Part shown: piece by piece, positions 1 through 40,131 of the stretch
How positions within the stretch are numbered: the first letter of the stretch is position 1
How the letters are laid out: every line of letters begins with the position of its first letter
Assembly: GCF_001194135.2 (NCBI RefSeq)
Contig: NC_068999.1
Location: forward strand, 17,108,206 to 17,148,336
Reading direction: 5' to 3'
DNA: 40,131 nt
Source of the DNA: Octopus bimaculoides
Lineage: Eukaryota
Position numbers and translations under genes: made by a program
The notes under the pieces: model-generated
Told to the model about the DNA's origin: nothing
Databases searched by the model: none
What the model saw: the letters and a program-made list of their open reading frames with translations, nothing else

Positions 1-23
1 TATATATATATATATATATATAT
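1..23. repeat. (TA)n microsatellite at window start
   Basis: Pure TA dinucleotide run. Confidence 0.95.
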
Positions 24-750
24 CTTCGTTTTACAGACAGATTTTGTTGGTTTCTGCTCTCAAACTTCAGGCATCAAAATTAACCAATGAATATTTGAAC
101 ATCACCAAGTGTCTTTTAATGCCAAGGTCCCGTACGTTCCAATGCCTGTATCTAGGTACAGTGTTTAACGACAAACTATGACGTTTTATTCCTTCCTTTC
201 TTCTCTCTTCTATAGATGGTTATGGAAAACTGTAGTTACATTTCCTGTTTGCGTAACCCAGCGAAAAATGGATTAAAACGTGAATTTTGATTAGAGAAAA
301 ACAAGCAGAAATTACGTTTATAATTGGATAAATAAATAAAATTTGTATGTAGCTTATTAAAACATCTGCATTGTAGAAAAAAATAATATATTCAGTGAAA
401 TGTTTGTCAGTAGCTGCTGTTTAAAACCGGTGTTAATGGTTAAATTTTATCACTAACAACTCTATTATTATGAACTCTCAAGTTCAAGTAACTCTAAGGA
501 ATAAGATTAAAGTACACACAGTAGGGAGCACCATGCTTATACTTCCTAATCGCAATAAAATATCAAGTAGTACTGTATGACGATTTGATTGAGAGGAATT
601 TTGAACTTCTGTATTTGTTGCATTAACACTACGGGAATAACTAACATCATTAAAATCACATGAGGCTACTAAACTACATACATGTATAATATATACATTC
701 TATCTTTCACAGACTCCAGTTGTTCTTTCCGTTTAAAAACTGGGCACTTA

Positions 751-791
751 CACATACATACATACATACATACATACATACATACATACAC
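751..791. repeat. (CATA)n tetranucleotide microsatellite
   Basis: About 10 consecutive CATA units. Confidence 0.95.
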
Positions 792-879
792 ACGTAGAAA
801 TGCGTGAAACAGACTTGTGTACCTAAATAAGATCATACATTAACTTCTTATATTTACATAGAATACATAGCAATAATCT

Positions 880-1109
880 ATGCTCACACACATGCATATG
901 TGTGTAATTATAGGCATACATATACCTATCAAACTCTCTCTATGTATATATGTGTGTGCGTGCGTGTGTCTGTATATATGTATATATATGTATACAGACA
1001 GATACACATACACATGTACGTATCTATCTACTTATCTCGCTTTCTCACTCTGTCTGTCTGTCTGTCTGTATGTATGTCTCTCTCTCAATATATATATATA
1101 TATATATAT

Positions 1110-1162
<53 letters not shown>
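880..1162. repeat. Compound microsatellite: degenerate TA/TG/CA, (TCTG)n, (TA)n, then (GA)n
   Basis: Direct reading. It explains the spurious ORFs 880..1203 and 900..1184. Confidence 0.9.
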
Positions 1163-1164
<2 letters not shown>

Positions 1165-1287
1165 CAAGTGAATATGGTACTTAAGTTTAGGCATTGGATT
1201 TAGTATGGTATTATCCATACAGTTTCAAAATATAGTGATTAAAATCAAAATAAGCAACAAGGATATCCAGAGGTAATGCAGTACGAT

Positions 1288-1580
1288 CGTTTCATGCGAC
1301 TACATTTCCTTGAACAATGTAAACATTATATCAAATATAAAATGTAGAGCAATCTTCAGCTGTACAAAGAAATAGAAATTTAATGAAATTACATTTGAAC
1401 AGAAGGACATATTTTTATAATTAAATCTAAAGTCCCTGAGTAGAAAGAAGGAATACAAAAAAACATTTTGACTTAGCCAGACCATACAGGCTAGTCTTTG
1501 AGCAGCTGAAGGTTGGTCTACATCATTTTATATTCGATATAATGTTTACATTGTTCAATTAAATGGAGTCGCATGAAGCG
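1288..1580. repeat. Long inverted repeat IR1 (arms 1288-1369 and 1496-1580, 126-bp spacer); possible MITE or fold-back element
   Basis: Left arm cgtttcatgcgactacatttccttgaacaatgtaaacattatatcaaatataaaatgtagagcaatcttcagctgtacaaag matches the reverse complement of 1496-1580 with 9 mismatches and one 3-bp indel. The right arm runs into the N-gap. Confidence 0.9.
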
Positions 1581-2217
1581 NNNNNNNNNNNNNNNNNNNN
1601 NNNNNNNNNNNNNNNNNNNNNNNNNNNNNNNNNNNNNNNNNNNNNNNNNNNNNNNNNNNNNNNNNNNNNNNNNNNNNNNNNNNNNNNNNNNNNNNNNNNN
1701 NNNNNNNNNNNNNNNNNNNNNNNNNNNNNNNNNNNNNNNNNNNNNNNNNNNNNNNNNNNNNNNNNNNNNNNNNNNNNNNNNNNNNNNNNNNNNNNNNNNN
1801 NNNNNNNNNNNNNNNNNNNNNNNNNNNNNNNNNNNNNNNNNNNNNNNNNNNNNNNNNNNNNNNNNNNNNNNNNNNNNNNNNNNNNNNNNNNNNNNNNNNN
1901 NNNNNNNNNNNNNNNNNNNNNNNNNNNNNNNNNNNNNNNNNNNNNNNNNNNNNNNNNNNNNNNNNNNNNNNNNNNNNNNNNNNNNNNNNNNNNNNNNNNN
2001 NNNNNNNNNNNNNNNNNNNNNNNNNNNNNNNNNNNNNNNNNNNNNNNNNNNNNNNNNNNNNNNNNNNNNNNNNNNNNNNNNNNNNNNNNNNNNNNNNNNN
2101 NNNNNNNNNNNNNNNNNNNNNNNNNNNNNNNNNNNNNNNNNNNNNNNNNNNNNNNNNNNNNNNNNNNNNNNNNNNNNNNNNNNNNNNNNNNNNNNNNNNN
2201 NNNNNNNNNNNNNNNNN

Positions 2218-2268
<51 letters not shown>
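1581..2268. other. Assembly gap (1581-2217) followed by (CA)n (2218-2268)
   Basis: N-run, then a pure CA repeat. Confidence 0.97.
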
Positions 2269-2270
<2 letters not shown>

Positions 2271-2617
2271 ATCGCTGTATTACTCATACTGAGTGTGCTT
2301 TGTCTGTCCGGGCGTGTGTCCGAATGTATTCGAACACTGTCATACGTATCAGAGCCGGTTCATTACTGCAAAGTAGAACGTCGCAGTCATCATTGAGTTA
2401 CTAATTTCCCGGAGTGAAGCTATTTTCGATTAGTGAAACAAGTTATGGCATGCAAGATATTGTGCTAAATAAAAATAATGAATAATGGATATTGTAAATG
2501 CTTTGAGTCATATTCAGAAAAGTGGATAAATTAATCATATTGTAGCATGACGCCTAATATTCATCCTAATACTGTTGATTTTCTTTCTATCAGTTCTGTC
2601 AATATTAGTTTCACAAT

Positions 2618-2735
2618 ATAGCACGGTGCCAGCAATTTTGAGGAGAAGCACGGGGCCAGCATATTGGAAGTCGATTATTTCGGATCCAGTGTTCAACTGG
2701 GATCTATCCTATCGACCCTGAAACGACGAAATTCT
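2618..2735 (-). mobile_element. Old, 5'-truncated tRNA-derived SINE fragment (family A core and tail)
   Basis: gtcgatt...ccagtgttcaactgg...tatcgaccctgaaacgacgaa aligns loosely with the better-preserved minus-strand copies at 24880-25062 and 25063-25295. Confidence 0.55.
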
Positions 2736-2739
2736 ACTA

Positions 2740-2905
2740 GGCAATATGCGTAGCGGCATTTCATCCGTCTTTACTTCCTGGGTTCAAATTCCACCGAGTC
2801 CCTATCGGTATCGATAAATTGAGTACCGGTGAAGCACTGAGGTCTACGTAAGTGACTCAGCCTCATACCCTTAAATTTCGAACCCCTGGGCCTACAGCAG
2901 AGAGG
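2740..2905 (+). mobile_element. Old tRNA-derived SINE (family A)
   Basis: tagcggcatttcatccgtctttacttcctgggttcaaattccaccgag...tcgataaattgagtacc...agcactgaggtc has a B-box-like GGGTTCAAATTCC and the core shared with 18444-18666 and 39153-39355. Confidence 0.7.
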
Positions 2906-3185
2906 ATTTTTTACTTTTAACACTGCTGTTGTTCCTCCTCCTCCTCCTCCTGTGAGCAACGACAGAGAGTAAAATAGGAAGAGGGAGAGACAGAGACAGA
3001 TTAGGGAAAAGATGAGAGAAAAAAACTTAAGTGAGAGGAGGGAAAAAAGAATTACAAAAAGGAAGAGAAAGAATACGAAACGGGGAGAGAGAAAACAATA
3101 CAAGTTAGAGTCGCATCAATATTATTTAGATAATTTCTTTGGAAATGGATGCGTGGCGTTCAGTCATATAATTCGTATAAATAAA

Positions 3186-3189
<4 letters not shown>

Positions 3190-3254
<65 letters not shown>

Positions 3255-3292
3255 CACACACACATACACACACACATACATACACACACACA
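3190..3292. repeat. (TA)n followed by (CA)/(CATA) microsatellite
   Basis: Direct reading. Confidence 0.95.
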
Positions 3293-4064
3293 TATTGACT
3301 GCACATGCAAAATGCATTAAGAGAGTGGTAGTTTCTGAAACATACAATTGCTTTTAGAAGAGAAGGTTCTTCTTACTAGATATATTGCGAAAACTGTTAT
3401 TTATTTATTTATTCATTTATTTCGTCTAGTAAATTTTCTACAACAAAAGTAATCAAGACATTCTTATTGGAAAATGGTTTCATAGTACTTGTGCAATTAA
3501 TGCAATCGTCGTTATTGGAAATGATCACTAGTTCTATTAAATTTACAGCTAATCAGTCTGAAACAATTAACAATTTAAATTATTATATTACCAAAGCTAT
3601 TTACTCCATTTTAAGCAATTAATCCGAAAGCAAGTCGGTCCTGAACTAAATATAAATTAAAGCTTGTCACTCAGAGCTCTTCGCTTCGTAATATAGTTGA
3701 ATTTAGTCTGTGTATAATTATGTAGTATTTTACATCGGCGGCATTGACTCAAATTTTTTCTGATATATTAGCTCACACGGGAATTGGATATTGTATACCA
3801 AGAGCGCATGTTGGAAATTTCTTTACATATTCTATGAGGGTTCGTAATTCATCGTAGAAAACTAAATGGTGTGATTGGTTATTTACAATGCCTGTTGAAA
3901 CTTACGCAAACCAAATGCATCCTGGTGGTGGACTGAATGCCATTCTACATTTTCCTTTGTTTATATATTAAGTACACATTCTGAAATTTTCTCTTCTCCC
4001 GAGGTCATGGTATTAAATCAAGTTTCCGCATGTTTTTTTTCTCTCTTTGCGCCATCAATTAAAT

Positions 4065-4299
4065 CAGAGATTCTCAACTTGGGGTTCATATAAGATTTTC
4101 TTGTTAGAATTTATGAGTAATAAATTGCTTATATCTTTACGATATACAAGATATTTTAAATTTTTTTGTACAATTCCTAATCACCTTTAATCATACAAAT
4201 ACAGCATATTTGTATATACATTAAATGATTATGGAGCTCCAGCAAATTAAAATAGGAACCGAAGGAGTCCATAGGCAGAAAAATTATCGCGAACCACTG
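4065..4299. mobile_element. Non-autonomous hAT (Charlie-like) MITE remnant inside the IR2 spacer
   Basis: Ends cagagattctcaac (4065) and atcgcgaaccactg (4299) are both degenerate versions of a CAGTGGTTCTCAAC terminal inverted repeat, the type that starts MER5A and MER20. Subterminal ggggttcata and ggagtccata motifs are present. The interior is AT-rich and non-coding. No 8-bp TSD is retained. Confidence 0.55.
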
Positions 4300-4510
4300 A
4301 GCTAGACGAACGACTTCTTGTGAGTTCTTTGGAGGTCACTATGGGATTGTCATAATTTTCATGTGGAAATACAAAGATGCTTTCCTATTGCTTTTTTGGG
4401 ATATTTAATAAAACAAAATTAAACCAGCTAAATCGTTGCTAGGGACTTTAAATCAATTGTACCCACTCCCACAATCCTTGTACGTTATTAGATATATTTC
4501 TTACTTCCAG

Positions 4511-4531
4511 GTGAACAAGCACTTTTTATCG
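4511..4531 (+). CDS. Candidate 21-nt phase 0/0 microexon (VNKHFLS), product unknown
   Basis: Acceptor atatttcttacttccag, donor TCG|gtaact, open in frame 0. Splice-signal pattern only. Confidence 0.15.
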
Positions 4532-4917
4532 GTAACTAGAAGTATTCATAAGTATTGTACTGGCGAGAAGCATATTTGATCCCGTTATCAACAACATTTC
4601 ACTCATAGGATTTTGTTGGAAATTTTGATTTATGTAATCCGTATATAATTCAGTATGTATATATAATTTGTACTTATAATATAAAGAACGGGAAAATGTA
4701 GAATGGCATTTAGTTCAGCACCAGGATGCTTTGTGGTTTGCGTAAGTCTCAACAGGCATTGAAAATAACCAATCACACCATTTAGTTTTCTACGATGAAT
4801 TACGAACCCTCATAGAATATCTCAAGAAATTTCCAACATACGCTCTTGGTATACAATATCCCTTTCCCGTGTGAGCTAATATATCAGAAAAAAATTGAGT
4901 CAATGCCGCTGATGTAA

Positions 4918-4977
4918 AATGCGTATTATAACAATCAAAATTTATATAATGCGTATTATAACAATCAAAAATTATAT
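4918..4977 (+). repeat. 30-bp tandem duplication at the outer end of the IR2 right arm
   Basis: aatgcgtattataacaatcaaaatttatat followed by aatgcgtattataacaatcaaaaattatat (1 mismatch). Confidence 0.95.
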
Positions 4978-5544
4978 TTAACTTTGAAATGGGACCTGAA
5001 TTTGGTTATTGGGGCCGGAATTCAGTGCGTGAGTGGTTTTAGATTATTGGTAATCCAACATGATATCAAAATGATACATTGTAGAATTTGAACTCTGACC
5101 TTACTGAGACGTAATTAACTATAAAGCAGGGCATTCTTCTTTTTCCTTTTCCTTTGTTCTTTATCCTTCATTTCCCTACTTTTATTACTAAACCACATTC
5201 CAAATGCCTAAAGCAAAATATAAAATGAACGCTGTTCTCATTTTTATATTTTTTGCTTCCCCCCTTTTTTTTTTCCTTAATATTTTGATGTCTTAATCTA
5301 GAAAATGGTATTATGTTCAAGGCTATTGCAGGGTTTTCAAAACTTTCAAAATCGGTTAAATGTATGTTAAAAAAAACATATGTTCTCAGGTGGATTAACA
5401 GCAATTTGTTATTCTGCGATAGAATGACTCAGGGTTAGGATTAGGGATAAGAACTGCAGAGAAAACGGAGAAGCGACTCGGTTAGGTCTAAGTAGAGATT
5501 GCACGAGAGTAAGAAGCTTAGGGTATCAAACGTCATTGCAGTAA

Positions 5545-5716
5545 TTGAAGAAGAGATAGACAAATAGATAGATACAGAGAGAGAGGAGGGAGATAGAAAG
5601 AGAAGCAGACCTAGAGACAGAGAGAGAGAGAACGAGAAGGGAGTGTGTATGTGTGAAAGGGAGAGAAAGAGAAGGCAGAGTATGTGTGTGTGAAAGAGAG
5701 AGAGAGAGAGAGAGAA
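5545..5716. repeat. GA-rich low-complexity tract ending in (GA)n
   Basis: Direct reading. Confidence 0.85.
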
Positions 5717-6659
5717 AGCATTCGTGAGTCGGACATAAGATTGTATTGGCAGTCGGTTCACGATTTATTAAGTGGTGTTGAGGTTATATGCTTTTCAGCC
5801 AATGCACCCCAGATGTGGTAGGAATATAGCATTGTGAGTCTCACTCGAGCATTATTGTGTACCCTTAGTTGTAACAGGAAACTGAATTTCTTTCTTCCTT
5901 GAATAGAAAGACTACGCATTGTGATGTAGCATGTGCTGTATTTGTTGAAGTTCTGAGTTTACCAGAAGAGATGTTTACTAATGGGGAAAAAATACCAGTC
6001 TTTGAGTATTTCAGATTTCTAAATGAGTGTTATTTAAATTTATGGGGAATATGATTCAATATTTTTTTTATATTTCTTTGTAGTCAACGTGTTTCATTAA
6101 TGGATTTAAGGTTGAAATTATTGTGTATTTCTGACTCTGATAATACACTCTTAGTAATATAAAATGAAATCAAATAATAATTACTACGTAAAAAATGAAA
6201 AAATGTTAGTATTTCTATTTTATTTTGTTCTTGCGATCCCCACTGATTAGTGTAATTCGTATACTCGGTTTTCTATTTTTGCATCAAAATTTTGTAAAAC
6301 GCTAGATATTCATGCCACGATTCAACATCTATTCACAGCTAGTGTTCAGCGTTAATGCTTTAAGGAAATACATGATTTCTTTCTTCCGGTGCTGTGGGTA
6401 TTTTAAAATTAAACATGCTCGTATCTGAGATATCAAGCCGATTTTTCATTATTACAAGCAGTACTTTCTTATAGCTAATCATAGGAGTACCATGTGAATG
6501 TATTCTAAATATCCTGACCTATCATTTCTTCTCTCGTTTACTGCCATTGCATAGTAATATGCATTTTGAAACATTTTTTATTCTGTTCGCTTCTGTTCGT
6601 CAAAGTCATGTGGGAGGTAAAATAAATAGAGCTTCGAACAGAACACATTGTATTCAAAT

Positions 6660-6745
6660 GGTAGAATCAGTCGAATGCTGACCAAAATTGCATGCGTAAT
6701 TATAAGTTCTGAGTTCAAACACCACCGAGTTTCCTTTGTCTCATA
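6660..6745 (+). mobile_element. Highly decayed SINE head fragment (family A)
   Basis: gttctgagttcaaacaccaccgagtttcctttgtctcat resembles gttctgagttcaaattccgccgaggtagactttgcctttcat of the 18444 copy. Confidence 0.45.
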
Positions 6746-7112
6746 TTTTCTGAAGCTATCAAGCAAAGTATCGAATCTTATGTATCACAACGTGGTTCAT
6801 ACAATCGACTATGCGCTTGAAGGATGTCTACAGTGAAAAGAGTAAAGAAACCAATAACAGACTATGTTTATGGTTAGCTTGATACGAGAAACCGATTGGT
6901 GGAAGCGTGGAAGAAATACATTTGAATCTAGAACGTTGTAATCCAAATCAGCATCTGATAAACATCGACGTTGATAAAAGAAGCCAAGGAAAATGCCTCT
7001 ACATGATTGTTTCAATGACGCGAAAGAGCCGCGAAATCTCCTTAAAATAACACCAAGGCGTGTTAGAAAAGATAATGTGATCAACCTAGGTTCCCAATAA
7101 ATAGGAGATATT

Positions 7113-7270
7113 CGGGATTACTCATGGCCGGAATGCCTTTGATCATAATTCTGATCAACACAAGTAGATCTGGAATTAAACAAAAACAGAAACATCATCA
7201 ACCATATCTACGACGAAGTCAACAACACCGAAAATGACGGCGAGAACTAGAAGAACAACGAAGACACAAA
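7113..7270 (+). mobile_element. Possible retroposon 3' end with decayed (CAA)n-type tail
   Basis: A short unique segment (catggccggaatgcctttgatcata) is followed by a degenerate AAC/GAC trinucleotide tract. A weaker reverse-oriented counterpart with a (GTT)-rich tract lies at about 13400-13500. Confidence 0.3.
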
Positions 7271-7550
7271 CTATGCTTTCATTTTCATAATATTGATTGA
7301 TGCGTATTTTATTTATTCAAGGTACTTTTTTCTCTTTATAATTTAATAACATTCTCTTGGATTTGCAAAAATATCCAAATCTCATTACATGATATTTTCT
7401 TTGTTTAAACCCACGTTCATATCCAGCTCTGACTGAACAAATGCACGTTCATATTCATTCTTGCCATTCGTCATATTTATCCAGTAAAAGAATAATTAAA
7501 ACTGCATGAGCAATACGTGCTGTTTATTTAATGCGGGTTTTTTTTTCCAG

Positions 7551-7593
7551 AGAGAATTAGTTGCTAATATTAGAGGTCGAAGAGCCATCCACA
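7551..7593 (+). CDS. Candidate 43-nt internal coding exon, phase 0 to 1 (RELVANIRGRRAIH), product unknown
   Basis: Strong acceptor gggtttttttttccag, consensus donor ACA|gtaagt, and only one stop-free frame. No protein family recognised. Confidence 0.35.
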
Positions 7594-7904
7594 GTAAGTT
7601 ATATTTCATTAGATACACATTTATTTATAATTGGTGTGATCTTTTCCGCTTTTATCCAAAGAAATGATTAAATGCTTAATATCTAAATCCTCAAACGCAT
7701 TGGGAATAGATTTCAGGGAGTAGCAGCGCCATAAACTCAGAACTTATACAGAAGCGTGATTATGTTCAAGTGTATTCTTGTGTTCCTTATAATAATAAAA
7801 GTACCAACAAGCAAATGGTATGTGTGTATATATATATATATATCTTAGTTTAATACCGTGAATAGTAAAAATTATTATAGGCATATAGAACAGTTCTGTA
7901 ACAT

Positions 7905-7919
7905 TGAACTTTGACCTTG
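7905..7919 (-). promoter_or_regulatory. Nuclear-receptor DR1 element overlapping an SF-1/FTZ-F1/ERR-type half-site
   Basis: Plus tgaactttgaccttg reads CAAGGTCAAAGTTCA on the minus strand, i.e. AGGTCA-A-AGTTCA (DR1) with a 5' CA extension. Motif match only. Confidence 0.3.
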
Positions 7920-8299
7920 CTATGTATTCGCCTCTGTGGTAGAATCGATAAGAGACATCAAGGTCTAGGTCCTTGATGTATAGTAAAAAATAGAGAAGAA
8001 AAACAATTATATATAAGAGAATGAGATGGACGAAATAATCATCAAAGATCTAAATAATATCCTCTGGATTTTGATGATTCTTTTTTCTTTCTGCGACTGC
8101 TATGCGGAAGCAATTCGGATTAGTGAGTCTTCCGAAGATAGCTTACTTTTGTCACGCAGCAGTCATTTTCAGAAGTCAAGAAAAGCGCCACGGGCAATGC
8201 CCTATTTCCCTTTACAATTTATTAGATGTAAAAGAAAATCAGTGTTGTTAAGAATTGATAAGATCACAAATCTAAGATGTCTAATCTATCTATCTATTA

Positions 8300-8530
8300 A
8301 TCTCTCTATGTATTTTCATATACATATATACTTACATACAAACATACACACGGAGACACATACCTCTATATNNNNNNNNNNNNNNNNNNNNNNNNNNNNN
8401 NNNNNNNNNNNNNNNNNNNNNNNNNNNNNNNNNNNNNNNNNNNNNNNNNNNNNNNNNNNNNNNNNNNNNNNNNNNNNNNNNNNNNNNNNNNNTACATACA
8501 TACATGCATAAATACATGCGGGCGCACACG
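8300..8530. other. Assembly gap 8372-8492 within (TA)/(CATA) microsatellite
   Basis: N-run with simple-repeat flanks. Confidence 0.95.
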
Positions 8531-8995
8531 CATTTATCTGTACTTATGGATGCATATATTAGTAGAATAAATCTATTAAAAACAGAAAGCAGAAAACAGA
8601 GACAGGTGAGAGAACAACAATCACGTTGTATTAGTTTGACAATCAGGGAAAATGGAGAAGTTTTTGACGTTTCCAGTACATGCTCTTCCACAGAAAGGAA
8701 TGAAGAAAGAAAACGAAGAGAAAAAAAGTGTCTCGATTAACGGTTTTATATGTCATGTGGAGTGGCAGGATGTGATTGAATGCGTAGGGAAATAACCGGT
8801 GCAATGCATTACCAAACAGAAAGCTATTGTTGTCATTAAATATGACTAAGGATGTCGGAACATCAACATTGCTAGAAATAAGAGCTAAAATGCTCTAAGT
8901 TTGTAGTCAAAGCGCATAATAATATACATTTATACTGACAAAGACCGTATCACCCGAAAGCCTCGGTCGATAATTCCCTATATATATATGAACAC

Positions 8996-8996
<1 letters not shown>

Positions 8997-9077
<81 letters not shown>
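8997..9077. repeat. (CA)n microsatellite, about 40 units
   Basis: Direct reading. Confidence 0.97.
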
Positions 9078-9083
<6 letters not shown>

Positions 9084-9484
9084 TACACACACATGTATAT
9101 TTGTTTGTACGTATGGATGGATATAAGCATCTCGTTGCAAATGATGTATTTTATTATTATTTCCTTTGTTTTCCGTTTTCAATACTAATTCTTCCTGATC
9201 TCCGTGTAATTCCCTTTACTGATTTCTTTCACAATTCGCCCCTCCCTCCGCATTTCTTTTGCTATACTTATTTTATATTTATCTTAGCTTTTCAGACGTT
9301 CACTGATCATTTAACTAAAGATCTCAAAACAGCTCACAATAAAAAAAATAATAAGGCATTAACTTTTCTTATTCAACAGGGATTACATCCGGTTGACATT
9401 TTGCAAATTAGGATGGGGATTTGAATGTTAAACAATTTTAAGAAAGTGGAATATTATTCTGTTTTCCTTTATTATACACGTAAC

Positions 9485-9557
9485 CACACACACACAAGCG
9501 CATACGCACACACACAAGAGCATACGCACACACACAAGAGCATACGCACACACACAA
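9485..9557 (+). repeat. 20-bp minisatellite, about 3.6 copies of acacacacaagagcatacgc
   Basis: Exact 20-bp period, one substitution in the first copy. Confidence 0.93.
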
Positions 9558-10165
9558 ACATATATATATATATACNNNNNNNNNNNNNNNNNNNNNNNNN
9601 NNNNNNNNNNNNNNNNNNNNNNNNNNNNNNNNNNNNNNNNNNNNNNNNNNNNNNNNNNNNNNNNNNNNNNNNNNNNNNNNNNNNNNNNNNNNNNNNNNNN
9701 NNNNNNNNNNNNNNNNNNNNNNNNNNNNNNNNNNNNNNNNNNNNNNNNNNNNNNNNNNNNNNNNNNNNNNNNNNNNNNNNNNNNNNNNNNNNNNNNNNNN
9801 NNNNNNNNNNNNNNNNNNNNNNNNNNNNNNNNNNNNNNNNNNNNNNNNNNNNNNNNNNNNNNNNNNNNNNNNNNNNNNNNNNNNNNNNNNNNNNNNNNNN
9901 NNNNNNNNNNNNNNNNNNNNNNNNNNNNNNNNNNNNNNNNNNNNNNNNNNNNNNNNNNNNNNNNNNNNNNNNNNNNNNNNNNNNNNNNNNNNNNNNNNNN
10001 NNNNNNNNNNNNNNNNNNNNNNNNNNNNNNNNNNNNNNNNNNNNNNNNNNNNNNNNNNNNNNNNNNNNNNNNNNNNNNNNNNNNNNNNNNNNNNNNNNNN
10101 NNNNNNNNNNNNNNNNNNNNNNNNNNNNNNNNNNNNNNNATATATATATATATATATATATATAG
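9558..10165. other. Assembly gap 9576-10138 flanked by (TA)n
   Basis: N-run. Confidence 0.97.
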
Positions 10166-10558
10166 GTGTATATACACGCGTGTCTGCCTGTGTGTACATT
10201 TGATGTAATGCTTGTAGTATGTGTCATTTTAGATTTCATGTTCATGGTTCTGACTCCATTTTGTTTCGTTGCTGTTGTTTGGGTGGCAGACTCTTATCAG
10301 TTCCAAGTGTCTGCTTTTACTGTTGCATTTGTATATACATATCTTTCTTAGAGATGAATTAAGATATGTCTTAATTACTATGATTTTTATGATACCTATT
10401 ACATTCCAAATAATAGCTAAATCACATTTCTAGAACATAAAAGAAATTACCTTAGGCTATATGCACTGACATGTGTTTGTACACTGCTTTGTGTTTATAT
10501 ATGTGTGTATATGTATTTATATACAACTATAACTATCTATATATGTCTGTACATACAT

Positions 10559-10564
<6 letters not shown>

Positions 10565-10631
<67 letters not shown>

Positions 10632-10782
10632 NNNNNNNNNNNNNNNNNNNNNNNNNNNNNNNNNNNNNNNNNNNNNNNNNNNNNNNNNNNNNNNNNNNNN
10701 NNNNNNNNNNNNNNNNNNNNNNNNNNNNNNNNNNNNNNNNNNNNNNNNNNNNNNNNNNNNNNNNNNNNNNNNNNNNNNNNNN
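10565..10782. other. (TA)n followed by assembly gap 10632-10782
   Basis: Direct reading. Confidence 0.97.
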
Positions 10783-11769
10783 AAAGATATGCACATAGTT
10801 ACCATATCATATGGATATATATTATATTTGAAATATGGAAAATAATTTTTGTTTAAAAGCTTAAAGACATGGACACTTATATGCTCACGCATATATCATA
10901 AGAAACACACATACATGCGAATGCCACATACATACAAACTCATGTTTTTATGAATTTGATAAGAAATAAAAGACTACGTAGTGCCCATATACAATATGAA
11001 AATAAAATAATAACAAAATGCATGAAATTCCTAAAGAAGAAAATATAAACAATTTAAAAAAGAACAATTTAACAGATGTAAAATAAAAGAAAAGAAACAA
11101 AGAAAAAAGAAAAGGAAATAAATAAATATAAAAATGAAGTAAAATACGATAAAATAAACCAGCAACAACAATAATTATTCAAAGAAAAGACTAAAGAGAA
11201 CCAAAATGTAGTGATTAGGTGGCTTGAAGAAACATCGGACCAGCAGACCGTAACTAAGATAAAATATTCTTGAAGTAAAACGACCTTTTCGTTGTTGCTT
11301 TTCTATCTTCTGTTGTTTTGCTAAGGGAATAAATATAGACTCGCCAATTTCGCTGGTATCTGCTGTCAAATAGATTGTAGCTCATTTTAGTCACCATCTG
11401 GGTATCTATTTATGGTTCATGTGCCATACAAAGCTCCGAGCACTCCCAGCGGGGGCAGCTTTTTTTCTGTCTTTTGTATAGATTTTAAAAAATATTTTGT
11501 TTTATTTTCACTAGAATGTTAAGCTCGCAAACTGTACATCCTCTTCCCTTTTATTATTTGTATTTATTTATTTAATTTTTTTGTTGTTGCTGTTATTTAC
11601 CCTGTACGTGTTTAACTCTTTTTGAAATATGTCAATCTGTCTGCCTTTCTCGCACACAGTTCCCACACCATCATAAACAAACTCCCACTCAAACATATAC
11701 CTGCACACATAACACACACATAAATCTACACACATACATAGGTGTATACGTATATATATATATTTTTTT

Positions 11770-12015
11770 ATCTTCTATCTTTTACCTGTTTCAGTCATTA
11801 GACTTGAATTTTTAGTCGAATGAATCGCAGTACTTATCTTTTTAAGCGTGGTAGTTTATTTCATCGCTCTCTTTTGCCGAAACCGCTACGTTACAGGAAT
11901 ATAAACATACCAACACCGGTTGTCAACTGGAGATGGGGGAGACAAACTTAGATTCACACACTTAGATACACATATACCCATACAGATACACACACATATG
12001 TATATGTGACAAAAA

Positions 12016-12061
<46 letters not shown>

Positions 12062-12090
12062 CGTTTGTGTATGTATGTGTCTTTGTGTGT
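11770..12090 (-). mobile_element. 3' half of family B SINE with its internal CA/TG microsatellite
   Basis: tgtttcagtcatt...tagtcgaa...cttttgccgaaaccgctacgttac...caacaccggttgtcaa is the reverse complement of the 3' module at 24304-24510. Confidence 0.8.
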
Positions 12091-12283
12091 GTGATCGTGA
12101 ATGTACCTGTTTGGTCGTTTATATAAGTACGGTGGGTACATTTTGATTATCTCACCCCAATTAAAAAATTGGGTGATCTTTTTATGAAAAAATATAAGTA
12201 CTTTTGATTATCTCCCCCAACTAAAACAAATGCGTAACCCTCAATAAAACAAAGAATAAAAAAATGAAAAACATTAATAAACA

Positions 12284-12307
12284 GGCGCAGGAGTGGCTGT
12301 ATGGTAA
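12284..12307 (+). mobile_element. Isolated 24-bp 5' tip of family B SINE (A-box region)
   Basis: ggcgcaggagtggctgtatggtaa matches the family B start as I recall it, and agrees partly with heads at 26293 and 27964. Nothing downstream matches. Confidence 0.5.
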
Positions 12308-12557
12308 ATTTGGGATAATTTGGAAAGGGAATGAAAAATAAGAACTTCCCTTTCAAAATTATCCCTAATTTGTGATGTGGAGTTTTGACTGCTCCTTCTA
12401 GCAGGTTAGATATCCTATTATGGACATCTCTGATGTGTTTAAATGTACACTGTATTTTGAATGAATAATGTTTAGTCTATTGACTAATTTTTTCTTCTTG
12501 CTAGACCACTGGTGGCAAATAGAATTTCTAAAACATTTTTGCTACCCTCAGATTTAT

Positions 12558-12658
12558 TATATATATATATATATATNNNNNNNNNNNNNNNNNNNNNNNN
12601 NNNNNNNNNNNNNNNNNNNNNNNNNNNNNNNNNNNNNNNNNNNNNNNNNNNNNNTATA

Positions 12659-12698
<40 letters not shown>
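12558..12698. other. Assembly gap 12577-12654 flanked by (TA)n
   Basis: N-run. Confidence 0.97.
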
Positions 12699-12700
<2 letters not shown>

Positions 12701-13221
12701 GCATGGATGCATACATAAGTATGTGTTACTACGTATTAAGAATCATTGCTTCCTGTGCGTATGTTGTTACGTTTGTTTATATAATATTCCCATTTATTTT
12801 CTGCTACGTATGCATACGCTCACGTATATGTTCGTATGTATGTGATTATGTGTCTCAATTTGAAGAATATGTCTGCATAGGTTCTTTTAAAAATATCTGT
12901 CACGTTGAAAATGCAAGACGTACATTTTAAGATAAAAAGAAAATGCCATTAATGTGTCATCCTGACCTAACGGAGGAAACAGCTTGCTTTGCTACATTGC
13001 TTTATTTCATTATCTTACAACTATGCCTATATAATTGTACGTACAGCACCATCGTGGCATATAAAGCAGTGCTTTCTGTTTTATGTGAGCAATTTTCTTT
13101 ATGGAACTTAGGTTTCGTATATTTTGTAGCTATTTCTCTTTTTTTTTTTCTATTCTTTAATATCTTCTTGTGTTTTCTATTATAATTCCATTCACATTGT
13201 GGATTCTTTGTAGGAATATTA

Positions 13222-13375
13222 AACCGACCGCAGTGCTTGACTGGTAATTTATTTTATCGATTCTGGAAAGAAGAAAGGTAAACTTGAACTAGGCCGGATT
13301 TGAACTCGGATTTTACAAAATCGAAGTAAATACCTCAGGGCATTTTGTCAATTCACACTACCGATTCAGCCACTG
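13222..13375 (-). mobile_element. Old family A SINE
   Basis: cagtgcttgactggtaatttattttatcga...ggatttgaactcgga...gcattttgtc...ctaccgattcagcc is the reverse complement of head, B-box and core. Confidence 0.7.
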
Positions 13376-13544
13376 CATCGCATTTAAATTATCATTGTTA
13401 CTGATGGCAATCCTGTTACTGTTGCTGTTGTCGATTTTGTCGTTGTCCTACATAACTGCAGACCAACTCAGGTCATGCATGTCTATGCTCAAAAGGTTTA
13501 CTGTCATATTTTTTCATCAGGGCTTTAATCGTATTTCGTTTTAC

Positions 13545-13790
13545 TAAGTTCAGCCATTCATCGCAGCTAGTGCTCAGCCAACATATCCCAGAACTTGCGT
13601 TTGTACTTCTAGCACGTATTGAATTGGTTGCTAGCTGGACCGTTTGTTACGAGGACGTAAATAACCAACAGCAGTTGTGAAGTAGTGTAGGAACAAATAC
13701 GACAAGCGCACACGCATACGCATATATGTGTGTGTGTGTGTGTGTTTGTGTGTGTGTGTTTGTGTGTCTGCGTATGTCTGTGTGTGTTAA
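13545..13790 (-). mobile_element. Decayed 3' half of family B SINE plus (TG)n
   Basis: gttacgaggacgtaaataaccaacagcagttgtgaag matches the reverse complement of ttgacaaccgattctagtatgcttacgtccccgtaag at 24331-24367. Confidence 0.6.
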
Positions 13791-13957
13791 GCCGTTAATC
13801 CCTACACATTTTTTCTCTCACCGTTTTTCCGTTCTTTCTCCGTTTCTCTTTTATTTTAATCCTTTCTGTCGAAGAGAGTATGCACAAATCGTCAAAGACT
13901 TTTCCATTCTTCCCGAGTGTAAAACTAATAAACCTGCCTGTTTTTCCTTCCTCCATC

Positions 13958-14082
13958 NNNNNNNNNNNNNNNNNNNNNNNNNNNNNNNNNNNNNNNNNNN
14001 NNNNNNNNNNNNNNNNNNNNNNNNNNNNNNNNNNNNNNNNNNNNNNNNNNNNNNNNNNNNNNNNNNNNNNNNNNNNNNNNNN

Positions 14083-14128
<46 letters not shown>
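13958..14128. other. Assembly gap 13958-14082 followed by (GA)n
   Basis: Direct reading. Confidence 0.97.
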
Positions 14129-14132
14129 GGGG

Positions 14133-14294
14133 TACTGGCTTCTGTACGGTTTTCGTTTGTCTGCCAAATTCATTCACAAGTCTTTGGTCGGCCCGGGCCT
14201 TTAGTAGAAGACAAGTACCAAACGTGAAGCAGTGTCACTGGACACGACAAAACGTAGCCGGAGAGCGAGCTTTTTAACCAGCCATGGTACAGGC
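14133..14294 (-). mobile_element. 5' half of family B SINE
   Basis: gtctgccaaattcattcacaagtctttggtcggcccgggcctttagtagaagac is the reverse complement of gtgtcttttgctatagcctcgggctgactaaagccttgtgagtagatttggtagac in the 26293 copy. Confidence 0.75.
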
Positions 14295-14426
14295 AAATAT
14301 GCGCTATCTATACTGGAATGCATTGTCCAGTACTTAATATGTCCTTCCATCTTAAAGTGGATGGAGTGTCATGAATATTGGTTGATATTTGGAGCATATT
14401 GAATGACTTAGTGACCAACTAAAGAT

Positions 14427-14506
14427 TAGATGAGATCTTTTTTCTCTATAGCGACACTGTAGATGAGATTTTTTGTTTTGTTTTTTTTTTCTCTATAGCG
14501 ACACTG
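14427..14506 (+). repeat. Two-copy tandem duplication with T-tract expansion
   Basis: tagatgagat-T tract-ctctatagcgacactg at 14427-14459 and again at 14460-14506. Confidence 0.9.
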
Positions 14507-14975
14507 ATCGAATGCATTCATACCGACTCCATTCAGTTTCTGTTTTGTATACATACTATGCCCTGGATGACACATACCATGTCATCACTGACGTTTAGTT
14601 AATAATACAACTATATATTCCACATATTTTTCTCAAAATTTTCTTGTTTATATGTATAAATTATTACCTTAAAAATCTTATAATTTACATTTAAAACTGA
14701 GTAGTTTGAGAATTTTCATTTTTTTATGACTAAATGATACAGTTAATTATTAACCGTTTGTTTGCGATGTCAGAAAATGTCTCGTTTTTTTTCCCTATGT
14801 TTTCTCCTCTTCGTCGACCCTCCGACTCTCTTCGTCTATGTACCACTAACTTTCGTTTGAAAAGGATATTTAGATAAGAAATTTAGAAAGGAAATCACTA
14901 TAAAATTGTGTCCAACGCACTGTTAAACAATTCAGTCCGTCCAAGTTTAGCTTGTCAAAGTGCATCAGAACTTAC

Positions 14976-15009
14976 GTAAAATTTTTCAATATATGCCATC
15001 AACCACTCA
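14976..15009 (-). CDS. Candidate 34-nt exon, phase 1 to 0 (EWLMAYIEKFY)
   Basis: Weak acceptor caaattcatttag, consensus donor TAC|gtaagt. Phase-compatible with the candidate at 15537-15585. Confidence 0.12.
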
Positions 15010-15536
15010 CTAAATGAATTTGATTGTATTTGTCCATTGAATCAATTGTTAATACACAGTACTGAAGAATAGCACGCGATTGCAATGAATTAGTAAAATA
15101 TTTAGCGGGGCTGTTACAATTCAATCTAACGAGATTGTTTTCCCCTTTACCCTGATGTCACTCCGGGTAATTACCAACCAAATAAATAGGCTGACATAAT
15201 CGACGTCACGCATTCCGAAGATTTTTATATTTGAGACTACTAAAAAAAAAGTTTATTTGTAAATACTAAGGTACTGTATTCTCAGAACTTGCAGAGAAAT
15301 CGATTAGTTGACTTGCATGTATTTAGTTTGTGAGTTCAAACTACCCAAGATCGGATTTTGCTCTTCATTTTCCGAGTCCGGGATCACCAAAGCAAATGTG
15401 GGTCAAATTTTGCAGTTTATACAACTTGCTGTACCCTTTCATAAAATCCCAAGAAGTTTCTCTTTGATAAATTGAAAACAATGTATTGCTAAAATTAGAC
15501 AAGAGAAATACAAAATACAGTCGTACGAGAGCTTAC

Positions 15537-15585
15537 GTTCTCTGTTTAAATATTGTTTATTTGGGCTTTTTAACCTTCTATTGAC
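15537..15585 (-). CDS. Candidate 49-nt exon, phase 0 to 1 (VNRRLKSPNKQYLNRE)
   Basis: Acceptor ctctatttcatag, donor AAC|gtaagc, single open frame. Splice-signal pattern only. Confidence 0.15.
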
Positions 15586-15896
15586 CTATGAAATAGAGCC
15601 AGTCAATTAGTTGCTGATATGTTCAGCTGAAATGAAATCATAATTTGTCAAGGCGTCTCATATTTACGGTAGTTGAAATGAATAGAAAAAAAAACAACTT
15701 AATTGAAAGAGAAAGAGTGAGAGAGAAGTGAGAGGGGAAAAGGGGAGAGATAGCAATGATTAATACAAGATTCATATGAGGGATAATAGGAACAAATTCA
15801 AAATCCATTTCAATCTGCAAGTATATATTGTAGAACAACTTCCAGCGTCTGTTCGTCATATAGTAATCTCCTACTTTGCTTTAAGATTTTAAACAT

Positions 15897-16430
15897 ATGT
15901 AACAAAATCTCGCTTCCCAAACACATGGTTCCGAATAAAGTCGCAGTGCATAGCACGTTGTGTAAGTGTCTTCTGCTAAAGCTTCGTGTTGAGTAAAGCC
16001 TTGTGAGTAGATTTGGTGGACGGAAACAGACAAAGATCCACCTCTCTCTGTTNNNNNNNNNNNNNNNNNNNNNNNNNNNNNNNNNNNNNNNNNNNNNNNN
16101 NNNNNNNNNNNNNNNNNNNNNNNNNNNNNNNNNNNNNNNNNNNNNNNNNNNNCTTGTGAGTGGATTTGGTAGACGGAAACCAAAAGAAGCCCGTCGTATA
16201 TACGTATATATGTATGTGTGTTTGTCCGTCTGTGTTTATATTCCAATGCTTGACAACCAGTGATGGTTTATGTATGTCCTCGTAACTTGGCAAAAAAAAC
16301 TGATAGAATAAGTAACAGACTTTAAAAAAATAAAAATTAAAAAAACTTAAGTACTGGGGTCGATTTATTCCACTAAACCTTTTAAAGCAGCGTCTCATCG
16401 AGGCTGCAAGTAAAATAAGTAAAATATAAA
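15897..16430 (+). mobile_element. Family B SINE sequence spanning a 100-bp gap (16053-16152)
   Basis: Head cgcttcccaaacacatggttcc, body aaagccttgtgagtagatttgg, and 3' module gcttgacaacc...ctggggtcgatttattccactaa. Confidence 0.8.
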
Positions 16431-16465
16431 CGGTAAAATATAAAACATACGCAGAGAACGTTTCT

Positions 16466-16692
16466 TATTTCTTTATTGTCCACAAGGGGCCAAACATAGA
16501 GGGGACAAACAAGGACAGACAAAGGGATCAAGTCAATTACATCGACCCAGTGCGTTACTGGTACTTAATCTATCGACTCCGAAAGGATGAAAGGCAAAGT
16601 CGACTTCGGTGGAATTTGAACTCAGAACGTAACGGTAGACGAAATACCGCTAAGCATTTGGCCCGGCGTGCTAACCTTTCTGCCAGCTCGCC
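16466..16692 (-). mobile_element. Young, near full-length family A SINE with 12-bp TSD
   Basis: The minus strand reads GGCGAGCTGGCAGAAAGGTTAGC...GAGTTCAAATTCC...AAAGAAATA. It is flanked by identical gagaacgtttct at 16454-16465 and 16693-16704. Confidence 0.93.
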
Positions 16693-16979
16693 GAGAACGT
16701 TTCTGTTTACAAAAATTTATTCGATAATTGCAGTTTATTGAAGGTGTTCAATGCGTTATTTCATATATACAACTCACAGAATTGAAAAATAGAAGGAAAG
16801 TTTTGCAATGGAGTCAGAAAAACGAATTTTGTAGACAATGAGTATAGTTAAATCGAGCATACAAATTTGGAAGACATGTAAAACAAAACGTAGAGAAAGA
16901 AGGGAAATAGACGATAAGAGTACGAGATGATATATGTTAATAGAAGTGTTTAATAGAAGTGAAGTCATGCACGTTAGCA

Positions 16980-17435
16980 AGAAATAGCAAGAGATTAAGA
17001 TGGGAAGAGCTAGAATAACATTAAAAGCTGAACGTAGGGACGTTAGGGATGAGAATGAAAGATGGGAGCGAAAGTAATAGAGACAGTGACATTGAAAAAG
17101 TAATTAAAATAGGAAGTATAACGTATAGAGACGAAGAAAATGTGGTATATAGTTCGTATACAGAACGATATGGGAAGGGGAGAATATGTTGTATGATACT
17201 GAGAGAGAGATGAAGAGGGAGGGAAAAGAGTAACAGACAGAGACAGGAAGCGACAGGAAGAGGCAGATGGAATAATAAAGAATGAAAAAGAGAGACAGCG
17301 GGGGGAAAAAGCTTATGTGAGCTATCTTAGTTTTTGAAACTGAGGGAGAAAAAAGATATGGTGGATTAGGGAGGAAAGGATCAAGAGAGGTAAAGTGTGT
17401 GCTCGCACGTGTGTATATGTATTAGAGATAGATAG

Positions 17436-17489
<54 letters not shown>

Positions 17490-17830
17490 TGAAGCTTCAA
17501 ACTACAAAGTATTTTTGGACCATTTTTCTTCATCAAATTCCATCCTTCTAGTTTGTCGTGTATCTGCGTATAACTCATTCTCTCACTCACACTCTATCTC
17601 CCTCTCTCTTACACACACTCACACACATACACTCTTTCCTTATGTAGCTGTGCTGAGAGGGAGAGGGTAAGAAAGAGAGAGAGAGAGAGAAGACGATATA
17701 GAAGGATAAGACAGAGTGTGGGGAGAAAGAAAAGGCGAGCTTGTGTGGATAGGGTGCCAAAACAGGGAAGCGAAATAGACAGAAATAGACATATTATACA
17801 GTGACAGAGAGGAAGGGAGCCATTGTTAGC
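16980..17830. repeat. Long purine-rich (GA) low-complexity domain with pure (GA)n at 17439-17486 and a CT-rich interruption at about 17575-17640
   Basis: Direct reading. Confidence 0.75.
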
Positions 17831-18302
17831 CGTATATACCTAGTGTTTTGGAAGAAAACAACAAAACATATACTATAAAGGAGTCTGTGACGTTATGCGT
17901 CTGCAAGAAAACGTCTGTCTCGAAACTATATATGTATACTGAGATATATTCATATCCAGATATAGACATGTGCTAAAGAACTATAGTCTTCTAGTCTCAT
18001 GTGGCGTCTTAAAATCACATAATGGCTTTAAAATTTCTTGTTATAGTTATATACTTAATTTGTATTGTATTTCATTTGTTTTTTTAGGAAATGTTTATGG
18101 AAACAATTTATTTGACAACTATCACAGTAAATGAGAGAAATTTTAAATAACATAGTTATTTGCCTAAGTTTGTAAGTTTTCACTATTTCAATACTATTTT
18201 CAAATATAAACCGTATCAGCTTTAATTATACCATTTACTCTCGTCACTCGAAACTGAATGTTGTGTATATATATATTGTCGTTCTTTAGTTGAAGTTAGT
18301 AA

Positions 18303-18725
18303 ATTGGCAGAATCTTTAGAGTGTCGGATAAAATGCATTACCGCATTTGCTCCGGATTTATATGTTGTTAGTTCAAGCCGGTTGAAGTTCAACGCTGCCT
18401 TTTATTCTCCTGAGGTCGATAAAATTAGTACCACACATGTACTAAGGCGGCGAACTGGCAGAAACGTTAGCACACCGGGCGAAATGCTTAGCGGTATTTC
18501 GTCTGCCGCTACGTTCTGAGTTCAAATTCCGCCGAGGTAGACTTTGCCTTTCATCCTTTCGGGGTCGATCAAATAAGTACCAGTTACGCACTGGGGTCGG
18601 TATAATCGACTTAATCCGTTTGTCTGTCCCCTCTGTGTGTAGCCCCTTGTGGGTAGTAAAGAAATAACACATGTACTGGGCTTTTATTGAACCCTAAGAA
18701 TCGTTGATCTTGTGTCAAAATTATG
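18303..18725 (+). mobile_element. Old family A SINE split by the younger insertion at 18444-18666
   Basis: ttggcagaatctttagagtgtcggataaaatgc...gttcaagcc...gaggtcgataaaattagtacc[acacatgtact | insert | acacatgtact]ggg...cttgtgtcaaaatt. Confidence 0.7.
18444..18666 (+). mobile_element. Young full-length family A SINE with 11-bp TSD
   Basis: A-box-like TGGCAGAAACGTTAG (18456-18470), B-box-like GAGTTCAAATTCC (18518-18530), end aaagaaata. TSD acacatgtact at 18433-18443 and 18667-18677. Confidence 0.95.
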
Positions 18726-19761
18726 ATGTAAACTGCTTTCACTTGGTTCATTTCTGACTATGGTATTTGTCATCCGTTATAAGTGCTTAAATTCTAAAAT
18801 GTTTGTCTTCAAAGCACAGATATTTCGTAAAATACTAGGTGTAGAGAGAAGAGAGACATGAACTTTAGACTACCTTCGATTCACTACTAATAATATCTTA
18901 TTACAGGCGTCACCCTCATAGCACCCGATATCGGAACAGAATCTGTCAGACAGCAGCCCAGGCATTTTGTACCACGCACGTGTCTCATGCAAGACAATTT
19001 TCCCGCAGACATGGGATCACATACATAACAAAATTCAATAAAATGCATAACACATGAATTAATTATTAAACACGCAAAGCAAATGCAATTATTGCATTGT
19101 ATGTTATGTACTTTATATCTACAGTTAATACATTAAAGAATGCGACAGTTAAAAAATAAGAATAAAAATAACAAGTTTTATTAGTTTTGTGCTGCCCAAT
19201 TATTTAAGACCCTTGCCGTAAGACAATCAGTCCAACAATATCAGAATTTCGCCAACCCACCGCTTTAGAATGTTAATTCATTCACGAGATTTGAATGAAG
19301 TTGACGTCAGCAAAATTTGAGCTTGAAGCACAGAATGTCTGCAGAAACAAGCAAAGAATTCTATGCGGCGCTCTAATGACTTCTCCAGAACATCCTAATG
19401 CACAGTTTTATTATCTGTTAACAATTATCACCTAGTTCTTCAACAAGATCCATTAGTTTATGATAATCCCTTATCTAAATTCGGCTGTGTGCATTCTGCT
19501 AACTTCTAATAGTTTCTCCAATTTACACACCTCAGTTTCATTTACAGCTCTCGAAAAACAGTTCACCTCATTACTTCGAAGTGCCCTACTCGAAAACAAC
19601 AGAGCTAAAAGCACTTTATGCAACACATTAGCTATCTGAGAATGTATATGAGATTCTGCTTGCGTAAAAGCAAGGCAAACAAGTAGAGAATCATACGCGA
19701 AGATAAAGAGGAAAAAAGATAGTGAGAGTGTTAGAAAAGAAGCAGAGATATTCAGAAGAAT

Positions 19762-19816
19762 ACACATGTGATAGTCATCATCCCTTGTAGAATAACTGTT
19801 TACACTCTCTAATTCC
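19762..19816 (+). repeat. 55-bp dispersed repeat, copy 1
   Basis: 48/55 identical, without gaps, to 21292-21346. Confidence 0.85.
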
Positions 19817-20417
19817 CCCTTTCTTTTGTTCCTGTCTTTCACAATATCCTCCCATCCGTCCTTTTTCTCTTCCTTTCTCTGAGATGTAGATGCGAGAATA
19901 GGTTGTGAAAGAAGGAAATATAAGCGATATGAGAAATATATAGAAAATGAATGAGTAGTATTAAGTGAAACGAAAGCCAACAAAATTGAAACAAAGTAAT
20001 AGATAAAGGAAGAGAAAGCTAAGTGGAGTATATGAAGATTGTAATATGAAAAATGGAGTGATTCTAAGATATACATACGCATTGACTGCCGGTATCGGTT
20101 TTCGCAGAACTGCAATTTTAATTACGATCCAGAAAGAAGAGCACTTGACTCAGCTGTTAGCTAAGTATTTCAAATAAATTAAATAACATGTATATTCACC
20201 TTTTTCTAATATATTCAGAGATGTGATGTACAAACTAATAACAGTGAGAACAACAAGAATGCCAGCAGCAACCAGCATACATGTGAAAACATCCACACAC
20301 AGAGACACAGACACAATGAGACATACATACAAACAGACAGAAGCATTTATTTATAGAAGCACATTGAAGAATATATAAACCCCAGCAAGTACTTATTAGT
20401 GATACGTAGATATGAGT

Positions 20418-20543
20418 TTTTTTCTTTTATTTTTTTATGTGTTTCAGTCATTTGACTGCGGCCATGCTGGAGCACCACTTTTTAGTCGAGCAAACCGACC
20501 CTAGAACTTATTCTTTGTTAGCCTAGTACTTATTCTATCGGTC
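20418..20543 (-). mobile_element. 3' end of family B SINE
   Basis: gtttcagtcatttgactgcggccatgctggagcacc...tagtcgag...cttattctttgttagcctagtacttattctatcggtc is the reverse complement of 24390-24500. Confidence 0.88.
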
Positions 20544-20619
20544 AATCATGGTGGCTGGCTGGCTGGTTGGACAGGAGAGCTAGAAAGAAGGGGAGATAAT
20601 AAAGTATTGGAAATCCCAA

Positions 20620-20955
20620 ACATGTGCATGTGTATGTGAGAGTGTGCAATGAGGGCGTGTAACCTCGACATGTGGATGTGTGCGTCTGTAATGTGTGGGT
20701 GTGTGGTTGACGGTGTGTGTGCTGGGAAGTGGTCAGTGCTAGTGTGTGCAGGTTTGTGTGATGTGGTGTGATATGGTGTGGTGTGGTGTGGAGTGATGTG
20801 GTGTGGTGGTGTGTGTATGGTGTGGCTGAAGGGAAGTCTTCACTGCTAGTGTGTGTGTGTGGGGGGGNNNNNNNNNNNNNNNNNNNNNNNNNNNNNNNNN
20901 NNNNNNNNNNNNNNNNNNNNNNNNNNNNNNNNNNNNNNNNNNNNNNNNNNNNNNN

Positions 20956-21000
<45 letters not shown>
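20620..21000. repeat. Degenerate (GT)/(GTGTG)n tract, gap 20868-20955, then (TA)n
   Basis: Direct reading. Confidence 0.9.
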
Positions 21001-21003
<3 letters not shown>

Positions 21004-21091
21004 TTAGGCATTGCGAGACTAATAACCGGTTGTAGAACTCAATATACGTACGCATCAGAACAGGCGTGTACTGAAAGGTATTAGGAAAGTG

Positions 21092-21254
21092 AGATGACAA
21101 AGGAATAAACCTTTGTCTTATAAACTTCATTAGTCTATGGGTGTTACTGTTATAAGATGCAGTAACTCATAGTTGAGTGCCCGAGTAACACATTATAGCA
21201 GTAAGAGTTGTAAACAAATGGAGCTCAAAAGATAATCATTTATTCCTGTCATCT
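21092..21254. repeat. Degenerate 163-bp palindrome (IR3); probable old hairpin MITE
   Basis: Terminal agatgacaaaggaataaa pairs with tttattcctgtcatct (reverse complement agatgacaggaataaa). The next 50 bp of each arm match at 32/50 without gaps, including ttactg(t/c)tataa. Confidence 0.75.
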
Positions 21255-21291
21255 AACACACACACACACACACACACATGCATATACACAC

Positions 21292-21346
21292 ACACGTGTG
21301 ACAGTCATCATCCCTTATCGAATAACAGTTTACGTTCTCTAATTCC
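21292..21346 (+). repeat. 55-bp dispersed repeat, copy 2
   Basis: 48/55 identical to 19762-19816. Confidence 0.85.
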
Positions 21347-21408
21347 ACGTTTCTTATAAATATATTCACACACAGACACTTATATATATATACACATATT
21401 TCCCCTTT

Positions 21409-21462
<54 letters not shown>

Positions 21463-22224
21463 CAAACATACACACATACGCAGGCACACATTTTTATCGC
21501 TCATAGATTGTAGCTGCAGTCAGGTAGGATTTAGGTTCCTAATAAACAACTAAAGTATTAGCGAAAAAAATAGAGAGAAAAAATACACGACGGTGTAAGG
21601 TGCCTTATTACTTGGAATTCACATTGTACAGGAAATGTAATCCGTAAGTGCTTCGTGTTTTAAATCTTAGAAACGGATACATTATGTGTTTCTAGCCACG
21701 ATTTCACGTATTAGTTTTGTCAGGCTGTATAGGTACCTCTTGAAAAATTGTCCAACTGTATGACTGAATATTTATCTAACTATTACCTACAGTTTTGAGT
21801 TTCAATTTTACTCGTGAAAAATTGTTTCTGCAATCCGGAATTTGAGTTTTGGAGTCGCGCGAAAAGCTCCGCCTTAACAAGATTCTCTTAAGATTCTGAC
21901 ATTTCAGACACAAGTGATACGTTACACTGGAATGCATAAGTTTGTGGGTGAAATTTTGTTTATTCTGATGAGTATTTATATATCTACTCGTTGTGGATAC
22001 ATTCACACTGGTAGATAAGTCATTTACCATTTGACGTGCCAGTGTTATGGTAACTACATTGACTAAATAACTTTACATTACGGGTGTTACTGTCAGTTGT
22101 TTTATGAATATGGCAAAGCGTTGCTCAAATTTCACAGGATATTTGCTTACTTCCCCTGCAATGGAAGATAACTTCATTACATGCATGTATTATCCTTATT
22201 ATAACCAAGATTCATATATTAACC

Positions 22225-22304
22225 TTAACTTCCATTGAATAGGAAGATAAAGAAATCGCTGAAAATTGCGATCAAATGCGCGTACGAAGAGGCGATAATT
22301 TCCA
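22225..22304 (+). repeat. About 80-bp local repeat unit, copy A
   Basis: Shares exact tgaaaattgcgatcaaat (22260-22277 and 22875-22892) and 41/51 identity over the following block with 22836-22919. Confidence 0.75.
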
Positions 22305-22328
22305 GAGTAAAGAATTCTCCGAAATTGA

Positions 22329-22330
22329 TG

Positions 22331-22410
<80 letters not shown>
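22329..22410. repeat. (CA)n microsatellite, interrupted
   Basis: Direct reading. Confidence 0.95.
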
Positions 22411-22411
<1 letters not shown>

Positions 22412-22835
22412 TTGTTATACCTGTATTTCACCTGTATTGAACCAGAAAAAAAATTATCAACGACTGTCCCCTTCTCTCCGAGAAATATGCCTGTCATTTT
22501 TCTTACTGGCATGTGAGTTTTAGAGAAATTCTTGATTGTTGAAGTTACTTCCCCTTATGAAACGGAGCTGGTGATAATTACTAGATTATGGTACACCTTC
22601 AAGAGGAGGGAATAATTTCACTAAACGAAGAATAGTTTTTCTATGCTATTTGACATACCGTTATTTGTCAATATAGATATATATATGTGTATATTTGTGC
22701 GCATCTATGTGTGTATATTTATATAAACAAAATCAAAGTAAGAGAAATGTCGAAGCCACAGGTCCGAATAAGGGCAATAAAAAGGAATAATGAAGTATTG
22801 AATACTAAGTATTATAATTTCTGGATTTATAGAAA

Positions 22836-22919
22836 TTATCTTTCATTCAAAGGAGTGGATAAAGCAATATCCTTTGAAAATTGCGATCAAATATTCTTAA
22901 GAAGGGGAGATAATCTCCA
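22836..22919 (+). repeat. About 80-bp local repeat unit, copy C
   Basis: See 22225-22304. Confidence 0.75.
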
Positions 22920-23231
22920 GAATCAATTCTTCTTTGAAGCTGATATGCCATTAATGAAAAGACAGATTAATTCTATTTGATAAAAGAGAACAACTGTGAT
23001 GAAATGCTTCTGACTCCGTAATGCGTTACCATCATGACAATCGCCCTAACTTGACAATAGTAGACAATATACTTTAGATACGTAAAAAAATACCTAATAA
23101 TTTGCATAAGTGATACGAAAAATGAATCAACAGAAACCACAGATTGCCAACTGGCATGCACATTGCAATTACAAACTAATAATGATTTATCAAATAATAT
23201 ACAATTAATTTATCGATTTATGAAATACACC

Positions 23232-23234
<3 letters not shown>

Positions 23235-23282
<48 letters not shown>

Positions 23283-24045
23283 NNNNNNNNNNNNNNNNNN
23301 NNNNNNNNNNNNNNNNNNNNNNNNNNNNNNNNNNNNNNNNNNNNNNNNNNNNNNNNNNNNNNNNNNNNNNNNNNNNNNNNNNNNNNNNNNNNNNNNNNNN
23401 NNNNNNNNNNNNNNNNNNNNNNNNNNNNNNNNNNNNNNNNNNNNNNNNNNNNNNNNNNNNNNNNNNNNNNNNNNNNNNNNNNNNNNNNNNNNNNNNNNNN
23501 NNNNNNNNNNNNNNNNNNNNNNNNNNNNNNNNNNNNNNNNNNNNNNNNNNNNNNNNNNNNNNNNNNNNNNNNNNNNNNNNNNNNNNNNNNNNNNNNNNNN
23601 NNNNNNNNNNNNNNNNNNNNNNNNNNNNNNNNNNNNNNNNNNNNNNNNNNNNNNNNNNNNNNNNNNNNNNNNNNNNNNNNNNNNNNNNNNNNNNNNNNNN
23701 NNNNNNNNNNNNNNNNNNNNNNNNNNNNNNNNNNNNNNNNNNNNNNNNNNNNNNNNNNNNNNNNNNNNNNNNNNNNNNNNNNNNNNNNNNNNNNNNNNNN
23801 NNNNNNNNNNNNNNNNNNNNNNNNNNNNNNNNNNNNNNNNNNNNNNNNNNNNNNNNNNNNNNNNNNNNNNNNNNNNNNNNNNNNNNNNNNNNNNNNNNNN
23901 NNNNNNNNNNNNNNNNNNNNNNNNNNNNNNNNNNNNNNNNNNNNNNNNNNNNNNNNNNNNNNNNNNNNNNNNNNNNNNNNNNNNNNNNNNNNNNNNNNNN
24001 NNNNNNNNNNNNNNNNNNNNNNNNNNNNNNNNNNNNNNNNNNNNN
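23235..24045. other. (TA)n followed by assembly gap 23283-24045
   Basis: Direct reading. Confidence 0.97.
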
Positions 24046-24207
24046 TATAACAACTGGTGTAGGAGCATCTACACCACCGACGGATGTTGTTAGTGATTAA
24101 TAAAATCTCTCGCATCTTTTATCCTCCGTCTCAGCCAAATACACAACGAACACTGAGAAAATGGACGTCGTACACCAGTGTATACCATGCGATTTGTTAT
24201 CTAAAAG

Positions 24208-24230
24208 TAATAATAATAATAATAATAATA

Positions 24231-24262
<32 letters not shown>

Positions 24263-24280
24263 CTTTATTATTATTATTAT
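24208..24280. repeat. (TAA)8 directly joined to (TTA)10: 48-bp perfect spacerless palindrome at 24208-24255
   Basis: Direct reading. The centre lies between 24231 and 24232. Confidence 0.93.
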
Positions 24281-24284
24281 AACA

Positions 24285-24510
24285 GTATATGTATATGTAT
24301 GTGTGTGTTTGCTCCCCCCCACAAATTCGCTTGACAACCGATTCTAGTATGCTTACGTCCCCGTAAGTTAGCTGTTCGGCAAAAATAGGCCGATATAGTA
24401 AGTACTAGACTTACAAAGAATAAGAGATGGAGTCGATCTGATCGACTAAAGGCGGTGCTCCAGCATGGCCACATTCAAATGACTGAAACAAGTAAAAGAG
24501 TAAAGAGAGA
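24285..24510 (+). mobile_element. 3' half of family B SINE
   Basis: cgcttgacaaccg...cgtccccgtaagttagctgttcggcaaaa...gtcgatctgatcgactaaaggcggtgctccagcatggcc...aatgactgaaacaagtaaaagag. Confidence 0.88.
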
Positions 24511-24725
24511 GAGTATGTATATATTTGCATAGACACAAACATACAGACGCACATCTCACACTGATTTTTGTACGTATGTACGTGTGCCTATATATATGCA
24601 TATATAAATATATATATATATACACACATATATACAATACACACACACACACACACACATACATGCATACACACGCACACACACACACACACACAATAAC
24701 ACACACACACACACACATATATATA
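24511..24725. repeat. Compound TA/CA microsatellite
   Basis: Direct reading. Confidence 0.9.
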
Positions 24726-24879
24726 GGGTAGGGGATTAGTCAAATTGATGTAGACACCTCTGAGGAGAAATCAATAAGTTTAAAATATCGATTAAACTTG
24801 ATCATTATTTTTAAAATATACAAAGAAATATCCCAAATTAACTCTGTTTCCATATTTACTATATACGTTACATATATTC

Positions 24880-25062
24880 TTTTTTTCTCTAGGCACAAGG
24901 CACAAAAGTTTTGGGGAGGAGGCCAGTGAATTAGATCGACCCCAGTACGCAACTGCTACTTAATTTATCAAGCTTTAAAAGATGAAAGGCACAGTCGACC
25001 TCAGCTGAATTTGGACACAGACGAAATACCGCCAAGCATTTCGCCCGGGTGCCTTCGTTTCT
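24880..25062 (-). mobile_element. Older family A SINE body with the cttgtgcc-type tail, joined to the younger copy at AGAAACG
   Basis: aggcacaagg...aattagatcgacccagtacgcaactg...gatgaaaggcacagtcgacctc...cagacgaaataccgccaagcatttcgcccgg, then cgtttct at 25056-25062. Confidence 0.8.
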
Positions 25063-25295
25063 TATTTCTTTATTGCCCACAAGGGGCTAAACATAGAGGG
25101 GACAAACAAGGACAGGCAAAGGGATTAAGTCGATTGCACCGTCCCCAGTGCGTAACTGGTACTTAATTTATCGACCCCGAAAGGATGAATGGCGAAGTCG
25201 ACTTTGGCAGAATTTGAACTCAGAACGTAACGGCAGACGAAATACGGCTAAGCATTTCGCCCGGCGTGCTAACGTTTCTGCCAGCTCTTCGCCTT
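25063..25295 (-). mobile_element. Young full-length family A SINE
   Basis: About 90% identical to 16466-16692 and 18444-18666. The minus strand runs AAGGCGAAGAGCTGGCAGAAACGTTAGC...AAAGAAATA. Confidence 0.93.
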
Positions 25296-25544
25296 AATAG
25301 GCACTTAATATTAAATAAAGTGTTAACACATGTTGTTTCCAAATTAGAAGCTCAAATTTTGTGTAACAATTGTAAATGTTGAGTATATAAGGATCTTGGC
25401 TGCTTGTTTATGTAGAATTGGTGAATTGAAGCAGGCGCCCTGACGAAGGTTGAAGTATATTCGAGAATCGATTAAGATTGTTGATCATTTTTTCAATGCA
25501 AAGATTAATTGCCAAATTAGCTCTGTTTATACCCCCACTATAAA

Positions 25545-25642
25545 CCACACATATATAAAAAAAAACATAAACACACACATATACAAATATATACATATAT
25601 ATAAAGAAATACATACACACATATATGAAAGCATATATATAC

Positions 25643-25733
<91 letters not shown>

Positions 25734-25818
25734 TATACATACATATATATATATGCACATATACATACATATATATATATGCACATATACATACATATAT
25801 ATATATATATATGCACAT

Positions 25819-25851
<33 letters not shown>

Positions 25852-25940
25852 CGTATGTATGAATATATGTATAGATGCATATGTGTGACTGTGTATGTGT
25901 GTGTAAGTGTGATTGTGTTTGTGTGGTGCGTGTTTGTATT
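25545..25940. repeat. Compound (TA)n array with a higher-order unit gcacatatacatac(at)n repeated four times (25729, 25755, 25781, 25813), then TG-rich
   Basis: Direct reading. The period is 26, 26 and 32 bp. Confidence 0.9.
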
Positions 25941-26292
25941 TTTAATTGTGTTACGCAAACCTATAGACAATATAACGTGTTTGTACCTAATCCCTTTTTA
26001 ATTGCACAACTTATTTCATATCTCCAATGATCTTCTTAATTCATTAGAGATTCTAGCATATGTATTGTATATGAATAGCTATCTAATAGCGCTGAGACCG
26101 TACTAGTTTATTATACAAATATATACAGACAGACGCATACATAAACACATATTAGAGAATGATATAACGAAATGTTGGTAGTATTAACGTATTCAATGCT
26201 CACGTTTCTAGATTTTATGTAAGATAACCCTTATACAATATATAACGCATTCTTGAGTCAAATGAATATATGTATGAATATAAATGCATCTA

Positions 26293-26572
26293 CGCGAGGG
26301 TGTGTGGTAAGAAGTTTGCTTCTCAACAACATGGTTCAGAGTTTAGTGCCATTGCGTGGCATCTTTGTCAAGTGTCTTTTGCTATAGCCTCGGGCTGACT
26401 AAAGCCTTGTGAGTAGATTTGGTAGACGGAAACTGAAAGAATCCACTTGTGTATGTGTCTGTATGTGCTTGTATATGTGTGTGTGTGTGGGGGGTCTCTT
26501 AAATTAGCTGTTCGGCAGAAGAGATCGATAAAATATGTACCAGGCTTTTAAAAAATAAGTATGGGGTCGATA
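26293..26572 (+). mobile_element. Family B SINE with internal deletion in the 3' module
   Basis: tRNA-like head tgtgtggtaagaagtttgcttctcaacaacatggttcagagtttagtgcc, body, (TG) tract, and ctgttcggcagaagagatcgata...atggggtcga. Confidence 0.85.
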
Positions 26573-26589
26573 TATTAATACATGCATAC

Positions 26590-26842
26590 ATACGTACACA
26601 CACACACACGCACACACGCACACACACACACACACACACACANNNNNNNNNNNNNNNNNNNNNNNNNNNNNNNNNNNNNNNNNNNNNNNNNNNNNNNNNN
26701 NNNNNNNNNNNNNNNNNNNNNNNNNNNNNNNNNNNNNNNNNNNNNNNNNNNNNNNNNNNNNNNNNNNNNNNNNNNNNNNNNNNNNNNNNNNNNNNNNNNN
26801 NNNNNNNNNNNNNNNNNNNNNNNNTATATATATATATATATT
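26590..26842. other. (CA)n, assembly gap 26643-26824, (TA)n
   Basis: Direct reading. Confidence 0.97.
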
Positions 26843-27963
26843 TATGAATAAGTGTGTGTATGTGCATATGCACGTTTGTGTGTATTTTTTCTGATGTTTC
26901 CTGTCTATGAATATATAAAAATAGATACAAATATATCATATGCGCAGGAAGTTACGATCATATATAAACCGACTAGCATATCACCGTGTGTGGGATAAGT
27001 TTCCTTGAAATTGGTTCTGGTTTTACACCGTAAACTATGTGTTATTTACATTAATTCGATACAACTTTGGTGTTTTTGTGCAATTTAACCTAAGATTAAT
27101 ACTGCTGCATATGTATGTACCTAATACATATTCAAATGTGTTTCTTCCTGTGTTGTATGTTTTTTTGCTGCCAAATTTCGGAAATGAAATATTATACTGC
27201 CTAAATGTTTCTGAAATATATTCTGCAGAAATTGAAACAATAGATATTGCAGGAGTGGAAAGATATATAGTAATTTTTTCTTAACAGGGTAACACTAGAA
27301 CAAACTTATGCTGCTGTATAATGCTACCAGTAGTCGTGGATAGTATTTCGTATTTAGGGGGCATATGCTACTGTATTTAGAAACAAGTTCGTTGTATTAT
27401 ATTCAAAGTATATGAAGTAAGACGTTACCCATTTACAGAATGTTATCATTCAATAATATATCTAATGCATCTATGAACCAATGGCTACCAGTGGCAAATA
27501 GGCGGAGAGACGGTTATTTAATATTAGTTCGTTTCTGGCAGCCACAATGTTGAAACTGATTTCCTACAAAATTATTTTAAGGAATTACCGTTTACGTACG
27601 GATCACAATCATTTGAAGGGTTATGGTAGTATTTTGCAAAGAGGTAGATCGCATATGAGCAGATTACTATATATTGTAGTTTCGATTTTCGATAATGTCA
27701 TTTCGTTTTAGTATGTACACTTAAATTGGATTATTGGCCATAGAACTACGCCTGAAGAAATAAGGATTGCGTTTCCATAACGCACTCTTGATACACTTTA
27801 TCTAGATACAGGGTTGTAGGGTGAAGGCCTTACTAGAGTTTCATATATGAACTAAGTTTCCATTTACTTACTAAAGTTCACAGGGAATTAAACTACATAG
27901 AATTGCAAATAATCAATATCTCTGCATGGCATTTATTTATTCAACCATATAGATATAAAGAAA

Positions 27964-28252
27964 AGGCTGTATATTTAAGAAGTTGCCTTTGTAACTAAGT
28001 GGTTTCGAGTTACGTCACACAGTATGGTAACGTTGGGAAGTGTCTTCTACTATAAAATCGGGCCAAGCAGTGTCTTTTGAGTGTAGACGGAAACTGTGTG
28101 GAGGCTTCTCGTATATATGTAGATGTGTATGAGTGCATTTATGCTCTTGTGTATCTCGGTGTTGCTTTACATTTCCATACACTAGCAGCTCGGCAAAAGT
28201 GGTCGAGCGAGATTACAACAGGGCTGCAGTCGAATGAATGAATGAAACAAAT
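27964..28252 (+). mobile_element. Old family B SINE
   Basis: ggctgtatatttaagaagttgcc...aagtgtcttctactata...gtagacggaaactg...tcggcaaaag...gcagtcgaatgaatgaatgaaacaa is colinear with the 26293 and 24285 copies. Confidence 0.7.
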
Positions 28253-28694
28253 CAAAAGACATCAATGAAGAAGAAGCAACAGATGATAGCAGTGAGATCG
28301 TTCACTGTTTCTAGAGTGCTTCAGCGTTTCATTGATGCAGAATAAATAAAAATCATAAAAAGAAATATGAGAAAAGAATACGATAGCGACCTTCAAGCGT
28401 TTTACTGCTGCTCTAAGTTGTCTCCATGCACTTACTCAACCGCAACCATCAATCGCCACCTCGAATCAGTATATATCTATGTAATTATGACAACAACCCT
28501 CCCGTACATAAGCAGACATATCGTCAGAGATCGGAAAAATTTACATGGCAAAGAATTGACTAAACTTACTCAAGTAGGGAGCGGTGTCATGTACAATCTA
28601 CTAAGCTCAAAATTTTCGAGTAACACCAAAGCGATTGTAAAGAGGTGAACTGCAGAAATATACAGTTACCAACAGACGCAACCATTTTTGTTTC

Positions 28695-28717
28695 ATATAT
28701 ACACATACATACATACA

Positions 28718-28803
<86 letters not shown>

Positions 28804-28920
28804 TATGTATGTGTGTGTGTACATATATATATGTATGTATCTGTATATATATATATGTATATATATATATTATATATTTAATTATGTATGCATATGTATA
28901 TATGTGTGTATGACTGTGTA
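28695..28920. repeat. (CATA)n-(TA)n-(TG)n compound microsatellite
   Basis: Direct reading. Confidence 0.93.
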
Positions 28921-29220
28921 CAGGAAGAAAGAGAGGGAGGGAATTGATGTGTAATCATCAAAAACTATACAGTAATTAAGAGCTACCCGTTTCTACTCGT
29001 TTGCATTAAAACCTGAAACGGTTCTTGATTAACATTGATTAACATAATTTATAATACTCCTGTTGATTTCGAATAAGCATCGTTTTGATTTGATTTTATT
29101 CATATTAGTTTAAACGAATTAATTATGTATTTTAACGTAATTACAAAATGAATGATTTTTATTGTTAATAAAACGGCGTTTGGGCTTGATTAAATTATTG
29201 ACTAGTTGGTGGCTTCTCAC

Positions 29221-29263
<43 letters not shown>

Positions 29264-29324
29264 CAAATGATATGTGAGCATATGCATATATACAAACATA
29301 TATGTACATACCTACATCTAGCAA

Positions 29325-30115
29325 GTTCCGTGAGAAAATTCTACACATGAATTTGGCGTGTTAAAAGTGTCTGTTTCATGGGTGCCTTGCTGTGTCAGCT
29401 TCTCAAAAGAGCACCAGGTTGATCATACTACGGGAAAACATGATATCATTTCAGCCACACTCAGCTGGGTTCCTCGAACGTTTCCTAGGCCAGGATGAGT
29501 ATTGTTTCGGTCAGAGATAAAGAGGCAATCCATACAGTAGAAATACCACATCTCACCTGCTCCAAAGAATGCCAAGTTCGTTTCATTTGCAGAGATGCAA
29601 AATGAATTATATCTATTCATTTCAAAAAGGTCATACCATTAATGAGTATTACTATATCATCTAGCTGAAGCTGTTACGAAAGGCTATCAAACAGTAGATA
29701 TAAACATACACACACACACACACACACAGAGAGGAAACCTCACGAAAGGGGCTTCTCTCATCAGGAAAATACACCAGCATAGAAGTCCCTGACCCCAATA
29801 GTTGCTGTGCATGACTGTGTCTTTGAACTAGTCGTTCACTCTCCCTATTCTTCTGATTTGGCCCCATCTGAAAATCATGTGTTCCCTAACATTAAAAAAA
29901 CAAATTGGCTGGTAAAAAGTGATGATCGTGACATATCTACTGTTGATGTTTCTAGACTATCAGGATGAAGGATTCTTCCCTTAAAAGATTCATATAGGGA
30001 CACACTGCTGAAAGAAGTGTGTCGACCTTAAGGGGGACTTTGTTGAAAAATAGACCTCATTCGATCACATTTCATGAGAGTATCTCGGTCAGCTTCAGAA
30101 ATCTCCAAACGAACA
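29325..30115 (+). mobile_element. 5'-truncated, decayed mariner (Tc1/mariner, DD34D) DNA transposon
   Basis: Contains the transposase remnant listed next plus about 60 bp of 3' sequence. No intact TIR pair is visible and the boundaries are approximate. Confidence 0.88.
29330..30053 (+). pseudogene. Mariner transposase pseudogene, most similar in motif style to irritans-type (Himar1-like) enzymes
   Basis: Manual translation across frameshifts gives HEFGVLKVSVSWVP (WVP motif, 29379), QKSTRLIILRENM...GFLERFLGQDE (first catalytic D, 29494), EIKRQSIQ*...SPAPKNAKFV, GHTINE, LLRKAIK, HQENTPA*K (29759), FELVVHSPYSSDLAPSE (YSPDLAPSD motif, 29846-29872) and KKCVDLKGDFVEK* (stop 30051-30053). Multiple stops and frameshifts. 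Confidence 0.92.
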
Positions 30116-30117
30116 TA

Positions 30118-30162
30118 CAGTATACGTACATACAAATACATACATAATATAACATACTATAA

Positions 30163-30211
<49 letters not shown>

Positions 30212-30365
30212 TATATATATATATATATATATACGTATACATAGAAAAAGATATGTGTGTGTGTGTGTGTGTGCGTAAAAGAGTATCTGGGATTGTACTT
30301 ACAGATAAGTACAAATTACCCGACTATTAGTCGTCAACGATCCTCCCAAGAGTATATATTTATAT

Positions 30366-30398
<33 letters not shown>

Positions 30399-30589
30399 CT
30401 ACGCACACACACACATATATATAGGCATAAATACATACATGCATACGTATACATGCACACATATACATATATATATGTACGTGTGTTTGTGTTTGTAAGT
30501 GTGTACATATTGCGCATATTTAAGCATGCACGTGTGCATATATGTATATTTCTCTAAACATATATATCTATATCTATCTGTCTATCTAT

Positions 30590-30634
<45 letters not shown>

Positions 30635-31200
30635 CATTCTTACACATACACACACACACATATATATTATATATATATGTAAGTACACATTCATATATTA
30701 ATATTTTTGTATGTATGTGTTGATGTGAAGAGCCATGATGTACGCAGCATAGAAATAATTTATAGATTGATTAAAACGAGAGCCAGAAAAAAAATAAAAG
30801 TTTAATGCTCTGCCAAATAGACATGAGTATTCTGTTGCAGTAATTATTTGTATAAATAGCAATCCGGAATAATACATAAAATCAAATACCCTCCTTCACC
30901 ACAAAAGCATAAGCACTCGCACGCGCACACTCACAAGCATACATAAATGTAACACGCGCTGAGAGTGCCGAAAACTAAAACACACAATATTACACATACA
31001 TATATACATACACACATATATATACATATACATATATATATGTGTGTGCGTGTTTGATACGCAAACACACACATACACACATGTATATGTATACTTATAA
31101 TTGTATGTGTGTGGGTGTGTGTGTGTGTGTCCATACTTATACATGCACAAACTTACATATATATGATTATACGTATGTACGTATGCATATGTGGATTCTG
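30118..31200. repeat. Cluster of TA/CA/TG/TATC microsatellites with short unique spacers
   Basis: Direct reading. It accounts for the ORFs at 30072, 30499, 30896 and 30931. Confidence 0.85.
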
Positions 31201-31256
31201 CAAAATTAATCTCTATAATTGCACAAAGAAAACAAAACCGAAGCACCGAAAGAATT

Positions 31257-31355
31257 TAATATTATTATTATAGTTGGTGTTATTATTATCATCATTATTA
31301 TTATTATTCTTATTATTATTATTACCAAAATAATAATAATATTAATAATATTAAT
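31257..31355. repeat. Degenerate (TTA)n followed by (TAA)n
   Basis: Direct reading. Confidence 0.85.
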
Positions 31356-31732
31356 ACAAAGACAAAAAGGCTACAAATCATAAGAAAATATTAGAAAAAG
31401 CATAAAAAACTTGAGTAGTAAATAAAGTGTAAAATGAGAGTGTGTAAGTTCTATGAAGTTACTGAGACGATAAAAATGATGTTCTTGGCTTGATATCCGG
31501 TCGATTTCCTTGGATTGGTACATTCCAAAGGAAAACATAAAAAAAAAAAAATGTCTTTAGCATTGTTATTAAGGGTGGTGTTATTCTTGTCAAAAATGAT
31601 TTACAGTCACTCGGAAACAAAACAAAACAATAAAATACAGTAGAAACGAAATATATAAAATATTACATATTAATGTTATTGAAAAAGAGAGAAAAATACA
31701 TCTATCAGAATATTAATATAATAATGCTTTGG

Positions 31733-31782
<50 letters not shown>

Positions 31783-32215
31783 NNNNNNNNNNNNNNNNNN
31801 NNNNNNNNNNNNNNNNNNNNNNNNNNNNNNNNNNNNNNNNNNNNNNNNNNNNNNNNNNNNNNNNNNNNNNNNNNNNNNNNNNNNNNNNNNNNNNNNNNNN
31901 NNNNNNNNNNNNNNNNNNNNNNNNNNNNNNNNNNNNNNNNNNNNNNNNNNNNNNNNNNNNNNNNNNNNNNNNNNNNNNNNNNNNNNNNNNNNNNNNNNNN
32001 NNNNNNNNNNNNNNNNNNNNNNNNNNNNNNNNNNNNNNNNNNNNNNNNNNNNNNNNNNNNNNNNNNNNNNNNNNNNNNNNNNNNNNNNNNNNNNNNNNNN
32101 NNNNNNNNNNNNNNNNNNNNNNNNNNNNNNNNNNNNNNNNNNNNNNNNNNNNNNNNNNNNNNNNNNNNNNNNNNNNNNNNNNNNNNNNNNNNNNNNNNNN
32201 NNNNNNNNNNNNNNN

Positions 32216-32260
<45 letters not shown>

Positions 32261-32345
32261 CATATATACATAGATATAGATATGAATATAAGTAAGTATA
32301 TATGTACCCACACTTACATACACACACACACACACACACATACAC
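31733..32345. other. Assembly gap 31783-32215 flanked by (TA)n, then (CA)n
   Basis: Direct reading. Confidence 0.97.
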
Positions 32346-33159
32346 GTGTATCTATATGCGTGCGTCTGTATGTCTATAGAAGGAGTCTTATACTTAGAGG
32401 TGGTATAATACTCTTTGCGTTTAAACATTTATTCCTCTGTGTATGTGATTATGCGCAAATGCTTTTGCGCTGGGAATATGCTGACTTTCCCTTTCATATG
32501 TATTGCATGTGGAGATACTAAGTGCGGAGGTTTTACTTTGAAACCTGTCATAGACAGTGCATTATAACTTTAGCTATAACAATTAAGTTTCACATGATCT
32601 TACACGCATTGATGTACACAGGACCGTATAATACGCCCCTGGGAATGCATCAAGCTGGAATTACATACGCAGTCTTAGACTCCATCAGATCCTTCACGTC
32701 TGTTTTGCTGCCACAAGAAATATTTGTTGTACAATATATTTTTTTTTAAATGCAACAACTATATGTAGGAACGTGTATTCGTACGCGTCATTGTGTGCGC
32801 GTGTTCACTCTGGTGTTTGCGTGTGGGGGCTATCTGTGTATACGTATGTGTGTATGTACGTGTTCTTTTTTTATAGTCTCATTTTTAGCTTATTCAATAT
32901 ACATTATCACCTTCTAAAAAAGCTACATATCGCAAATCGTACTTGAAATTTACTCTAAGCTTATGAATTTTAAAATCTCTCTTTCAGTCTCTGTATCTTT
33001 CTCACAACATATATGAAGGGAGAGACAAGCAGCTAGATGTACACTCACATACGCACACACATGTATTTCCATAAGCGAATGTATGTATTCATTGGTGTTC
33101 CTCTCTGTATCACATTACACCCATACATACGAGAGTCATTGGGTGTCTGCAATTATATG

Positions 33160-33165
33160 TGCGTG

Positions 33166-33226
<61 letters not shown>

Positions 33227-33270
33227 CTCTCCCTATCTCTGTCTGTCTCTATCTCTCTATATATATGTAT
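33160..33270. repeat. (TA)n-(TG)n-(CT) compound microsatellite
   Basis: Direct reading. Confidence 0.93.
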
Positions 33271-34364
33271 GCGCATAAATCTATGTAAAAACGTACATAC
33301 AAGCATACATAAGCGTATGTGCGTGTGCGTATATGTGCTTGTAACTCTGTGTGTGTCTACATATATAAAGATACACATGCCTCAAGTAATCTTCATATAA
33401 CTCTCTCTCCTTATCCTTATTTCTATCTATAACTTTCTCCAAAGTTTCTAAGTATTTTTTCCCATCAGTTTATCAGTTGAATATATATTTTTTCGTTTAC
33501 TTTATGTTCTTTAAGTTTAATCTATCCATCAAACGTCTTTATCAATATCTGTATGAATATGTATAAGTATAACGAAGTAAAACCTCTACGAACAAGTGAA
33601 AGTGTATTCGTTTGGCAGGCATTCAAAGAGTAAATCTAGTAGCTGGTGGTCTCAAACAAAAGTTGTGTCTGAATTCCAATACTACGATGAACAAATTTTC
33701 GAATATTGGAACAACGCCAAAGTGAACGGAGAGTAATTTTCTTAGGTTAAACACGAGTAACAAAAACAAACACAACTGGTCAAACAATTTGTTTTCCTAT
33801 ATCCTGTACTAAATATCCATATATTTCGCTTTGCTTTCTTTCATTATATCATTTCTCCCCAGTTGCCGCTTGGTGGTGGTTAATAATATAGTACTATATG
33901 TCATATTAATACAGGGCTGAATATATGCTGTGGTTATTCGCTGTTATTATTATTATTATTATGGTTACTATTGTTATTTTTCTTGCAGATAAACTATCTA
34001 ACGGGTTCCGTGCTATTCTTTCCTCAGAAATCAAATATTTTTATTGGTTTTGGGTTGGGCTGGGATTAGACATCACTCACTCATTTTTATATAAGCTAGT
34101 ATTTCTAGATGAGACTTTATTTGCTTTTTTTTTCCTTTTTCTCAACTTCCTTCAATATTACTTCTATATATTACATTGCATAACCTCAGAGGGTGCAAAT
34201 TAGATATATAAGATATGTAAATGACATATATATGTAGGTAATAATTTTATATTCGGTTATACACCTTGTAGTAACAATTTGGCGGTGTACTCCACTGGAC
34301 CTGCTTAAAGAATACCTTTGTGTTCGTAGAGTTCATAAAAAATATGAGAGAGAGAAATGGAATT

Positions 34365-34556
34365 CAGGTGAACTTATGGAGATGCATAATACGCTACAAT
34401 TACCAATATGTATTGTCGTAGAAATAAGCGAAACAGCAAAAACAAAGAAATAAAAAATAAAAAAAAAGCGAGGTATTTTTTGAAAAGTCACCTGAAGAGG
34501 CACCTACAATGCACTACGACTGTTTGTGCAGCACCTCACCTGCAAAGTACAGGTGC
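34365..34556. promoter_or_regulatory. Cluster of CACCTG/CAGGTG E2-box motifs; candidate enhancer or silencer
   Basis: CAGGTG 34365, CACCTG 34489, CACCT 34501, CACCT 34532, CACCTG 34537, CAGGTG 34550. Motif density only. Confidence 0.3.
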
Positions 34557-34604
34557 ATGATTTGTTGAACCAAACGTAGTAAATAAAAAGTTTCGTGAAT
34601 GCCA

Positions 34605-34612
34605 TATATCTA

Positions 34613-34643
<31 letters not shown>

Positions 34644-34843
34644 ATATATATATATATATATATATATANNNNNNNNNNNNNNNNNNNNNNNNNNNNNNNN
34701 NNNNNNNNNNNNNNNNNNNNNNNNNNNNNNNNNNNNNNNNNNNNNNNNNNNNNNNNNNNNNNNNNNNNNNNNNNNNNNNNNNNNNNNNNNNNNNNNNNNN
34801 NNNNNNNNNNNNNNNNNNNNNNNNNNNNNNNNNNATATATATA
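34605..34843. other. (TATC)n-(TA)n and assembly gap 34669-34834
   Basis: Direct reading. Confidence 0.97.
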
Positions 34844-35918
34844 TGCACTGTTAACACTCTTAGTGAACTGCCAGAGGGGTATATGCATTTACTTATTTTA
34901 TTTTTTATATCACTTTACCTTATGATTTAAAAACCTCATTGATATCACGTGGACATTTCATATTTCTCGTTTCTAGTTACTTTATCATTAGATAATTATT
35001 TCAGATTTTCTGACCTGAAGGTCATGCCATTACGCTTATGTTACCAATCAAAAACATTATCACCATCATCATTATAATTACATTTCAAATTGCGGTGAAT
35101 TAGCAGCTTATCTAACAGAGTGACCTCCGTAATTTCGCCCACTCTCTACGTGCTCTGTTCTAATCACATTAAGATCGAATTTATACTTCACTATTTTTAG
35201 GTTCAATGAAGTAAATGTGCTGATGATATCGATTAAAAACTTCCTTTCAATTCAGATACTGTGCTAGGTGTCAGAAATAATCACTATTAAATTCTAGAGT
35301 TGACCGTTATCTTAAAACAGAAGACCTAAATATTTTTCTATTCATGGTGCACCGAAGATCAATGAGAAAAACTGAAAAGAAAATTTAAAAAATTAGTGCT
35401 ATATCAACACATTTTGATAAGAAAGAATACTAACTTTCAAGATGCTCAAATATTAGCATGAATTCTCTAGAATTTGTTTCCTTACGTTTGGGTGTCGAAT
35501 TTTTTTACAAGTTTGTGGATTTAATTTATTGCACAGAATCCCTACAATTGTGTTTCCAAGTGATGAGGATGATGTCAATTAGAGTTATAGTAGTTGGTAT
35601 TATATAGATATTACAAGTAGTTTGGCTGTGTTTACACCACCTTTGTGTTTTTGGACTAAATATTCAAATGTGTAGTTGAAAGGCAATAACATTTGCTTAG
35701 AGGTATATTTGTTGCTATTTCCAACTGCGTGAATGACCAGACAGATGTTCATTCATTTGTGCATGTGACATATTTATGACTGAGCAGAAATATGATAAAA
35801 GTGTTCCACCTGACCACCTCATATTTTGGGCTGTTCCTGACGACAGTATCTAATGAGCCTTTCTTTAAGGAAATAAAATAGGAATGATTCGTGAGAAGCT
35901 TGGCTAGTATTTTTACAG

Positions 35919-35951
35919 GGTAAATCGTTCACAGGCAGTTTAATAACTGCG
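35919..35951 (+). CDS. Candidate 33-nt phase 0/0 exon (GKSFTGSLITA)
   Basis: Acceptor tatttttacag, donor GCG|gtaaga, length divisible by 3, single open frame. Confidence 0.18.
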
Positions 35952-36719
35952 GTAAGAATAAACGAATAAAACATGTCACACTCACATTCATAGTATCAGA
36001 TGAATGAAAAGTGATGGGTACCTAAGAACTACCAAGGAGATGCAAACATGCAGCTAGTACGAATAATCTGTAAATATATCATCCTCATTCTTTAACTGGA
36101 ATGGCTAATTGCATAAAAAACTTCCATCTCAAGATTTCGTTACTCTTTTCCAATCTTATCGTGATAATTTCGATTATTAGAAGATACAAAGGTACGCATT
36201 TTAAATCAGATTTCAAAATAAAAGTATCTCCTGTCAATGCTTTATAAATCGTTAGTGACCATTAATTCGAGGTATTTGACGAAATGTAACAATGACATCC
36301 ATGCGCTCCTGTACATTCAAAAGAAGACGAGAAAAGGAGACGAACGAAAAATATACCTTTTGACATTTAACAGATGCTTAAACTTATGTCTAGTCAATAA
36401 TCAACAACCCTTTTCCTTCCAGTAACCTTCTTTTAAGTAGATATAATTACAAAAACAAAGAAAAATATGAGCGACGTACGAAAGATACAATTCTACTGCT
36501 TCTGTGCAATGGATAGTCACCTTCAATGGGCACAGCTTTCATAAGGTTCATTGAAAGATACCCGTACTGGTAGTCGTATCATTAGCCTTGTAATGAAGAA
36601 ATTTTTATTAAAATGGCATAAAAGGACAAAAACAGGATGTAAGAGAAAAAGAGATATTAGTTTTAGAGATCATGTTCTACCATTCATACTCAATATACTC
36701 CAAAACAGTGACTCAAATA

Positions 36720-36837
36720 CAATACACACACACACTCATATCATATCATATATGTATAGATATACATGCATAAATATCGAATTTATATATATTTTTATCT
36801 ATTTATATAAATATATACACAGATCTGTAAATAAAGT

Positions 36838-36872
<35 letters not shown>

Positions 36873-37140
36873 ATACTTATATTTTTATATGTACATACAT
36901 ATGTACATACATATATAATATATACATATATGTATATGTGTATTTACATATATATATATATATATATATATATACTAATATATAAATGCTTACATATATA
37001 TGCATATATATGTGTGTGTGTGTGCTTGTATGTTTGTGTGTACATGTGTGTATGCGTGTTTTTGTCTGTGTCTGTGTGTGTATCTGTGTATGACTATGTG
37101 TGCACTTGTATAAGCAAATATAAGTGCATAAGCACACAAA
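36720..37140. repeat. Degenerate TA/TG compound microsatellite
   Basis: Direct reading. Confidence 0.88.
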
Positions 37141-37190
37141 CCCCTGCTCACATATAAATAGGTTTCCCTCTTTGAAATCTCACATATTAT

Positions 37191-37297
37191 TCGAGGCAGT
37201 GGCAGAAGACGCTTCCTCAGCGTGTCGCGCAGTGGGATTTAATTTCTAACCACATGTTTGTGAAGCGAACTACTTTACTTAAGTCACCATGCCTGCA
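37191..37297 (-). mobile_element. Old family B SINE head
   Basis: tcgaggcagtggcagaagacgcttcctcagcgtgtcgcgcagtggg...aaccacatgtttgtgaagcgaac is the reverse complement of the head at 26293-26395. Confidence 0.7.
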
Positions 37298-39152
37298 GTT
37301 ATTATCAATATCAAAGACATAATTTAATAGGTGTCACACAATATAATGAGTTCTGGGAGTTACAAGAGTTGATATAACACATGGTGGGATAAAATGAATG
37401 GAAGATTGTCACGTTGAGTGTTAGAACATAGTATATCAGAATAAACCATAAATTGTACTACAATAGATATATTAGAAATAGCAAACAATTTTACCTCAAA
37501 TACAAGCCAACGGTTTAAACAGGAGAAGGATGTGTTTCATTATAATGTTGCTCGACTACGGCTGATTTATGGTTAAATAAAATGGACAAAATAACTCGAG
37601 CTACATAAACTCAACAGTAACAACAGTAAGTTGATATCAACCATAATTCAGTATTCGATTTCCAGGACCAGAAACGAAAACCTCCGGCGAACAGTGACTA
37701 CTGAAGCTGTTTGACTGAAGTATGTTGATAACTTAATCTTAAGACATACGAAGCTATTGACTATATTTTAATATAAGCTTATTTAGGCAGAATTTTGTAT
37801 CGATTATTTTCCAAAACCTAAGCAAAATAATCTCAATTTGAAAGTAAAATATGCCCCTATATTATATTCAAAATACACGCCTAAGAATGGCATAATGAAT
37901 TATTTTAGAAAAGGAACAGTGATTTTATTTAACTTCAAATTGACCTTAGTCAATATAAGTATCATTTTCCAGCGTCCTATGATTATTTCTTGATTTCCTG
38001 CCAAATTATTAAAATATCGAAAAAAAATTGTTTACAAGAGCTGCTGTCAGTTCATTAAAATAAGAAATTAATGAAAGAATTGCAAAAGTAGATGAACTTT
38101 TACCATCCAGAATTTTACGATCAAAAGTGGTATAATGCAAATAGTTTTAACACTATTGACATTAGTATAAAAGTGAGTAACATTCAGTCAAGGAGATTTT
38201 TCTAAATATTACCAAATACTATAGAACAAAGCCTTTATGAAGTGTTGCAAGTATTTTTTTTTTTATATATATAATTGAATATAGTATAAAAATGAAATAA
38301 CATTAGATATCATTCAATTTTATTATTTTGCTTAACGTTTCAGTAATTTGTGGAAAATATATTAAAGGCAATTACAAAAATTTGCTCTATAACATAGCAA
38401 TATATGGCTCCAGCATTAGAATGGAAAGGAAACACAATTTGCTAAATTTTGATCTGGAGTCAAATATTAATTATTTCCTCACAGCTGCAACATTAATAAA
38501 GCTTCATAGTATTTTGAACATTTAACAATTAATAATTAATATAAAATGGAAATATAGTAATATTGATTCCATTCTTTGATAGCCAAAAATATTTCAAAAT
38601 GTGGTTCGCAATAGAAATGTTGGCCTCACATTGTTTCCACATATTAAAGAATGATTGCCTCTTGATCTTTATCATCTGCAAATGGATGACGTTGTTTGCC
38701 TATATAATTTATTTTACATTTGATTTGGGAAACAAATGTAAAGTTTTATTTATCATATCGTTATAAAAGAAAATATCAATATCCAGGGACCAAATTTAAT
38801 TAAAAATAGAATGTTTTTTTTCGCCATGTACTCAGAAGTACTTGGAGATGGATGCCACTTGTTTGGGGATAATCCAAATCGGCTTCATGCACATGAACTA
38901 ATATTTAAATGTAATTTCAGCACTTGCAATTATTTCGAAATACGTTGGCATCTGGACGCAGAACAGAATGCTATATTTGATGTAGTTGGACATCAATGAA
39001 TGTTATAAAGATGCCTTCTTTTATATTTTTTTTTTTTTACTTCAAATCAAGATTACATAGATATGAATATCCAGAAAAAAACTGAGATTTTAATTAAGAT
39101 ATAAATCACGATTGTCCGTCAATATAAATTCCTTGCAATATTACAAATACTC

Positions 39153-39355
39153 AAGGTGGAGAGCTGTCAGAATCGTTAGCATGCAGGGCAAAATGCTAAG
39201 CGGCATTTCGTTCATCTTTACGCTTTGATTTCAAATTCCGCTTTGCCTTCATCATTTCAGCGTTAATAAAATAAATATCAATTGAATCATGGGGTCGTTG
39301 TCATCGACTAGCCCCGTCCACCCGAAAGCACTGGACTCATGCCAAAATTTGAAAT
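39153..39355 (+). mobile_element. Old family A SINE, tandem copy 1
   Basis: aaggtggagagctgtcagaatcgttagcatgcagggcaaaatgctaagcggcatttcg...ttcaaattccg...ggggtcg...gccaaaatttgaa. Confidence 0.85.
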
Positions 39356-39370
39356 TATTTTTACTAATAC

Positions 39371-39510
39371 TTTCAATTTCCGTCAACACCGACATTGTCT
39401 TTTATCCTTTTGGCGTCGCAAAAGTACCAGTTGTACACTGGGGTTGATGAAATCGACTTACTCCAAATGCCGGACTCGCTGGTCTTGTGCCAAAATTTGA
39501 AACTGATATT
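39371..39510 (+). mobile_element. Old family A SINE, tandem copy 2 (5'-truncated at the B box)
   Basis: ttttatccttttggcgtcg...aagtaccagttgtacactggggttgatgaaatcgactta...ggtcttgtgccaaaatttgaaac. Confidence 0.8.
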
Positions 39511-39522
39511 ACTAATGTTATT

Positions 39523-39660
39523 AAGGTTGCAAGCTGGCAATATGGTTACAACGCCTAGTAAAATGCCACCGGGGACAACTTCGCGTTTTATCCTGTCGGG
39601 GTCGATAAAATAAGTTTCAGTTGAACCCTGGGGACGATGAAGTCGAATTACCCCCCAGCG
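39523..39660 (+). mobile_element. Old family A SINE, tandem copy 3 (internal deletion)
   Basis: aaggttgcaagctggcaa...aaaatgcc...ggggtcgataaaataag...ctggggacgatgaagtcgaattacccc. Confidence 0.75.
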
Positions 39661-40131
39661 CCAACGTTACTATTACTTTCCTGTGTACATAGCGTAGCAA
39701 ATATATTTGGTTCTCTATAATGTTTGTCTTGTGCTGTTGCTTTTGGATCTTTGCGGCATGTGTTCAGATCATACTGAATTCAGCCTAACATTTGAGGTTG
39801 ATAAAACATAATATCCATCGAGTACTTGAATCGACAAATACAGCATGATTAACAAGTCTCGTGATTTAACATTAAAACTACTTCGTGTTTACTTTTGCAG
39901 TCCTTTAACGCAGTTAAGTCTACAACACGCATTTGAGCCTAGTTGTTTTGTTCAATGTCTACGAATTTTCAGCAGATAATGTGACTGCTACCGGCTGTAT
40001 CAACATCAATTTCATCTGTCTTTCAGTGAATGCTAATGGTCTTCCTCTTCTGATTAAATTACAAATAAATTGAAAGAGGTTTAAATGTCTCTAAAGCAAT
40101 AAAATTAATGATGTTATATAATATATATATA

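What the first reader, a model, noticed from the sequence alone, without database searches (positions are those of the whole stretch)
3727..4920. IR2: about 255-bp inverted arms at about 92% identity forming a 1.2-kb fold-back
Seen: 3727-3980 is the reverse complement of 4665-4920 with a 58-bp perfect core. The arm sequence is complex, appears nowhere else in the window, and has no ORF or clear TSD. Similarity seems to decay gradually outward. Established: inverted repeats over 100 bp form dsRNA that ADAR edits, coleoid cephalopods edit RNA extensively, and flanking intronic inverted repeats can promote exon skipping or back-splicing. Inference: an undescribed fold-back or long-TIR non-autonomous transposon, or a single-copy palindrome kept similar by arm-to-arm conversion or selection. 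This is the strongest unexplained structure in the window.
Basis: partly seen in the sequence, partly recalled or inferred. Interest (0 to 1): 0.72.

Follow-up and report, generated by a model that had tools for sequence, protein, structure and literature searches.

The report
Inverted repeat from two separate copies
The 255-bp inverted repeat is real, but it looks like two separate copies of one short non-coding sequence, one inserted later in the opposite orientation, which is an ordinary feature of a repeat-rich animal genome.

Summary
Bases 3727-3980 are the reverse complement of 4665-4920: 236 of 256 columns match (92.2%), with a 58-bp perfect core and a 684-bp spacer (BLAST E 5e-103). 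There is no third copy in the window.

The unit carries no recognisable ORF, protein domain, tRNA or Rfam RNA. Its base composition matches its flanks.

The new finding is that the right arm is bracketed by a 10-11-bp direct repeat that abuts it exactly: CCGTA-TATAA at 4639-4648 and GCGTATTATAA at 4921-4931. Deleting 4649-4931 restores an in-phase 30-bp minisatellite (flank similarity p about 0.005). tRNA-like SINE copies in the same window carry perfect 10- and 12-bp target-site duplications, the same size class. The left arm and the whole 1.2-kb unit have no such duplication.

I therefore read IR2 as a composite. One roughly 260-bp sequence is present twice, and the right copy was inserted separately by a duplication-generating, retroposition-like event (confidence about 0.55). 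A single long-TIR or fold-back transposon remains possible (about 0.3).

Interest is low.

The parts
3727..3980 (+). Left arm (copy A). Homology may continue to 3985 (CTGAA). It has no flanking direct repeat.
   Evidence: 92.2% to the right arm; no TSD, p = 0.67-0.89
3981..4627 (.). Unique spacer with no ORF, domain or internal palindrome. Its composition is like the flanks (GC 0.32, CpG observed/expected 0.86).
4628..4648 (+). Diverged first unit of the 30-bp minisatellite (ATTTATGTAATCCGTATATAA). Its last 10 nt, 4639-4648 (CCGTATATAA), are the left copy of the proposed target-site duplication.
   Evidence: the only hit in the window with 2 or fewer mismatches to the 17-mer ATTTATATAATGCGTAT; 19/22, p = 0.005
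4649..4664 (-). AT/ACAT-type microsatellite stretch ending in CTGAA when read on the minus strand. It is either the tail of the inserted copy or a microsatellite expansion within it. CTGAA matches 3981-3985 after the left arm.
   Evidence: A 3970-3995 aligned to the reverse complement of 4640-4675. This is weak evidence: a 5-8 nt match after an 11-nt indel.
4665..4920 (-). Right arm (copy A'), the inverted copy. Together with 4649-4664 it forms a 272-bp insert.
4921..4931 (+). Right copy of the proposed target-site duplication (GCGTATTATAA). It starts exactly at the outer end of the inverted repeat.
4918..4977 (+). 30-bp minisatellite with 2 copies at 96% identity. This is the target into which the right arm was inserted. 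The unit core TATAATGCGTATTATA is itself nearly palindromic.
   Evidence: D2; TRF score 113

Best explanation
IR2 is a composite, not one mobile element. One non-coding sequence of about 260 bp is present twice, 0.66 kb apart and in opposite orientation.

The right copy (4649-4920) was inserted on its own into a 30-bp minisatellite. The event duplicated 10-11 bp of target: CCGTA-TATAA on one side and GCGTATTATAA on the other. That size is the one left by LINE-driven (target-primed) retroposition of the SINEs in this same window.

The likeliest source is therefore a dispersed SINE-like short repeat family of which both arms are members. The less likely variant is that the right arm is a templated copy of the neighbouring left arm, made by a replication or repair template switch at the near-palindromic minisatellite.

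Since the two copies arose they have drifted apart by about 8%. The pair has no demonstrated function. If both copies lie in one transcript they would pair into an imperfect 254-bp dsRNA stem, the standard kind of ADAR or Dicer substrate formed by inverted SINE pairs.

Shown here: the repeat, its sharp ends, the abutting direct repeat, and the restored minisatellite. Inferred: the insertion mechanism, family membership, and any RNA role.
For: 1. The flanks of the right arm share 19/22 nt in direct orientation. This gives p = 0.005 against 4000 random site pairs at the same distance in this window. A narrower test gave p = 0.03-0.04.

2. The repeat abuts the insert on both sides. The right copy begins at 4921, exactly where the inverted repeat ends.

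3. Deleting 4649-4931 gives ATTTATGTAATCCGTATATAACAATCAAA directly followed by ATTTATATAATGCGTATTATAACAATCAAA. That is two in-phase units at 27/30 identity.

4. The 17-mer that starts the unit has only one other hit in 40 kb with 2 or fewer mismatches, and that hit sits next to the inner end of the right arm.

5. tRNA-like SINE copies in the same window carry perfect abutting duplications of 12 bp (GAGAACGTTTCT, copy at 16459-16700) and 10 bp (CACATGTACT, copy at 18440-18667).

6. Both ends of the arms are sharp, as expected for copies of a discrete unit.

7. The whole 1.2-kb unit has no duplication and no transposon hallmarks.

8. Published background: SINEs are about 40% of octopus repeat content (PMC8967140). 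Nearby inverted repeats are the conventional source of edited dsRNA in animals (PMC9989829).
Against: The left arm has no target-site duplication (p = 0.67-0.89), although SINE copies of similar or greater age in this window keep perfect ones.

No third copy of the arm occurs in 40 kb, so the family, if there is one, is not very abundant. Two copies within 1 kb would then be a coincidence of well under 1-3% per window by my own rough estimate.

The arms show no recognisable tRNA, 5S or 7SL head. This negative is weak, because Rfam does not flag the window's evident SINE either.

The flank statistic is partly post hoc: about 11 flank tests were run. The minisatellite unit is AT-rich and nearly palindromic, and the same flanks also match in inverted orientation (20/25, p = 0.011). 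A further unit-like motif lies at 3163-3190, so such motifs are locally frequent.

The greater divergence of the inner third of the arms fits a transposon with imperfect inner TIRs better than it fits two copies of a discrete unit.
Confidence: 0.55

Rival explanations
1. IR2 is a single non-autonomous DNA transposon of about 1.2 kb with 254-bp terminal inverted repeats. Candidates are a deletion derivative of a Tc1-like element with long IRs of the Minos or Sleeping Beauty type, or a fold-back element. It would have been mobilised in trans by a transposase that binds the arm termini.
For: The arm length (254 bp) and total size fit long-IR Tc1-like derivatives. DNA elements, including TcMar-Tc1 and Mariner, are about 17% of octopus repeats (PMC8967140).

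A single insertion explains two arms at one locus with no third copy in the window. It needs no coincidence of proximity.

The outer two-thirds of the arms are better conserved than the inner third (Fisher p = 0.007), as is common for TIRs.

A TA dinucleotide lies at 3731-3732 and 4915-4916, leaving termini CATCGG...CTGATG that start with CA.
Against: No target-site duplication of 3 bp or more abuts the unit.

TA is its own reverse complement, so a TA inside an inverted repeat is automatically mirrored and proves nothing. The repeat also runs 4 nt past it.

The arms contain no IR/DR-type internal direct repeat (terminal 45 nt against the rest of the arm, p = 0.6) and no tandem subrepeats.

No transposase remnant appears in the spacer (Pfam; protein search).

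The composition equals that of the flanks.

This model must dismiss as chance the abutting 10-11-bp direct repeat around the right arm and the in-phase restoration of the minisatellite, because one repeat copy lies inside the supposed element.
Confidence: 0.3
2. IR2 is a selected single-copy hairpin-RNA locus, like Drosophila hpRNA genes. Its transcript would fold into a long stem that is processed to small RNAs or acts as an ADAR substrate, with the arms kept similar by selection or arm-to-arm conversion.
For: The predicted fold contains the full-length stem (MFE -525.5 kcal/mol for 1218 nt). The arm is unique within the window.
Against: The arms have diverged by 8% with indels. Mismatches show no bias toward pairing-preserving changes: only 5 of 18 are transitions. 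That is not what conversion or selection for pairing would give.

The arms have no homology to any protein-coding sequence that could be a target. There is no evidence of transcription, and reads were unavailable.
Confidence: 0.05
3. IR2 is an assembly artefact of a gapped short-read scaffold, in which one arm was falsely duplicated in inverted orientation.
For: The window has 12 runs of N at microsatellites, so it comes from a gapped scaffold assembly.
Against: The arms differ at 18 substitutions and 2 indels, whereas artefactual fold-backs are identical. The spacer is a unique 684 bp. No gap lies between 2217 and 8372. The right arm has structured junctions.
Confidence: 0.03

Closest known systems
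Inverted SINE pairs (for example inverted Alu pairs, IRAlus), the classic source of intramolecular dsRNA edited by ADAR
   Same: There are two copies of about 260 bp in opposite orientation less than 1 kb apart. One copy has an abutting duplication of 10-11 bp, the size seen on SINEs in this window. An A/T-rich microsatellite-like stretch lies next to one end. The predicted RNA stem is long and imperfect.
   Different: No pol III head was recognised. The arms are unrelated to the window's abundant tRNA-like SINE. The left copy lacks a duplication. There is no third copy in 40 kb.
Long-IR Tc1-like transposons and their deletion derivatives (Minos with 255-bp IRs; Sleeping Beauty/IR-DR group with about 230-bp IRs). 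Named from my own knowledge, not tested against their sequences.
   Same: The arm length is about 254 bp and the overall size about 1.2 kb. A TA lies near the ends, and the termini begin with CA if the TA is taken as the target.
   Different: There are no paired internal binding-site repeats and no transposase remnant. The TA is uninformative. A direct repeat brackets one arm only.
Fold-back elements (Drosophila FB, Galileo). Named from my own knowledge.
   Same: The arms are long and inverted, there is no coding capacity, and similarity is lower toward the centre.
   Different: FB arms are built of tandem subrepeats and the elements carry 7-9-bp duplications. Neither is present here.
Template-switch or microhomology-mediated inverted duplications (FoSTeS/MMBIR, quasi-palindrome template switching). 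Named from my own knowledge.
   Same: The copy is local and inverted within about 1 kb. The copy ends are sharp. A short duplication sits at the insertion point. The insertion point is a near-palindromic minisatellite that could stall a replication fork.
   Different: Described events are usually tens of bp or many kb. A clean 10-11-bp staggered duplication is more typical of endonuclease-driven insertion.

Membership tests
DNA transposon with terminal inverted repeats (any superfamily) | A target-site duplication directly flanks the two TIR ends | tested here: not met
   No abutting direct repeat of 3 bp or more was found. Flank test p = 0.33-0.34. Only self-complementary dinucleotides (AT, TA) occur, and these are uninformative inside an inverted repeat.
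DNA transposon with terminal inverted repeats (any superfamily) | Multiple dispersed copies share both TIRs | not testable with these tools
   No genome or read access. There is no second copy in the window. External scans were empty.
Tc1-like IR/DR elements | Each long IR contains an outer and an inner direct repeat (transposase binding sites) | tested here: not met
   Aligning the terminal 45 nt against the rest of the arm gives score 9.0 against a shuffle mean of 9.1-9.2, p = 0.60-0.66.
Tc1-like IR/DR elements | A DDE transposase, or remnants of one, lies between the IRs | tested here: not met
   Pfam scan of all stop-free spacer and arm segments found 0 families at E up to 10. The protein database search found 0 hits at E up to 1. 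Non-autonomous derivatives may lack any remnant.
Fold-back (FB-like) elements | The arms are composed of tandem subrepeats | tested here: not met
   No direct repeat family lies within the arms. TRF finds none at 3727-3980 or 4665-4917.
SINE / non-LTR retroposon copy | A variable-length target-site duplication abuts the copy | tested here: inconclusive
   Right arm: CCGTA-TATAA and GCGTATTATAA abut 4649-4920, flank p = 0.005. Left arm: none (p = 0.67-0.89).
SINE / non-LTR retroposon copy | A pol III-type head (tRNA, 5S or 7SL derived, with A and B boxes) | tested here: inconclusive
   ARAGORN and Rfam found nothing. Rfam also misses the window's evident tRNA-like SINE, so the test lacks power.
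SINE / non-LTR retroposon copy | Many dispersed copies exist in the genome | not testable with these tools
   
hpRNA / functional hairpin locus | The locus is transcribed and yields small RNAs or edited reads, and the arms are conserved by compensatory change | not testable with these tools
   No read data and no orthologous sequences were available.

The most novel reading that the evidence does not exclude
The arms exist only at this locus, and the 1.2-kb fold-back is a transcribed hairpin-RNA gene. It would be born by a templated inverted insertion into a minisatellite and would yield endogenous small RNAs or a dedicated ADAR substrate in a cephalopod.
Probability: 0.05. Interest if true: 0.6.

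Novelty: new member of a known kind. Interest (0 to 1): 0.15.

Why it matters
It matters little by itself. Inverted pairs of short repeats are common in repeat-rich animal genomes and are the usual source of long dsRNA for ADAR.

The useful point is methodological. A long inverted repeat without an outer target-site duplication should not be filed as a fold-back transposon before each arm is checked for its own insertion signature. Here one arm has one.

If the locus lies in a transcribed intron of an RNA-editing-rich cephalopod, it would be one more candidate hyper-editing substrate.

Tried and rejected
No reads were used, and read laying was not attempted.

2. Copy-number proxy through proteins. 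Six-frame stop-free segments of both arms were searched against 5.8 billion proteins and gave 0 hits at E up to 10. The same search for the spacer plus flanks 2300-8300 gave 0 hits at E up to 1. Exact look-up of 10 window ORFs found none in the collection. The database evidently holds no ORFs from this non-coding DNA.

3. Exact-pattern scans of the metagenome, prokaryote-genome and viral collections used a 24-mer from the perfect core and a 22-mer from the arm terminus. The only hit was a 26/28-nt match in an Acidobacteriota MAG that does not extend. About 0.5 chance hits were expected.

4. Rfam at gathering and at E up to 10, and ARAGORN: nothing credible.

5. Pfam on arm and spacer segments: nothing.

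6. IR/DR structure within the arms: rejected.

7. Homology of the arms to the window's tRNA-like SINE family: rejected (best p = 0.05-0.09, inconsistent orientation).

8. Extension of the inverted repeat into the spacer or the outer flanks: rejected.

9. Compositional distinctness of the unit: none. GC is 0.32-0.35 against 0.335 for the window, and CpG observed/expected is 0.86-0.90 against 0.84.

10. Literature: no description of this sequence or of the SINE motifs was found. The supplements of PMC8967140 hold only small tables.

Full report
OBSERVATION

The inverted repeat is present exactly as described. A local alignment puts 3727-3980 against the reverse complement of 4665-4920, with 236 identical positions in 256 columns (92.2%) and two single-base gaps. 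The longest uninterrupted match is 58 nt, at 3827-3884. The arms are separated by 684 bp.

A word-7 blastn of 3600-5050 against the whole window gives E = 5e-103 for the arm pair. Nothing else scores below E = 0.01, so neither the arms nor the spacer recur in the 40 kb.

The sequence is not low-complexity. The region 2218-8371 contains no assembly gap. The arms differ by 18 substitutions and 2 indels, so a fold-back assembly artefact is unlikely.

SHAPE OF THE SIMILARITY

Beyond both ends of the arms the similarity stops. Alignments anchored at the arm boundaries and extended outward or inward score no better than dinucleotide shuffles (outer p = 0.27, inner p = 0.57). The two halves of the spacer are not palindromic.

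Inside the arms the spacer-proximal third is more diverged: 11 differences in 69 columns against 9 in 187 (Fisher p = 0.007). Only 5 of the 18 substitutions are transitions. The ends are sharp, and the gradient runs toward the loop.

CONTENT AND CONTEXT

No start-to-stop ORF in the unit exceeds 48 aa, and none in an arm exceeds 37 aa. Several searches found nothing:
- Stop-free segments of the arms and spacer hit no Pfam family at E up to 10.
- The arms hit no protein among 5.8 billion.
- The spacer plus 2300-8300 hit no protein.
- There is no tRNA and no credible Rfam match.

GC content and CpG observed/expected of the arms (0.35; 0.9) and spacer (0.32; 0.86) equal those of the flanks and of the window (0.335; 0.84).

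The window as a whole is AT-rich non-coding DNA with 12 N gaps at microsatellites. It holds several copies of a tRNA-like SINE of about 230 bp. I could not verify the organism. The SINE-rich picture agrees with what is published for octopus genomes: SINEs about 40%, LINEs about 30% and DNA elements about 17% of repeat content (PMC8967140).

SEARCH FOR INSERTION SIGNATURES

For the 1.2-kb unit as a whole there is no target-site duplication. The best direct match between its outer flanks is ordinary (p = 0.33-0.34). The only abutting candidates are AT or TA. Both are their own reverse complement, so they are automatically mirrored inside any inverted repeat and carry no information. The left arm alone also has no flanking direct repeat (p = 0.67-0.89).

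The right arm is different. Its inner and outer flanks share 19 of 22 positions in direct orientation: ATTTATGTAATCCGTA-TATAA at 4628-4648 and ATTTATATAATGCGTATTATAA at 4940-4961. This gives p = 0.005 against 4000 random site pairs at the same spacing in this window.

The outer flank is a 30-bp minisatellite at 4918-4977, with two units at 96% identity. The 17-mer that begins its unit has a single other hit in the window with 2 or fewer mismatches. That hit lies next to the inner end of the right arm.

Read in register, unit positions 12-22 occur on both sides of a 272-bp insert and abut it:
- CCGTA-TATAA at 4639-4648
- the insert at 4649-4920
- GCGTATTATAA at 4921-4931

The right copy starts at the very base where the inverted repeat ends. 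Deleting 4649-4931 yields two in-phase units that are 27/30 identical.

The 16 nt between the left repeat copy and the aligned arm (4649-4664) read ATATATACATACTGAA on the arm's own strand. This is a microsatellite-like stretch followed by CTGAA, and CTGAA is also what follows the left arm at 3981-3985. That last match is short and weak.

CALIBRATION WITHIN THE WINDOW

The SINE copy at 16459-16700 is flanked by a perfect 12-bp duplication (GAGAACGTTTCT). The copy at 18440-18667 is flanked by a perfect 10-bp one (CACATGTACT). So retroposition in this genome leaves duplications of the size seen around the right arm.

Rfam fails to flag even this evident SINE. The lack of a recognised pol III head in the IR2 arms therefore says little.

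INTERPRETATION

The most economical reading is that IR2 is a composite. A sequence of about 260 bp occurs twice, and the right copy was inserted separately, in inverted orientation, into a minisatellite. The mechanism made a 10-11-bp staggered target duplication, which most resembles LINE-driven retroposition.

This favours two members of a dispersed SINE-like family. A templated copy of the neighbouring left arm, made by a replication or repair template switch at the near-palindromic minisatellite, is the alternative origin within the same reading. I give the composite reading 0.55 overall, split roughly evenly between these two origins with a slight preference for the dispersed family.

WHAT COUNTS AGAINST THE COMPOSITE READING

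- The left arm has no duplication, although equally or more diverged SINEs nearby keep theirs.
- There is no third copy in 40 kb, so proximity would be a coincidence under the dispersed-family variant.
- The flank statistic is partly post hoc, with about eleven flank tests run.
- The minisatellite unit is AT-rich and nearly palindromic, so the same flanks also match in inverted orientation (20/25, p = 0.011).
- Another unit-like motif lies at 3163-3190.
- The inner-third divergence gradient fits a transposon with imperfect inner TIRs better.

A unitary long-TIR element, such as a Tc1-like long-IR derivative, therefore keeps about 0.3. It failed the tests I could run:
- no duplication around the unit
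- no IR/DR internal repeats (p = 0.6)
- no tandem subrepeats
- no transposase remnant

These failures lower membership but do not exclude a degenerate non-autonomous family.

FUNCTION

Nothing indicates a function. Folded as RNA, 3715-4932 forms the full-length imperfect stem (MFE -525.5 kcal/mol). Pairing of nearby inverted repeats is the conventional source of hyper-edited dsRNA in animals (PMC9989829). If the locus is transcribed as one RNA it would be a plausible ADAR or Dicer substrate.

Whether it is transcribed, edited or intronic could not be tested. The 8% divergence without a pairing-preserving bias argues against conversion or selection keeping the arms alike.

WHAT COULD NOT BE DONE

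The decisive measurement is the copy number and context of the arm in the source genome and its relatives. It was out of reach. The DNA collections available are viral, prokaryotic and metagenomic, and they returned only one chance 26/28-nt match. The protein collections contain no ORFs from this DNA.

VERDICT

IR2 is a real but ordinary structure, most likely two separately placed copies of a short repeat. Novelty: a new instance of a known kind. Interest: 0.15.

Noticed in passing
window 16459-16700 (-), 18440-18667 (+), 25056-25290 (-); weaker copies at about 24930-25062, 39148-39309, 39372-39650 and 2740-2857: This is a repeat family of about 230 bp (84-91% between the best copies). It has a tRNA-like head (GGCGAGCTGGCAGAAACG…GAGTTCAAATTCCGCCG, B-box-like by eye) and an A-rich tail (AATAAAGAAATAAGAAA). 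It is evidently a SINE. Two copies carry perfect target-site duplications of 12 bp (GAGAACGTTTCT) and 10 bp (CACATGTACT). Rfam and ARAGORN do not flag it.
   Followed up: partly
window 16465-16693 versus 18448-18667: Two of these SINE copies form another inverted repeat: about 230-bp arms at 84% identity, about 1.75 kb apart. It is a clear example in the same window of an inverted repeat made by two independent insertions.
   Followed up: partly
window 4918-4977, with related motifs at 4628-4648 and 3163-3190: A 30-bp minisatellite (AATGCGTATTATAACAATCAAAAATTATAT, 2 copies at 96%) whose core TATAATGCGTATTATA is nearly palindromic. The 9-mer AATNCGTAT occurs 6 times in the window, and 4 of those fall within 3170-4956.
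   Followed up: yes
window 1581-2217, 8372-8492, 9576-10139, 10632-10782, 12577-12654, 13958-14082, 16053-16152, 20868-20955, 23283-24045, 26643-26824, 31783-32215, 34669-34834: There are twelve runs of N. Most are bordered by (AT)n, (AC)n or (AG)n microsatellites. The window comes from a gapped scaffold in which microsatellites broke the assembly.
   Followed up: no
window 20426-20541 versus 24390-24504; 15912-16041 versus 26318-26446; 1288-1370 versus 1495-1580: Further repeat pairs at 79-86% identity over 83-131 bp: one inverted, one direct, and one inverted next to a gap. They are unclassified.
   Followed up: no
L001 170-191 (Acidobacteriota MAG contig CAWETV010000008.1): A 26/28-nt match to the arm terminus (TACATCGGCGGCATTGACTCAA…). 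It does not extend. About 0.5 such hits are expected by chance in 596 Gb, so I treat it as chance.
   Followed up: yes
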